A DNA stretch of 64,000 nucleotides. Source: Chloroflexota bacterium. Lineage in GTDB: Bacteria; Chloroflexota; Dehalococcoidia; Lucifugimonadales; JACPCL1. The position numbers were made by a program, and so were the translations under genes. The notes beneath the pieces were generated by a model. That model was given only the letters and a program-made list of their open reading frames with translations, had not been told where the DNA came from and ran no database searches. Positions 1 to 64,000 of the stretch are shown here, piece after piece; the first letter of the stretch is position 1; each line of letters begins with the position of its first letter. Location of the stretch: assembly GCA_016179765.1 (NCBI GenBank), contig JACPCL010000031.1, forward strand, positions 64,341 to 128,340. Reading direction: 5' to 3'.

Positions 1-622
1 GCAGCTCCTGAAGGCGGGTCATGGCGACGGTCAGGTGGGCAGGCAGAAGCTCGTCGCCGCGAAGGTACTCGGCCACCAGGGTGTCGTAGTGGGCTACGTG
101 CTGGAAGGCTTTGGCAGCGAGTTTGCGGCGTTCCTCTTGAGACGGGCCGCCCTCGCGGAGCCTCTGGGCCACCCAGCCGTAGTCCGACGGGTCTACCACC
201 ACGACGACGTGGGGGAAGTTCTTGGCGGCGGCGCGCACCATGGCCGGCCCGCCGATGTCTATGTTCTCCAGGGCGTCCCCCAGCGCAACGTCCGGCCTTG
301 CAACGGTCTGCCGGAAGGGGTACAGGTTCACCGCCACCACGTCTATCGTGCCGATGCCGTGCTGGGCAAGCTGGGCCATGTCGGCGGGCAGGTCACGGCG
401 AGCCAGGATGCCGCCGTGCACTTTGGGGTGGAGGGTCTTGACGCGCCCGTCCAGGATCTCCGGGAAGCCCGTGTAGTCAGACACCTGCTGTACAATCAGG
501 CCCGCCTGGGCCAGCTCCCGGTGGGTGCCGCCGGTGCTGATCAGCTCGTAGCCCAGCTCCGCCAGCGGCCGGGCGAACTCCGCCAGGCCGGTCTTGTCGT
601 AGACGGAAAGGATGGCCTTCAA
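1..622 (-). CDS. purH: Bifunctional AICAR transformylase/IMP cyclohydrolase PurH, N-terminal part; the 3' end runs off the window
   Basis: Manual minus-strand translation from TTG 622 (AAGGAG 7 nt upstream): [37 protein letters not shown]...[16 protein letters not shown]...VAVNLYPF...[17 protein letters not shown]. The ORF 35..727(+) is its antisense shadow. Confidence 0.9.
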
Positions 623-624
623 GG
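572..624. repeat. Copy A of a ~53-bp direct repeat (the functional purH start region)
   Basis: GGCGAACTCCGCCAGGCCGGTCTTGTCGTAGACGGAAAGGATGGCCTTCAAG recurs at 1355-1407 with 3 mismatches. Confidence 0.85.
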
Positions 625-650
625 GGGTGCTCCTTGTGGGTTGTGCGAAG

Positions 651-1028
651 CTAGCCGTTGTTTGCTGCGAGCGCGTCATGTATGGCCAGTTCGGAAATCC
701 AGCGGAAGTCTTCAGTATTGTGAGTGACTAGCGTGCGACCAAAAGCTAGAGCAGTCCCGGCGATAATAGCGTCGGCGAGGCTCATACGCCGCCTTTGGCG
801 CAGCCGCACCGCCCAATCAGCGACTGTATTTGTGAGGGGCAAGACTTCCGTGGCGTGGAAGAAGGCCAGAAGGATCTGCCGTTCTTGGCTGTGGAGGCGG
901 TGGTAGCCCAGTACCTCTATGAAGGTGACGACGGATACCGACGGAGCATGTTGAGCAATGAACTGCCGTAGGTCCACATGGGCAGGCTGGGCGGCGTAAA
1001 TGACGATATTGCTGTCAAGCAGCATCAC
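651..1028 (-). CDS. vapC: PIN-domain toxin, VapC family
   Basis: 125 aa: [11 protein letters not shown]...[24 protein letters not shown]. Acidic residues fit PIN spacing. Overlaps the upstream antitoxin ORF by 4 nt. Confidence 0.85.
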
Positions 1029-1285
1029 TCATCGGGGCGGGCCAGAGGATGGTCCTGCCTTTGCTCACGTTGCCAGGCCACCGGGTCGTGGATGGCCGAA
1101 AAAGCACCGCGCTGCGCAAGCTCGGCCAAGATTTCCGCCATGGCCGCCCCCTGGCTATGGTCAAGGTAGGGTTCCTCGCCCTCGGCGAGAGTGACGCGCA
1201 CTTCTACCCCTTCCGACCGATTTGGGCGGTCGGCTATCCACTCTATTCGGTCACCATGAAGAATCGCTCTGTAAGTGCGGGCCAT
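1025..1285 (-). CDS. Antitoxin partner of VapC (small acidic protein)
   Basis: 86-aa ORF directly upstream of the PIN gene, overlapping it by 4 nt. This is typical type II TA organisation. Confidence 0.65.
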   Translation of the reverse strand: MARTYRAILHGDRIEWIADRPNRSEGVEVRVTLAEGEEPYLDHSQGAAMAEILAELAQRGAFSAIHDPVAWQREQRQDHPLARPDE

Positions 1286-1354
1286 AGGGAATCACCTGCT
1301 GTTGTTGGCTTCTATTGTAGCATGTTACGTGAGAAGGCCAGCCAGCCCAACGCT

Positions 1355-1407
1355 GGCGAACTCCACCAGGCCGGTCTTGTCGTGGACGGAAAGGATGGCT
1401 TTCAAGA
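1355..1407. repeat. Copy B of the direct repeat: a non-functional duplicated remnant of the purH 5' end
   Basis: The minus strand reads TTG AAA GCC ATC CTT TCC GTC CAC GAC AAG ACC GGC CTG GTG GAG TTC GCC (LKAILSVHDKTGLVEFA), then diverges and stops. There is no SD upstream. Confidence 0.8.
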
Positions 1408-1428
1408 GGAGGCCCCTTAGCTTAAACT

Positions 1429-2013
1429 TTAATCCATATCGTGGGATGAAGCCTCGCCTAAGAGATAACGCCACCCTTTCCGCCACGCAAAGGGAGCGTT
1501 GACCAGGTCAGGTAGGACTTGCCCGCATAGCAGATGGCCAAGGGCCCAGCGTGTGGCAGAATGTCCAATGATGACTACGAGTTTGCCATCCCAGGCATGG
1601 GAGAGGTCGTTTAGGAACTCTTGAACCCTCGTTACAACATCGCGATAGCTTTCTCCTTCTGGGAAGGGGGCGTCAATGTGTTTGGCCCGCTCTAACTCCA
1701 AGAGGGTGGTCGGCATACCGTTGAGAAACCCATAGTTGCATTCGCGCAAGCGTTTGTCCAGGTACATGGGGATTCCCGAGTCACCGAAGGCTATGGTGGC
1801 CGTCTCCACAGCGCGGCCAAGGTCCGAGGTAAAGACCGCGTCTATTCTTTCGCGTCGTCTCCGTTCTCCCAGTTCCTTCGCCAGCAGCCTCCCCTTCTCT
1901 GACAAACAACCATCCAGCCAGCCCGTTGCAATGCCGCGCTCGTTGTCCACACTTATGGAATGGGTTTCAAAGACGATCTCAACTGCCATGTTCTTGAGAC
2001 CCCCAGTGGACAA
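1429..2013 (-). CDS. Histidine phosphatase family protein (phosphoglycerate mutase-like)
   Basis: VEIVFETHSISVDNERGIATGW...DAVFTSDLGRAVETA...ECNYG...IIGHSATRWAL. Start uncertain (alternative ATG at 1989). Confidence 0.8.
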   Translation of the reverse strand: MSTGGLKNMAVEIVFETHSISVDNERGIATGWLDGCLSEKGRLLAKELGERRRRERIDAVFTSDLGRAVETATIAFGDSGIPMYLDKRLRECNYGFLNGMPTTLLELERAKHIDAPFPEGESYRDVVTRVQEFLNDLSHAWDGKLVVIIGHSATRWALGHLLCGQVLPDLVNAPFAWRKGWRYLLGEASSHDMD

Positions 2014-2109
2014 GTGAAAGGACGGCCTTCGGAAGGCAACAAAGGGGGCGGGCCGATGCTCCGGCCCGCCCCCTATTCTACCAGCCCTGGCAGCAGTACA
2101 CCTAGCGCC

Positions 2110-2156
2110 CTTCTCATCCCTTCCCCCTTCCTGGCCAGGAAGGGGGAAGGGGGTTA
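2110..2156. repeat. Palindromic repeat module (M3 type)
   Basis: CCCTTCCCCCTTCCTGGCCAGGAAGGGGGAAGGGGG, the same design as 24450, 28098, 45385 and 49160. Confidence 0.7.
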
Positions 2157-3797
2157 GGTCGCCCTCACTCTGTCCATCTGGTACGCGGCGTCGCCGTCCA
2201 CGTGGACGACGACTGGCGCGTTGTCCGCCACCGCCTCGCGTATCGCAGAGGGGAACTTGTTCACATCGGTCACGTGGATGCCCTTGACGCCAAAGCTCCT
2301 GGCAAGGGCCACGTAGTCCGGATTGACCAGCTCGGTGCCGATGACGTTGCCCTTGAAGCGGGTCAACTGGTCATCGTTGGAGGCGCCGTAGCGGTGGTTG
2401 TCAAAGATGACGGTGACCAGGTTAATCTTGTACTGCACCGCCGTCGCCAGCTCGCCGATGGCGTAGTTGAAGCCGCCGTCGCCCGTCAGGGAGAGGACTG
2501 GCGTGTTGGGGTTGCCAACCTTTGCGCCCAGGGCCGTGGGGAAGCCGTAGCCCAGGGTCCCCATGTAGGAGGAGGTGACCAGGGTCCGTGGCTTGAGGGT
2601 AGCGAAGGCTGAGCCGGCCCACCTGTCCGCGCCGGTGATGCCGCCAACGACTATCGTGTCCTCCGGCAGGTCCTTGCGCACCTGCTCCCATACGTTGTAC
2701 GGAGCAGGGCGCTGGTTGCGCATGGCATCCTCGTCCCGCTTCTTCAGCGCCGCCACAGCCTGCTTGTCCCAGGACGCCTGGATGCGGCGGCCACTCAGCG
2801 CCTGCCCTATCTGACCCAGGCCAACCTTGGCGTCGGCCACAACGCCGACGGTTGGCTGCATGATAAGCTTGTTGCTGAACTCCGTGTCGTCTATGTCCAG
2901 GTGAATCAGGACCTGCTTGGGCTTCGGGGCCCAATCAGCCGTCGGGGGGATGTTGAAGCGAGTGCCGACGGCGAAGATGACGTCGGCCTGGCCCATCAGG
3001 TCGGCGACGGCCGAGCCCGGCACTCCAAAGCTTGCCGCATTAAGCACCATGGGGTTGGTGTCCGGTATCGCGCCCTTGCCCTCCCGCGTCAGGACCACGG
3101 GAGCACCCAGGGCCTCGGCGACGCGGCGTAGCTCCTGATGAGCGCCCGCGAGGTTCACGCCGCCGCCCGCCCAGATCAGGGGATGCCTGGCGGAGGCCAG
3201 GTGGCCGGCGACCGTGCGCAGGGCGTCGTCGGCGATGGAGGGGCGAGGATACTCCTCAGGCTCAACGGTCCGGATATCGGCGACGGTTGCAAGGGTGTCG
3301 GGCGGTATCTCAATCTCCACCGGACGGGGCCTGCCGGTCTTGATCTGGTGTATCGCCTCATGGATTCCCTCTGGGATGTCCTGGGCCTTGATGACGCGGT
3401 CCTGCCACTTGGTGACTGGCTTCATGAACTCCATCTGGTCGTGCACTTCGTGCAGAGCGCCCCGGCCAGTGCCGATGAGGTTGCTGTCTATCTGGCCGGA
3501 GATCATGAGGACGGGAGAGGAGGCTGCATAGGCGGTGGCCAGGGCAGCGCCAGCGTTGTAGGCGCCTGGGCCGGGCACAATCAGGCACACGCCCAGCTTG
3601 CCGGTGGTGCGGGCGTAGCCATCGGCCATGTAGGCGGTGGTCTGCTCGTGGCGGGTGGTGATGACCCGGATACCCGGCTGCGTAAAGAACCCGTTGTAGA
3701 TGTGCATAATCTGCACGCCCGGCAGACCGAACACCACCTCCACCCCCTCGGCCAGGAGCTGTTTGATGACTGCCTCGCCGCCGGTCATCTGAGCCAT
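2154..3797 (-). CDS. Thiamine-pyrophosphate-dependent enzyme, acetolactate-synthase-like
   Basis: 547 aa: GGEAVIKQLLAEGVEVVFGLPG...HEQTTAYMADGYARTTGKLGVCLIVPGPGAYN...LTGDGGFNY. Confidence 0.8.
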   Translation of the reverse strand: MAQMTGGEAVIKQLLAEGVEVVFGLPGVQIMHIYNGFFTQPGIRVITTRHEQTTAYMADGYARTTGKLGVCLIVPGPGAYNAGAALATAYAASSPVLMISGQIDSNLIGTGRGALHEVHDQMEFMKPVTKWQDRVIKAQDIPEGIHEAIHQIKTGRPRPVEIEIPPDTLATVADIRTVEPEEYPRPSIADDALRTVAGHLASARHPLIWAGGGVNLAGAHQELRRVAEALGAPVVLTREGKGAIPDTNPMVLNAASFGVPGSAVADLMGQADVIFAVGTRFNIPPTADWAPKPKQVLIHLDIDDTEFSNKLIMQPTVGVVADAKVGLGQIGQALSGRRIQASWDKQAVAALKKRDEDAMRNQRPAPYNVWEQVRKDLPEDTIVVGGITGADRWAGSAFATLKPRTLVTSSYMGTLGYGFPTALGAKVGNPNTPVLSLTGDGGFNYAIGELATAVQYKINLVTVIFDNHRYGASNDDQLTRFKGNVIGTELVNPDYVALARSFGVKGIHVTDVNKFPSAIREAVADNAPVVVHVDGDAAYQMDRVRAT

Positions 3798-3933
3798 AAG
3801 GGACCTCCTAGATTGATTGTCAGCTTGAGAAACCAGCGCCCAGAGGGTAACACAGGGGGAGGGGAAATGGTAGGGTGGCGAGGGGCGGGGGGCTCCATGA
3901 AACCGATCCGGTCCGATGTGTTCAGAATGGCAT

Positions 3934-4821
3934 TCATTGTGCTCCTCTAGCCCATTGTAAATCCCGACCTATCAAGAGTTCGGTCATCTGAACATTATGG
4001 GTATTTTTCATGGGGATCACTTCAATATCAAACCTATGATCTTGTGCTAATCTCTGAGCTTCCAAAGTATTGTCATATGTCATAAGAAAATCGCCTCGCA
4101 AAGTTTCAACTACGTTAAACAACTCTTCGTGGTTCAGGTCATTGTAACGGTAGAGACGTTTCCCTGCTTTTTTCCCCCCGGCAGTATAAGGGGGATCAAT
4201 AAAAAATATGGCATCCTCTTGTGTGGCTTTCTGTCGCAAAAGTGGCACTCCATCACCTTCAATAAAGTCAATCCTATCCTTAATGGCCGCTATGTCCAAT
4301 ATTCGTTTGCGGAGAGTTGCAGGATACCACCGCGACTTGATGCCTTTCCCATTTTCACCGCTCTTGATCACGCCACTGCCAGGTGCAAGAATACCTCCAT
4401 GATTCACTCTGTTCTTAAGCAGGGTTTGAAAAGCCTTCTCTTTAGGATCAGCATATTCTGTGTCTAGAACACTTCTCACTGACTCAAAAGACACATCAAA
4501 TGAGGTTATTTTATTAGCTAGCCATTCGGCGGAGTCCCCGAGAATAGCCTTCCAAACAGCAGCGACTTGGTCATCGAGTTCTGCCAGGACTACCTTAGAA
4601 GCCCAAGCCTCAAATGCCACCGTTAATCCTACGATGCCACCTCCAGCAAAGGGTTCTAGGAACTCCTTTGCTGGTCTTTGCTTCTGAGCAAGCCACTGCC
4701 TGACCAAGGGAACGAACCATGTCTTGCCCCCCGGGTAACGGAAAGGACTCCTCTGGGGAACAGAGGCAACATTCACCACCCGGTGCTGTTCGCCAATAGC
4801 AGGCAATTGTAGCTGCACCAT
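3934..4821 (-). CDS. D12-class (Dam-like) N6-adenine DNA methyltransferase
   Basis: FRYPGGKTWFVP, FLEPFAGGGIVGL and FFIDPPYT motifs. The region is visibly AT-rich compared with its flanks. Confidence 0.85.
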   Translation of the reverse strand: MVQLQLPAIGEQHRVVNVASVPQRSPFRYPGGKTWFVPLVRQWLAQKQRPAKEFLEPFAGGGIVGLTVAFEAWASKVVLAELDDQVAAVWKAILGDSAEWLANKITSFDVSFESVRSVLDTEYADPKEKAFQTLLKNRVNHGGILAPGSGVIKSGENGKGIKSRWYPATLRKRILDIAAIKDRIDFIEGDGVPLLRQKATQEDAIFFIDPPYTAGGKKAGKRLYRYNDLNHEELFNVVETLRGDFLMTYDNTLEAQRLAQDHRFDIEVIPMKNTHNVQMTELLIGRDLQWARGAQ

Positions 4822-4826
4822 GGTTC

Positions 4827-5735
4827 TTACAGTAATACGTCTAGTGTGGGTGCATCAGGTGAGTTATCATCTTCCAGTTTATCATCAAGCTTTGACTGCA
4901 ACAGTTCAAGAAAATCTTTTTCCTCTCCCGTCTCCGGACTCATAATTCTCGCTAATGCAGCTTCAGATCTTACATACACTCTTTTGTGGAGTTGCAATGT
5001 GTATCTCTGCTGCGAAGGGTTGTAGGTTAGGTCATATACGAGCCATACGATGTCCGCTTCATCACTGCTTACTTCCGTGAACTTTGGAAGGCTCTCGTAA
5101 AGACCCCTGTTCAACGCCACTGCCATCTTCCGCTTCCAAGCCCTGAGAATACCTCCCTTGTATATCATTTGCGGAACAAGGCGCTTACGTGATGAAGAGA
5201 GATAATCAGGCCTTGGGTAGTTTGGTTGCTTCGTCCAATCCATATCATGATTGGCTGAAGGGTCTTTCAGATATTGCTCAAATGGCCGACGTATGTTGCC
5301 TGAAATATAGACCGCCTGTATTTCCAGAGCACCGAAGTCAATTACCCTCCCTCGTCCATCATACGAAACAAGGACTATGTCAATGTTCCCCGCAGCCTTT
5401 CCTACCCTGTCCTTTAAGTGCACTTCTGTTAGTGAAGTCCAATTTGTACCCTGAGGGAAGAAGAAAGCGGCGGCATCATCGGAGATTGTCCAATCCTGAC
5501 GAAATCTGATGGGGCAAGTAATGACTACATCATTATCGTCATAAATACTGCAAACCCCAAGAGGATCATTGGCTTTATCTTTGGTACAGTTTGGCACTTT
5601 GTTGTTAAATGGGCAAAGCCTATTTCTGCGGTATCTTGCCGCCTCCAGTGATAGGTTGTGCGGCGGAAAGCCGAACACCTCCGCAAGAGGGTGGCGGTTA
5701 GGTTGCTGCGTCATGTTCGCCGTCATTCGCTCCAT
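4827..5735 (-). CDS. Type II restriction endonuclease, NotI-like family
   Basis: AEVFGFPP..SLEAARYRRNRLCPFNN..CTKDKANDPLGVCS (Cys4 cluster) and IDIVLV...FGALEIQAVY core. ATG 5735 overlaps the purM TAA (TAATG) and GGGGAGGGG lies upstream. The longer ORF reaching 5813 is rejected. Confidence 0.7.
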   Translation of the reverse strand: MERMTANMTQQPNRHPLAEVFGFPPHNLSLEAARYRRNRLCPFNNKVPNCTKDKANDPLGVCSIYDDNDVVITCPIRFRQDWTISDDAAAFFFPQGTNWTSLTEVHLKDRVGKAAGNIDIVLVSYDGRGRVIDFGALEIQAVYISGNIRRPFEQYLKDPSANHDMDWTKQPNYPRPDYLSSSRKRLVPQMIYKGGILRAWKRKMAVALNRGLYESLPKFTEVSSDEADIVWLVYDLTYNPSQQRYTLQLHKRVYVRSEAALARIMSPETGEEKDFLELLQSKLDDKLEDDNSPDAPTLDVLL

Positions 5736-6718
5736 TATCCCCTCCCCACCTCTCCCACCACCCACGCCTCCGGCAGCAGGCGCAGCAGCGCATCCGCATT
5801 GGCCCGCTCGCACGTCATCACCATGCCCACGCCCATGTTGAACACGCGGTACATCTCCTCCCGCGCCACGTTGCCACGCTCCTGGATAATGCGGAACAGC
5901 GCAGGCTCCTTCCAGCTTTCGTAGTCAATGCGCGCCCGCAGGCCAGCGGGAATTGCCCGCGCCACGTTGTCCTCCAGCCCATCGCCGGTGATGTGGCCCA
6001 TGCTCTTCACCAGGGGCAATGCCGGGGCCAGCAGCGGGTAGTAACTGCGGTGCGGCTCTAGCAGGGCCTCTCCCAGGGTGCGGCCAAGCTCCGGGTAGCG
6101 ATCATGCAAGGGGGAAGGGTCCTTGTCCAGGTCAAAGACGTGGCGCACCAGGGAGTATCCATTGGTGTGCAGGCCGCTGGAAGGCACAGCGATCAGGATG
6201 TCGCCCGACTTCACTTTGGTGGGGTCCAGGAGCTGGGGGCGCTCGGCAGCGCCGACGACGAAGCCGCACAGCTCAAAGGCCCCCTCCTGAAAGTGGTTGG
6301 AGAGCTGGGAGGTCTCGCCGCCGATGAGGGCGCAGCCCGCGGCTCGGCACGCCTCGGCGATGCCCTTCACGATGGCCGCTACCCGCTCCGGCACGATCTC
6401 CTCCATGGCGATGTAGTCCAGGAAGAAGAGGGGCCGTGCGCCGGTGGTCAGCACGTCGTTGACGCTCTGGTTCACCACGTCGTGGCCGATGGTATCATAG
6501 CGCCCCATCCAGGAGGCCAGCTTCAGCTTCGTGCCCACGCCGTCGGTGCTGGAGACCAGCACCGGCTCCTTGAAGCCCTCCAGCTTGAACAGGCCACCGA
6601 AGAGGCCGATGTCCCCCAGCACCTGCGGCCCGAAGGTGGAGCGCACGAAGGGGTTGAACAGCTCTTTAGCTCTGGCGGCGGCGTCCAGGTCTACGCCCGC
6701 GTCACGATAGGTGGTCAT
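5735..6718 (-). CDS. purM: Phosphoribosylformylglycinamidine cyclo-ligase (AIR synthetase)
   Basis: 327 aa: MTTYRDAGVDLDAA...SSTDGVGTKLKLA...DYIAM...GGETS. Confidence 0.95.
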   Translation of the reverse strand: MTTYRDAGVDLDAAARAKELFNPFVRSTFGPQVLGDIGLFGGLFKLEGFKEPVLVSSTDGVGTKLKLASWMGRYDTIGHDVVNQSVNDVLTTGARPLFFLDYIAMEEIVPERVAAIVKGIAEACRAAGCALIGGETSQLSNHFQEGAFELCGFVVGAAERPQLLDPTKVKSGDILIAVPSSGLHTNGYSLVRHVFDLDKDPSPLHDRYPELGRTLGEALLEPHRSYYPLLAPALPLVKSMGHITGDGLEDNVARAIPAGLRARIDYESWKEPALFRIIQERGNVAREEMYRVFNMGVGMVMTCERANADALLRLLPEAWVVGEVGRG

Positions 6719-7122
6719 AGGTGTTCTCTTGTTCTTGGGGGCTGAGGCATGACTTGGAGTTCCGGCATTGGGAAGTGCCTGAGATTGTCCGTAATCAGAG
6801 TAGCTTTCTCTTCCACGGCAACGGCAGCGATAACAGCGTCGGCCAGATTGATTGCAGTCCCGCGTCTTGCGAAGTCATGGCGAAATTGGCCTGCCAATTT
6901 CGCTTCCTGAGCAGTTATCGGATAGAACTCCAGGGTATCAACGAATTCATCTGCCTCCCGACGCTGCGGGAGGGTGAGGCCCGCATAAAACTCGGCAACG
7001 TTAATGCCACAGACGCCAAGACGATGGTCATCTTGGGTGAGAGAAGTAACGAGGGCAATTACAGCGGTGCTGCCATAAAAGTAGTCAATGAGCACAGTGG
7101 TATCCAGAAGATACTTAGCCAT
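6715..7122 (-). CDS. vapC: PIN-domain toxin, VapC family
   Basis: MAKYLLDTTVLIDYF...INVAEFYAGL...LADAVIAAVAVEEKATLITDNLRHF. Its stop overlaps the purM start (ATGA). Confidence 0.85.
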   Translation of the reverse strand: MAKYLLDTTVLIDYFYGSTAVIALVTSLTQDDHRLGVCGINVAEFYAGLTLPQRREADEFVDTLEFYPITAQEAKLAGQFRHDFARRGTAINLADAVIAAVAVEEKATLITDNLRHFPMPELQVMPQPPRTREHL

Positions 7123-7378
7123 TGGAGGAAGGCTCCAGGTTTCGGTTACTCTCCTCGCGCAGCTTGCGCACCCACTTAGACGCCTTTTCAGGTGTAGCCC
7201 AATATGGATGGTCCTCAGCGGAGAAAATACCTGCTGTCTTCTTTATGGCAGCTAGCAACTTTTCCTTCCTTAGCCTCTCACGGATAGCTTCTTCCACAAA
7301 ACGGCTCCTTTTGCGCGGGCCAACGAGGTCGTCAATTTGCTTTACCATCGCTTCAGGGAGAATGACATGCGTTCTCAT
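7115..7378 (-). CDS. Ribbon-helix-helix (CopG-like) antitoxin
   Basis: MRTHVILPEAMVKQIDDLVGPRKRSRFVEEAIRERL. GGAG lies 8 nt before ATG 7378. Overlaps vapC by 8 nt. Confidence 0.75.
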   Translation of the reverse strand: MRTHVILPEAMVKQIDDLVGPRKRSRFVEEAIRERLRKEKLLAAIKKTAGIFSAEDHPYWATPEKASKWVRKLREESNRNLEPSSNG

Positions 7379-7393
7379 AGACATTACTCCATA

Positions 7394-7418
7394 TGACATA
7401 GATGTCACACATAGTATA
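7394..7418 (-). promoter_or_regulatory. Candidate vapBC promoter/operator
   Basis: Inverted repeat TGACAT-ag-ATGTCA (7394-7407) next to a TATACT -10 (minus strand, 7413-7418), just upstream of the RHH antitoxin. Confidence 0.4.
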
Positions 7419-7512
7419 CCCACAACTATTGGGCCTTGCAAATATATGAAGGAAACGTAGTGGGCAGGCGATATCGCCTGCCCACTACTTCTTGTACCGT
7501 GGCAGCTAACCC

Positions 7513-8949
7513 CTACCGCTCCAGGGCCAGCTTGTCCATCTCAAGCTGCACGGGGATGGGGTACTTGCCGGTGAAGCAGGCGGCGCAGAAGGTCTTGCCG
7601 GCATCACCGCCCACGCTCTTCAGCAGGCCCTCCACGCTCATGTATCCCAGGCTGTCCGCGCCGATGAACCGGCATACCTCATCCACCGACATATTGGCGG
7701 CGATGAGCTCTTGCTTGCTTGCCATGTCCACCCCGAAGTGACATGGGTAGCGGATGGGCGGTGCGCAGACGCGCATGTGCACCTGGGTGGCCCCCGCCTT
7801 GCGCAGCAGGCTCACCACCTGGGGCGTCGTGGTGCCGCGCACGATGCTATCGTCCACCACCACCACGCGTCTGCCGCCGATGACCTCCGGCAGGGGGTTG
7901 AACTTGAGTCGCACGCCGAGGTCGCGGATGCGCTGGTCCGGCTGGATGAAGGTGCGTCCTATGTACCGGTTCTTCACCAGCCCCTCACTGTAGGGGATAC
8001 CCGACTCCTGGGCGTAGCCGACGGCGGCGGCGGTGGCCGAATCGGGCACGCCGATGACCACATCGGCCTCCACGGGATGCTCCCGGGCAAGCTGGCGGCC
8101 CATCTCTCGGCGCGTCAGGTAGGTGAGGTTGCCCCCCAGCAAGCTGTCGGGGCGGGCAAAGTAGATGTGCTCAAAGACGCAGGGAGCCGCCTTGGGCAGC
8201 TCCCCCGCGTAGGGGATGGAGCGCAGGCCGTTCCCGTCAATCACCACGGCCTCGCCCGGCTCAACCTCGCGCAGGTATGTAGCCCCAAGGTGGTCCAGGG
8301 CGCAGCTTTCCGAGGCGATGATCCAGCCGCCGTTGAGCTTACCCAGGCACAGGGGCCGCACGCCCCTGGGGTCGCGGATGCCCAGCAGGGTGTCTCTGGT
8401 CAGCACGGTGAGGGAGTAGGCCCCCTGGAGCCGGCGCATCAGGTAGGAGAGCTTCTCACCCCACTCCTGCCCCGGGGCATAGGCCAGCAGGTTGGCGATG
8501 GCCTCAGAATCGGTGCTGGAGGTGAAGGTGTAGCCCAGCTCAGAGAGCTCGGCGCGCAGCTCCTGGGCGTTGATGACGTTGCCGTTGTGGGCCAGGGCCA
8601 GCTCCAGGTCGCCGCTGCGGGCCATGAGGGGTTGCGCGTTGCGGATGTGGGTGGAGCCGGTGGTGGAGTACCGGGTGTGGCCGATGGCGATGTGCCCTTC
8701 CAGGCGCATCAGGTCGCTCTCCCGGAAGGCCTGGGAAACCAACCCCATGTTGGTGTAGCAGTGGATGCGGTCGCCGGTGGCGGTGGCGATGCCCGCGCTC
8801 TCCTGGCCCCGATGCTGCAAGGCGTAGAGGCCGTAAAAGGCTGCCTGAGCTACGTTCATGCCCGGGGCGTACACCCCAATAACCCCACAGGCTTCGTGGA
8901 GCGACCCGTCTTCCCCCACCCCAGTGCGTCGGCTGGAAAGGGAGGCCAA
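7513..8949 (-). CDS. purF: Amidophosphoribosyltransferase
   Basis: ...SLHEACGVIGVYAPG...LQHRGQESAGIA, with a type-I PRT domain. Start uncertain: TTG 8949 (AGGGG upstream) or GTG 8919. The ORF-track extension to 9156 looks non-coding. Confidence 0.9.
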   Translation of the reverse strand: MASLSSRRTGVGEDGSLHEACGVIGVYAPGMNVAQAAFYGLYALQHRGQESAGIATATGDRIHCYTNMGLVSQAFRESDLMRLEGHIAIGHTRYSTTGSTHIRNAQPLMARSGDLELALAHNGNVINAQELRAELSELGYTFTSSTDSEAIANLLAYAPGQEWGEKLSYLMRRLQGAYSLTVLTRDTLLGIRDPRGVRPLCLGKLNGGWIIASESCALDHLGATYLREVEPGEAVVIDGNGLRSIPYAGELPKAAPCVFEHIYFARPDSLLGGNLTYLTRREMGRQLAREHPVEADVVIGVPDSATAAAVGYAQESGIPYSEGLVKNRYIGRTFIQPDQRIRDLGVRLKFNPLPEVIGGRRVVVVDDSIVRGTTTPQVVSLLRKAGATQVHMRVCAPPIRYPCHFGVDMASKQELIAANMSVDEVCRFIGADSLGYMSVEGLLKSVGGDAGKTFCAACFTGKYPIPVQLEMDKLALER

Positions 8950-9123
8950 AGAAGCACCCCTGGCGTGGCGTGTGATGGCTGCGACCTTCAGCGGAAGGGC
9001 TGCGCCTCTAGTATACGGCCTCCGGCGGAGAAGGGCAAAGGGCGAAAAGAGGGGGAAAGGTAACCTCTTGTCCTGACGCTGCCCCATCCACCACGAACTT
9101 CCATGAACCGAAGAGAACAGCGA

Positions 9124-9152
9124 TTGACTTGGCCTTCCGCACAGGGTACGAT
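9124..9152 (+). promoter_or_regulatory. Candidate sigma-70-type promoter
   Basis: TTGACT-17 nt-TACGAT upstream of the SWIM gene. Confidence 0.4.
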
Positions 9153-9206
9153 GCACGTAGACCCCTGTTCCTTATTGCCAAGGCCAACACCAGCGGAGGA
9201 GGGCGC

Positions 9207-9455
9207 ATGTATTCAAGCCTCATCGGTATGGTTGAGAAGGCCCAGCGGTACGCCCAGGAACGGGATCGGATCCACATAGGCCAGGTTTCGGCAACCATCC
9301 GCGGCGAGCACGACAGCCACCAGGTGAGCTACGAAGGTGGTGCCTGGCGCTGCACCTGCCAGCACTTTGTGGCAGGGGGGGTGTGCAGCCACACCATGGC
9401 CATGGAGCGCGTTCTGGACGGTATGCTCTCTAAGGCCTCACCGGCCAAGGTGTAA
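9207..9455 (+). CDS. SWIM zinc-finger protein (small)
   Basis: CTCQHFVAGGVCSH matches the CxCx(n)CxH SWIM signature. GGAGGAGG lies 5 nt before ATG 9207. Confidence 0.7.
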   Translation: MYSSLIGMVEKAQRYAQERDRIHIGQVSATIRGEHDSHQVSYEGGAWRCTCQHFVAGGVCSHTMAMERVLDGMLSKASPAKV

Positions 9456-9542
9456 GAAGCCGGCTGGTATCCCCGGTGGGGGTACCACTGAGATGCGGCA
9501 AGCCTAACTCGGCCTGCCGAGGGGAGTACCTATTTCAAGAGA

Positions 9543-9568
9543 CCCCGCCTTTACGGCGGGCTTTTTTT
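9543..9568 (+). terminator. Intrinsic terminator
   Basis: CCCGCC-TTTAC-GGCGGG followed by C and a T7 run. Confidence 0.8.
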
Positions 9569-9577
9569 GCCGAGGTT

Positions 9578-10834
9578 TTAGCCCTCAAACTTCCGGAACA
9601 CCAGGCAGGCGTTCTGCCCGCCAAAGCCAAAGCTGTTGGAGAGCACCGTCTTTACATTCTTCTGGCGGGCCACGTTGGGCACGTAGTCCAGGTCGCACTC
9701 CGGATCAGGGTACTGGTAGTTCACGGTGGGATGCATCACCCCAGTGAGGATGGTTTTGACGCAGGCCACCGCCTCCATGCCTCCCGCAGCGCCCATGGCG
9801 TGGCCGATCATGGACTTGGTGGCGCTGATGGGCACACGGTACGCCTGGTCGCCAAAGGCCAGCTTGATGGCCCTGGTCTCAGAGACATCGTTCAGGGGCG
9901 TGGAGGTGCCGTGGGCGTTGATGTAGTCCACCTCTTCGGGAAGGACGCCGGCGTCCTCCAGGGCGAGACGTATGGCCCTGGCCGCGCCTTCGCCGCTCTC
10001 CTCCGGCTGCACGGGGTGGTACGCGTCGGAGGTGGCGCTGTAGCCTATCACCTCCGCCAGGATGTTGGCCCCCCGCGAGAGGGCGTGCTCCAGGCTCTCC
10101 AGCACCAGGATAGCGGCGCCCTCGGCGGGCACGAAGCCGTCTCGCCGGGCGTCAAAGGGCCGGCTGGCGGCCTGGGGGTCTTCGTTGCGGCTGCTGAGGG
10201 CGCGCATGACGCAGAAGCCCGCCAGGCCCAGCTCGCTGATGTTGGCCTCGCTGCCGCCGGTGAAGACCACATCGGCGGCGCGGCGCCGGATCAGCTCCGC
10301 CGCATCGCCAATGGACTGGGTGGAAGCGGCGCAAGCGGTGGCGATGGTGGAGGACGCCCCTTTGGCCCCCAGGATACGGCTGACGGTGGCGGAGGCCATA
10401 TTCGTGAGAACCATGGGGATGAAGAAGGGGGAGATGCGCATCCCGCCCTTTTCCACGATGGCTCGCATGGTCTCATCAATGGTGGGGAACCCGCCGTTGC
10501 CGTTGCCAAGGATCACGCCAACGCGGGTCCGGTCCGTCCTGTCCAGGTCAAGGTGGGCGTCCTCCACAGCCATCTGAGCCGCGGCCACGGCCAGTTGCGT
10601 GAAGCGGGCCATGCGGCGCGCCTCTTTGACCGACATGAACTGGCCTGGGTCAAAGTTAGGCGCCTCTCCTGCGATGCGGCAAGGGTAGGCCGACGGGTCG
10701 CACAGGGTGATGGGGCCAATGCCAGACACCCCCGCCACCAGGTTGCGCCAGAAGGCCTCCACCGACAACCCCAGGGGCGTGATCGCCCCCATGCCCGTGA
10801 CAACGACCCTGCGTCGCTGGGCTGCAACTTGCAT
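9578..10834 (-). CDS. fabF: Beta-ketoacyl-ACP synthase II
   Basis: RRVVVTGMGAITPLG...ATACAAST...NAHGTSTPLND...SNSFGFGGQNACLVF. Confidence 0.95.
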   Translation of the reverse strand: MQVAAQRRRVVVTGMGAITPLGLSVEAFWRNLVAGVSGIGPITLCDPSAYPCRIAGEAPNFDPGQFMSVKEARRMARFTQLAVAAAQMAVEDAHLDLDRTDRTRVGVILGNGNGGFPTIDETMRAIVEKGGMRISPFFIPMVLTNMASATVSRILGAKGASSTIATACAASTQSIGDAAELIRRRAADVVFTGGSEANISELGLAGFCVMRALSSRNEDPQAASRPFDARRDGFVPAEGAAILVLESLEHALSRGANILAEVIGYSATSDAYHPVQPEESGEGAARAIRLALEDAGVLPEEVDYINAHGTSTPLNDVSETRAIKLAFGDQAYRVPISATKSMIGHAMGAAGGMEAVACVKTILTGVMHPTVNYQYPDPECDLDYVPNVARQKNVKTVLSNSFGFGGQNACLVFRKFEG

Positions 10835-10853
10835 CTCTTAACCTCATCTTTCC

Positions 10854-12218
10854 CTACGGCACGGTGGCCCGCAGGTCCAGGCTGGCGTACACCTCCGGAG
10901 GTATGTGCAGGGAGTGCTCCCGCGCCTCCGCCGCCACAAAGAGGGAGCCGGTGACCACCACCATGTCCCCCACCTGGGCCATCTCCACCGCCTGATTCAC
11001 CGCCGCCGCCACGCCCTCCACCTGCGCCGCTCCCACGCCGGCCCTGGCAAACTCCTCCGCCAGCATCCGGGGCGAGGCCGCCCTGGGATGCCGGGAGCGG
11101 GTGACGATGACCGTGGGACTCCCCGGGGCCAGCTCCTGGACAATGCCAGGGATGTTCTTGTCCGCAGAGAGGCCCACCACATAGATGAGCCTTCCGAACC
11201 GGAAATAGTCGTGCACCGCCTCCCGCAGCTTACCGGCGGAGTAGGGGTTGTGGGCGCCGTCTACTACCAGGAGCGGCTCCCTGGAGAGCACCTCTAGGCG
11301 GGCGGGCCACCGCACGGAGCGGAACCCCCTGGCGATGGAGTCTCTGGATATGGTGAATCCCATCTCGTTCAGGGCTTGCAGGCCCACCAGGGCCGTCGCC
11401 GCATTCTCAAGCTGGTGCGCCCCCAGGAGGGGAAGGGAGAGGGGAAACTCTCCCCAAGGGGCCGTGATGGTGAAGGACTGCCCATCCAGGTCATGGGCGT
11501 GCAGCATGTACTGGCACTCCTCGGCGGCAGGGATAAGGGGGACCCCTTGCTCCCAGGCCGCCCTCCGCAGCACCTCCATGACCCCTGGCGGCTGGGGGCT
11601 GGCGACGGCCACGCAGCCAGGCTTTATGATGCCTGCCTTATCAGCGGCGATCTTCTCCACGGTGTCCCCCAGGATGGCCGTGTGGTCCAGACTGATGGAG
11701 GTGAAGAGGCACAGTTGGGGTTGCACCACGTTGGTGGAGTCCAGACGCCCGCCCAGGCCCACCTCCATCACCTGGAAGCCTGCGCCCTTCTGAGCGTAGT
11801 ACTGAAAGGCCATGGCGGTGAGCAACTCAAAGACGGTGACTGCGCCGTGGACGCCCTCGCCGTTAATGCCCTCCACCAGGGGCCACAGGTCCTCCACCAG
11901 GGCGGCGAACTCCCCTTCCGATACCGGCTGGCCATCGTACTGAATGCGCTCCCGGAAGGTGTGCAGGTGAGGCGAGGTGAACAGGCCAGGGGTGTACCCC
12001 TGGGCGGACAGCACCGAGGCGACCATGGCTGCGGTGCTGCCCTTGCCCTTGGTGCCGGTAACGTGGACGGTGGGCGTCTTCAGGTGCGGGTTGCCCAGCC
12101 GCGCAAGGAGCAGGCGAATGCGTCCCAGGTCATACCGCCGGTGATGGGGGGCTTGCCCGGAGACCCGTTCCAGGTCCGTGAGGGTGAGGAGCTTATCTAA
12201 AGACTGCTGGTAGTCCAT
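10854..12218 (-). CDS. folC: Folylpolyglutamate synthase/dihydrofolate synthase
   Basis: MDYQQSLDKLL...HVTGTKGKGSTAAMV...FTSPHL. The ATG at 12218 is preferred over the ORF-track start at 12335. Confidence 0.9.
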   Translation of the reverse strand: MDYQQSLDKLLTLTDLERVSGQAPHHRRYDLGRIRLLLARLGNPHLKTPTVHVTGTKGKGSTAAMVASVLSAQGYTPGLFTSPHLHTFRERIQYDGQPVSEGEFAALVEDLWPLVEGINGEGVHGAVTVFELLTAMAFQYYAQKGAGFQVMEVGLGGRLDSTNVVQPQLCLFTSISLDHTAILGDTVEKIAADKAGIIKPGCVAVASPQPPGVMEVLRRAAWEQGVPLIPAAEECQYMLHAHDLDGQSFTITAPWGEFPLSLPLLGAHQLENAATALVGLQALNEMGFTISRDSIARGFRSVRWPARLEVLSREPLLVVDGAHNPYSAGKLREAVHDYFRFGRLIYVVGLSADKNIPGIVQELAPGSPTVIVTRSRHPRAASPRMLAEEFARAGVGAAQVEGVAAAVNQAVEMAQVGDMVVVTGSLFVAAEAREHSLHIPPEVYASLDLRATVP

Positions 12219-12219
12219 G

Positions 12220-13170
12220 TTAGTGGTCCCGAATGTGCCTGGGCATGAGGCCCAGGGCAATGCGGTAGGCGTCAGGATACGTAATGCGCTTGATGTAGTC
12301 AATGTTACTCGCAAGGGGCCTGGGTTGGAAGCCAAAGGCCTCCTCCACTGCGCCCAGCCTGGCGACGTTGTCCAGAGCCAGCATGTTGAGCTGGTGCATG
12401 GTGATGGGCGGGTTGGGCAGCAGCCGCTCCATCAGCCACACCAGCACCCGCATGATGGGGATGGGCACGTGCAGCTTCCAGCGATGGAGGAAGTAGGTGA
12501 GGGCGATGGCGTCCACAATCTGGTCGTAGGTCAGTTGCTCCGGCCCGCCAATCTCCACCGCCTTGCCGCGCAGGTCTTCCCGCTCCAGGGCGTCGGCAAT
12601 GCATCGGGAGGCGTCCAGCACATGGATGGGCTGAAACTTGGCCCTCCCGTCGCCGGCGAGGGGCACGATGGGGAAGGCCTTCACCGTGCCCGCCAGGGCG
12701 TTGATGAACTCGTCCCCTGGGCCAAAAATCAGGGAGCTGCGCAGGATGGTGTAAGAGACGCCGCTGTGGGCCACGGCCTGCTCTCCCAACCACTTGGAGC
12801 GCAGGTAAGGGAAGCCCGCGTCGTCCTGGGCCCCAACGGCGCTCAGGTGCATGAAGGCGCCAACGCCCCTCTCTTTCGCCGCCGCCGCCACGTTAGCCGT
12901 GCCCTGGTGGTTGACGGCGTCAAAGGTCATGCCCCGGCGCTCCCGGATGATGGCCACCAGATGCACGACGGCGTCCACGCCATCCATGGCCGCCTTCCAG
13001 GTGGATGGGTCGGAGACGTCGGCGTAGGCGATCTCCACGCCGCTGCCGGCCACGGCCTCCTCCCGTCCACGGCTGCGGCCCACGGCCCGCACGGTATGGC
13101 CGCGCTCCGCCAGGGTCTTAACCACGTGGCGGCCCACAAAACCGGTAGCCCCCGTTACCAGCACTCGCAC
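12220..13170 (-). CDS. NAD(P)H-binding SDR (NDUFA9/NmrA-like epimerase-dehydratase family)
   Basis: MRVLVTGATGFVGRHVV. AGGAGG lies upstream of GTG 13170. Confidence 0.8.
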   Translation of the reverse strand: MRVLVTGATGFVGRHVVKTLAERGHTVRAVGRSRGREEAVAGSGVEIAYADVSDPSTWKAAMDGVDAVVHLVAIIRERRGMTFDAVNHQGTANVAAAAKERGVGAFMHLSAVGAQDDAGFPYLRSKWLGEQAVAHSGVSYTILRSSLIFGPGDEFINALAGTVKAFPIVPLAGDGRAKFQPIHVLDASRCIADALEREDLRGKAVEIGGPEQLTYDQIVDAIALTYFLHRWKLHVPIPIMRVLVWLMERLLPNPPITMHQLNMLALDNVARLGAVEEAFGFQPRPLASNIDYIKRITYPDAYRIALGLMPRHIRDH

Positions 13171-13227
13171 CGTAAGCGCCTCCTCTCTTGCCTCAAGCTC
13201 CCTGATGGTTACTGTTTCACCCTCACC

Positions 13228-13440
13228 TTAGCAAGCTGCTGAAGAACACCCCCAAACCCCCTCAAGGGGGTTCAAGGTATCCGCCTGCGGCGGATGGATT
13301 TGTATTTGGGGGACACCCCCAGACCCCCGCCAGAGGGGCCTTGCCCCTCTGGACTCCCCCTTGATGGGGGAAGGTGAGAGCCTGCCCTGAGCAGAGCGAG
13401 GGGGTGGGGATGAAACCACCGCCATGAGTCAGGCAAACTA
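13228..13440. repeat. Mosaic palindromic repeat block
   Basis: Left-end motif AGCAAGCTGCTGAAGAAC, M2 GTATCCGCCTGCGGCGGAT, M1 TTTGGGGGACACCCCCAGA (13305-13323), M8 GAGCCTGCCCTGAGC. Confidence 0.85.
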
Positions 13441-13498
13441 TTGAGTGTATGACGCTCAACGGGAGGGAGCGGCCTGGTAGACCTCCCCCAGGCAGGCT

Positions 13499-14740
13499 CT
13501 ATGATACATTACGCGGCGCCCTTGCAGCTCTTGGCGGCGGAGAGGCCCCGGCAGGGCGTCTCCCCCTCTTGGGTGAGAGTACGTCCAGATACTTGTACGC
13601 CGTACCCGTGTTCATCAGGACGATGGTAGCTTCGGGGTCAAGGGCTCCCTCCTTCAGCAGGCGGCGCAGGCCCGCCAGGGTGGCGGCCCCTTCTGGGCAA
13701 GGGTAGACGCCCTCGGCGGAGGCCATGGCCTTCACCTCTGCCAGGATCTCCTGGTCCGATACCATCACCCCCGCGCCGCCGCTCTCCCGGATGGCCCGCA
13801 GAATCAGGTAGTCGCCGATGGCCGAAGGCACGCGGATGCCGGCGGCGATGGTGCGCGCGTCCTGCCACGGTTCGGCGTGGCCGGCGCCGGCGTGCAGGGC
13901 CCGGACGATGGGCGCGCAGCCGTCGGACTGCACCGCCACCATCCGGGTCGTAACCTCGTCAATCCAGCCCAGGGCAAGCATCTCCTGGTAGGCTTTCCAG
14001 ATGCCCACGATGCCCGTGCCGCCGCCGGTGGGGTACACGATGACGTCCGGCGTACGCCAGCCAAGCTGCTCGGCCAGCTCGTACCCCATGGTCTTCTTGC
14101 CCTCGGCCCGGTACGGCTCCTGCAGGGTGGAAAGGTCAAAGAGACCCTCCTTGGCGGCCTGCTCCCGGGAGAGGCGGCCCGCATCGCCAATGAGGCCGTC
14201 CACCAGGGTGAGTCGCGCACCGGCGTCCAGACACTCCTGCTGGTTGGCCTGGGGCGCATCCCTGGGCATGAAGACGTGGGCCTCCATCCCTCCCGCGGCG
14301 CAGTAGGCGGCCAGGGCCCCGGCGGCGTTGCCCGCGGAGGGGACGGTGAGCTTGCGCAGGCCCAGCTCCCTGGCCTTAGAGACGGCGGCGGCCATGCCCC
14401 GGGCCTTGAAGGAGCCGGTGGGGTTGCCCCCTTCGTCCTTGATGTAGAGGCGTGTGCAGCCAAGCTGCTTCCCCAGGTTCCTGGCGTGGAGAAGGGGCGT
14501 CATGCCTTCGCCAAGGCTCACCACGTTCTCCTCATGGCGCACGGGCATGAGTTCGTAGTATCGCCACAGGGTAGCTGGACGGGAGGCGATGGCCCTTCGG
14601 TCCACCTCCCGGCGCGCATGGGGCAGGTCATAGCGGGCGTACAGCACCTTGCCGCAAGCGGGACAGGTGCGGTGTGGCTCCTCTGCCGAGCAGGTCACCC
14701 CGCAGGAGGTGCATTCCAGGTGAGACAGGTAGCTGCGCAT
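13499..14740 (-). CDS. thrC: Threonine synthase
   Basis: MRSYLSHLECTSCG...YIKDEGGNPTGSFKARG. Carries a ~25-aa Pro/Arg/Ala-rich C-terminal tail. Confidence 0.9.
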   Translation of the reverse strand: MRSYLSHLECTSCGVTCSAEEPHRTCPACGKVLYARYDLPHARREVDRRAIASRPATLWRYYELMPVRHEENVVSLGEGMTPLLHARNLGKQLGCTRLYIKDEGGNPTGSFKARGMAAAVSKARELGLRKLTVPSAGNAAGALAAYCAAGGMEAHVFMPRDAPQANQQECLDAGARLTLVDGLIGDAGRLSREQAAKEGLFDLSTLQEPYRAEGKKTMGYELAEQLGWRTPDVIVYPTGGGTGIVGIWKAYQEMLALGWIDEVTTRMVAVQSDGCAPIVRALHAGAGHAEPWQDARTIAAGIRVPSAIGDYLILRAIRESGGAGVMVSDQEILAEVKAMASAEGVYPCPEGAATLAGLRRLLKEGALDPEATIVLMNTGTAYKYLDVLSPKRGRRPAGASPPPRAARAPRNVS

Positions 14741-14858
14741 GGCAATCCTCAGTTGAGCGTGTGTCCAAAGCGTGGCACAACTATGCTGGCTTTGTAAAGC
14801 TCTGCACATTGGCTAGATGAGTCCGGTGGCAAGCTAATGCCCCACCCCAGGGAAGAAG

Positions 14859-14903
14859 AAAGACAGAATCTAAGCCGCCTTTGGCGGCTTAGATTCTGTC
14901 TTT
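14859..14903 (-). terminator. Long perfect hairpin downstream of htpX
   Basis: AAAGACAGAATCTAAGCCGCC-TTT-GGCGGCTTAGATTCTGTCTTT (21-bp stem). The minus strand continues CTTCTTCC. Confidence 0.6.
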
Positions 14904-14962
14904 CAATCTCTTCAGAGGCGGGGAACACCTAGCTAGGTGACGGCATTGCCCCATAGGAGACC

Positions 14963-15940
14963 TCAACTCCCCATGGCCCGCAGACGGCGGATGCGCTCCT
15001 GGATGGGCGGGTGCGTGCTAAAAAGGTGGTTCATCGTGCTGGCCTGCCCCTTAAATGGCTCGGCGATATACAGATGCGCCGTCCCTTTGGTGTTTGCGTC
15101 CAGCGGGTCTTTATCTTTGGCGATCTTCTCCAGGGCGCCCGCCAGGCCAGCAGGGTAGCGGGTAAGCAGCGCACCCGATGCATCGGCCATGTACTCGCGC
15201 TGGCGTGACACCGCCATCTGCACCATGAGAGCCGCCAGCGGCGCAACGATCATCGCCACTACCGCCGCCGCCAGCAGAATAGCGCCGCCAGCGTTTTCAC
15301 CCTTGCCCCTGTACCGCTGCCGTGAGCCTGTGCCGTACCAGGTGGAGCGCAGGGCCACGTCGGCCATCATGGCGATGACCCCCACCAGCACGGCGGTGAT
15401 GAGCATGAGACGGATGTCGTAGTTGCGGACGTGGGACAGTTCGTGGGCGATGACCCCTTCTAGCTCCAGCGGCTCCAACTTTTCCAGCAGGCCGGTGGTG
15501 ATGGCGAGGGAGGCGTGCTGAGGGTCGCGCCCCGTGGCAAAGGCATTGAGCGCGCCGTCCTGAATGACGTACACCTTGGGCATGGGCACGCCAGCGCCAA
15601 TGCACAGGTTCTCTACTGCGCGATAAAGCGCTTGGTGCTGCCGAGGGTCCGCCAGGCGTGCCTCGGAGATGCTGAGGACCATGGAGTCGCCGGAGCGGTA
15701 GCCCCAGATGGCGATGAGCAGCGCGACGCCAGCGGCCGCTGCGGCCACCAGGGTGGCCGGGAGGAGAGGCAAGCCCAACGCCAGCCCGAACAGCTCAGCC
15801 ATGACCGCCGGGATGACCACCAGCGCCACGATGAACAGGATGGTGCGACGCTTGTTGGCCTCAATAGCCGTGTAGATGTTGAGGCCGCTAGGCGGTGAAC
15901 CTGACGGCGATGTCGCCACGGGCTGCCTCCTCGGCTTCAA
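14963..15940 (-). CDS. htpX: M48 zinc metalloprotease, HtpX-like
   Basis: [10 protein letters not shown] (HExxH) with TM segments. Its 5' end overlaps lemA by 53 nt, so the start is uncertain. Confidence 0.85.
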
Positions 15941-16457
15941 AGTAGCCCTCCTCTTTGAACCCGAAGTTGCGGGCGATGAGGACGCTGGGGAAGGTCTGGA
16001 TTTTGGTGTTCAGGTCCCGTACGTTGGTGTTGTAGAACTGGCGGGCGTAGGCAATCTTGGACTCAATGTCCGAGAGGTCCTTCTGCATCTGTAGGAAGTT
16101 CTCACTAGCTCGTAGCTGAGGATACGCCTCGGCGACGGCAAAGAGGGACTTGAGGGCGCCCGTCAGCATATTGTCCGCCTGGGCGGCTTGCTGGGGCGTG
16201 CCTGCGGATAAGATGGCCGCCCGGGCCCTGGTGACATTCTCAAACACCTCTCGCTCGTGGGCGGCGTACCCCTTCACCGTCTCCACCAGGTTGGGCACCA
16301 GGCTGGCCCTTCGTTTGAGCTGCACGTCAATACCTGACCACGCTTCGCGCACACGCTGCCGCAGCGTGACAAGACGGTTGTATATGGTCCACACCACCAA
16401 GACAACCAGCGCAACAATTCCAAGGATGGCCAGCAAGAAGATGACACCTGCATCCAT
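15888..16457 (-). CDS. lemA: LemA family membrane protein
   Basis: N-terminal TM, then [29 protein letters not shown]...QLRASENF. Forms the classic lemA-htpX pair. Confidence 0.9.
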
Positions 16458-16584
16458 GAGGTCGCTCCCTTCTGAACCAGGGGATGTGCTTTGAAAGCTT
16501 CTGCTCCTTCTTATTCTACTCTACGGCGCGCCACAACAATGAGCAGCGCAGCAAAATCAGCTACAATGAGTAACCGTTAAGCCC

Positions 16585-17364
16585 ATGTACGACATCCACT
16601 GCCATATTCTTCCTGACCTGGACGACGGCCCCAGTGACCTGGCGGCCTCCCTGGAGATGGCGCGCCTGGCAACGGCTGATGGCACGCACACCACCATCGC
16701 AACGCCCCACGGCGCGCAGGTCGCCGCCCTGGGGGGCAGGGCCGCGCTGGAGGAGCGCGTGCGCTCCTTTTGCCAGGCCATGCTCTCCCAAAGTATCCCT
16801 CTAAAGCTGGCTATGGGCGTGGAATACCTCCTCACCCTGGACCTGGTGCGAGAGGCGCAGGGGGGCATGGCGATCACCCTCAATGGCTCCCGGTACCTCC
16901 TGGTGGAGATAGACTTCCAGCAGTGGCCGCCTTATACCGATGAGGCCCTCTTCCAGGTCCAGCTTGCCGGCTACACCCCCATCCTTGCCCATCCCGAGCG
17001 CCAGGCCACCATCCAGCAGTCCCCTGCGCTGCTAGAGGGGCTGGTGGAGCGCGGCGTCCTGGCGGAGGTTACCGGCGGCAGCCTGCTGGGCGACTTTGGC
17101 GATACGGCGCAGCGCAGCGCCGAGGAGCTGGTACGCCGGGGCCTGGTCCATTTCATCGCCTCCGATGGCCACTCCCCCACGCACAACCGTCCGCCGGTCA
17201 TGGCCGCGGCCAGGGCGGCCCTGGCCAGGCTCGCAGGCGAGGAGACGGCCCACCTCTTGGCCATAGCCAATCCCTTGGCCGTCGTGCAGGGCGGCCCCGT
17301 AACCACGCCGGGGCCCGTGCAACCCACCAGGGCCAAGGGTTTCCGCTGGTTCACGGGTAGGTAA
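16585..17364 (+). CDS. PHP-family protein-tyrosine phosphatase (CpsB/YwqE-like)
   Basis: MYDIHCHILPDLDDGP...ATPH...AHPER...ASDGH. Confidence 0.85.
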   Translation: MYDIHCHILPDLDDGPSDLAASLEMARLATADGTHTTIATPHGAQVAALGGRAALEERVRSFCQAMLSQSIPLKLAMGVEYLLTLDLVREAQGGMAITLNGSRYLLVEIDFQQWPPYTDEALFQVQLAGYTPILAHPERQATIQQSPALLEGLVERGVLAEVTGGSLLGDFGDTAQRSAEELVRRGLVHFIASDGHSPTHNRPPVMAAARAALARLAGEETAHLLAIANPLAVVQGGPVTTPGPVQPTRAKGFRWFTGR

Positions 17365-17439
17365 CATGAAGCTATCCCAAAAACCTTTTTGGCGCCGCCA
17401 GCCTTCAGGCTTGGGTGTGGCAGACCATGTTGAGATAGC

Positions 17440-19146
17440 TTGATGGCTCAGCGACCACCAACTGCTCCACCGCGAGAGAGGGTAGAGGCGAGCACAAAGC
17501 CATCCCCTGCCTTGTTGCGCTCCTTGAAAGCTGCCCCGCCTGTTGTCCACGACCTGCTGGTGGCCCTGGCCTTTGCCATACTCGGCGTGGTCATTGCCAG
17601 GAACCTCCTCTTGGAGGGCTTTCCGCCAGGGGTAGACACCCCCACCTTTCTCCACCTGAGCTGGTTCACCAGGGAGACGCTGCAAGGCCGCGGTGGCCTG
17701 GTTGACCCCTACTGGTACAGTGGCTTCCCCGCCTTCACCGCCTATCCTCCCTTGAGCTACGGTCTGGTGGGACTGCTCGCCTCTGTGCCTGGCGTGGGCC
17801 TCGTCTTCATCTACAAGGTGGTGCTCCTGGCCGCCTACGTGGGCACGGGCTACGCCACCTATTTTTTGGCTCGCCAGCTTGGCCAAACGCGGCCGTGGGC
17901 GGCCCTGGGCGGTGCGGTGACCCTGGCCTCCTATCCCCTTCTTGTGGCCGTTGGCCTGTGGGGATGGTATAGCTCCGTCTTTGCCCTGGCCCTGGCCCTT
18001 CTGTCCCTGGGCTTGCTAGAGCGGGCGTACCGGCGCAACAGCATCCGCACTGCGGCGGCCTCTGGCCTGGCCATGGGCGCCTCCTTCCTCGCCCATCACA
18101 TGACGGCGGGCGCACTTGCCCTGGGCCTGCCCTTCTGGTTCCTGTTCTGCTACAGCGCCCTTCCCGGCCAGCGCCGCACACTGCTGAAGGTATCAATCCT
18201 GTTCTTGGCGGCTGCGCTGGCTACGACCCTGTGGTGGGCCCTCCCCTGGCTCTCTAATCTGCTGAGGGCCGACTTTCAGCGGGAAATCCCCGGGTTGTGG
18301 AGCTTCCCAGGCTTCTTGTACCTACGCGCCGTGACGAACAGAGACCTCATAGGCTGGTATGCCTACCCAAACTACGTGGGGATAGGCCTGACGGCCTTGG
18401 CCATAGGTGGTATACTCCATGCGTTTGTGGCCCGCACACCTGCCAGGCCGTACGCCGTCCTGCTCCTGTTGCTCCTGGCCTTTAGCCTTGGCGAGCAGGT
18501 CAACCCGCTCATCCGGGTGGGCCCGCTGAGGGGGCTGGACGTGGCTCGTTTTCAGTTGTACATGGCTCCGGTCACCGTCGTGGTGGGGCTGCCCTTCCTT
18601 TCCTCCCTGGGAACGGCCTTCGCTCAGCTTGGGGGGCGAAGCAAGGCCTCCCGGTGGCTCCCGACCCTGGGCAGCAGCCTGGCGGTGACCTTACTGCTGC
18701 TACAGACGGGGTGGGATACGGCAAAAGCTTCGGACAGATTGTTCAAGCCCTACCGGCTGACTTCCGAGGCCCAGGCAATGGTGCGCTGGCTGGGAGAGGA
18801 GGGGCGAGAAGGCAAGGTGCTGGGCGTGGGCTTCTGGCACTGGGACGACTTTTTCCTGCCCTACTACCTGCATCAGCCTGTGGTGGACGGCTGGCATGAT
18901 GAGGGCGCCAAGGACTGGCGACCCGTGCGGGCGTTGCGTGTCATGATGTGGTTTCGCGAGATTGACATTCCCCGGGCGCACGCCCTGCTGGGTGAGCTGG
19001 ATGGAAGGTACATAGCCGTCCAGGACTACTACTTTGGGGAGTCGCCCAAGGAGTTTCGCCTGGCCTTACAGCAGCACCCGCAACTCTTTTCCCAGGTGGC
19101 GGACTGGGGCACGGTGACCCTTTTTGAGCGCATCCCTGAGAGTTAG
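17440..19146 (+). CDS. Large polytopic membrane protein, possible GT-C-type glycosyltransferase
   Basis: 568 aa with many hydrophobic segments and a soluble C-terminal domain. The function is inferred from architecture and context only. Confidence 0.4.
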   Translation: MMAQRPPTAPPRERVEASTKPSPALLRSLKAAPPVVHDLLVALAFAILGVVIARNLLLEGFPPGVDTPTFLHLSWFTRETLQGRGGLVDPYWYSGFPAFTAYPPLSYGLVGLLASVPGVGLVFIYKVVLLAAYVGTGYATYFLARQLGQTRPWAALGGAVTLASYPLLVAVGLWGWYSSVFALALALLSLGLLERAYRRNSIRTAAASGLAMGASFLAHHMTAGALALGLPFWFLFCYSALPGQRRTLLKVSILFLAAALATTLWWALPWLSNLLRADFQREIPGLWSFPGFLYLRAVTNRDLIGWYAYPNYVGIGLTALAIGGILHAFVARTPARPYAVLLLLLLAFSLGEQVNPLIRVGPLRGLDVARFQLYMAPVTVVVGLPFLSSLGTAFAQLGGRSKASRWLPTLGSSLAVTLLLLQTGWDTAKASDRLFKPYRLTSEAQAMVRWLGEEGREGKVLGVGFWHWDDFFLPYYLHQPVVDGWHDEGAKDWRPVRALRVMMWFREIDIPRAHALLGELDGRYIAVQDYYFGESPKEFRLALQQHPQLFSQVADWGTVTLFERIPES

Positions 19147-19156
19147 CGGAGCGTAC

Positions 19157-20797
19157 GTGATTTTCAGGAACCCTTCTCTCCCACTCTCCCTTCTTGCCTC
19201 GCTCTTTCTCATCCTCGCGGCGGTTTCCTGCGGTTTGCGAGGCGCTCAGCCGACTCCATCGCCCAGCGGGACTGGCGTCGTCCCGTCATCTCCTACCCCC
19301 AAGGGAAGGGTCGCCCTGGGCTTTGCCTCCGTGAGCATTGAAGAGAAGGCCCAGGGCCGGCTTACCCGCCTGGATATCGTCCCCCGCCATCCCATCGTGG
19401 CCTCCGGAGACGTTACCGTCTTCTCCGTCCTGGCGTATGACGAAGCCGGCAGACCCGTTCCTTCCAATGAGCTAGGGGTACGCTGGCGCGCCACCGATCC
19501 GCAGGTTGGTTCTATCACCTCCGCCGGCATCTTCCGCGCAGGCGCTCAACGCGGCGTCTTTGACAAGTCCATCCAGGTGACCGTCACCCAGACCCTGAAC
19601 GGCAGGGCCGTAACCTTGGAGGAGCTGGCTACCGTCTCGGTGATTCGCCCCCTTTCTGAAAACGACATCAGTCGCGTGGTGGTGCTGCCAGGGGGCGTCC
19701 AGATGGAGCCGAACAGCCAGATGCTCTTTACCCCCCTGGCGGTGGACCGGTCGGGCGTCCCCACGCCGGGAGTGGACTATACCTGGGAGATGCTTGAGCC
19801 GGCTGCGGGGACGATAACCCCCGATGGCCGCTTCACCAGCGGCAGAGGGGATGGGGATTTTCCCACGGCCATCCGCGTGGTGGCCCAGAAGCGCATTGAT
19901 CCCTCCCAGACCGCTTCAGCCATCATCCCCGTGTCCATACGGACCATTGGCGATGCGCTGCCCCCCTCCAAGGTCAACCTGTATCCCCAAGGCATCAGCG
20001 TGCGCGTAGGGGACGTGATTGACTTCCGGGCCATAACGCTAGACCCACGGGGAAACCTGGTGGAAGGCCTGCGCACAGAGTGGCAACTCCGCGACCTGCT
20101 GGCCGGGGAGCTAGACTCCTCTGGCCGGTTCACGGCGGGTTCCACACCAGGGACGTATCCAAGCGTGGTAGAGGTTACCGTTACATCACAGGGCCCAGGG
20201 GGCATCGCCCCCTTGCGGGCCGTGGCCACCATCACGGTGTTGCCGCCCCGGGCCCAGCAGCTCTTGCAGAGCCTCATCCTGTCGCCTCAGGTCGTGCGGC
20301 TGCGTCCGGGGGAATCCCGGCGACTTGCGGCCACCGCCCTTACCGACTTGGGGCAGGTCGTCACCTCCGCCCAGGCGGTTTGGTCAGCAGACCCCCGGGT
20401 GGTGCAGGTGACTCAGGAGGGCCTGGTAACCGCGCTGGATGCCCCTGGGAGCTACGCCGACGCCGTGACGGTGCAGGTAACCTCGGGCGAAGGAGCGCAG
20501 CAGGTCACCGAATCGGCCACCGCCACCGTTATCATCCTTGGCCCCCTGGACCGCGTCGTGGTCGTACCCCAGGAGGTGACGGTCAATCCCAAGCAGGTGG
20601 TGCAGTTCACCTTCATCGCTTACGACACCAATGGCCTTCGTTTGTTTGACGTCCTGGCCACGTGGGAGGCGCTAGACCCTCAGGTGGGCGTCATAGACAA
20701 CCTGGGCTTTTTTGTAGCTGGCGCCAAGCCCGGCCAGTACAAGGACGTGATCAGGGTAACCATCAGGCTCCTGAGGTCTGACCAGGGAGGCGGCTGA
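19157..20797 (+). CDS. Secreted lipoprotein with Ig-like (Big_2-type) repeats
   Basis: Signal peptide with a lipobox-like AAVSC, followed by repeated ~90-aa beta-rich units. The GTG at 19157 is preferred (the ORF track begins at 19124). Confidence 0.6.
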   Translation: MIFRNPSLPLSLLASLFLILAAVSCGLRGAQPTPSPSGTGVVPSSPTPKGRVALGFASVSIEEKAQGRLTRLDIVPRHPIVASGDVTVFSVLAYDEAGRPVPSNELGVRWRATDPQVGSITSAGIFRAGAQRGVFDKSIQVTVTQTLNGRAVTLEELATVSVIRPLSENDISRVVVLPGGVQMEPNSQMLFTPLAVDRSGVPTPGVDYTWEMLEPAAGTITPDGRFTSGRGDGDFPTAIRVVAQKRIDPSQTASAIIPVSIRTIGDALPPSKVNLYPQGISVRVGDVIDFRAITLDPRGNLVEGLRTEWQLRDLLAGELDSSGRFTAGSTPGTYPSVVEVTVTSQGPGGIAPLRAVATITVLPPRAQQLLQSLILSPQVVRLRPGESRRLAATALTDLGQVVTSAQAVWSADPRVVQVTQEGLVTALDAPGSYADAVTVQVTSGEGAQQVTESATATVIILGPLDRVVVVPQEVTVNPKQVVQFTFIAYDTNGLRLFDVLATWEALDPQVGVIDNLGFFVAGAKPGQYKDVIRVTIRLLRSDQGGG

Positions 20798-23700
20798 TGG
20801 GTCTCCTCACCAACCGCCAGGATGCGCCATCTCCTGGTGATGAACCTGCCTTCCCATCCGCGCGACGACTGTTAGGGGTCTGGCTGTGGCGCTGCGCCAG
20901 TCTGGCCTTGTTGCTCCTCTGGGCCGTCTTTATCTTCCGCCTCTCCTCCCTCTCTCCGGAGGAGCTGCCGGATGAAGTAGACCTCTTCTCCTGGCTTGGC
21001 AAACTGCGGGACGTGCTCTTCCACTTTGTCCTGTACGGCGTCTTGGGCGCGCTGCTCACCTCCCTAGCGTGGAGCTGGAAGGGGAGGGCAGCCTTGGGCT
21101 GGCCCTGGCTCCTTCTGGGGACGGCCCTGGGCCTTGCCTACGGGGTCTCCGATGAGGTACACCAGTCCCTCACGCCCGGGCGTTCTGCGACACTGCTGGA
21201 CGTGGTGGTAGACGGCGCTGGCGTGGCCACGGCCATCGCCTTTTGGAGTGCCGTGGCCGCCTGGTCGCTGCCGAGGCTGGCAGGCCGGTGGCTGTTCCTG
21301 TCCTTGCTGGCGTCACTGGTTTTTGCAGCTTTGGCTCCGGCCATGGCCAGCGCCCAGGAGCCGGTCCAACCACAGGTGCTCAGCCTGACCCTTGGCGCCC
21401 TGGCGGCAAGTCCTGGCGAGCCGGTGCGTGTGGAGGCCAGGGTGCGCAACCCGTCCAACAAAGGGGAGGAGTTTACCTTGCTCCTGTTTGTGGATGATGC
21501 CCCCCAAGAGTCCAGGGTGGTCCGTCTGCCGCCTGGAGCAATCCGTACCGTGCGCTTTACCGTGGTGCGCGCCCAGCCGGGCACCCACGTGGTCCGGCTT
21601 GGCCCCCAGGCAGCCTCCTTTCAGGTGCTCTCGCTCAGCTTCCTCCTCCGGGAGCTGGTGGTCTCGCCCCTGGTGGTGGGCCCGGGCGATCTGGTAACGG
21701 TCCGGGCTACCGTGGAGAACACCGGACCCGCCCCCGTGGTGTACCAGGCGCCTCTCTTCATCAATAACGTCCTGGTGGACGTGCGGACGGACCTCTTGCC
21801 ACTAGGCAGCAAAGCGGTCGTGACCTTCCAGGTGGCAAAGCCGGAGCCTGGCGTCTATTCCGTCCTTCTTGGCAATCTGACTGGCCTCCTCATCGTCGCC
21901 GCCCGGGACCTGGATGTGGTGATTCCCTCCTCCTTGGGCATCAACCCTTCCATTGCCACCGCCCACGCCCTCGGTGGCCGTGCGCTGGAGATAACAGGAA
22001 ACACCGTGGCGCTGGTCTCGGCCCCCTCCACCCTGGTGGCAACCCTCCCCGTGCGCCTTGAGCCGGGGCAGAGCCTGGGTTCCTTTCAGGACCTGGCCGC
22101 TGGCATAGTCTATGAGGCGAGCCGGTTGACCATACCCCTGAAGGATGACCTGAACCGGGTAGCCGCCCGCATGGTCCTTACCCCTTCCACCCTCACCGGG
22201 GAAGCAGCGCAGGCGCGCCTTACTGGGGCCTTGTCCCTAGAAATACCCGACACCCTCCTGCACCTGCCAGCGTCCGTCACTCCCGCAGCGCCCATCTCCT
22301 TCAGCATGAGCACACCCCTGAGCAGCCTGACGCTGGGCACCCCCCTGCGGCTTACTCCCGGCCTGGAGCCCAGGGCTGCGCTGCTTGCGCCACTGGAAGA
22401 GGCGGCCCAGAAGAGCGGCAAGACCCTGGAAAGCGTGGTGGCTTCGGTCACGCCGGATATTCCCGGCGCCCTTACGAGCGAAGCCCCCTCTGCCGTCCAG
22501 GTTTCCTTCACCGTGCCCCAGACCTGGCTGACCAGCCTTCCTCAGGGGGTTTTGCGCATCGCCCGCGTCTCACCAGAGGGCCTGGTGGAACTACAGCCAC
22601 CTGTGCCTTCGCCACCCCAGTTTGGGCGCGTGGACCTGAAGTCCGCTTTCCCCTCGCCCCACGGCGCTTTCCTCCTTGTCACGCTGCGAGACGCTGCCCC
22701 TGCCCAGGTGACCGGGCTTCTCCTTTCCGCTCCCTTTGCGTCCGTAGGAAGTGCAGTGGAAGCCCGCGCCGTGGTGCGCAACGCCCTCGGGCAGAGCGTG
22801 GGACTTGCCAACTTGACGCTCAAGGTCAACGGCCAGCCCTTTGCCTTAGCCCCGGTCGTCACCCAGCCCGACGGCTCCATGGCCGCCCTCTTCCACCTCT
22901 CACCTTCAGAAACGGGCGTCTACGCCCTCACCGTCGGCGGGGCCCAGGCGAAGCTTGAGGTGGGCCTGCGCGACGTGCTGGGCCACATCCAGGTAACAGA
23001 GATCAACGTCACGCCCAAGACCATGGTCCCCGGCCAGCCTGTGGAGGTTGCAGCCTCCCTGGTCAACGTTGGCGACAAGACCTTAGTGGGGGAGGTGTAT
23101 CTGGACATCAACGGCGCTCCCGTGGAAAAACGGGTTGTGCTCCTGGGGCCGGGCGCCACTTCAGAGGCGCTCTTTGTGGTGAGCCGCTTCAGGGAGGGAG
23201 AGTACGAGGTATCCCTCCTCTCACGGCGCGCCAGTTTCACCGTGGCCGCCGCGCCAAAGCCCCCTAATCTCCACGCCTCCGCTCTTGCCTTGGAGAACAC
23301 CTCCCTCAACCCAGGTGATGCGATACAGGCAACTTTCCTAGTATCTAACACTGGCGACCTGCCCGGCGTCTATACGGCCCGCGTCTTCGTAGGCGCCAAA
23401 GAGATGGAGCGCCAAGAGATTCCCCTGGATGGCCTCACTGAAATGCCTGTGACGGTAAGGTTCCCGCCCCCTGGCGAAGGTATTTTCACCCTGGAGGTGG
23501 AGGGGATGAGGCGCGAATTCGTCGTCGTCTCCCCTTTGCAGCGCGCCGACCTGGTCGTGGTGACACTGGAGATGGAGCCCGCCACGGTATCTGGGGGAGA
23601 GCCCGTGATCGCCAACGTGGTCATCCGCAACCGGGAGGCCAGGGTCATCACGAGCACCCTGTACGTCCTGGTCAACGCCAAGGCGGAGACCCAGTCGGAC

Positions 23701-24276
23701 CTGACGGCGCCTCCTCAACAGACGGTGCAGCGCATCTTCACGATCATCAAGCAAATCCCCGGCTACTACGAGGTGGAGATGCGCCTGGGAAGGGACCCGA
23801 AGTCTATTATCAGCATCTATCGGGGCCGGTTCCTGGTGACCCGCCCCCAGAGCCTCCCCTCCTGGGAGATTGCTCTGCTGGAGGTCTTGCCTCAACCGGC
23901 TGTGCCCTATGAGCCGGTGCAGGTCAGCTTCCTGCTGTCCAACCTGGGCCAACTGGCGGGCGAGCTGGAGGTCATCGCTGCTGTTGATGACCGAGTGGAA
24001 TGGCGAGAGGTGATAGGGCTGGGGCCACAGAGCACCCGCCCCGTGAGCCTTACCCTGCCCGGGCGCGCTCCGGGAACCTACACCCTGGACGTCAATGACA
24101 TAAGGGTGCGCTTCGTCGTGGGGTCTTCCCTCACGCCCGCTCCATCGTCCCAGCCATCGCCCGCGCCCAGGGGTGGCGCTCCCTTCGGAGGCGGCGTTGC
24201 AACGCTGGCGGCGCTGGCCCTTGTCGCGCTGGCCGCCGCGGGAATCGGCCTTTATCTCCTCCGCAGGCGGCGTTGA
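20797..24276 (+). CDS. VanZ-like membrane domain fused to multiple CARDB/Ig-like repeats and a C-terminal TM anchor
   Basis: FHFVLYGVLG...SDEVHQSLTPGRSATLLDVVVDG (VanZ). At least 7 units fit the pattern V.V.N.G....L.V.G......L.PG....V.F.....G.Y.V. The C-terminus ends ALVALAAAGIGLYLLRRRR. The start overlaps the upstream stop (TGATG). Confidence 0.7.
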   Translation: MGLLTNRQDAPSPGDEPAFPSARRLLGVWLWRCASLALLLLWAVFIFRLSSLSPEELPDEVDLFSWLGKLRDVLFHFVLYGVLGALLTSLAWSWKGRAALGWPWLLLGTALGLAYGVSDEVHQSLTPGRSATLLDVVVDGAGVATAIAFWSAVAAWSLPRLAGRWLFLSLLASLVFAALAPAMASAQEPVQPQVLSLTLGALAASPGEPVRVEARVRNPSNKGEEFTLLLFVDDAPQESRVVRLPPGAIRTVRFTVVRAQPGTHVVRLGPQAASFQVLSLSFLLRELVVSPLVVGPGDLVTVRATVENTGPAPVVYQAPLFINNVLVDVRTDLLPLGSKAVVTFQVAKPEPGVYSVLLGNLTGLLIVAARDLDVVIPSSLGINPSIATAHALGGRALEITGNTVALVSAPSTLVATLPVRLEPGQSLGSFQDLAAGIVYEASRLTIPLKDDLNRVAARMVLTPSTLTGEAAQARLTGALSLEIPDTLLHLPASVTPAAPISFSMSTPLSSLTLGTPLRLTPGLEPRAALLAPLEEAAQKSGKTLESVVASVTPDIPGALTSEAPSAVQVSFTVPQTWLTSLPQGVLRIARVSPEGLVELQPPVPSPPQFGRVDLKSAFPSPHGAFLLVTLRDAAPAQVTGLLLSAPFASVGSAVEARAVVRNALGQSVGLANLTLKVNGQPFALAPVVTQPDGSMAALFHLSPSETGVYALTVGGAQAKLEVGLRDVLGHIQVTEINVTPKTMVPGQPVEVAASLVNVGDKTLVGEVYLDINGAPVEKRVVLLGPGATSEALFVVSRFREGEYEVSLLSRRASFTVAAAPKPPNLHASALALENTSLNPGDAIQATFLVSNTGDLPGVYTARVFVGAKEMERQEIPLDGLTEMPVTVRFPPPGEGIFTLEVEGMRREFVVVSPLQRADLVVVTLEMEPATVSGGEPVIANVVIRNREARVITSTLYVLVNAKAETQSDLTAPPQQTVQRIFTIIKQIPGYYEVEMRLGRDPKSIISIYRGRFLVTRPQSLPSWEIALLEVLPQPAVPYEPVQVSFLLSNLGQLAGELEVIAAVDDRVEWREVIGLGPQSTRPVSLTLPGRAPGTYTLDVNDIRVRFVVGSSLTPAPSSQPSPAPRGGAPFGGGVATLAALALVALAAAGIGLYLLRRRR

Positions 24277-24289
24277 GTTTGACCATGCC

Positions 24290-24631
24290 GGGGGGCTGCG
24301 CCGCCGCCACGGGGAACTTTAGCAGGCTCTGACCTCACCCCCTTGTGTTCCCCCTCTCCTAAAGGGGGCTTTGCACCAAAAGTCAGGAAGGTGCAGTCCC
24401 GACATGTCGGGACTGCCGGGGTCTGGGGTGTCCCCAGATACAATTCTTCCCCCTTCCCTTCAGGGAAGGGGGCTAGGGGGTTAGGTCAAAAGGACTTTTG
24501 GAACAAGGCCCCTAAAGGGAGAGGGGGAAGATTAGTTCTGGGGGACACCTCCATCCGCCGCAGGCGGACTCAGGGCAGGCTCCGGGGCTTCGCCCCTCTG
24601 GACTCCCCTTTCTTCCGCAGCCTGCGAGGCC
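24290..24631. repeat. Mosaic palindromic repeat block
   Basis: M6 GTCCCGACATGTCGGGAC, M1 GTCTGGGGTGTCCCCAGATAC (24421-24441), M3 CCCTTCCCTTCAGGGAAGGGGG, M2, and end motif TTCTTCCGCAGCCTGC. Confidence 0.85.
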
Positions 24632-25309
24632 CTAGCTCACCGGGGCGGGCGCGGCCAGCAGCCCGTACAGCCCTGGCTGGAAGATGCGCGCCAGAAGGGT
24701 GTTGCGGCCAGGGTCATAGGCGGTCACCTGGGGCTCCCAGCGCCCACGCCCTTCATCATACCGGGCCACCAGCAGCCGGGCGGCATCGTTGCCCGAAGCA
24801 AACACCTCTTCCGGCTTGGGGCGCAGGGTCATGCGTACGGGTATCTTGAAGGCCAGGGCGCTTGGCGCGCCCTTGGTATCATACAGACGGAGGCGGAAGG
24901 CCCGCACCACCCGCTGACCAGATACGGGGCTGGGGGCTGCGAATGGTGACACCGGCTCGTAGGTAAGCTGGACGGTGCGCACCAAGGCCCCGGCGTCAAA
25001 CTCCAGGGTGATACGGTCCCCGGAGTCCGGCTCGCCGCTCATGACCCGCACCGCCGGGCGCGGCGGGTTGCGGGGCACCGGTCCGGCAAAAATCGGGTCT
25101 ACCTGCAAGGCAATGCCGCCGGGAGTGAGGGGAGACGCCACCGGAGTCACTTCGTTGGCAGGGATCACGTCCGGAAGGGTCCCCACCGGCCCTGGCGGAG
25201 GCGTAGGCCAGGGTGTAAGCTGGGCCAAGACCTGAGAACTCCTTCCCAGGAGAATGGCCACGGCCAGCGCAAGAACGAGCGCTGCTGCTGCGAGGGTGTA
25301 TGGGCGCAT
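24632..25309 (-). CDS. Secreted hypothetical protein
   Basis: MRPYTLAAAALVLALAVAILLG signal peptide. The ATG at 25309 is preferred over 25522. Confidence 0.55.
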   Translation of the reverse strand: MRPYTLAAAALVLALAVAILLGRSSQVLAQLTPWPTPPPGPVGTLPDVIPANEVTPVASPLTPGGIALQVDPIFAGPVPRNPPRPAVRVMSGEPDSGDRITLEFDAGALVRTVQLTYEPVSPFAAPSPVSGQRVVRAFRLRLYDTKGAPSALAFKIPVRMTLRPKPEEVFASGNDAARLLVARYDEGRGRWEPQVTAYDPGRNTLLARIFQPGLYGLLAAPAPVS

Positions 25310-25394
25310 AGGTGAGAGTTTGGGATACTCTTGTAGAATAAAGACTTGCGCCACAAGCGTGGGGCAGAGCACAGAGGAGTAAAGCTCCAACAAT

Positions 25395-27932
25395 ATGTTA
25401 CAGGATACCACACCCCCTGCAAACAACCCACCGCCGCCCCGCCTTCCCCTTCTCCTCCGCAGACGCGGCTTGTGGATGGGCATCGCCGTGGTGACGGCGG
25501 TCCTGGGCCTGGGCGTGGCCACCTTTGTGTGGAGCAGCCTTCGCTCCGTTGCCCAGGTACAGGAGGACGTTGCTGAGATGGCGGCGTCTCTCCAGGGCCG
25601 CAGCCTGGAGGAGCTTACCGCTCCCGATTCCTACGCTGCGCTCATCAATCGCATCCAGGAAATAGAGGCGCGCTTGGAGGAGCTGCGTCGCAGTGGGCAG
25701 GCGGCCCGGGTGTTGGGCTGGGTACCGGGGGCTGGCCCCAAAGCCAAGGAGGCCGCCGCCTTCCTGGAGATGTCCAGCCGCCTTGCCCATGGAGCGCGCC
25801 TGACCTTGCAGGGGTACACCCCGGCAGTCCAGGCGTTGAACGCCGGCGGACCAGGGCTGGACACGGACTCCCTTCGCCAGGCCCTGGCCTCGGCTGAGCC
25901 CCTCTTTGTAGAGGCCCAGGAAGACCTGGCCGCCGCCAAGCGGCTGCGAGCGCAGCTCCAGGCCCCCGAGCTCCTGGGCGAGCGCGGCCAGGCTTATGTG
26001 GCAATGATTGACCAGTACCTCCCCTTGCTGGAAGTGGCGGTGGTGGTGGCCCAGGACGCCCCCCATATGGTGGGAGACGCCCTTGCCCTTCGCCAGACCG
26101 TGGGCGAGCTGCGCGTCTCCTTCAGCGACCCCTCGGCCCTGCTATCCAGACCCCAGGAGACCGAGGCCCGCTTCCAGGAGGTGGAGGCGCGTGCCCGTAG
26201 CCTCCAGGCCAGCCTGGTAACGGTGAAAAGCAACGTGCAGGGAGGCGACGCCCGGGTAGACCAGGCCCTGGACGCCGCCCTTGGCCTGAGCGCCCTTCTG
26301 GCGGAGATGGGAGAAACCCTGGGACGCTTCTCCGCCCTTTCCGACCGCACCCTGGCACTGGGGCCCATGACTCCCGAGGCCGGCGCACTCCTGGGGCAGG
26401 AGCTTCCCGCCCTGCGGGAGCGCCTTCAGTTGGCCCAGTCCCAGCTTGAATCGGTCCAATCGGCCTTTTCCCAGCAGGGCAACGCCGCCAGTGCCATGCT
26501 CTCTCTGATGGGCGGCGCGCTGGGCAGCACCACCGCGCCGCTACAGCGGGAGGAGAGCCTGCTGGCTACCGGGACCCAGTCCCTGGACTTCCTCTTCTAT
26601 CTCCTCGGCTACGATGCGCCTCGCAAGTTTCTGCTCATTGGCCAGAACAGCGACGAAATTCGGGCCACGGGCGGCTTCCTGGGCGTGGTCGTGGAGATGG
26701 ACATTGACCGTGGCGAGCTCAAGGCTTTGCGCTACCAGGATAGCGACGGCGTAGACTCTCCCACCTATGAGACCAACCCCATCGCCCCGGAACCCATCTT
26801 CCGCTACCTGTGGATGTCCCGCTTCCTCTTCCGCGACGCCAACTGGAACCCCCACTTCCCTGCCTCCGCCACCCAGGTGGCAGACCTGTACCAGCGGGGC
26901 CAAGGGGTGGAGGTAGATGGCGTCATCGCCGCCACGGATGACCTGGTGCTAGACCTGGTGGCCGCCCTGGGCGGCATCCGCGTGCCGGAGCTGCCTGGCC
27001 TTCTGGACAGAGCAACGGCGGAACGGTACGTCAAAGGCATCCTGACATACCCCTGCCTGCCGCGCCACGCGTCTAAGCGCAACAAGCGCTGCTTTGACGA
27101 AGACCTCTTCCGAGCCGTCATCCAGCGCCTCTTCTCGCCTATGGACGCCCAGGTACGCCCCCAGATGGTCGGGGCCCTCCTGAGCGCCCTGGGGAGTAAG
27201 GACATCCTTGTCCACGTCTTTGACCAGCAGGCGGCGGAGCTGCTCTGGCAACACAACTGGAACGGCGCCCTGCAGCAGGTTGACCACGACTATCTGATGA
27301 TCGTGGACAGCTCCCTCCCTGGGCACGCCCGCTCGGTGGTAGAGCGGCGGGTGCAGTACCAGGTAACGTTAGACCCGCGACAGCCTATCCAGTCGCAATT
27401 GCTCATCTCGTACCAGCACAAGGGCACGGTGGCCGATCCCAACTGCCGGCAAGACCAGCCGAAGCCCACTGGCTGTTACTGGAACTACCTGCGGGTCTAC
27501 GTGCCCGTGCTGGCCGATGACATCCAGGTCCCCCCGGTGCCCCTTCCTGAAGGCTCCGATTGGCTCATCTGGGGGTACGAACCCGCCGACTCCCTCAGCA
27601 TCATCAGCTCTCCCCAAGGCGGCCTATCCGGGTTCACCGAGATAGGCGGCTATCTGCCCGCGGAGCCGGGCCAAAGCGTCACCCTGCCCATCAGCTACCG
27701 CCTGCCGGCATCGCGCCTGCGCGCCATCGGCAACGGCGTGTACGAGTACCGCCTGCTGATGCAAAAGCAGCCCGGCACGCCCGTAGAGCCGGTCAGCCTC
27801 TTTGTGCAACTGCCCCAGGGGGCGCGCCTGGTGAAGTCCCTGCCGGCGCCCTCGGCCCAGCAGGGCGACTGGGTGCGCATAGACGTGGACCTGACGGGGG
27901 ACGTCACCTTTGTGGTGGACTTTCAGGTGTAG
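25395..27932 (+). CDS. DUF4012-domain envelope protein
   Basis: N-terminal TM, a long coiled region, then LLIGQNSDEIRATGGFLGVVVEMDIDRGEL, typical of DUF4012. Confidence 0.65.
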   Translation: MLQDTTPPANNPPPPRLPLLLRRRGLWMGIAVVTAVLGLGVATFVWSSLRSVAQVQEDVAEMAASLQGRSLEELTAPDSYAALINRIQEIEARLEELRRSGQAARVLGWVPGAGPKAKEAAAFLEMSSRLAHGARLTLQGYTPAVQALNAGGPGLDTDSLRQALASAEPLFVEAQEDLAAAKRLRAQLQAPELLGERGQAYVAMIDQYLPLLEVAVVVAQDAPHMVGDALALRQTVGELRVSFSDPSALLSRPQETEARFQEVEARARSLQASLVTVKSNVQGGDARVDQALDAALGLSALLAEMGETLGRFSALSDRTLALGPMTPEAGALLGQELPALRERLQLAQSQLESVQSAFSQQGNAASAMLSLMGGALGSTTAPLQREESLLATGTQSLDFLFYLLGYDAPRKFLLIGQNSDEIRATGGFLGVVVEMDIDRGELKALRYQDSDGVDSPTYETNPIAPEPIFRYLWMSRFLFRDANWNPHFPASATQVADLYQRGQGVEVDGVIAATDDLVLDLVAALGGIRVPELPGLLDRATAERYVKGILTYPCLPRHASKRNKRCFDEDLFRAVIQRLFSPMDAQVRPQMVGALLSALGSKDILVHVFDQQAAELLWQHNWNGALQQVDHDYLMIVDSSLPGHARSVVERRVQYQVTLDPRQPIQSQLLISYQHKGTVADPNCRQDQPKPTGCYWNYLRVYVPVLADDIQVPPVPLPEGSDWLIWGYEPADSLSIISSPQGGLSGFTEIGGYLPAEPGQSVTLPISYRLPASRLRAIGNGVYEYRLLMQKQPGTPVEPVSLFVQLPQGARLVKSLPAPSAQQGDWVRIDVDLTGDVTFVVDFQV

Positions 27933-27960
27933 CGGCGTTTTACTTCCCTGGGGCAAAGAA

Positions 27961-27990
27961 AGCAGGGCGGGCCAAATGGCCCGCCCTGCT
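27961..27990. terminator. Hairpin between the DUF4012 gene and the tRNA
   Basis: AGCAGGGCGGGCC-AAAT-GGCCCGCCCTGCT. Confidence 0.5.
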
Positions 27991-28006
27991 GTTGAGCGGT
28001 AGATGA

Positions 28007-28081
28007 TGGTAGCGGGGGTTGGACTCGAACCAACGACCTTCGGGTTATGAGCCCGACGAGCTGCCACTGCTCCACCCCGCG
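28007..28081 (-). tRNA. Initiator tRNA-fMet (CAT anticodon, CCA encoded)
   Basis: CGCGGGGTGGAGCAGTGGCAGCTCGTCGGGCTCATAACCCGAAGGTCGTTGGTTCGAGTCCAACCCCCGCTACCA. Shows a 1:72 mismatch, A11:U24 and three G-C pairs closing the anticodon stem. Confidence 0.9.
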
Positions 28082-28262
28082 ATGGATTGACCTAACCCCC
28101 TGGCCCCCTTCCCTTCCAGGGAAGGGGGAAGAATTGTATCTGGGGGACACCCCCAGACCCCCAGCGGGAACTGACGTTCCCTGCACCCTCCTGACTTTTG
28201 AGGCGGCACTCATCAAGGGAGAGGGGATATTGGAGACAAGGGAGCGGGAGATAGTCAAGGTT
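28082..28262. repeat. Mosaic palindromic repeat block between 23S and the tRNA
   Basis: M3 CCCTTCCCTTCCAGGGAAGGGGG and M1 TATCTGGGGGACACCCCCAGACCC (28137-28160). Confidence 0.85.
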
Positions 28263-28280
28263 GTGTCAGGGACTTAATAT

Positions 28281-31200
<2,920 letters not shown>

Positions 31201-31242
31201 CATATTAAGGCCCGGACAGAACCTTGACTATTCCCACTATTC

Positions 31243-31257
31243 CCTTGTTAAGGTGCA
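31243..31257 (-). promoter_or_regulatory. boxA-like antitermination element in the 23S leader
   Basis: The minus strand reads TGCACCTTAACAAGG, compared with the E. coli boxA TGCTCTTTAACAA. Confidence 0.45.
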
Positions 31258-31292
31258 ACCCCAACCAACGTTGCGCGTCGGCTGGCAAACGT

Positions 31293-31328
31293 GAAGGCGG
31301 CAGCCAGACACCTCTGGCTGCCGCCTTC
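31293..31328 (-). other. Leader hairpin upstream of 23S
   Basis: GAAGGCGGCAGCCAGA-CACC-TCTGGCTGCCGCCTTC. Confidence 0.6.
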
Positions 31329-31400
31329 GGTTACTGGGCTTATGCTACCTTCTCAGGCTTTGGAGCTCCGCAAAACACACACTCCTACAAACCTTCGTTC

Positions 31401-31429
31401 ACTATATCAGCATGCCCATACCCCGTCAA
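31401..31429 (-). promoter_or_regulatory. Candidate 23S rRNA promoter
   Basis: The minus strand reads TTGACG-17 nt-TATAGT, about 200 nt upstream of the mature 23S 5' end. Confidence 0.6.
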
Positions 31430-31665
31430 GGGGAATGCGGGCCGGATTCTCCCTCCTTCTGCGCCCCGTTCAGTCCCCCAACTAGCAGGCTGCGGAAGAA
31501 AGGGGAGTCAAGAGGGCAAAGCCCTCTTGCGGGGGTCTGGGGGTGTCCCCCAGATACAAATCAATCCCTGGAGGGGGAAGCCCGAGAGGGGAACTCCTCT
31601 GGAGTTCCCTTGAAGGACAAATGGGGCTTCCTTGATGGAAAGGCAATACCTTGAACCCCCTTGAG
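31430..31665. repeat. Mosaic palindromic repeat block
   Basis: GCAGGCTGCGGAAGAA (31485-31500) and M1 GGGTCTGGGGGTGTCCCCCAGATAC (31533-31557). Confidence 0.85.
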
Positions 31666-31681
31666 GGGGGGCAGCAGCCTG

Positions 31682-31867
31682 CTAGGACGTGACCCTCTGG
31701 TAGGTACGCAGGCACCGGGTGCATACGGTCATCTGACGCATGCGGCCTGCTACCACCAGCTTGACTTTATGGACGTTTGCCAGGAAGCGCCGGGGGGTGG
31801 CGCGCTTGGAGTGGCTCACGTTGTGGCCGAACTGGCCGCTCTTGCTGCAAATCTGGCATGCCGCCAT
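31682..31867 (-). CDS. rpmB: 50S ribosomal protein L28
   Basis: MAACQICSKSGQFGHNVSHSKRATPRRFLANVHK. Confidence 0.95.
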   Translation of the reverse strand: MAACQICSKSGQFGHNVSHSKRATPRRFLANVHKVKLVVAGRMRQMTVCTRCLRTYQRVTS

Positions 31868-31962
31868 AGAAGCAACCCCTTTGACTGGCCCATCGCCTTT
31901 GAGTAGAATCGTCTCATTAACTTACCATAGGGCTTGGCAGGGAAGCAACTGGGACATCCTTT

Positions 31963-33612
31963 ATGACCAACGCAGCTTCTAGTCCTGCGCCCATCCTGAC
32001 GGGCGATAACCTCCTGGGTATGTTCGCCGCGGCCCAGGTGTGCCTGGCGCTGCACGCCCGGCAGATGGACGCCCTGAACGTCTTCCCCGTGCCCGATGGC
32101 GACACCGGCTCCAATATGTCCCTCACCATGCAGGCGGTAGGAGAGCGGCTGAGGAGCCAGCGCGGGAAAGGGGCAGGGGCTGCCGCAGCCTTCATCGCCC
32201 ATGAGGCCATGATGGGCGCCCGCGGCAACAGCGGCGTTATCCTCTCCCAGTTCTTCGCAGGCATGGCCCAGGCCCTGGAGGGGCGGGAGAGCTTTGGCGG
32301 CAGAGAGACGGCCTTGGCCTTGGCAAAGGCTTCGGCCCAGGCCTACAGAGGCGTGAGCAAGCCAGTTGAGGGCACCATGCTCACGGTGATGCGCCAGGCG
32401 GCGGAGGCGGCGCAGCGGGCCCTGGCCCAAGGGGGGGAGACACCCATCCAGGTATGGAGCGCCGCCTGCCAGGGGGCAAAAGAGGCGCTCCTGCAGACGC
32501 CCGAGCTGCTGCCGGTGCTGAAGCAGGCGGGCGTGGTGGACGCGGGGGGCCTGGGCGTGGTGGCCCTGATGGAAGGGGCGCGGGCCTACCTCCTGGGCCA
32601 GGAGCCGGGGCCCATGGATATGGACATTGGCAACACCGCGCCCAGACCCGACTACCTCACCGCCACCGCCAGAGAGGCCTTCGGCTACTGCACCCAGCTC
32701 CTCATTCTGCCGCGGGATGGGGGCCAGGCGCTGAACGTGGAATCGGCGCGCCAGCGCATAGAGGTTATGAGCAACTCCACCGTCGTGGTGGGAGACGCCA
32801 CCGCCCTCAAGGTACATGCCCACACCCACGATCCCGGCCCCATCGTCAGCTACGCCGTGTCCCTGGGCAGCATCAGCCAGGTGAAGATAGAGGACATGGA
32901 CCGCCAGCACCACGGCTTCATGGCCATGCATCAGGAGGGGAGGCCGGTGGAAGAGGCGGCCCTTGGCGTCGTGGCGGTGGCCTCTGGCCAGGGGATTGAG
33001 CGCATCTTCCAGGAGTACGGCGCCAGGGCCATCGTCCCCGGCGGCCAGACCATGAATCCCAGCGCCCGGGACCTGCTGGAGGCGGCGGAGCGCGCCAGCG
33101 TCCGAGAGGTCATCCTGCTGCCCAACAACTCAAACGTCGTGACCACGGCTCAGCAGGCGGCGTCCCTGGGCCCGAGGCCGATCCACGTGGCGCCCTCCAC
33201 CACTATCCCCCAGGGCATCGCCGCCTTGCTTGCCTTCAACCCGGAGGCGGATGCTGCTGCCAACCTGGCCCGGATGCAGCAGGCCATGGCCAGCGTGCGC
33301 TCCGGCGAGGTGACCCGGGCGGTGCGCTCCATCCGCATCAACGACGTGGATGTAGCGGAGGGCCAGGCCATCGCCTTGCTGGACGGGGAGCTGATTGCCG
33401 CAGCGGTGACGCCCCAGGAGGCCCTGGTAGCGCTGTGCCAAAGGGCGCGCCCGCAGCCTGGCGCGCTCATCACCCTCTACTGGGGCGGCGCAGCCAAGGA
33501 AGAGGAGGCACAGGCCGCGGCGGAGCGCCTGCGCGCCTGCAACCCGGGTGTGGAGGTGGACGTCGTCCACGGCGGCCAGCCCCACTATGACTACCTGGCG
33601 GCAATTGAGTGA
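31963..33612 (+). CDS. yloV: DAK2-domain fusion protein YloV
   Basis: ALNVFPVPDGDTGSNMSLT...MMGARGNSGVILSQ. Divergent from rpmB, as in many genomes. Confidence 0.9.
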   Translation: MTNAASSPAPILTGDNLLGMFAAAQVCLALHARQMDALNVFPVPDGDTGSNMSLTMQAVGERLRSQRGKGAGAAAAFIAHEAMMGARGNSGVILSQFFAGMAQALEGRESFGGRETALALAKASAQAYRGVSKPVEGTMLTVMRQAAEAAQRALAQGGETPIQVWSAACQGAKEALLQTPELLPVLKQAGVVDAGGLGVVALMEGARAYLLGQEPGPMDMDIGNTAPRPDYLTATAREAFGYCTQLLILPRDGGQALNVESARQRIEVMSNSTVVVGDATALKVHAHTHDPGPIVSYAVSLGSISQVKIEDMDRQHHGFMAMHQEGRPVEEAALGVVAVASGQGIERIFQEYGARAIVPGGQTMNPSARDLLEAAERASVREVILLPNNSNVVTTAQQAASLGPRPIHVAPSTTIPQGIAALLAFNPEADAAANLARMQQAMASVRSGEVTRAVRSIRINDVDVAEGQAIALLDGELIAAAVTPQEALVALCQRARPQPGALITLYWGGAAKEEEAQAAAERLRACNPGVEVDVVHGGQPHYDYLAAIE

Positions 33613-33630
33613 AGTGAAAGGGAGGTTCCC

Positions 33631-34482
33631 ATGGCCGTGAAAGTGGTCACCGACAGCACCGCCGACCTGCCGCCGGAGCTTGCCAGGGAGCTGGACATCA
33701 CCGTGGCGCCCCTGAGCGTGCGCTTTGGGCAGGAGAGCTTTCTGGACGGCGTGGATCTCTCCTCGGATGCCTTCTTCCAGCGCCTTGTGGCGGCCAAAGA
33801 GCTACCCACCACCTCCCAACCGGCCCCGGGCGCCTTCCTCCTGGTGTACCGCCGCCTGCTGGAGGCCGGCCATCAGGTCCTCTCGGTGCACGTCTCGGAG
33901 AAGCTCAGCGGCACGCTCAACTCCGCGCGCCAGGCCAAGGAACAGCTTGGGAACGCGCCCATACAGATCCTGGACTCCCAGCAGGCCACCCTGGGCCTGG
34001 GCCTGGTGGCAACGGCTGCGGCCAAGGCAGTCAAGGCGGGGGCCAGCCTGCAAGAGACGGCGGCGGCGGCCAACGAGGCCATCGGCCAGGTGCAGGTCTT
34101 TGGCGTGCTGGACACCCTGGAATACCTGCAAAAGGGCGGGCGTATCGGCAAGGCCAGGGCCTTGGTAGGCTCCCTGCTGCACGTGCGGCCCATCATCACC
34201 ATCAAAGAGGGTGTGACCCACTCCGCAGGCATGGCCCGCAGCCGGGCCCAGGGTATCCAGTTCCTGCTGACCGTGGCCCGGGAGCGCGCGCCCCTGAAGC
34301 AGGCCGCCGTCATCTACAGCACAACGCCCCTGGAGGCTGACCAGCTTGCCGAGCAGGTGAGACCCCTGGTGCAGGACGGCGCGGTCATGAAGGCGCGCTT
34401 TGGCCCAGTGCTGGGCACATACGTCGGCCCCGGCGCTTGGGGCCTGGCTGTCCAGTCGGAGAAGAGGGACTCCCTCTCCTGA
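33631..34482 (+). CDS. degV: DegV family fatty-acid-binding protein
   Basis: MAVKVVTDSTADLPPELARELDITVAPL...TSQPAPGAF...LSGTLNSA. Confidence 0.9.
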   Translation: MAVKVVTDSTADLPPELARELDITVAPLSVRFGQESFLDGVDLSSDAFFQRLVAAKELPTTSQPAPGAFLLVYRRLLEAGHQVLSVHVSEKLSGTLNSARQAKEQLGNAPIQILDSQQATLGLGLVATAAAKAVKAGASLQETAAAANEAIGQVQVFGVLDTLEYLQKGGRIGKARALVGSLLHVRPIITIKEGVTHSAGMARSRAQGIQFLLTVARERAPLKQAAVIYSTTPLEADQLAEQVRPLVQDGAVMKARFGPVLGTYVGPGAWGLAVQSEKRDSLS

Positions 34483-34623
34483 GCTGGGGGTACCGCCATG
34501 GACGCGGCTAGAGAAGGGCCATGCCCCCATACCGATGCCGGACTTTCATGTCGGCCATAGCGGCTGTCCTTCCCCTGGTTCCCTTCTTTCTTGGGAGAGG
34601 GGTCTGTCGGTTTTTGGGCGGCG

Positions 34624-35159
34624 TCACTTCCGAGGAAGCTGGTAGCGAATGGTAAGATTGGCGCCGTTCCCTTTCGGGGGTTGGGCAAGAATGGAATCGC
34701 CAGAGCGCATTTCCTTCCGCATGACGGCGCAACAGATTGGCATCCGGGGTGTAGGTTTTGGGTACCCGCCGACGGCGCGGTGCAGCTTTCCGGAGTTTAT
34801 GTCAATGTAGGAGAGACCGCTTTCGGCAGCCTCCTGTAGCTTGAGGCGAAGGGCTTCCGAGAACTCCCCAGAGTTTGGCGCATGTTGTTCCTGCACTTCT
34901 CGCTCCTTCCTTGCTTCCAGCCACCGCCTCAAAGACTCCTGGCTTTCCATGGACGGATACCCAGCCAGCAAGTGCTCCACACTGATGTCCTCGTCCAGGT
35001 CTTCCCAGTGGATGCCTTCCCCCTTCACAATGAGTTCCCAGTTGGCTCGCTCTGCGGGGGTAGCATGTACCAGGCGGGGAAACCAGACCAGGGCACAGAG
35101 AGAGTCCTTCCGTCGCTCAGTTCTACAGTGAGTCTTTCCTCGGATACCTCAACGTTCAA
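34624..35159 (-). pseudogene. DUF2442-domain gene fused to an uncharacterised C-terminal domain; carries a 1-nt frameshift
   Basis: Frame 1 from TTG 35159 reads LNVEVSEERLTVELSDGRTLSVPW. The family continuation WFPRLVHATPAERANWELIVKGEGIHWEDLDEDISVEHLLAG is in another frame. The break is at GTGCCCTGG (about 35089-35097). Length is 536 nt = 3n+2. Confidence 0.7.
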
Positions 35160-35172
35160 AGCGTTGGGTACC

Positions 35173-35420
35173 TCAATGCGAACGAGAGAAGTAGCCATTC
35201 CATGCCTCCAGCAACGCTACGTGACGCTCTTCAATGATTCTTTGGATGCGACGAAGCTCAACATCGGTAAACCCACTGGTGTTGGCAAGCTTCACCGGGT
35301 TCAGCCAGAACTTCGCACCCCTATCCTCTCTTCTCTTCTCACGTGCATATGCGCGGGTTCAACACCATCTCCAGCATAGAAGTAGAAGCGATAGCCTTGA
35401 ACCCTCAGCACGGTGGGCAT
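35173..35420 (-). pseudogene. DUF4160-family gene with a 1-nt frameshift
   Basis: MPTVLRVQGYRFYFYAGDGVEPAHMHVRREER.. then shifts frame to ..GAKFWLNPVKLANTSGFTDVELRRIQRIIEERHVALLEAWNGYFSRSH*. The break lies in the purine run AGAAGAGAAGAGAGGATAGGGG (about 35319-35340). Length is 248 nt = 3n+2. Confidence 0.7.
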
Positions 35421-35429
35421 GGGCAAACC

Positions 35430-36538
35430 CTACAGCCTTGGCTTGCTGGCGGTGCTGCCGCCCCGGCTCTTCGCCGCCTTGGGGCGGAACTGCTTGAGGC
35501 CCGCCAGGAACCCATCGTAATTGCGGCGGGTCTCCTCCAGGTGGTCGCCGCCGAACTTCTCCAGGAAGCAGCCCACCAGCACCGTGGCCAGCACCGCCTC
35601 GCCGATGACGCAGGCGGGCGGCACCTGGCAGATGTCGCTGCGCTCGTAGTGGGCCTCCACCACCTCGCCGGTGTCCAGGTCTACCGAGGGCAGGGGCTTG
35701 CTAAGGGTGGAAATGGGCTTGAGGGCCATGCGGGCCACGACCGGCTCGCCGTTGCTCATGCCGCCCTCAATGCCGCCGGCGCGGTTGGTGACGTGGTGGA
35801 AGGGGCGCGCGTCGCCGCTCCACGGCTCAATAATGTCGTGGACGTTGGAACCGAGCTTCTCGGTGTTCTCAAAGCCGGCGCCAATCTCCACGCCCTTGAC
35901 CGCCTGGATGCTCATCATGCCCTGGGCGATGAGGCCGTCCAGCTTGCGGTCCCACTGGGTATGGCTGCCCAGGCCCACGGGGACGCCGTAGGCGACGACC
36001 TCAAAGACGCCGCCGGCGGTGTCGCCGTTGTCGCGGCACCAGTCAACGTGGGCCATCATGGCCTTGGCGGCCTCAGGGTCGGCGCAGCGCACCGGCGACG
36101 CCTCCACGGCGTCCCAGTCAATCTTCTCTGGCATCCTGGCCTTGATAGCAGCGATGGTGAGGACGTGGGAGTGAATGGCGATGCCGAACTCCTCCAGGAA
36201 GCGGCGGGCCACCGCGCCGGCGGCGACGCGGGCCGCCGTCTCCCGGGCGCTGGCCCGCTCCAGGATGGGGCGGACGTCGTGCTGGCTGTACTTGAAGACG
36301 CCGGGGAAGTCGGCGTGGCCAGGGCGCAGGCGTGTGACGCGGCGCACCTTGGCGTCGTCGTCCACCGGCGCCACGGACATGGCTTCGGTCCAGTTGACAA
36401 AGTCCTTGTTCTCCACCCACATGGCGATGGGGCTGCCCATGGTGAGGCCGTGGCGGACGCCGGAGAGGCGGGTATGCCCTCCACGATGACGACGCCGCCC
36501 TTGCCGTGGGACTCTCCTGCCGTGAAGTAGCGGAACAT
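35430..36538 (-). pseudogene. aroC: Chorismate synthase disrupted by an internal out-of-frame deletion
   Basis: ATG 36538 gives MFRYFTAGESHGKGGVVIVEGIPA. The next family-matching stretch, LSGVRHGLTMGSPIAMWVENKD...RPGHADF...ERASARETAARV..., is in a different frame. About 35 codons are missing, including the RRQxGxGRGxRM motif. Confidence 0.75.
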
Positions 36539-36539
36539 G

Positions 36540-37335
36540 GGGGCCTCCTTACCTCTCCCCCCTTCCCCCTCCCCTGAAGAGGGAGGGGGTGAGAAGGATG
36601 GGTTGCCAGGGCATATCGTATACGCGGGGCAGTGCAAAGACAAGGCTGACCGCACCCGTGTGGTAAACGAGTCGTAGGGGCGATGCGGTGCATCGCCCAT
36701 GGGCGTGGGTGGACACGCAGGCCATGCTCCTGCGGGCGCGAAGGCGTTGTAGGGGCGCAGCATGCTGCGCCCCTACGGGCGAGGGCACCCGTTCCGTAGG
36801 GGCAGACCCGGGTGTCTGCCCTGCCCTCGGCCCTGGGCGGACACGTCGGTCCGCCCCTATGGTGGGCACCCTCCCCGTAGGGGCAGACCCGGGTGTCTGC
36901 CCTGTCCTTGGCCCTGGGCGGACACGTCGGTCCGCCCCTATGGTGGGCACCCGTTCCGTAGGGGCAGACCCGGGTGTCTGCCCTGCCTCGGCCCTGGGCG
37001 GACACGCTGGTCCGCCCCTACGGGGAGGGAGGCGCTGCCGTTTTGTCATTCCTACGAAAATGGCTTCCTCCCCCCTTGCGGGGGAGGATTGAGGTAGGGG
37101 GTAGGCCCTCGTTCACCCCCATTCCTTCGCTTCCGCTCAGAGCCTGCCCTGAGCCTGCCGAAGGGACAGGCTCAGGCCTTCCCCCGTCAATGGGGAAGGA
37201 ACTGACGATTGACCCTTTTCATCCCTCCTGTGCTGGCCCCCACCAGGAGAGTTTCCTCGCTTCCCGCCACGCTGCGCTCGCGGCTAAAGGCTCACCGGAA
37301 TGACAGAGGGCTGTCCTACGGGCGCACGGGTATGT
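36540..37335. repeat. ~0.8-kb gap made almost entirely of palindromic repeat modules
   Basis: CCCCCTTCCCCCTCCCCTGAAGAGGGAGGGGG, M7 GTAGGGGCGCAGCATGCTGCGCCCCTAC (36748-36776), the tandem array, and M8 at about 37140. Confidence 0.85.
36748..37030. repeat. Tandem array, about 3 copies of an 81-bp unit
   Basis: GTAGGGGCAGACCCGGGTGTCTGCCC...GGGCGGACACGTCGGTCCGCCCCTATGG starts at 36796, 36877 and 36958 (period 81). Each unit contains two hairpins. Confidence 0.9.
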
Positions 37336-37342
37336 ATGAATG

Positions 37343-37372
37343 AGAAGAGGCCCGCCTGGGCGGGCCTCTTCT
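37343..37372 (-). terminator. Hairpin downstream of the selenoprotein gene
   Basis: AGAAGAGGCCCGCC-TG-GGCGGGCCTCTTCT, with no U tract. Confidence 0.5.
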
Positions 37373-37394
37373 GGGGGTTGTCTGTTCTGAGGGC

Positions 37395-37688
37395 CTAGTG
37401 GGCTCCCACGGGCACGGGCGCCCGGTCCAGCCGCTCTATCAGGAGAGGCCTGACCTTGCGCAGAGCGCGCAAGCTGGTGAGGAAGTCGCCGTCGCCGGCC
37501 TCCTTGCGGGAGTACACCAGCGTACCGTCCAGATAGACCTCAAACCGCCCATCGCTCACGGGGGTGAAGACGATGGAGGTCTCCTTGACGCGGCCGTCGC
37601 AAATCTCCGCTGCGAAACTCGCAGCCTTCCAGAAATAGCCTCAGGATACGCAGTACTTGATCTCCAGCCGGACCTTTCCTTCTGCCAT
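37395..37688 (-). CDS. selW: SelW/Rdx-family selenoprotein (CxxU) with in-frame UGA at 37641-37643
   Basis: MAEGKVRLEIKYCVS[U]GYFWKAASFAAEICDGRVKETSIVFTPVSDGRFEVYLDGTLVYSRKEAGDGDFLTSLRALRKV.... Compare the SelW motifs VYCGAUGY and FEV..G.L.HSKK.GDG. Absent from the ORF track because of the TGA. Confidence 0.8.
37609..37625 (-). promoter_or_regulatory. Candidate bacterial SECIS hairpin
   Basis: GCUGCGA-GUU-UCGCAGC begins 15 nt after the UGA. Confidence 0.55.
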
Positions 37689-37904
37689 GGTGCTCCCTCC
37701 TCTTGTGGTGCTGATGCCATTTGGCGTCTTGGGAATAGATTGTGCGCCTGGACGCCTGGGATGTCAACTCTGGAAGGGATGAGGAGGTTTGGGGCAAAAT
37801 CTCTTATGCGGGGCAAATATTCTTGAAAAAAGGGCCCACAGCGGCGAACAAAGCGGTAAAATAGAGCAAGCACCGTATCCTTTTTTTCGCCGAGAGGTAG
37901 GGAC

Positions 37905-38444
37905 ATGATCAAAGCCATCGCCTTTGACTGGAGCAACACCCTCATGCGGGAGATCCCGCTCATCCGGCGGCCCTCTGCCCGCTCGCCTCAGATGGAGGTG
38001 GTGCCGGGCGTCACCAGCGCCTTGAAGGAGCTGCACCAGCAATTCCTCTGCTGCATCGCCTCCAACGCCAGGGGGCCTGAGGTCAGCGCCCTGAACATGG
38101 TCCTGGAACGGGCGGGGCTGGCGCAGTACATCGGCCACGTCTTTACCGCCCAGGAACTGGGCGCCCCCAAGCCGGAGGCCAGGTTCTTTCATAGCCTGCT
38201 CTACAAGCTCATGCTCAAGCCCCACGAGTGCGTCATGATAGGGGACGATTATAATGTGGACATCGCCGGCGCCAAGGCCGTGGGCATGAAAACCATCTGG
38301 TTCATCGAGCGCACCAACCAGGAGGCGCGGGACGCCGACGTGGTCATCGGCGCCATGAGCGAGCTGGCGACGGCCGTTGGCAAGCTGGCTGCCCAGGGGG
38401 AGCGGGAGGCCACGAGGCCACGGGTGGCGACACCCTCTCCATAG
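37905..38444 (+). CDS. HAD-superfamily hydrolase (subfamily IA-like)
   Basis: MIKAIAFDWSNTLM...IASNA...MIGDDYNVDIAGAKAVGMKTIWF. Confidence 0.8.
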   Translation: MIKAIAFDWSNTLMREIPLIRRPSARSPQMEVVPGVTSALKELHQQFLCCIASNARGPEVSALNMVLERAGLAQYIGHVFTAQELGAPKPEARFFHSLLYKLMLKPHECVMIGDDYNVDIAGAKAVGMKTIWFIERTNQEARDADVVIGAMSELATAVGKLAAQGEREATRPRVATPSP

Positions 38445-38590
38445 CAGGCTGCGGAAGAACACCCCCAAACCCGCCTTTGGCGGGTTCAAGGTATCCGCCT
38501 ACGGCGGATTAATTGGTATCTGGGGGACACCCCCAGACCCCCACCATCCGCCTGAGGCGGACGCCCCACTGGACTCCCCTTTTTTTTGCA
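38444..38590. repeat. Near-complete composite repeat element (MITE-like)
   Basis: GCAGGCTGCGGAAGAAC-ACCCCCAAACC-CGCCTTTGGCGG-TTCAAGGTATCCGCCTACGGCGGAT...TATCTGGGGGACACCCCCAGACCCCC...CATCCGCCTGAGGCGGACGCCCC..GGACTCCCCTTTTTTTT. Confidence 0.85.
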
Positions 38591-38621
38591 CCCTGATAGG
38601 GCCGGGGGCAGAAGGCTCAAA

Positions 38622-39632
38622 ATGCCCATGTGGACTCTCCTAGGACAGGAGCACATCACCTCGGCTCTCGGCAAAAGCCTTGCCCTGGGCCAGTTGGCCC
38701 ACGCCTACCTCATCGTCGGCCCGCCCCAATCGGGCAAGAGCACGCTTGCGCGGGACATCGCCAGGGCGCTCAATTGCACGGAGCCTGACCCGCCCTGCGG
38801 CGGGTGCCACCAATGCCAGCGCATCGCCCGGGGCCTGCACGCCGACGTGCAGGTGGTAACGGTGACGCCAGACCCAGATACGAAGCGCCTGCGCACGGTG
38901 ATCGCCATAGACCAGGTGCGGGAGTTGGAGCAACGGGCCGCCCTGGGGCCTTATGAGGGGAAGAGCCTGGTGTTCATCATTGACGGGGCCGAAAAACTGC
39001 ATCCGACGGCAGCCAACGCCCTGCTCAAGACCCTGGAGGAGCCGCCGCCGAGGGTGAGCCTGCTCCTTCTCACCAGCCAGGAAGGGGGGCTGCCGCCCAC
39101 CATCCGCTCCCGTTGCCAGCGCCTGGAGCTGCGGCCCGTGAACCAGGAGGCCATTGCCCAGACGCTGGCCCAGCGCCACAGCGTAGCGCCGGAGGACGCG
39201 TCGCTCCTCGCGCGGTTGTCCGGCGGCAGGCTCGGCTGGGCGCTGGCCGCCGCCCGAGACCCCAGGGTGCTGGAAGAGCGCCAGCAGCTTCTGGATACGT
39301 TGTTGGAGGTGCTGGAGAGCGGCCTGGAGCGGAGGTTCCAGGTGTCCCAGGAGCTGGCCAGCCGGGCGAGCAGGGACCGCGCGGGGGCCCAGGAGACCCT
39401 GGCCCTCTGGCTGAGCTGCTGGCGCGACCTGCTCATGCTGAAGGAGGGCGCGCCGGGCCTGGTGGCCAACACCGACTGGCGCTCCTCTCTGGATGCGCTG
39501 GCGGGCCGCTACTCTGCCCAGGAGGCCAGGGCCGTGGCCCTGGAGCTTCTGGCATCCATGGCGCGGCTGGATGCCAATGCCAGCCCTCGCCTGGCCTTGG
39601 ACGTGCTGATGCTCTCACTCCCTCGCGCGTAG
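38622..39632 (+). CDS. holB: DNA polymerase III delta-prime subunit
   Basis: LLGQEHITSAL...HAYLIVGPPQSGKSTLA...CGGCHQCQRI. Confidence 0.85.
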   Translation: MPMWTLLGQEHITSALGKSLALGQLAHAYLIVGPPQSGKSTLARDIARALNCTEPDPPCGGCHQCQRIARGLHADVQVVTVTPDPDTKRLRTVIAIDQVRELEQRAALGPYEGKSLVFIIDGAEKLHPTAANALLKTLEEPPPRVSLLLLTSQEGGLPPTIRSRCQRLELRPVNQEAIAQTLAQRHSVAPEDASLLARLSGGRLGWALAAARDPRVLEERQQLLDTLLEVLESGLERRFQVSQELASRASRDRAGAQETLALWLSCWRDLLMLKEGAPGLVANTDWRSSLDALAGRYSAQEARAVALELLASMARLDANASPRLALDVLMLSLPRA

Positions 39633-39864
39633 GCCTTGCGTGAAGCCTCCCAACCCCTGCCGTATACTCATGGGTGCGGCTCCGTAATACCTTTCCTCCG
39701 CTTGGGGCAGAAGGGAGAGATGCTAGCTCCATTGCTCAAAGCCTAAGGAACTTCTCGGCGGAACGTGGAAGTTCAGTGGCGACTATTGTATGATATCCGC
39801 CTCAGGAAATGGCGGACTGAACGTACTGCCGTCATTAACTCCATGCCCTTGAAGGGAGAATGTC

Positions 39865-40425
39865 ATGAGCACTGGTGCAGCAGCAGGGTCTACTGGCGTC
39901 CCTCAATGGAAGTTTCGCTGGCGGAGCTGGCTGGGGGTAGCGGTGGTGCTCTTCCTTCTTTACGGCGCCGCCAACCTCTTTTTTGCCATCCAAGTGCCGG
40001 TCATGCAACATAGCAACGGTATCAGTAGGGCCCAAATCGTGAGTAACGAGGCGGACTCAGCAGTCCTGGGCAAGGACATTACCACCCTGGCCCAGACGGA
40101 CCCGGCCATGAGTGACTATCTGGTGGCATTCATGGACACCATGTGCATGATGATGATGGCCTTTGCCATACTGCAACTGGGCGTCGCCTGGTTTGCCCTG
40201 CGCCGCGGACACACCTGGGCCCTATGGACCCTGGCCATCGCGGACATCGCCTTCATCCCCTACCTCATCGGCTGGACAAGCGTCTTTTCTAACTATGGCC
40301 TCACAATGGGAGACTCCATTACCTCCTTTGGCGGCTTCTGGATCTTCGTTACCATCGCCGTCGCGGTCGCCACGGGTCTGGGGTGGGTTGGGCTTCGCAA
40401 AGGGGCTACGCAAGCTGTAGCCTAA
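39865..40425 (+). CDS. Integral membrane protein, hypothetical
   Basis: 186 aa with four hydrophobic segments. Confidence 0.6.
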   Translation: MSTGAAAGSTGVPQWKFRWRSWLGVAVVLFLLYGAANLFFAIQVPVMQHSNGISRAQIVSNEADSAVLGKDITTLAQTDPAMSDYLVAFMDTMCMMMMAFAILQLGVAWFALRRGHTWALWTLAIADIAFIPYLIGWTSVFSNYGLTMGDSITSFGGFWIFVTIAVAVATGLGWVGLRKGATQAVA

Positions 40426-40446
40426 GAGAGACACCGGACCCCCAGG

Positions 40447-40482
40447 AAAGCATGGGCCCACCCATGGGTGGGCCCATGCTTT
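40447..40482 (+). terminator. Palindromic hairpin terminator
   Basis: AAAGCATGGGCCCACCCATGGGTGGGCCCATGCTTT. Confidence 0.6.
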
Positions 40483-40613
40483 CTCAAAAACAGCCGAGGG
40501 CGAGCAGATGGGGAATATCACGTTTGCCCGCTGAACAGAGGAGCCCATGCAGTTTGCTATCCTGAGGTGAAGGAAGGCCAGAAAACCCTCTGGAAATGAG
40601 TGCCGTTTCCTTC

Positions 40614-40713
40614 TTGACAAAAATCTCGCAAGGGAGCAAAATCCCTTTGCCTAAAGTAGCAAACGTCCACTATCTCTTGGTTGTTCTCGTCAGGCGACTA
40701 CTAGAGGTTGTGG
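40614..40713 (+). promoter_or_regulatory. Candidate nrdR promoter and NrdR-box-like inverted repeat
   Basis: TTGACA-17-CAAAAT (from 40614). CCACTATCTCTTGGT (40667-40681) and ACTAGAGGTTGTGG (about 40699-40713) match in 10 of 15 positions as inverted arms, with centres about 31 bp apart. Confidence 0.3.
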
Positions 40714-40744
40714 CCGAATCTCTCTAGCGGTAGGCCCCAGTGGA

Positions 40745-41305
40745 ATGCTCTGCCCTCATTGCGGGCACAACGACTCCAAAGTCATTGACTCCCGTGACAC
40801 CGGCGATGGCGTGCGCCGCCGCCGGGAGTGCCTGGGGTGCCGCCAGCGCTTTACCACCTACGAGCGCATCCAGACCACGGGCCTGCTGGTGGTGAAACGG
40901 GACGGCCGGCGGGAGGAGTTCAGCCGGGATAAGCTGTTCAATAGCGTGCGCCTCGCCTGCGCCAAGCGTCCCCTGCCCACGGGCGCCCTGGACCGCCTGG
41001 TGAACGACGTGGAGGCGCAGCTCCACCACATCGGCAAGGTGGAGGTCCCCTCCTCCACCATCGGCGAGCTGGTAATGGAGCGCCTCAAGGCCCTGGACCG
41101 GGTGGGATACATCCGCTTCGCCAGCGTCTACCGGGACTTCACGGACCTGGAGTCCATCAAGGCGGAGGTGGAGAAGATGCTGGCGGGCCCTGAGGCCCAG
41201 GAGCGGCCAGAGAACCAGCCCTTCCTCCTGCCGCCGGAGGAGCGCATCCCCCGGGTGCCGGAGCCGCGGAGGAGAGGCAGGCCGAGGAAAGGGGAGAGGG
41301 GGTAG
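40745..41305 (+). CDS. nrdR: Transcriptional repressor NrdR with a basic C-terminal extension
   Basis: MLCPHCGHNDSKVIDSRDTGDGVRRRRECLGCRQRFTTYE plus an ATP-cone. The tail reads ...PEPRRRGRPRKGERG. Confidence 0.95.
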   Translation: MLCPHCGHNDSKVIDSRDTGDGVRRRRECLGCRQRFTTYERIQTTGLLVVKRDGRREEFSRDKLFNSVRLACAKRPLPTGALDRLVNDVEAQLHHIGKVEVPSSTIGELVMERLKALDRVGYIRFASVYRDFTDLESIKAEVEKMLAGPEAQERPENQPFLLPPEERIPRVPEPRRRGRPRKGERG

Positions 41306-41328
41306 GGGCTTTCAAGGTAGGTTAACGC

Positions 41329-41526
41329 ATGGTTATAAGGCTAGAGGAAGCAATGCATGGCACTTGCCACATCGGAGACCCGTCCGACGGATCCCACGGG
41401 CGAAGGTCACGAAAGTGCAGGCATTGCAGAAGATTGGTTTGTGATGCTCATTGGGTGGTGACTAATGACCAGCTGTTTTGTATTCGTTGTTGGGAGGTGA
41501 CTGCGGTCTTCAGAGAACAGCAGTGA
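41329..41526 (+). CDS. Small Cys-rich (zinc-ribbon-like) hypothetical protein
   Basis: CRHCRRLVC...FCIRCW, in an AT-richer region. Confidence 0.35.
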   Translation: MVIRLEEAMHGTCHIGDPSDGSHGRRSRKCRHCRRLVCDAHWVVTNDQLFCIRCWEVTAVFREQQ

Positions 41527-41640
41527 TTGTCGTTCCGAGCGGAGCGAGGATTGGGGGCGTAGGGTTAACCTCAGGACTCACCTTTCACTTTCGAGGAAAG
41601 CACAATAAGTAAGGTAGCCGCGAAGAGACGTATCGCTCCG

Positions 41641-41973
41641 CTAGCAGGGGGGGTTGGCAGGTACAATAGCCCCTGTACGTACGTAATAGGTCCAGGACCT
41701 GATAACTGGCGTAGTGGAAATGAAGGAGTAGTTGAGGGTGACGAGCCATGAGGCACTTTCGTGAGAGTACTGGGCGGACCAACCTGTATAGCCTAATAAG
41801 CCGGCACACTTAGCTTCGCCTACTTGTTTGGTAGCGAGATAGCTTTTGACGATGCCAATCGCTTCTTCGCTGGTCAGCAACGGCGCTGGGGTATAAGTAG
41901 GGGTTGGCTCTTTGGTGAGTACAGGGGTACAAGCTAGGATCAGTAATAACACTAGGTACGTCGAAAGTCTCAT
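41641..41973 (-). CDS. Small lipoprotein, hypothetical
   Basis: MRLSTYLVLLLILACTPV: signal peptide with lipobox. Confidence 0.55.
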   Translation of the reverse strand: MRLSTYLVLLLILACTPVLTKEPTPTYTPAPLLTSEEAIGIVKSYLATKQVGEAKCAGLLGYTGWSAQYSHESASWLVTLNYSFISTTPVIRSWTYYVRTGAIVPANPPC

Positions 41974-42019
41974 ATTCTTTGTCCATCAGTCAGCGTTCTA
42001 GAGGTCATTGGAGGACAAT

Positions 42020-42154
42020 ATGGCACACAAAAAAGTAACACGCAAGAAGGCGGCTAGTGCTGCGGGCAAAATACTGAGCACCAAAAAGAGCAGTGCGGCA
42101 GCCAAGTCAGCGGCCGGGAGCGCACTGAGCCAACGGCCGGGGAAGAAACACTAA
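42020..42154 (+). CDS. 44-aa highly basic Ala/Ser/Lys-rich protein
   Basis: GGAGGA lies 4 nt before the ATG. MAHKKVTRKKAASAAGKILSTKKSSAAAKSAAGSALSQRPGKKH. Below the ORF-track length cutoff. Confidence 0.5.
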   Translation: MAHKKVTRKKAASAAGKILSTKKSSAAAKSAAGSALSQRPGKKH

Positions 42155-42191
42155 CATCCCCTCAATTCGGGTACCGGGAAAGGGGACTACG

Positions 42192-42437
42192 ATGAATTCA
42201 ACAATTGAAATGGAAAGGCGCAGATGGCTGAGCTTATGGTATGAGGCCCAAGCACTGCGCCAATCGGCTATGTCTGAAACAATAGTTGAGAGCAATGGTG
42301 TGGCAGAGGTGCGACGGCTTGTTCCGAAGGAGTCCTTTGAGACATCTGTCGCCACATTAGCTATGGCTGAGCGGCTAGAGGCGGAATCCAACGCGGCTTA
42401 TTGGCGTATGCTGCACTTACTTAACCCTGTTAAATAA
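42192..42437 (+). CDS. Hypothetical protein
   Basis: 81-aa ORF in the AT-richer islet with no recognisable motif. Confidence 0.35.
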   Translation: MNSTIEMERRRWLSLWYEAQALRQSAMSETIVESNGVAEVRRLVPKESFETSVATLAMAERLEAESNAAYWRMLHLLNPVK

Positions 42438-42479
42438 GCTGACTTTGTCATAGCAGCGCACCGTAGGGTGCATAGGATA

Positions 42480-42850
42480 GATAATGGAGAGGTGGTTGAC
42501 TGTCATTCTGAGCAAGTCCTTCTTTGGAAGGACGCAGCGAAGAATCTAAGGCGCACGTAGGATAGAGCATCTGCTTCCCAAGCAGGGAGTTCAGGAAGGC
42601 AAACGCCTTAGATGCTTCGTCCTTCGGCTGAAGGACTCAGCATGACAAGGGGGACGACCTAACCCCCTTCCCGCACGGGAATCCCGACTTGTCAGGACTC
42701 TCCTTTTGGGAGAGGGGGACCAAGAGGGAGAAGTCAAGAGGTTAACAGAGGGGATACAGCCTGCCCCTTCAGCAGGCTCAGGGCTGGCTCTGAGCAGAAG
42801 ACCGCCGAAAGCCTGCCCTTGAGCGAAGCGAAGGGCCCTGAACACCGTGA
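42480..42850. repeat. Mosaic palindromic repeat block
   Basis: M5-like GTCATTCTGAGCAAG...GCAGCGAAGAATCT, an M6-like module, M4-like GGGAGAGGGGGACCAAGAGGGAGAAGTCAAG, and M8. Confidence 0.8.
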
Positions 42851-42921
42851 AGGAGCAGCCGGAGGGCCCGCCCTTCAGCCGAAGGGCGGGCCTCAATCAC
42901 CCATCATCGGGGAGCACGACC

Positions 42922-45375
42922 ATGACCACTGCCAGGATCGCACCAGCCCTTACACCTAATGCTATCACAATTCTGAAGACGCGCTACCTCATCGGCGATG
43001 AGACGCCTCAGGAGATGTTCACCCGCGTCGCACGGGCCGTGGCCTTAGCAGAGGCCCCCGCCGAACGGGAACGGTGGGAGGCCACCTTCTACAACCTGAT
43101 GGCCAGCACCCGCTTTCTGCCCAACTCGCCCACGCTGTTCAACGCCGGCACGGGCCAGGGCACCCTCTCCGCCTGCTTCGTCCTGCCCGTGGAAGACACC
43201 ATGGAGAGCATCATGCAGGCGGCCACGGCCAGCGCCATGATCCAGAAGTACGGCGGCGGCCTGGGGTACACCTTTGGCAAGCTGCGCCCTCGCGGCAGCA
43301 AGATCGCCACCACCCAGGGCAAGGCCTGCGGCCCCATCGCCGTCCTCAAGATGCTCTCCTCCCTTTCCGATATGATCACCCAGGGGGGCAAGCGCCACGG
43401 GGCCAACATGGGCATCCTCCCCGTGGAGCACCCGGAGGTCCTGGACTTCATCCACATGAAGGACGACGACCAGACGGCCCAGAACTTCAACATCTCCGTT
43501 GCGGTGACCGACGCCTTCATGGAGTCGGTGGAGAAGGACCAGCCGTGGCAGCTCATCAACCCCCACAACGGCAAGGCGGCCAGGACCGTGCCCGCACGCC
43601 AGATATGGACGGAGATCATCCAGTCCGCCTGGAAGACGGGCGACCCCGGCCTCTTCTTCATTGACGAGGCCAACCGCACCAATCCGACGCCCCACGTGGG
43701 CCGCCTGGAGAGCACCAACCCCTGCGGCGAGGTGCCCCTGCTGGCTAACGAGGCCTGCAACCTGGGGTCCATTGACCTGGGCAAGTTCGTCGTGGACGAG
43801 ACGGGCATACGAGCATACGGGCATACGGACATAGGGGCCGTAGCGGCGGACCCACGTGTCCGCCCAACCTTTGACTTCAAGGCCCTGGAGGAGGTGTCGG
43901 CCATCGCCGCCCGCTTCCTGGACAACGTGGTCACCATCAACACCTTCCCCACGCAAGAGGTGACCAACGCCGTGGCCCTGACCCGCAAGACGGGCCTGGG
44001 GGTCATGGGCTGGCACGATGCCCTGGTGCGCCTGGGCATCCCCTACGAGTCGGAGGAGGCCCTGGAGCTGGCCCACCGCGTCATGGGCACCATCACCGAT
44101 ACGGCCCGCGAGGTGTCCCTGGACTTGGCCCAGGCGCGCGGCCCCTACCCCGCCTGGCAGCCCCAGTCCCCTGGCGAGCGGCCCATCCGCAACGCCACGC
44201 GCACCTGCATCGCCCCAACAGGAACCATCAGCGCCATCGCCGGGGCCTCCAGCGGCATTGAGCCCATCTTCGCCCTGGCCTTCGTCAAGAACGTCCTGGA
44301 CGGCAAGCAGCTCCGGGAGGTCAACGCCGACTTTGACCGCATCGCCCGGGAGCGCGGCTTCTACTCCGAGGAGCTGATGGATGCCGTGGCCAGGACCGGC
44401 TCATGCCAGGCGCTCCCGCAAGTCCCCGAGGACGTGAAGCGCCTGTTCAAGGTGGCCAACGAGGTCAGCGCCGACTATCACGTCCGTATGCAGGCGGTGT
44501 TCCAGGAGCACACGGACCTGGCGGTAAGCAAGACCATCAACATGGCCCACTCCGCCACGGTGGAGGACGTGGAGAAGGCCTACTGGCTGGCCTACCACAA
44601 CCGGTGCAAGGGCATCACCATCTACCGCGACGGCTCCAAGTCCATGCAGGTGCTGGAGGTGCAGAAGGAGACTGCGCGGACTACCGTAGGGGCGCAAGGC
44701 CTTGCTCCCCTACAATCGCCCGCAGCCACCACGCTTTCCCCCTCTCCTTTGATGGGAGAGGGCCGGGGTGAGGGTGCGCCCGTTCCCCCCGCCAAGCGGC
44801 CACGCCCCATGGCCATGCAGGGCGTGACGGAGCGTGTGCGCACCGGCCACGGCAACACCTACATCACCATCAACTTTGACGAGCAGGGCCGCCCCTTTGA
44901 GGTGTTCACCACCCTGGGCAAGGCCGGCTCCTGCGACGCCGCCAACCTGGAGGCCATCAGCCGCCTGGTCTCCCTGGCCCTGCGCTCCGGCATCCCCGCC
45001 GAGGAGGTGATTGACCAGCTCCAGGGCATCACCTGCCACCCGGTGTGGGACCAGGGCGAGCTAGTGCGCTCCGCCCCCGATGCCGTGGCCCTGGCCATCA
45101 AGCGCCACGTCAGGTACGTGCAGGAGGGCACGCGTCCCCTGGATGTGACCCAGGTCAAGGCGTCGGAGACGGCGTACAGCGCGCAGCTCAGCCTGCCGAT
45201 GCAGAAGGACATACGGACAAACGGGCAAACGGGCAACGGAGAGGCCCACGGCCCAAGCGCGCCGCACGCTGCCACCGCTATCGGCTTCGCCTGTCCGGAG
45301 TGCGGCGGCCCCGTCGCCTTCCAGGAGGGGTGCGTCCGCTGCCAGGCCTGCGCCTGGAACCAGTGCGGGGGGTAG
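42922..45375 (+). CDS. nrdJ: Class II (adenosylcobalamin-dependent) ribonucleotide reductase
   Basis: MTTARIAPALTPNAITILKTRYL...LSACFV...NPCGEVPL...TGTIS...KGITIYRDGS...C-terminal CPECGG..CxxC. GGGGAG lies before ATG 42922. Confidence 0.9.
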   Translation: MTTARIAPALTPNAITILKTRYLIGDETPQEMFTRVARAVALAEAPAERERWEATFYNLMASTRFLPNSPTLFNAGTGQGTLSACFVLPVEDTMESIMQAATASAMIQKYGGGLGYTFGKLRPRGSKIATTQGKACGPIAVLKMLSSLSDMITQGGKRHGANMGILPVEHPEVLDFIHMKDDDQTAQNFNISVAVTDAFMESVEKDQPWQLINPHNGKAARTVPARQIWTEIIQSAWKTGDPGLFFIDEANRTNPTPHVGRLESTNPCGEVPLLANEACNLGSIDLGKFVVDETGIRAYGHTDIGAVAADPRVRPTFDFKALEEVSAIAARFLDNVVTINTFPTQEVTNAVALTRKTGLGVMGWHDALVRLGIPYESEEALELAHRVMGTITDTAREVSLDLAQARGPYPAWQPQSPGERPIRNATRTCIAPTGTISAIAGASSGIEPIFALAFVKNVLDGKQLREVNADFDRIARERGFYSEELMDAVARTGSCQALPQVPEDVKRLFKVANEVSADYHVRMQAVFQEHTDLAVSKTINMAHSATVEDVEKAYWLAYHNRCKGITIYRDGSKSMQVLEVQKETARTTVGAQGLAPLQSPAATTLSPSPLMGEGRGEGAPVPPAKRPRPMAMQGVTERVRTGHGNTYITINFDEQGRPFEVFTTLGKAGSCDAANLEAISRLVSLALRSGIPAEEVIDQLQGITCHPVWDQGELVRSAPDAVALAIKRHVRYVQEGTRPLDVTQVKASETAYSAQLSLPMQKDIRTNGQTGNGEAHGPSAPHAATAIGFACPECGGPVAFQEGCVRCQACAWNQCGG

Positions 45376-45540
45376 TTTACCTAACCCCCTGCCCCCCTTC
45401 CCTAAAGGGAAGGGGGGACATGAGGAAGGTGCCGGGGAACCTGGGTTCCACGCCGGGGTTCTAGGGGTGTCCCCTAGATACAAATTTCCCCCTCTCCGTT
45501 GCGGAGAGGGGGCCAGGGGGAGAGGTCAGCGAAAGGAGAC
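45376..45540. repeat. Mosaic palindromic repeat block
   Basis: M3 CCCCTTCCCTAAAGGGAAGGGG, M1 TTCTAGGGGTGTCCCCTAGATAC (45459-45481), M4 CCCCCTCTCCGTTGCGGAGAGGGGG. Confidence 0.85.
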
Positions 45541-45548
45541 AGCCAGCC

Positions 45549-45854
45549 ATGGGCAGAAAGAGCCGCGCGAAGTTTGAGAAGCGCCAAGTCCATGCCCTGC
45601 TCCTGCGACGCCAGCCATCCTGCGTGGCGTGTCAAAAGGCTTTTGACCCCACCATGGACCACGACGTGCAGCCCGAAGGCGTCTGCTGGCGATGCCCCTG
45701 CGGCGAAGTAACGGTTGGAAGAGCCATCTTCATACCAGGCGAAGAAGGGTTCTTTATATCGGTCCCCCTCTCAGAGCTCGTGGAGGAGATGGATGGGATT
45801 GCTGCCCAAGAGAAGACAGGTGACAGGGAACCCCGTTCCCTGCCGGGGTACTAG
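45549..45854 (+). CDS. Hypothetical Cys-rich protein
   Basis: AAAGGAGA lies upstream. CVAC...CWRCPCG. Confidence 0.45.
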   Translation: MGRKSRAKFEKRQVHALLLRRQPSCVACQKAFDPTMDHDVQPEGVCWRCPCGEVTVGRAIFIPGEEGFFISVPLSELVEEMDGIAAQEKTGDREPRSLPGY

Positions 45855-46200
45855 AGCCTGCCCTGAGCGCAGCGAATGGGGGTGTCCCCTAGATCAATCT
45901 TCCCCCTCCCCTAAAGTGGGAGGGGGACTGAGGGGGTGAGGTCAGGGGTCACCTTCGCACTAGCAACGGAAAAGGAGAAGGCAACCGCCGCTGTCATTCT
46001 GAGCGCAGCGAAGAATCTGGTTAGCCCTTCCCGGCAAGAGCAAGGGAAAACAGCAGTGGTCTATTAACCCAGGCAAGATTCATTCGGTCGTCCCGACTTC
46101 ATCGGGACTCCCTCAGAATGACAATCTTCCCCCTCCCACTTTAGGGGAGGGGGACCAAGGGGGAGAGGTAAGGAGGCATCTGCCAAGTCACAGACAGGAG
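45855..46200. repeat. Mosaic palindromic repeat block
   Basis: M8, M1 (45878-45895), M4 CCCCCTCCCCTAAAGTGGGAGGGGG, M5 GTCATTCTGAGCGCAGCGAAGAATCT, M6 plus inverted M5, and M4 again. Confidence 0.85.
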
Positions 46201-46205
46201 GGCCC

Positions 46206-46634
46206 ATGCTGGTACGCCAAAACATCCCCTGGCTGATAGATGGCACGCTGCCCCAGGTCACCGGACGTGTGCCTGACGCCCGGGCCACCCGCCTGCGAGG
46301 CAACGACGCCCTGGACCTGGCCGCGGAAGAGGGGCGCTGGCTGGCGACACGGGACGAGCGTCTTCCCGGTGAAGCGCCGTCGGGTAGCCTGCCGGTGGTC
46401 ATCCTGACGGGCGGGCCGTGGACAGCGGAAGGGCTGACCCGAAACCTGCGGCACTTCCAGTTCTGCCTGAGCAGAAGCCCGCACCAGCCGCACATTGGCG
46501 AGCGGTTCATCCTGGAGATGGACCGCCGCATCTACAGGCTCCGTCCGGAAAGCGGAGCGGAGGAGCTTCAGACCTGGCAGGTCCCCAGTATCACTGCCGG
46601 CAGGTCGGGACTGGCGGTGGGCGCCCCGGCGTAA
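46206..46634 (+). CDS. Hypothetical protein
   Basis: GGAGGG lies before the ATG. 142 aa with no recognised motif. Confidence 0.5.
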   Translation: MLVRQNIPWLIDGTLPQVTGRVPDARATRLRGNDALDLAAEEGRWLATRDERLPGEAPSGSLPVVILTGGPWTAEGLTRNLRHFQFCLSRSPHQPHIGERFILEMDRRIYRLRPESGAEELQTWQVPSITAGRSGLAVGAPA

Positions 46635-46664
46635 CGACCGCCTGCTAAGGGGATGGCTTTCAGA

Positions 46665-47360
46665 TCAAGCAGTGGGGTCCCCAGCCGGCGGGCGGTAACG
46701 GTAGCCGACGCCTCTGACCGTCTGAATCAGGCCAGGCTCCCCGCCATCCGCCAGCTTCCTACGCAGGTAGCTGACGTAGAGGCGCACGCTTTCGGAGCCA
46801 CCTCCGTCCAGGCCCCAGACCAGGTCCAGCAGCCGATCCGGGGTGAGCACTTGGCCGGCGTTCCTGGCAAGGACGGAAACCAGCTTGAACTCGGTGGGAG
46901 TCAGCGTCAGCTCTTTGCCACGGAGGAAGACGCGGTGCTGGCTCTGGTCTATGGTCAAGGCAGCGTCCTGGTAGATGAACTCCTGGTCTTGGGCCTTGGG
47001 TGAGCGGCGCAGCACCGCCTCTACCCTGGCCAGCACCTCAACCCCGCTAAAGGGCTTCACAATGTAGTCGTCCGCCCCGGCTTTGAGACCTCGCACCTTG
47101 CTGGACTCTTCCACAAGGGAGGTGATAAAGAGCACGGGGGTCTCGGCGACCTCCCGGATGCGCTCCAACAGCGTCCAGCCATCCATTTCAGGCATGGTGA
47201 TGTCCAGGAGCACCACGTCCGGCGGGGAGGCAAAGAACTCTCTCAGCCCCTCCATGCCGTTGGCGCTGATGCGCACACTGTACCCTTCACGCTCCAGTAT
47301 CTCCTTCAACAGAAGCGCTATGCCTTCCTCGTCCTCTACGATAAGGGCCTTCCACTCCAT
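46665..47360 (-). CDS. OmpR-family response regulator (no adjacent histidine kinase)
   Basis: ALIVEDEEGIA...VVLLDITMPEMDG, with a winged-helix C-terminus ...VRGVGYRY. Confidence 0.9.
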   Translation of the reverse strand: MEWKALIVEDEEGIALLLKEILEREGYSVRISANGMEGLREFFASPPDVVLLDITMPEMDGWTLLERIREVAETPVLFITSLVEESSKVRGLKAGADDYIVKPFSGVEVLARVEAVLRRSPKAQDQEFIYQDAALTIDQSQHRVFLRGKELTLTPTEFKLVSVLARNAGQVLTPDRLLDLVWGLDGGGSESVRLYVSYLRRKLADGGEPGLIQTVRGVGYRYRPPAGDPTA

Positions 47361-47481
47361 ACCTTCTCCTAGCCATGGGGGGTAGAGCCGAGGCAGCGCC
47401 AGAGGTCTACCCTCCTCCCTTCAACCGGCGTAACAGCCCACGCGTGGCCGCCAGCGAGGCGGCAGGGGTCTCTTTTTTTAG

Positions 47482-47520
47482 GAATCAGTGTGAGGCGGCC
47501 TTGCCGCCTCACACTGATTC
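47482..47520. other. Long perfect hairpin
   Basis: GAATCAGTGTGAGGCGGC-CTTG-(G)CCGCCTCACACTGATTC. A T7 run precedes the stem rather than following it. Confidence 0.6.
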
Positions 47521-47610
47521 AAATCCCCCTATCTCAGCCTTCCCCCACAAGGGGGGAAGGAACCTCCTTTTCTCCCCCTTGACGGGGGAGGACCAGGTAG
47601 AGATGAGACT
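47521..47610. repeat. Palindromic repeat modules
   Basis: CCTTCCCCCACAAGGGGGGAAGG and CTCCCCCTTGACGGGGGAG. Confidence 0.7.
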
Positions 47611-47789
47611 CTTACTGAGTAACAACTTGTTCAGTTCATGACCATTAGGCTGGGGTGAAGAAATCCACTGTGGTGTAGCCTAATGATAAGGCAGAAAAGG
47701 GCCTGCCCGCCTAGATGCTCCCGTTAAGAAAGCATTAAGAATGGCGGGCAGGCTTTGCGACAAGAGGCGCGCCGGCGTGCAACGAGTGG

Positions 47790-48551
47790 TCAACCGTTGA
47801 GGGATTTCACCGCCCTGACGTACACGCTGCGGAGGGCTTCCAGGCCCGGCTCCGAGGAGTAGCGCCGCTCCTCTTTCACGGAGACGCGCTGGAAGCCTGC
47901 CTTCCCCAGGCGGGCCAGGTACTCCTCCTTCGGCTCGGCTCCCCCAACGCACTCGGCCCAGCGCTTGGGGTCGTCCTTTATCGCCTGGGGGAGGTCTCCC
48001 ACCAACATCATGTCCGAGATGTGGAGGCGTCCGCCGGGACGGAGCACGCGGAAGGCCTCACGGAAAACGGCGTCCTTGTCCGGGGAGAGGCAGACGACGC
48101 AGTTAGAGATGATGACGTCGGCTGTGCCGTCTTGGACGGGCAGGGCCTCAATCTCCCCCTGGCGGAACTCCACGTTGGCCGCCTTCAGGCGTTGAGCATT
48201 GCTGCGGGCCAGCTCAATCATCTGGGGCGTCATGTCCACGCCAATGACGTGGCCGGAAGGCCCAACGGCCCGGCCAGCCAGGAAGCAGTCAATGCCGCCG
48301 CCGCTTCCCAGGTCCACGACCGTCTCGCCGGACTTCAGGTCGGCCAGGGCGGTAGGGTTGCCGCAGCCAGCGGAAGCCAGGAGCACCTCCCCAGGCAGGC
48401 CGGAGAGGTCGGCGCCCAGGTAGACGCCCCGGGCAGGTGTGGGCGGCGCGGCCTCCGCGGGGCCGCAGCAGGCGCTGACGGCCCCCGTGGCCCGGGCGGC
48501 GTACCGCTCCCGAACGGCGCGTTTGATGTCCTGGGGTTTGGAAGTGGTCAT
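47790..48551 (-). CDS. arsM: Arsenite S-adenosylmethionine methyltransferase (ArsM-like)
   Basis: RERYAA...SACCGP...[31 protein letters not shown]...[12 protein letters not shown]. Confidence 0.8.
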
Positions 48552-48578
48552 GGCGTCCTCCTTTGTGTGGGTGGGCGA

Positions 48579-48977
48579 CTATGGTGCAGCAGATGGCGCG
48601 GCGTCCAGAGCATGGGATCTCCGCTCCGCTCCCTCGGCAGCCTGCACCGCCTGCTCCAGAGCGGGGATAATACGACGCCAGGAGCGGGCGGCAGTATGGT
48701 ACACGCGCCAACCCTGGGGCGTCAGGGTGCATACCTTGCGCTCCCGGGCGCCGGTGCGCTCCACGTTGCACACGATGTAACCCTGCTCCATCAGCTCCTT
48801 CAAAGCAGGATAGATCATGGCGGCGCTGGGGGTGCAGCAGGCGTCGGTGGCTTCCTCCACCGCCTTGGCAAGCTGGTAGCCGTGCTTTGGACCTTTGGCC
48901 AAGGCAGCCAGCAGAAAAAAGCGGCTGACGCTTCGGTTGATGAGGAGGTCCCAGTAACTGTGGGTTTCAAGGGTCAT
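48579..48977 (-). CDS. PadR-family transcriptional regulator with a Cys-Cys insertion
   Basis: GPKHGYQLAKAVEEATDACCTPSAAMIYPALKELMEQGYI. Confidence 0.8.
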   Translation of the reverse strand: MTLETHSYWDLLINRSVSRFFLLAALAKGPKHGYQLAKAVEEATDACCTPSAAMIYPALKELMEQGYIVCNVERTGARERKVCTLTPQGWRVYHTAARSWRRIIPALEQAVQAAEGAERRSHALDAAPSAAP

Positions 48978-48993
48978 GCTTGCATTCCTGCCC

Positions 48994-49020
48994 TATATAT
49001 AGCAGCATTATATATAGCAG
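48994..49020 (-). promoter_or_regulatory. Candidate padR-arsM promoter/operator
   Basis: Two 12-bp direct repeats TATATATAGCAG (48994-49005 and 49009-49020, period 15) overlap a minus-strand TATAAT, 17-40 nt upstream of the padR ATG. Confidence 0.5.
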
Positions 49021-49149
49021 AGTGATGGGGAACTGTCAAGGGTGAGGGAAGGGATGCACCCGCCACGCAGCCCCAGCTAGGATAGTGTCTTTAACACTTC
49101 GTTAGCGTTGCTCTGAGCAGGTGGAGTCCCAATAGCATCAAGATGCGTT

Positions 49150-49300
49150 GGAGGAACCTAACCCCCTCGGTCCCCCTTCCACGTTGGGGAAGGGGGATGA
49201 GGCTACTTGTAGGGTTTTGCGGCTGTGCCGCAAAACCCTACAACAAAAAACCCCTCTCCCTTTGGGACAAAGGGACACAAGGAGGAGAGGTTACCACAGG
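49150..49300. repeat. Palindromic repeat modules
   Basis: M3 CCCCCTTCCACGTTGGGGAAGGGGG, GTAGGGTTTTGCGGCTGTGCCGCAAAACCCTAC, CTCTCCCTTTGGGACAAAGGGAC. Confidence 0.8.
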
Positions 49301-49331
49301 CCGTTACTCGCGAGACTTGAGAGGCGCCACA

Positions 49332-50267
49332 CTACCGAAGGCCTAGTGCGAAGGCCTGGCGCAACGCCCCACAGGCCTCTTCCACGGCCTGGCGGGCCTT
49401 GTCTACGGCCTCGTGCATGCCAAAGAAGCCGTGGATCATCCCCGGGTAGCAGGAGTAGTGGGTGGACACGCCGGCGTCTTGCAGGCGGCGAGCATACGCC
49501 TCCCCCTCATCGCGCAGGGGGTCGTACTCCGCGGTGATGACCAGGGCCGGCGGCAAGCGGCTCACGTCTTTGGCTTGCAGGGGCGCGGCGTAGGGGTTCT
49601 GAGCGTCGGCGGGGCTGCTGAGGTAGTGGTCCCAGTACCATATCATGCTCTCACAGGTCAGCATATAGCCGGCGCCGTTCTGGATATACGACGGGGTGTT
49701 GAAGTTGCGGTCGGTGACGGGATAGACCAGAAGCTGGTGCACCAGAGGCGGCCCGCCGCGGTCGCGGGCCATGAGGGCCACCGCCGCGGCCAGATTAGCG
49801 CCGGCGCTGCCGCCGCCTACGGCGACGCGGCGGGGGTCTACGTCAAGGGAGGGGGCGTGCCCGTGCACCCACTGGGCGGCGGCATAGCACTCCTCCGCCG
49901 GCAGGGGGAACTTGGCCTCCGGGGCAAGGCGGTAGTCCACGGAGACGACGACGCAGCCTCCGCCGGTGCACAGGTGACGGCATGTCCCGTCGGACATGTC
50001 CAGGGTGCCGATGACCCAGCCGCCGCCATGATAGTACACCAGACAGGGAAAGGGCCCATCGCCAAAGGGGACATAGACGCGGGCGGGAACGGCGCCGGCA
50101 GGGCCAGGGATGTGCGTATTGTAGCTGCGGGCCACCTCGGGTCCCTTGGCCACGGGCCGCGCGTGGCGGATGGCCCTGGCCAGAGCCGGCGACAGGGTGT
50201 GCAAAGGCGGCTCGCCGGCGGCCTCCTGAAGCTTGATGACGGCTTCTGCCTGGGGGTCCAGGGGCAT
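49332..50267 (-). CDS. Alpha/beta hydrolase, hormone-sensitive-lipase-like esterase
   Basis: VYYHGGGWVIG...VGGGSAGANLA. The ATG at 50267 is preferred. Confidence 0.85.
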   Translation of the reverse strand: MPLDPQAEAVIKLQEAAGEPPLHTLSPALARAIRHARPVAKGPEVARSYNTHIPGPAGAVPARVYVPFGDGPFPCLVYYHGGGWVIGTLDMSDGTCRHLCTGGGCVVVSVDYRLAPEAKFPLPAEECYAAAQWVHGHAPSLDVDPRRVAVGGGSAGANLAAAVALMARDRGGPPLVHQLLVYPVTDRNFNTPSYIQNGAGYMLTCESMIWYWDHYLSSPADAQNPYAAPLQAKDVSRLPPALVITAEYDPLRDEGEAYARRLQDAGVSTHYSCYPGMIHGFFGMHEAVDKARQAVEEACGALRQAFALGLR

Positions 50268-50410
50268 GGCGCACCTCCTGTGGACGAGGGTGACGTTATG
50301 GTAGCGCACCCGGGGCAAAAAGGGGAGACGCCTGTGGGGGAAGGCTGGCCCAATGAGCGAGTTTCAGTTACATCTTTGGCGAAAGAAGGGCGGGGAAGAG
50401 AACCATTTTG

Positions 50411-64000: not shown

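Follow-up and report, generated by a model that had tools for sequence, protein, structure and literature searches.

The question raised by this locus is whether the organism has lost its chorismate synthase or whether only its published genome has. The aroC gene at positions 35430-36538 (minus strand) of the window, a stretch of 64,000 nucleotides that was analyzed as a whole, is deposited as a broken, out-of-frame gene. The window lies on contig C37, which belongs to a draft genome with a total length of 2.29 Mb in 53 contigs; this draft is 94.8% complete and contains 0 N. Its protein matches assign it to the Dehalococcoidia within the Chloroflexota. The first-pass annotation had stated that aroC carries an internal deletion, and had left both a recent event and an assembly artefact open. 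The statement is correct for the deposited sequence but probably not for the organism, and the evidence gathered here favored the artefact, not the recent event.

The aroC Gene as Deposited

The start codon of aroC (ATG at 36538, minus strand) lies 5 nt downstream of a Shine–Dalgarno-like AAGGAGG (36544..36550, minus strand), which is conserved in G002, the closest relative. The frame of this codon opens with MFRYFTAGESHGKGGVVIVEGIPA. The 5' fragment of the gene (36468..36538, minus strand) comprises the ATG and the first 23 codons plus 2 nt (MFRYFTAGESHGKGGVVIVEGIP-A), with the GESHG motif included; it shared 83% identity with residues 1-24 of the AroC from G009 and aligned with the N-termini of the relatives' enzymes. 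Past codon 24, the frame continues into unrelated sequence (SPASATASP...). The 3' part (35430..36467, minus strand) resumes at 36467 as LSGVRHGLTMGSPIAMWVEN… in a frame that differs from that of the start codon, and runs unbroken through 345 codons (LSGVRHG… to …SKPRL*) to the stop codon at 35430-35432. Translation of both frames thus bore out the earlier claim that the first 24 codons are joined to AroC sequence in a different frame, and the 345 open codons agreed with the claim that the rest of the gene is intact.

The junction (36467..36468, minus strand) reads …CATACCCGC|CTCTCCGGCGT…, and 106 nt that were present in all relatives examined are absent here. Its best position was 36468|36467, with an ambiguity of 1-2 nt and a microhomology of 1-2 nt only. 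In the DNA alignment of aroC with four relatives, a single gap of exactly 106 nt was found, equal to 35 codons plus 1 nt. The internal out-of-frame loss was therefore confirmed both by reading the frames and by the alignment; the existence and approximate size of the missing piece stood as first described, whereas the figure of about 105 nt had to be corrected to 106 nt. Slippage between repeats was considered and rejected as the origin of the junction: a 9-nt direct repeat (CCGGCGTCC) does occur close to either end of the block in G002, yet the junction in the window lies 4 nt off and CTCT is kept.

The direct reading of this structure would be that aroC was inactivated by a genuine deletion of 106 nt, which would be very recent and either fixed or frequent in the sampled population. 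The lesion stands in the deposited sequence, and the 1-2 nt of microhomology fits illegitimate recombination. Like young deletion pseudogenes, aroC has a single out-of-frame internal deletion with minimal microhomology and is otherwise intact. As set out below, we nevertheless regard such a deletion as unlikely, and an assembly fault as the preferred explanation.

The Missing Block in Relatives and in AroC Family Models

The full AroC reading frames were extracted from eleven related genomes, and in all of them …GIPA and LSGVRHG… were separated by 35 residues, which in G001, a genome of the same genus, read GVPISEEYIEKHMRRRQQGYGRGPRQQLEVDRAEI. The block was present in the same-genus relatives, which were 84-95% identical, and in every other relative examined. 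G002, with 94% DNA identity, was collinear with the window on both sides of the gap and contained the block. In addition, a search with one 32-mer from a flank returned seven metagenome contigs and five genome contigs, all of other species, and the block was found in every contig that covered the site. The lost block contains the RRRQxGYGRG loop, which is also present in 1Q1L, the best-matching solved chorismate synthase; the first-pass statement that about 35 residues including the RRQxGxGRGxRM segment were missing was thus upheld. Arginines of this block are reported to bind the substrate phosphate in the work on 1QXO.

The long frame of aroC (P0002) scored 311.3 bits against TIGR00033 (cut-off 212.2), covering profile positions 59-349 of 351, 335.4 bits against NF003793 (cut-off 321), and 311 bits against PF01264, covering positions 54-326. 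It did not cover the full length of an AroC model in a single frame; the match began at position 58-59 of the equivalog models or 54 of PF01264, and the intact relative P0003 spanned positions 1-350. Compared with known chorismate synthases (TIGR00033, NF003793 and PF01264; structures 1Q1L from Aquifex aeolicus and 1QXO from Streptococcus pneumoniae), the locus resembled a true AroC in the 311-335 bits obtained for the long frame, in the 88% identity of this frame to a same-genus AroC, and in the separate 24-codon start with GESHG. It differed in that profile positions of about 25-58 are not encoded in the deposited gene and positions 1-24 lie in another frame. The GESHG motif is therefore encoded but out of frame with the body of the enzyme, and the DNA contains no RRRQ…GRG block.

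These results bear on the idea that aroC is functional as deposited, either as a truncated AroC or through frameshifting that joins the two frames. An ATG at 36440 does begin a 336-aa reading frame within the gene. However, either product would be without the 35-residue RRRQxGYGRG block, the truncated form would also be without GESHG, and AroC profile positions 1-58 were present in every relative and in 1Q1L. Programmed frameshifting and an alternative start were accordingly rejected, since the 35 conserved residues are not encoded and recoding cannot restore them. Judged by what it encodes, the deposited gene cannot give a full AroC or, as predicted, an active enzyme, whatever start or frame is chosen, and a functional gene in this form is hardly conceivable.

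Other Missing Blocks in the Same Draft

The draft was surveyed for similar gaps with all reading frames of at least 100 aa from G009, the closest complete relative (2.0 Mb). These were compared with the draft by tblastn, and collinear pairs of HSPs that switched frame were collected where the HSPs abutted and at least 40 nt of conserved coding sequence was missing. Five frame-switch sites were obtained, aroC (106 nt) among them, and a scan of the draft for in-frame gaps added one further site, trpD. Counting aroC, clean gaps of this kind thus affect at least six conserved genes of the draft. The other five blocks measured 62-191 nt and were located in conserved single-copy genes, the identities of the gap-bearing genes being confirmed by Pfam. 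About 154 nt was missing from an acsA-type gene (C20:~46958) and about 100 nt from radA (C20:~51812), both with a clean frame switch. A formyltransferase gene (Formyl_trans_N) had lost 62 nt at C40:8121/8122, and about 191 nt was missing from gatB (C23:~6393), whose frame was broken. In trpD (C25:~1059), the gap was in frame: 114 nt were missing, which encode 38 conserved residues with the FHPAM…GPLTNPA block among them; this second gene of the aromatic pathway was probably hit by the same artefact as aroC.

The gatB gene is present in a single copy in the draft and was cut at profile position 223-239 of 277. Furthermore, no GlnRS was found in the draft genome (best score 62.7 bits against a cut-off of 425.8), so that Gln-tRNA must come via GatCAB; the organism should not survive a genuine loss that puts gatB out of frame. 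The gap in gatB is therefore almost certainly an assembly gap of the same kind. The recurrence expected of an artefact was thus found at six sites, one of which is the single-copy gatB of a genome without GlnRS. A real deletion in aroC, by contrast, would require that at least six blocks were cleanly lost at the same time, one of them from essential gatB. Young deletion pseudogenes are unlike this pattern as well, as sets of similar clean cuts in essential or housekeeping genes with zero point differences are not expected of them.

It might be argued that the 62-191-nt losses are all real, and that a sub-lineage of this groundwater Dehalococcoidia very recently shed parts of aroC, trpD, radA and acsA, living as an auxotrophic 'cheater' on cross-feeding by the community with an undetected bypass of gatB. 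We consider this very unlikely. The reciprocal control gave two candidates in G009, both weaker, which makes the survey by itself suggestive and not conclusive. A comparable candidate at about position 1111905 of G009 lacked about 151 nt with a frame switch in a homologue of an 850-aa protein, with flanks of low identity.

Independent Assemblies of the Same Strain

Independent assemblies of the same strain were sought in Logan by looking up neighboring genes. For the site on C40, the look-up with a PHP-domain gene led to a Logan contig (L142) from run SRR12113432. Its identity to the draft was 100%, both along 1806 nt to one side of C40:8121/8122 and along 353 nt to the other. Exactly at this point the contig carried 62 extra nt, and its 274-aa formyltransferase gene was intact. 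The C40 junction had zero microhomology and showed the same clean-cut anatomy as aroC. The contig is direct proof that a block present in a same-strain assembly is missing from the draft at C40, and it speaks against a real deletion at its sister site in aroC.

In principle, the difference at C40 could alternatively reflect polymorphism between samples. Extended to aroC, deletion and intact alleles would coexist in the strain and the assembler would have taken the path of the deletion. Metagenome populations are heterogeneous, and L142 shows the intact version at C40 in at least one sample. However, such an account requires that a minority loss-of-function allele was chosen at at least six loci, one of them lethal, and no heterogeneity at the level of SNPs was seen between seven runs and the draft. 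Over 16,236 non-redundant same-strain bases in Logan, from seven SRR121134xx runs, there were 0 mismatches and 0 small indels relative to the draft. The runs containing this strain are SRR12113432, SRR12113422, SRR12113426, SRR12113390, SRR12113401, SRR12113429 and SRR12113418. Large block losses combined with zero SNPs are unlike divergence between populations; coexisting alleles are hence extremely improbable as the explanation, and the 0 SNPs over 16.2 kb between assemblies count equally against a real deletion in aroC.

The aroC site itself was approached from both sides. With the intact neighbor DegV, the same strain was detected in the Logan assemblies of six SRR121134xx runs, and the DegV-bearing contigs were 100% identical to the window from 32079 onward. 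Three independent same-strain contigs (L127-L129) terminated at 35550..35564, in the 3' end of aroC. The Logan contig with the HAD gene covered only 37277-38472 of the window. Among the same-strain contigs reached through neighboring genes, those at aroC, radA, gatB and acsA ended before the gaps, and the C40 site alone was spanned. The 25-mer of the aroC junction had no match in the JGI metagenome contigs, which may not cover the locus. Protein searches with the long frame, with the 131 aa that follow the junction and with the 89-aa N-terminal read-through returned no same-strain AroC, the best hits being 88%, 84% and 70% identical, respectively. Likewise, the 336-, 160- and 235-aa reading frames predicted from the deleted aroC had no exact record in the sources searched, which may not cover the locus either. 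Separately, a contig from Logan run SRR4343428 (L154), which belongs to a different accession series, encoded a 141-aa protein identical to that of the strain, so the lineage may occur in another dataset.

Pathway Context and Selection

The first-pass annotation had proposed searching the genome for a second aroC, and a search of the draft genome found none, which is a point in favor of a real deletion. If the deletion were real, the organism would be auxotrophic for chorismate and aromatic amino acids and would depend on cross-feeding within the aquifer community. Many Dehalococcoidia rely on metabolites from the community.

The state of the remaining pathway argues otherwise. The genes aroA, aroK-aroB (fused or adjacent) and aroE, two chorismate-binding enzymes of the TrpE/PabB type and PDT were present and uninterrupted. 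The last of these, a prephenate dehydratase (pheA-type) and thus a consumer of the chorismate pathway, had already been recognized in the window; its PDT match begins at 63591 (63591..64000, plus strand), and the intact gene continues past the window end (C37:127931-128467). Moreover, the dN/dS of the surviving aroC codons against the relatives was 0.10-0.24, compared with 0.11-0.17 among the relatives themselves. The remainder of aroC is under normal purifying selection, with no decay. Neither the pathway genes searched nor the dN/dS of aroC showed the pathway decay or relaxed selection expected of a deletion pseudogene, the suspect trpD block aside. With a normal dN/dS and an otherwise intact pathway, the lesion in aroC is either extremely recent or not real. 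For a real deletion, it is unfavorable that selection on the remaining codons was not relaxed and that the other pathway genes were undamaged, except for the similarly suspect trpD.

Neighboring Features

Directly downstream of aroC, a DUF4160/DUF2442 pair (window 34624-35420) is split by 1-nt frameshifts. These frameshifts recurred base for base in Logan, where the contigs L127-L129 from three runs covered the whole pair and L131 covered the split in DUF2442. As they were reproduced in independent assemblies, the frameshifts are real and their origin differs from that of the large gaps. Real gene damage does therefore occur in this strain next to aroC, which is a point in favor of a real deletion. 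Homopolymer errors of long reads were discarded as a general explanation, since assemblies of short reads contain the neighboring 1-nt frameshifts too and otherwise match the draft exactly.

Three tandem 81-nt units occupy window 36783-37020, in the space that separates aroC from the next gene. Each unit consists of two palindromic GTAGGGGC(A/G)GACC…-type elements, and the motif of this element occurs 7 times in the window, where chance alone would give 0.48. One copy, at window 43840-43852, lies in frame inside the ribonucleotide reductase reading frame (42847-45375), where it gives an 18-residue insert (IRAYGHTDIGAVAADPRV) that is absent from G009. Several other proteins of the draft also had short 'SPSPL-GEG-GEG'-like inserts relative to G009.

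Proposed Origin of the Gap

Assemblies of these samples evidently tend to break within aroC, given that the Logan contigs L127-L129 end at 35550-35564 and that a contig of G002 also ends inside the gene. At the right edge of the aroC gap begins a 46-nt block that is shared without change by G002 and a more distant contig (L015). Misassemblies have been reported to concentrate in conserved sequence common to co-occurring strains (PMC9661791). The congeners G001 and G002 are MAGs from groundwater whose names (NC_groundwater_…_Ag_…) point to a Northern California groundwater study, and SRR12113421, from the same run series, is cited as groundwater source data. From the run numbers and the congener names, the draft would come from a study that used MEGAHIT to assemble each sample and the IDBA-UD scaffolder to join the resulting contigs (PMC7906910, the presumed source).

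On this basis, the following origin may be proposed. The strain would co-occur with close congeners whose conserved genes, aroC among them, are identical to its own over long distances, and short-read assembly graphs would break at these shared stretches. Two contigs ending inside aroC could then have been joined on read-pair evidence with their distance underestimated, so that the contig ends were concatenated at the cost of the 106 bases between them, which had remained unassembled. Joins of this type would produce clean, repeat-free cuts of random length and phase, preferentially in conserved genes. A contig join would then be the software step responsible for the dropped bases.

Compared with the misassemblies and contig-join errors known from short-read MAGs (metaMIC, PMC9661791), the gaps described here were similar in several respects: they involve conserved sequence shared by co-occurring relatives, they recur in one draft, the gap at a sister site is absent from an independent assembly, and there is no signature of decay. 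They differed from the usual types, which are translocations, relocations, inversions and small indels. The error of the aroC type in this draft is a clean loss of 62-191 nt with no run of N at the join, in a genome with 0 N.

Implications for the Aromatic Pathway and the Draft Genome

By analogy with the sister sites, namely the recurrence at six sites, the gap in gatB and the intact contig at C40, the 106-nt gap in aroC is quite likely an assembly fault of the deposited draft, and the organism itself most likely has an intact, working chorismate synthase. The artefact was also favored by the 0 SNPs in 16.2 kb, the normal dN/dS, the intact pathway and the assembly breaks inside aroC. A broken aroC with aromatic auxotrophy is probably not the right biological reading.

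If the break in aroC were taken as it stands, a metabolic reconstruction would classify the organism as auxotrophic for chorismate and aromatic amino acids, and with the gaps in trpD, gatB, radA and acsA added, the genome would look as if it were decaying. As an assembly fault, the aroC gap would not be a real feature and would have no wider biological significance. The results indicate a systematic error in the draft, in which short blocks were dropped inside conserved genes. This error matters for pathway calls, pseudogene counts and completeness estimates for this genome, and possibly for others from the same pipeline.

Follow-up and report, generated by a model that had tools for sequence, protein, structure and literature searches.

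Bacterial SelW-like selenoproteins with a CXXU redox motif constitute a long-described family (PMC1088965, PMC1794560), which has been known since 2004-2005. In the Sargasso Sea data, the CXXU-containing SelW-like proteins formed the most abundant selenoprotein family, comprising 48 genes with a function that was termed 'unclear' (PMC1088965), and very few Cys homologues of SelW-like proteins are found in Sec-containing organisms (PMC1794560). Selenoprotein-containing Chloroflexi are on record as well (PMC1794560, Table 2). In eukaryotic SelW, the SECIS element is of a different architecture and resides in the 3'-UTR (PMC1088965, Fig. 7 legend). The bacterial SelW-like members (PF10262/TIGR02174), on the other hand, are small single-domain proteins of ~100 aa that combine an N-terminal CxxU motif and a conserved G-x-F-E-[VI] ... 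[YW]-x-R-K block with a SECIS element located in the coding sequence just past the UGA, and all of these features recur in the gene described here. To our knowledge, no biochemical function has been established for any of the bacterial members.

The prototype of the bacterial SECIS elements is that of E. coli fdhF, in which G23 and U24 are the determinants of SelB binding. According to the consensus given in a 2026 review, bacterial SECIS elements feature a loop of 3-9 nt and an upper stem that measures 4-16 bp; a G, usually followed by G or U, occurs within the first two loop positions, UGA and loop are 16-37 nt apart, and the minimum free energy (MFE) is -7.5 kcal/mol or below (PMC13188914).

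The gene in question is located on the minus strand of a 64,000-nucleotide stretch of DNA from a Chloroflexota metagenome-assembled genome (MAG), the whole of which is referred to as the window. By direct reading, 15 sense codons (MAEGKVRLEIKYCVS) extend from the ATG at 37688-37686 to a TGA at 37643-37641, which constitutes codon 16, and the same frame continues 3' of this TGA for 81 sense codons (GYFWKAASFAAEICDGRVKETSIVFTPVSDGRFEVYLDGTLVYSRKEAGDGDFLTSLRALRKVRPLLIERLDRAPVPVGAH), beginning with GYFWKAASFAAEICDGRVKETSIVFTPVSDGRFEVYLDGTLVYSRKEAGDGDFL and ending with PVGAH, before it terminates at a TAG (37397-37395). The complete CDS of the proposed Rdx/SelW-like selenoprotein consequently spans 37395-37688 and comprises 97 codons including UGA-16; its translation starts with MAEGKVRLEIKYCVS-U-GYFWKAAS..., and Cys13, with which the CxxU motif begins, is encoded by a TGC at 37650-37652. 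The original prediction, which had been derived from the letters and a list of open reading frames, located the start, the TGA, the 81 subsequent codons and a downstream hairpin correctly to the base, and it was equally right in stating that ORF logic misses the gene, since the mechanical ORF list holds only a GTG-started 54-aa fragment at this locus (37395-37559). The same fragment was deposited in GenBank as MBI2171361.1, 'hypothetical protein HYU30_05005', 54 aa, from a Chloroflexota MAG. In our assessment, the locus represents, with a probability of roughly 0.92, a real, mis-annotated 97-codon gene, in which UGA-16 would be decoded as Sec to yield a SelW-like Rdx redox protein. As judged from the sequences, the comparative evidence shows a translated gene of 97 codons whose catalytic position is occupied by a conserved UGA, together with a conserved and covarying hairpin of the SECIS consensus type, and the in-frame UGA almost certainly encodes selenocysteine.

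If the TGA were a genuine stop instead, the locus would harbor either a decayed Rdx gene or just the 54-aa GTG-started ORF as the expressed unit. Both ORF logic and the deposited annotation, which yield the 54-aa fragment only, are in line with such termination, as is the finding that Sec machinery was not seen within the 64-kb window. The homologues, however, argue against it. Two types of relatives emerged from the protein search: the first consists of six full-length proteins of 107-109 aa (within P0007-P0014), which read MAEGKV.LEI.YCVPCGYFW, carry Cys at the TGA position and are named 'selT/selW/selH-like putative selenoprotein' by JGI or 'Rdx family protein' by NCBI, while the second consists of thirteen calls of 54-70 aa that start at assorted points just past the motif. 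In the DNA of three of these truncated calls, an in-frame TGA follows MAEG[KR]VRLEIKYCVS. Moreover, a metagenome scan returned 231 confirmed relatives, the best 80 of these 231 loci being kept, and the full set of 88 homologous sequences, composed of the window gene and 87 loci, features TGA at codon 16 in 85 cases and TGC in three. The TGA is shared by homologues down to 39 % identity, and a search of genome contigs with the U-to-C protein led to a single distant Acidobacteriota locus.

Furthermore, the start MAEG[KR]V is shared by the orthologues, as is the reading frame on both sides of the TGA. Among the 69 distinct TGA forms, nucleotide diversity at the first, second and third codon positions amounts to 0.24/0.17/0.45 in the 10 codons 5' of the TGA. 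For the 27 codons that separate the TGA from the GTG start of the 54-aa fragment, the corresponding values are 0.28/0.19/0.49, and no further stop occurs in these codons on either side. This third-position-biased diversity on both sides of the TGA, together with the absence of any other stop, indicates that translation proceeds past the TGA without a change of frame, and the comparison of homologues that had been proposed along with the original prediction likewise found the sequence downstream of the TGA conserved in frame. The database calls of 54-70 aa, by contrast, start at differing, non-homologous positions, and the 54-aa fragment would lack two parts of the Rdx domain, namely beta-1 and the redox motif. 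Hence, termination at this codon appears exceedingly unlikely.

A sequencing or assembly error that turned a TGC or TGT into TGA could be suspected in view of the metagenomic origin of the genome and of another window gene, aroC, that looks disrupted. Nevertheless, an error is excluded by the independent Logan assembly L002, whose sequence is identical to the window gene, and by the presence of TGA at this codon in 85 independent loci; in addition, a second MAG contains the same truncated call (MBI4197971.1). The reading of the TGA as an error is thus effectively refuted.

Concerning family membership, profile and structure searches were conducted with the protein in which U was written as C. 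The protein scored 48.6 bits against the Pfam model Rdx (PF10262; gathering score 22.6), against which the segment 3' of the TGA, taken alone, reached 27.9 bits, and 40.9 bits against TIGR02174 (CXXU_selWTH; cut-off 34.2), so that the proposed SelW/Rdx type was borne out above both curated cut-offs. By E-value, the best NCBIfam match was NF041051 (SelTWH_Campy; 8.8e-12); with 45.1 bits, the gene falls far short of the 88 bits required for this equivalog and hence does not belong to it. Among solved bacterial Rdx structures, 2fa8 (Atu0228; E = 2.4e-8) and 2p0g ('Selenoprotein W-related protein'; E = 3.3e-6) were matched, followed by 3dex, 2obk, 2oka, 2ojl and 2ljk, and C13 and U16 fall on the CxxC of these proteins. 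The alignments with 2fa8 and 2p0g cover 80-86 residues, and the strand block downstream is in register, as is the redox motif: C13-V-S-U16 coincides with C-T-Q-C of 2fa8, with C-R-Q-C of 2p0g and with CVPC of P0007-P0014. Cys13 is thereby aligned to the first Cys of the motif in 2fa8, while U16 matches the second cysteine of the CxxC motif both in 2fa8 and 2p0g and in the CVPCGYFW homologues, in agreement with the earlier claim that the TGA occupies the U of CxxU. Unlike the window protein, 2fa8 and 2p0g possess Cys rather than Sec at the second motif position, and identity to them is low.

The mammalian SelW motif reads VYCGAUGY, and the motif context of the window protein, IKYCVSUGY, is very similar to it. 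Mammalian SelW (2npb) belongs to the same family but was matched only weakly (E = 0.72), and orthology between the two cannot be demonstrated. Homology to the solved structures suggests a thioredoxin-like alpha/beta fold for the window protein. The AlphaFold2 model of the Cys homologue P0007, which was computed from a 19-sequence alignment, is poor (pLDDT 63, pTM 0.56), and the fold assignment therefore draws on sequence homology only.

The proposed SECIS element is a hairpin within the CDS at 37609-37625 (minus strand), which consists of the 5' arm GCUGCGA (37625-37619), the loop GUU (37618-37616) and the 3' arm UCGCAGC (37615-37609). It begins exactly 15 nt past the TGA, while its loop begins 22 nt past the UGA. 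With a 3-nt GUU loop, a stem of 7 bp, a UGA-to-loop distance of 22 nt and an energy of -9.9 kcal/mol for the hairpin alone, it agrees with the published consensus in every quoted respect, which upholds its initial designation as SECIS-like. As in fdhF, the hairpin is located in the CDS soon after the UGA and exposes a small apical G-U loop that is closed by an A-U pair. The G-U of the window gene, however, occupies positions 26-27 counted from the U of the UGA, which is one codon beyond its location in fdhF; the loop comprises 3 nt compared to 4 nt in fdhF, and the stem is devoid of the bulged U. No Rfam model reported this SECIS in the scans of the window. Taken by itself, the 66-nt region folds no better than shuffled sequence (z = -0.15), and hence the case for the hairpin rests on comparison.

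For this comparison, 57 distinct orthologous 66-nt segments were aligned (alignment A2). In the proposed register, 95.7 % of the cells are paired, as opposed to 15-65 % in slid registers, and 30 cells show changes on both sides. Since the encoded peptide, Ala-Ala-Ser-(Val/Phe/Leu)-Ala-Ala, dictates five of the seven stem pairs, just two pairs carry independent information at the RNA level. In each of these two, both partners are third codon positions: the pair of columns 21 and 33 is CG in 30, UA in 22, UG in 3 and GC in 2 of the 57 segments, and the pair of columns 24 and 30 is CG in 51 and GC in 6, and it is this covariation at synonymous sites that further supports the SECIS reading. Of 69 sequences, 67 use AGU as the loop codon and two use GGU, so that the loop always starts with G-U, although AGU accounts for just 4.4 % of the Ser codons in the window genes. 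Seventeen orthologues display a C.A mismatch at one stem pair. In the Acidobacteriota homologue L001, which is 39 % identical, a different hairpin (CCGUCA-GGU-UGACGG) is situated at the same offset. The set of 57-69 distinct orthologues thus illustrates cleanly how, in nature, synonymous sites and codon choice within a CDS are constrained by an RNA signal.

When Sec and Cys forms are set against each other, the third-codon-position pairs 21-33 and 24-30 are paired in 138/138 cases for the former and in 3/6 cases for the latter (Fisher p = 4e-5, a value that is not corrected for phylogeny and refers to three Cys forms). The generalization that Cys forms are devoid of the hairpin had to be dropped, as it holds for just two of the three: at the SECIS position, the Cys form L087 retains most of the hairpin (GCGGCCA-GUG-UGGCCGG), which makes the contrast between Sec and Cys forms small rather than clean. 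The L087 hairpin could be a fossil SECIS that persists after a recent replacement of Sec by Cys.

Sec insertion and the redox chemistry of the window protein are deduced from the established bacterial pathway. Accordingly modelled, the stand-alone gene would give rise to a 96-residue cytosolic protein of the Rdx family (SelW-like), whose N-terminal redox motif, Cys13-Val-Ser-Sec16, would be completed by reading UGA codon 16 as Sec. A ribosome arriving at the UGA would encounter, 15 nt downstream within the CDS, the 7-bp stem with its G-U-N loop, which would act as a bacterial SECIS element. Binding of this loop by SelB-GTP charged with Sec-tRNA(Sec) would then deliver Sec in place of release-factor-mediated termination. 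The product would most likely act as a thiol/selenol oxidoreductase of the thioredoxin fold, in which Sec16 would serve as the attacking nucleophile and Cys13 would resolve the intermediate through a selenenylsulfide.

As to the machinery that this pathway calls for, neither selA, selB and selD nor tRNA-Sec is present within the 64-kb window, where 40 of the 49 composition-called genes were compared with Pfam and eight genes, including five additional small ones, with NCBIfam, and where the only above-threshold matches in the Rfam scans were 23S rRNA and tRNA-Met. In 361 kb of sequence, motif searches for the N-terminal signature of SelD and the PLP-lysine signature of SelA produced one spurious match only. 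An AIRS-fold protein encoded at 5735-6718 was considered as SelD and rejected: it scored 349 bits with TIGR00878 (purM) versus 29 bits with selD, and its gene sits among purF and purH, which identifies it as PurM. In the orthologue L014 (59 % identity), a tRNA-Sec gene is found ~125 nt past the stop codon (651-747), its anticodon being TCA according to ARAGORN and its Rfam score (RF01852) being 64.4 bits versus 47. No tRNA-Sec was detected in the checked close relatives with enough downstream flank, e.g. L024, and the linkage seen at L014 is thus not conserved. Conceivably, the adjacency is a hint that selenoprotein gene and tRNA were transferred as a linked pair.

These data also bear on the possibility that the UGA is read through without Sec, be it by near-cognate insertion of Trp, Cys or Arg or because UGA is reassigned. 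The window contains no sel genes, which formally leaves room for another decoding agent. Reassignment, however, conflicts with the use of TGA as the ordinary stop of 8/35 long window genes, from which it follows that UGA is not reassigned. Read-through without Sec is also at odds with the placement of the codon at the catalytic position, where homologues possess Cys, with the conservation and covariation of a SECIS-consensus hairpin, with the tRNA-Sec gene adjoining the orthologue L014 and with the documented status of the family as a Sec family (PMC1088965, PMC1794560). Non-Sec read-through is consequently regarded as very unlikely. The gene indicates that this Chloroflexota MAG almost certainly possesses the Sec-decoding trait, which predicts that selA, selB, selC and selD, and probably other selenoproteins, are encoded elsewhere in its genome.

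The gene is a well-supported addition to a long-known family with a conventional SECIS element and no new kind of system, and it leaves the views on the mechanism of bacterial Sec insertion and on Rdx proteins unchanged. Its clade, defined by MAEGKV.LEI.YCVSUGYFW..., differs from the family as first surveyed in marine data in that its members stem from MAGs of Chloroflexota and from metagenome contigs that are unbinned (JGI, ENA, Logan). The novelty is confined to a narrow point, namely that public protein sets contain the Sec forms of the clade only as fragments. All those found in protein databases were deposited as calls of 54-70 aa lacking the redox motif, and surveys of predicted proteins therefore undercount the clade. 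When the window was screened for further ORFs of coding-like composition that are interrupted by a TGA, none was free of a better overlapping gene.

The ratio of 85 TGA to 3 TGC is consistent with the scarcity of Cys homologues reported in PMC1794560. A more far-reaching proposal, which we consider rather unlikely, holds that the clade is a Sec-dominant Rdx lineage (85 Sec : 3 Cys) in which Sec is ancestral and the peptide is locked by the SECIS element. So far, the clade has been encountered in MAGs of Chloroflexota, in a single MAG of Acidobacteriota and in metagenome contigs that are unbinned. If the proposal were true, the SECIS would have locked both the Ala-Ala-Ser-(Val/Phe/Leu)-Ala-Ala peptide and the rare AGU codon, and, with gene callers truncating every Sec form, there could be a sizeable, systematically invisible selenoproteome in such environments.

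The sequences flanking the gene include a Shine-Dalgarno-like GGAGG at 37696-37700 (minus strand), 7 nt 5' of the ATG as read from the sequence, and a promoter-like element at 37739-37767 (minus strand), in which TTGACA and CACAAT are separated by a 17-nt spacer (10/12 consensus matches). The latter is the sole sigma-70-like site in 37200-37950, with 0.3 expected in shuffles, and may function as a promoter on the strength of its consensus match. Downstream, a 13-bp hairpin (GAAGAGGCCCGCC...GGCGGGCCUCUUC) with an energy of -27.8 kcal/mol is located at 37343-37372 (minus strand), 22 nt past the stop codon, and is likely a transcription terminator; a terminator scan did not flag it, and its tail UCAUUCAUACAUA is no U-run. 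With a promoter-like site of its own, the GGAGG and the terminator-like hairpin, the Rdx locus looks like a self-contained transcription unit. In the window, its neighbours are a gene for a HAD hydrolase (exact match to MBI2171362.1) and holB, while dehydrogenases, an aldo-keto reductase or LigB are found as neighbours elsewhere among the lineages. The neighbourhood analysis revealed no neighbour that is common beyond close relatives, and the cluster with the most members consisted of the shadow ORF antisense to the Rdx gene. As neighbours are not shared beyond close relatives, no functional inference is drawn from operon context.

Several other features of the window deserve mention. The chorismate synthase gene aroC (35430-36540, minus strand) looks disrupted, with the N-terminus MFRYFTAGESHGKGGVVIVEGIPA (ATG at 36538) in one frame and the remainder, LSGVRHGLTMGSPIAMWVENKD..., in another from ~36467. 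The Pfam match of its main ORF starts at profile position 67, according to which ~40 residues seem to be missing, and the disruption could reflect either a real deletion or pseudogene or an error of MAG assembly. Between aroC and the Rdx gene, a GC-rich unit of 81 bp occurs in three tandem copies (36783-37020; 92 % matches), each of which contains the short inverted repeats GGGCAGAC...GTCTGCCC and GGGCGGAC...GTCCGCCC; the unit looks like an intergenic repeat of the REP or MITE type.

A complete 23S rRNA gene (28280-31200, minus strand) is followed by tRNA-Met(CAT) at 28007-28081. No 5S or 16S rRNA was detected near the 23S rRNA gene of the window, and a FakA-like gene lies ~760 bp upstream (from 31963), so that the rRNA genes appear unlinked. 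The region 41310-42850, which is flanked by nrdR and the gene of a TSCPD-containing, possibly class II, ribonucleotide reductase, covers ~1.5 kb without a large ORF at a GC content of 0.55-0.57, compared to 0.63 overall; it contains small Lys/Ala-rich and helical ORFs, and no riboswitch was found in it at E <= 0.1.

The lowest GC content of the window (0.46-0.53) occurs at 4001-6000, a patch that holds a weakly coding 112-aa ORF (4129-4467) as well as an unassigned stretch up to purM and that may be foreign DNA. Finally, a VapC-like PIN toxin gene (651-1028, minus strand; NCBIfam NF047863, E = 6e-10) adjoins a purH fragment and is accompanied by a divergent short ORF at 1049-1420.

Follow-up and report, generated by a model that had tools for sequence, protein, structure and literature searches.

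The question raised by this locus is whether a core enzyme can carry, in its reading frame, the same small repeats that lie between the genes around it. The gene, nrdJ (42922..45375, plus strand), is a single ORF of 817 codons that encodes an 817-aa class II (adenosylcobalamin, B12-dependent) ribonucleotide reductase (RNR), and its host is a Dehalococcoidia-type genome of an uncultured Chloroflexota bacterium. The whole stretch of DNA that was analysed, 64,000 nucleotides in length, is called the window below. A previous sequence-only reading had proposed that several patches of nrdJ are in-frame, lineage-specific insertions built from intergenic modules, and all the sequences that it quoted were located, at the coordinates given, within the one 817-codon ORF. 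Its description of the enzyme as essential is an assumption. We consider it likely that two disordered segments of NrdJ were colonised by small hairpin-forming genomic repeats of two families, both of which are also intergenic in this lineage.

Pfam finds the RNR lgN, RNR barrel and TSCPD domains in the protein and no others, and the layout runs from an N-terminal all-alpha domain through the catalytic barrel and a TSCPD/IscU-like domain to a C-terminal Cys-rich zinc finger. The closest PDB sequence is T. maritima NrdJ (1XJK/1XJE), and a structure search with the AF2 model gave a TM of 0.79 to 1XJN/3O0Q. The barrel, the NPCGE finger loop, the βA/βF Cys pair, the TSCPD/IscU-like domain and the zinc finger of a class II NrdJ with long C-terminus are all present; NPCGE, C85, C279 and CPEC...C..C...C show no variation in 74 orthologues, and the start codon was placed at 42922 from the orthologue alignment. 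An identical protein is encoded by the independently built Logan contig L080, the reads of which are possibly those behind the genome bin, and related versions are present in JGI and ENA assemblies of other samples; an assembly artefact was ruled out on these two grounds.

Two families of intergenic repeats in the window serve as reference. GTAG-tagged REP-like hairpins, 26-28 nt long, form a cluster at 36672..37023, delimited by repeat searches and a profile, that contains a perfect 28-nt palindrome (36749-36776) together with inverted doublets arranged head to head in an 81-nt x3 array (36783-37020), with GTAG at 36674, 36749, 36796, 36877, 36958 and 37021(-). The 64-kb window holds nine intergenic GTAG-tagged copies, all in this one cluster, and two more within nrdJ, at 43840 (GTAGCGGCGGAC...GTCCGCC) and 44686. 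Units of the second family, family B, are 46-49 nt long and were found by a regex and a profile, since a fixed-loop pattern gave zero matches because the loop length differs. Two of them follow immediately after nrdJ (45376-45421 on the minus strand and 45483-45529 on the plus strand), two are intergenic at 45897-45945 and 46124-46172 (plus strand), one, cited in the sequence-only reading, is at 62454..62502 (plus strand; 38.7 bits with the profile), and further copies are at 2119-2161, 24329-24368, 24444-24489, 28087-28133, 36548-36592 and 49155-49200. A Pfam scan of 10 window ORFs of unassigned identity found no REP-associated transposase (RAYT), a Y1 transposase whose gene usually has REPs on its flanks.

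Within nrdJ, patch 1a (43801..43838, plus strand) is an imperfect period-8 tandem array reported by TRF (ACGGGCAT x4.8) that encodes TGIRAYGHTDIG; it lies directly 5' of patch 1b and, relative to the 80% orthologue, is a clean extra segment of 45 nt (15 codons). Patch 1b (43838..43866, plus strand; BLAST and nhmmer) is a GTAG-tagged REP-like hairpin, CCGTAGCGGCGGACCCACGTGTCCGCCCA, which encodes AVAADPRVRP. It has 26/29 identity to each of three intergenic units (36834-36862, 36915-36943 and 36995-37023) and is the top coding match of a GTAG profile built from intergenic copies only (nhmmer 15.2 bits, E=0.0018). Patch 2 (44676..44723, plus strand), found by pattern and inverted-repeat searches, is a 48-nt imperfect palindrome whose core at 44686-44713, GTAGGGGCGCAAGGCCTTGCTCCCCTAC, encodes VGAQGLAPLQ and sits at the centre of the window's longest inverted repeat. 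In a pattern scan of the whole window this core fits GTAGGGGCGN10CGCCCCTAC with 1 mismatch, the sole other match being the intergenic palindrome at 36749-36776, with a chance expectation of 0.02. The sequence-only GTAG profile barely finds patch 2 (E=0.34) because the stems vary among members, and its membership is settled by the pattern match together with the copy in orthologue P0003 described below. Patch 3 (44735..44776, plus strand; nhmmer and BLAST) is a degenerate family B unit that encodes LSPSPLMGEGRGEG and is made of a T-rich lead, a CCCCCTCTCC stem, a loop, a GGGAGAGGG stem and a GGGGTGAGGGTG tail. Its positions 44735-44772 match a profile of 11 intergenic family B copies (nhmmer 18.0 bits, E=1.3e-4; the next coding match has E=0.6), and it has 31/38 identity to intergenic 45485-45522, in the second of the units directly downstream of nrdJ, which is its nearest match.

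Patch 4 (45207..45240, plus strand; TRF) is another imperfect period-8 array (GGACAAAC x4.4), which encodes DIRTNGQTGNG and falls in the linker that joins the TSCPD domain to the zinc finger. The sequence-only reading had taken 45209-45240 for a dispersed-repeat insertion, and this part of it has to be given up: the region is a modified Asn-Gly linker, with (Asn-Gly)n in all orthologues and (AACGGC)n repeats at the same place in others. Its 31 aa are unremarkable beside the orthologue median of 24, and the array is common to the window and the 90% orthologue. The claimed kinship with intergenic modules, when put to formal profile and pattern searches, was upheld for 43838-43866, 44686-44713 and 44735-44776 and not for the octamer arrays at 43801-43838 and 45207-45240, which are only 83-85% regular (TRF) and for which nrdJ is the sole match in the window. 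Each patch is 9-16 codons long. GC3 is 0.45-0.67 within the patches compared to 0.92 in the rest of nrdJ, and a 12-codon GC3 scan flags only the three patch regions, residues 1-24 and, mildly, residues 37-53. In an unbiased BLAST of intergenic DNA against CDS, nrdJ ranks first among 45 CDS with 5/14 matches; four of these fall in the patch-1 hairpin or in patch 3, and the fifth, of 24 nt (44927-44949), is chance-like.

Three stretches of the structure model (residues 301-307, 576-620 and 737-787) have a pLDDT under 50. The patch sites are all predicted coil, namely the loop after strand βF (loop 1), the linker after the barrel (linker 1) and the one that precedes the zinc finger. The T. maritima counterpart of loop 1 has 4 residues, the crystallised core of that enzyme stops at the start of linker 1, and linker 1 sits exactly between two folding units. 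The structural mapping thus puts the patches in low-confidence coil, outside the T. maritima core or at its 4-residue loop. Among the 74 NrdJ orthologues used for lengths, the median is 8 aa for loop 1 and 22 aa for linker 1, whereas the window NrdJ has 26 aa and 47 aa, respectively. The long segments and their coil location bear out the proposal of in-frame, lineage-specific, repeat-derived insertions that NrdJ tolerates.

The loci were compared along a series of orthologues whose nt identity, patches excluded, is 97%, 85% and 69%. Family A (GTAG) and family B were detected only at the window, P0002 and P0003 loci; neither was detected at six more distant orthologue loci, where the loops are short. 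P0004 and more distant orthologues, whose flanks are without the repeat families, have an nrdJ without the module sequences. With the patches set aside, the window and P0002 share 96.7% nt identity, a value that drops to 59% within the patches; in P0002 one arm of the loop-1 hairpin is lost and the linker palindrome is split open by octamers. The 80% orthologue P0003 (L081) has a complete GTAG hairpin in loop 1, GTAGGGGCGGACCCACGTGTCCGCCC, and at the site of patch 2 it has GTAGGGACGCAGCATGCTGCGCCCCTAC, which matches the intergenic copy of the window at 36749 in 27/28 positions. Its loop-1 hairpin is 26/27 identical to that of the window compared to about 85% gene-wide, an excess that we judge not significant on a binomial estimate (p about 0.07). 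The linker palindromes of the window and P0003 have three paired differences and the centre is still self-complementary (CAGCATGCTG vs CAAGGCCTTG); the centre variant of the window is also present in L174. Three paired differences would not be expected if the repeats were purely neutral passengers, barring arm-to-arm correction or variant replacement, and this counts against our best explanation. Patch 3 is missing from the 90% and 80% orthologues, and the window linker downstream of the palindrome is 48 nt longer than that of P0003, which corresponds to one 46-49-nt family B unit; both family B units downstream of nrdJ are kept in the 90% orthologue. The patch versions of all three lineages are in frame and stop-free despite their differing sequence. 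No clean pair of empty and filled sites was found among the orthologues compared, and the 27-nt hairpin of P0003 amounts to a net of about 3 codons over the usual loop, so that a simple insertion is insufficient and replacement or trimming is needed.

In metagenomes, where the palindrome pattern matched at least 120 stretches, many contigs contain the 28-nt palindrome alone between unrelated flanks, and it stands in frame within Mfd (L181), PrmC (L166) and a Peripla_BP_6 protein (L147). Sequence conservation among the 28-mer copies ends at the hairpin, and no repeated flanks indicative of target-site duplication were seen around 17 copies; a MITE, which would carry terminal inverted repeats plus a target-site duplication, does not fit these two observations. 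Tandem head or arm duplications adjoin such palindromes in L101, L145, L170 and L197, and head-like heptamers lie within 40 nt in 14/259 flanks compared to a background of 2.1% (~2.6x enriched). Octamer arrays are not regular companions of GTAG palindromes, as 1 heptamer array was found around the 132 matches scanned. Our best explanation is weakened by the octamer arrays, which lack intergenic counterparts in the window and are not general neighbours of such palindromes. When the module peptides were joined into an 81-aa chimera, the protein database gave no match, which is uninformative on how common these peptides are.

The patches combine sequence kinship, lineage restriction, frame keeping, a predicted-coil site, odd codon composition and fast turnover. 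According to our best explanation, GTAG-tagged REP-like palindromes and the second hairpin family, CCCCCTCTCC, would have colonised two places, the loop that follows barrel strand βF and the linker joining the barrel to the TSCPD/IscU-like domain, and only copies with a net length that is a multiple of three and with no stop codon would have survived. Being in frame and stop-free, the survivors would be translated as extra coil (an example of the predicted peptide across the patches is TTVGAQGLAPLQSPAATTLSPSPLMGEGR), and the patch peptides are presumably made and close to neutral. After arrival, the patches would have changed at a much higher rate than other parts of nrdJ, with period-8 arrays expanded beside the heads of hairpins (slippage or stuttering being the probable cause), with hairpin arms lost by deletion and with one family B unit gained. 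The route of arrival may have been single-strand transposition of the REP-associated tyrosine-transposase type, or templated copying/gene conversion from other copies.

Homologous or templated copying from nearby intergenic copies (gene conversion, template switching at stalled forks), with the resident hairpin as landing pad and without transposition, is possible, although we are inclined to doubt it. The copy most similar to patch 3 is only about 750 nt downstream, the P0003 hairpin substitutes for the ancestral loop rather than adding to it, the linker site has different centre variants in two lineages, one of them shared with L174, and head or arm tandem duplications beside palindromes are found in the four contigs named above. 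However, the flanks of the dispersed copies have no homology that could guide conversion, and no flank-matching donor was seen. A further version, which we regard as unlikely, is that an in-gene REP hairpin, after fixation in a permissive loop, acts as a landing pad at which heads stutter into period-8 arrays, centre variants are swapped and other hairpin families are added; if true, two segments of a core enzyme would be rapidly rewritten cassettes. The retained self-complementarity could also reflect a selected hairpin, of mRNA or DNA, at this domain boundary.

It is unlikely, in our view, that the hairpins were retained for a function such as translational pausing by mRNA structure at the domain boundary, transcript stabilisation or protein binding to DNA, with the coding insertions as a by-product. 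This would fit the linker palindrome that stays self-complementary through three paired differences, the position of linker 1 exactly between two folding units, the similarity of the loop-1 hairpins (again not significant) and the RNA fold of patch 2, which has z=-3.4 with 0/200 shuffles as stable. The folds of patches 1 and 3, however, are no better than shuffles (z -1.8 and -1.2), P0002 has lost a loop-1 arm and has its linker palindrome opened by octamers at 96.7% identity, and more distant orthologues have no hairpins at these sites. Moreover, the arms of a palindrome can correct each other, which needs no selection.

We give hardly any credence to the idea that the patches are just the usual low-complexity, fast-evolving linkers of a GC-rich gene and that their likeness to intergenic repeats is compositional chance. 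In every lineage the NrdJ linkers differ in both length and sequence, and single pairwise BLAST E-values in the window are modest (1e-3 to 0.2). Against this stand the pattern match in patch 2, the two profile E-values (the other coding DNA, about 47 kb, has nothing comparable), the 27/28 in-gene copy of P0003 and the recurrence of the 28-mer in many unrelated contigs. This reading is contradicted for patches 1b, 2 and 3, and it is the best description of patch 4.

Equally hard to credit is removal of the patches before the mature enzyme (intron, intein or translational bypass), or period-8 arrays as a frameshifting on/off switch: NrdJ genes are known intein hosts and one unit gained or lost shifts the frame since 8 is not a multiple of 3, but patches of 9-16 codons are far below intein size, Pfam gives only RNR domains and Rfam nothing in and around nrdJ, three lineages with differing patches all keep the frame, which excision would make needless, the arrays are only 83-85% regular, and the same protein is encoded in L080 (reads possibly shared with the genome bin). 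Intein, intron and bypass were dismissed on patch size and frame conservation, and for an intein or self-splicing intron there is also no Hint/LAGLIDADG domain (at least about 130 aa) and no group I/II structure. Rfam scans of 42400-46300 at E<=1 gave no riboswitch, intron or other RNA family, and their one match was a chance one outside nrdJ.

Intragenic GTAG REPs, including the Chloroflexi family GTAG-23, were published in 2013 (Di Nocera et al., PMC3733652), and GTAG-tagged REP/REPIN-RAYT systems were also described by Nunvar et al. 2010 (PMC2817692). As in those systems, the window has a 5' GTAG beside a 20-40-nt imperfect palindrome and, at 36783-37020, clustered inverted doublets in intergenic DNA (BIME/REPIN organisation); the published Chloroflexi family is likewise reported to be grouped in a few blocks, and occasional copies stand in frame in known genes, many of replication/repair (PMC3733652). 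The nrdJ copies do not conform to the extragenic location of such elements, for which intragenic exceptions are on record (PMC3733652). They differ further in that no cognate transposase was seen among the 10 ORFs scanned in the 64 kb, RNR is absent from the REP-decorated genes in the supplement of PMC3733652, the copies are accompanied by period-8 arrays and an unrelated second hairpin family, and they turn over between 96.7%-identical strains.

Rickettsia palindromic elements (RPE), known earlier than 2013, are likewise both intergenic and in frame within unrelated housekeeping genes, where they are tolerated because they are placed in permissive protein parts (reviewed in PMC10969869). The window modules share this distribution, being intergenic and in frame in nrdJ, Mfd, PrmC and Peripla_BP_6. 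However, RPE are about 100-150 bp with a conserved peptide, whereas the modules are 26-48 nt and belong to another phylum; the two are set apart by length and unrelated flanks. Insertion of palindromes into genes is therefore already documented in other bacteria, and nrdJ is a clear new example rather than a new phenomenon, one that opens no new class of mechanism. Class II RNRs are known for variable insertions and for C-termini with long extensions, which Loderer et al. in 2017 reportedly treated as domain-level diversification. As in this NrdJ, the part that follows the last barrel strand bears an IscU-like domain plus a zinc finger that contains the reducing cysteine pair, and it is of widely variable length among class II enzymes (Burnim et al. 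2022, PMC9669993). That work concerns diversification at the level of domains, and neither 'mobile element' nor 'linker' occurs in its main text.

With this case, the B12-dependent RNR of Dehalococcoidia joins the conserved enzymes that bear REP-type hairpins predicted to be translated, and the graded orthologue series indicates that the pace at which the patch segments are rewritten far exceeds the divergence of the gene. Where close strains differ in NrdJ length or identity, or where a 'linker-like' peptide such as VGAQHAAPL is met, the cause can be a repeat artefact of evolution and not a functional motif. Both sites are natural markers of insertion-tolerant positions in NrdJ.

The nrdJ gene (42922-45375, forward strand) is a single long ORF of 817 aa, whose start at 42922 was set by orthologue alignment, and its product carries the Pfam domains RNR all-alpha, RNR barrel and TSCPD. 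Thermotoga maritima NrdJ is the nearest solved structure in sequence as well as in fold; the nearest genomes are Dehalococcoidia/Chloroflexota MAGs with at most 69% protein identity, and a short Logan assembly contig encodes the identical protein. NrdR lies 1.6 kb upstream, and no cobalamin riboswitch was found upstream of nrdJ. A 12-bp GC-rich hairpin (42865-42892; GGCCCGCCCTTC AGCC GAAGGGCGGGCC) is seen about 30 nt 5' of the start codon, with a weak copy of the hairpin family that we call family B farther 5' (42698-42736). Directly 3' of nrdJ, with family-B repeats on either side, a 101-aa ORF (45549-45854, forward strand) has CxxC...CxC spacing and no Pfam hit; on the Logan contig (L080), a 60-residue ORF starts at the matching position (gene call from 2753).

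The sequence-only reading held that patches of nrdJ are built from modules that fill intergenic gaps. All the strings it quoted were found in place and in frame, and three segments (43838-43866, 44686-44713 and 44735-44772) are members of repeat families that are otherwise intergenic. The proposal did not hold for 43801-43838 and 45207-45240, which are imperfect period-8 tandem arrays with no other occurrence in the window. The segment 43838-43866, CCGTAGCGGCGGACCCACGTGTCCGCCCA, matches three intergenic units of the 36.8-37.0 kb cluster at 26/29 positions and is the best coding hit of a profile made from intergenic copies only (15.2 bits, E=0.0018). The pattern GTAGGGGCGN10CGCCCCTAC has two matches in the window against a chance expectation of 0.02, namely 44686-44713, GTAGGGGCGCAAGGCCTTGCTCCCCTAC, and a perfect palindrome at 36749; the former lies at the core of the window's longest inverted repeat, and its RNA fold beats 200 of 200 shuffles. 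For 44735-44772, a profile of 11 intergenic family-B units gives 18.0 bits (E=1.3e-4), with the next coding hit at E=0.6. In an unbiased BLAST of intergenic sequence against the 45 CDS, nrdJ has the highest hit count (5 of 14); four of its hits are the confirmed modules and the fifth, a 24-nt match at 44927-44949, is chance-like.

Outside nrdJ, the GTAG hairpins (family A) have their reference in an intergenic cluster at 36672-37023, where GTAG abuts the stem-loop in each unit. Within it, in a 954-nt gene-free stretch, is a BIME/REPIN-like block (36783-37020) of an 81-nt unit repeated three times with 92% match, each unit holding two GTAG-type hairpins in opposite orientation. Family B, a second hairpin family without Rfam match, has the form CCCCCTYYCC-loop-GGRRAGGGGG-n-AGGGGGWKAGGTCA and at least 11 intergenic units in both orientations (2119-2161, 24329-24489, 28087-28133, 36548-36592, 45376-45529, 45897-46172, 49155-49200 and 62454-62502). 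Several have GGGGTGTCCCCTAGATACAA just 5', and some end in ...GGGGGAGAGGTAAGGAGG, which is ribosome-binding-site-like. Two further repeats were observed: a composite of about 100 nt (TCAAGGTATCCGCCTRCGGCGGAT ... GTATCTGGGGGACACCCCCAGACCCCC ... CATCCGCCTGMGGCGGACGCCCC) at 13270-13320, 38486-38580 and 58086-58180 (plus 58602-58623), with an incomplete copy overlapping a called CDS at its 3' end, and a 52-nt segment, 94% identical, at 572-623 (inside a CDS close to where the window begins) and 1355-1406, about 780 nt apart.

A metagenome scan for GTAGGGGCGN8-14CGCCCCTAC gave at least 120 stretches. Among the matches listed, the exact 28-mer of the window is the commonest centre (15/132), and the GC content of the contigs that carry such palindromes runs from 31% to 72%. 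The flanks of dispersed 28-mer copies are unrelated, so that the unit is the bare palindrome. Three copies lie in frame in real proteins, all in the V-G-A...P-L frame and encoding VGAQHAAPL or VGATGRSPL: in Mfd, between the UvrB-interaction and CarD-like domains (contig L181, 4551-4578), in PrmC, before the NPPY motif (L166, 1202-1229), and in a Peripla_BP_6 protein (L147, 1307-1334). The centre variant of the window's linker palindrome, GTAGGGGCGCAAGGCCTTGCGCCCCTAC, is also intergenic at 3072-3099 of L174, a contig of 47% GC which also has GCGATCGC, a sequence that suggests a cyanobacterium; head and tail of this palindrome type are thus common to distant lineages. PMC3733652 describes GTAG-tagged REPs in Proteobacteria, Cyanobacteria, Chloroflexi and PVC bacteria, with the family GTAG-23 of Chloroflexi clustered in few blocks, and reports several species that have copies inside genes, many of them genes for replication and repair. 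The GTAG hairpins found here fit this published description. RNR is absent from its host-gene list.

In order to evaluate insertion, we compared orthologues from a protein search series (P0002 at 90% overall, P0003 at 80%, P0004 at 71% and many others at or below 70%). In an alignment of 74 sequences, the loop after GKFV has 26 aa in the window against a median of 8, and the QVLEV-to-RP linker 47 aa against 22, the longest of all. Long versions are found only in the window, P0002 and P0003, as are hits to family A or B, with none at six more distant nrdJ loci. Against the refuting condition given with the sequence-only reading (homologous sequence at these positions in orthologues without the repeat family), this comes out in favour of lineage-specific insertion. 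The second linker, before the zinc finger, is unremarkable (31 aa against 24), and Asn-Gly repeats are present there in all orthologues; the array at 45207-45240 is therefore a remodelled native linker rather than an inserted dispersed repeat.

Of all the evidence for insertion, the DNA series of window, P0002 and P0003 is the strongest. P0003 has an intact GTAGGGGCGGACCCACGTGTCCGCCC at the loop site and, in the linker, GTAGGGACGCAGCATGCTGCGCCCCTAC, which matches the intergenic copy at 36749 at 27/28 positions. Two stretches are extra in the window when it is set against P0003: a clean 45 nt of octamers on the 5' side of the loop hairpin, and 48 nt past the 3' side of the linker palindrome that amount to one family-B unit (46-49 nt intergenically). 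In P0002, the same octamer array (ACGGGCATACGAGCATACG..., peptide TGIRAY.HT) sits in the linker instead of the loop, and both hairpins are remnants that have lost an arm or been split at the centre. DNA identity between window and P0002 is 96.7% outside the patches and 59%, with many gaps, inside. Despite this scrambling, patch segments are a multiple of three and stop-free in every version of every lineage, which argues that they are translated and not removed.

The octamers pass by degrees into the hairpin head (CATACGAG, CATACGGG, CATACGGA, CATAGGGG, CCGTAGCGG, then the stem), P0003 again has an array directly 5' of a GTAG palindrome, with duplicated GCCGTA, and four metagenomic loci have tandem head or arm duplications beside such palindromes. 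These observations suggest that the arrays are stutter products beside the hairpin, a tentative reading, since arrays are not a general feature of the family.

Different palindrome- or repeat-like inserts are seen at the same two sites in other Dehalococcoidia NrdJ genes. The loop of P0005 has an imperfect palindrome, about 85 nt long and with GTAG at its start (L205, 10859-10945), P0037 (L012) has a related duplicated motif, CCTTCGGCRGGCTCAGG (3868-3951), and the linker of the SAR202 orthologue P0078 has CCTGTCCTGAGCGCAGTCGAAGG, resembling another window repeat at about 45995. A CTGAGCGCAGTCGAAGG motif lies at 11655-11680 of L206. Both sites may thus be recurrent acceptors, the repeat status of these short-flanked inserts being only putative.

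Residues 280-290 (NLGSIDLGKFV; end of βF, with redox Cys279) correspond in the alignment to T. maritima 334-344 and residue 317 to 349, so that the loop has 4 residues in T. maritima and 26 in the window. PMC9669993 describes class II RNRs as variable beyond the last barrel strand, where an extension carries an IscU-like domain and, with the reducing cysteines, a zinc finger. The crystallised T. maritima construct stops just past QVL, where the linker begins. The variable extension was reportedly likewise described by Loderer et al. in 2017. An AlphaFold2 model (mean pLDDT 79; below 50 at 301-307, 451-457, 576-620 and 737-787) places every patch in low-confidence coil. GC3 is 0.45-0.67 in the patches vs 0.92 elsewhere; when codons are scanned 12 at a time, only the three patch regions and the N-terminal one (residues 1-24; mildly 37-53) stand out. 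This composition fits an origin in non-coding DNA.

The modules are members of dispersed hairpin families, are confined to the lineage having them, lie in frame in permissive coil, and are rewritten much faster than the gene. Their arrival would be due to single-strand transposition of the REP type or to copying with other copies as templates; selection would have kept only frame-preserving, stop-free outcomes, and the peptides would be near-neutral passengers. No transposase was found among the unassigned window ORFs scanned, and no target duplications at 28-mer copies. The P0003 hairpin accounts for a net gain of only about 3 codons, so replacement or trimming is needed. The linker palindromes of window and P0003 differ by three paired changes that leave the centre self-complementary (CAAGGCCTTG vs CAGCATGCTG), which calls for correction of one arm by the other, a switch to another variant, or selection acting on the hairpin; strong selection is disfavoured by the broken hairpins of P0002.

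Elsewhere in the window, at 3937-5924 (reverse strand), a NotI-family restriction endonuclease (E=8e-63) adjoins a D12-class adenine methyltransferase. Third-position GC is about 0.57 in this stretch (overlapping ORF call) vs about 0.8-0.9 in most genes, and the stretch was probably acquired as a restriction-modification island. At 28010-31200 (reverse strand) lie a 23S rRNA gene and a single tRNA; no 16S or 5S rRNA was found in the whole 64 kb at Rfam gathering thresholds, and the rRNA genes appear unlinked.

Once the two octamer arrays are taken out of the intergenic-module claim, the original interpretation of insertions derived from repeats is essentially right, and the presence of repeat modules within nrdJ is real. 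A larger, classic analogue is found in the Rickettsia palindromic elements (PMC10969869). With nrdJ, the known phenomenon of intragenic REPs, comparable to these elements, gains an example from a new gene and lineage; what it adds is the observation of very fast turnover of the patches between near-identical strains.
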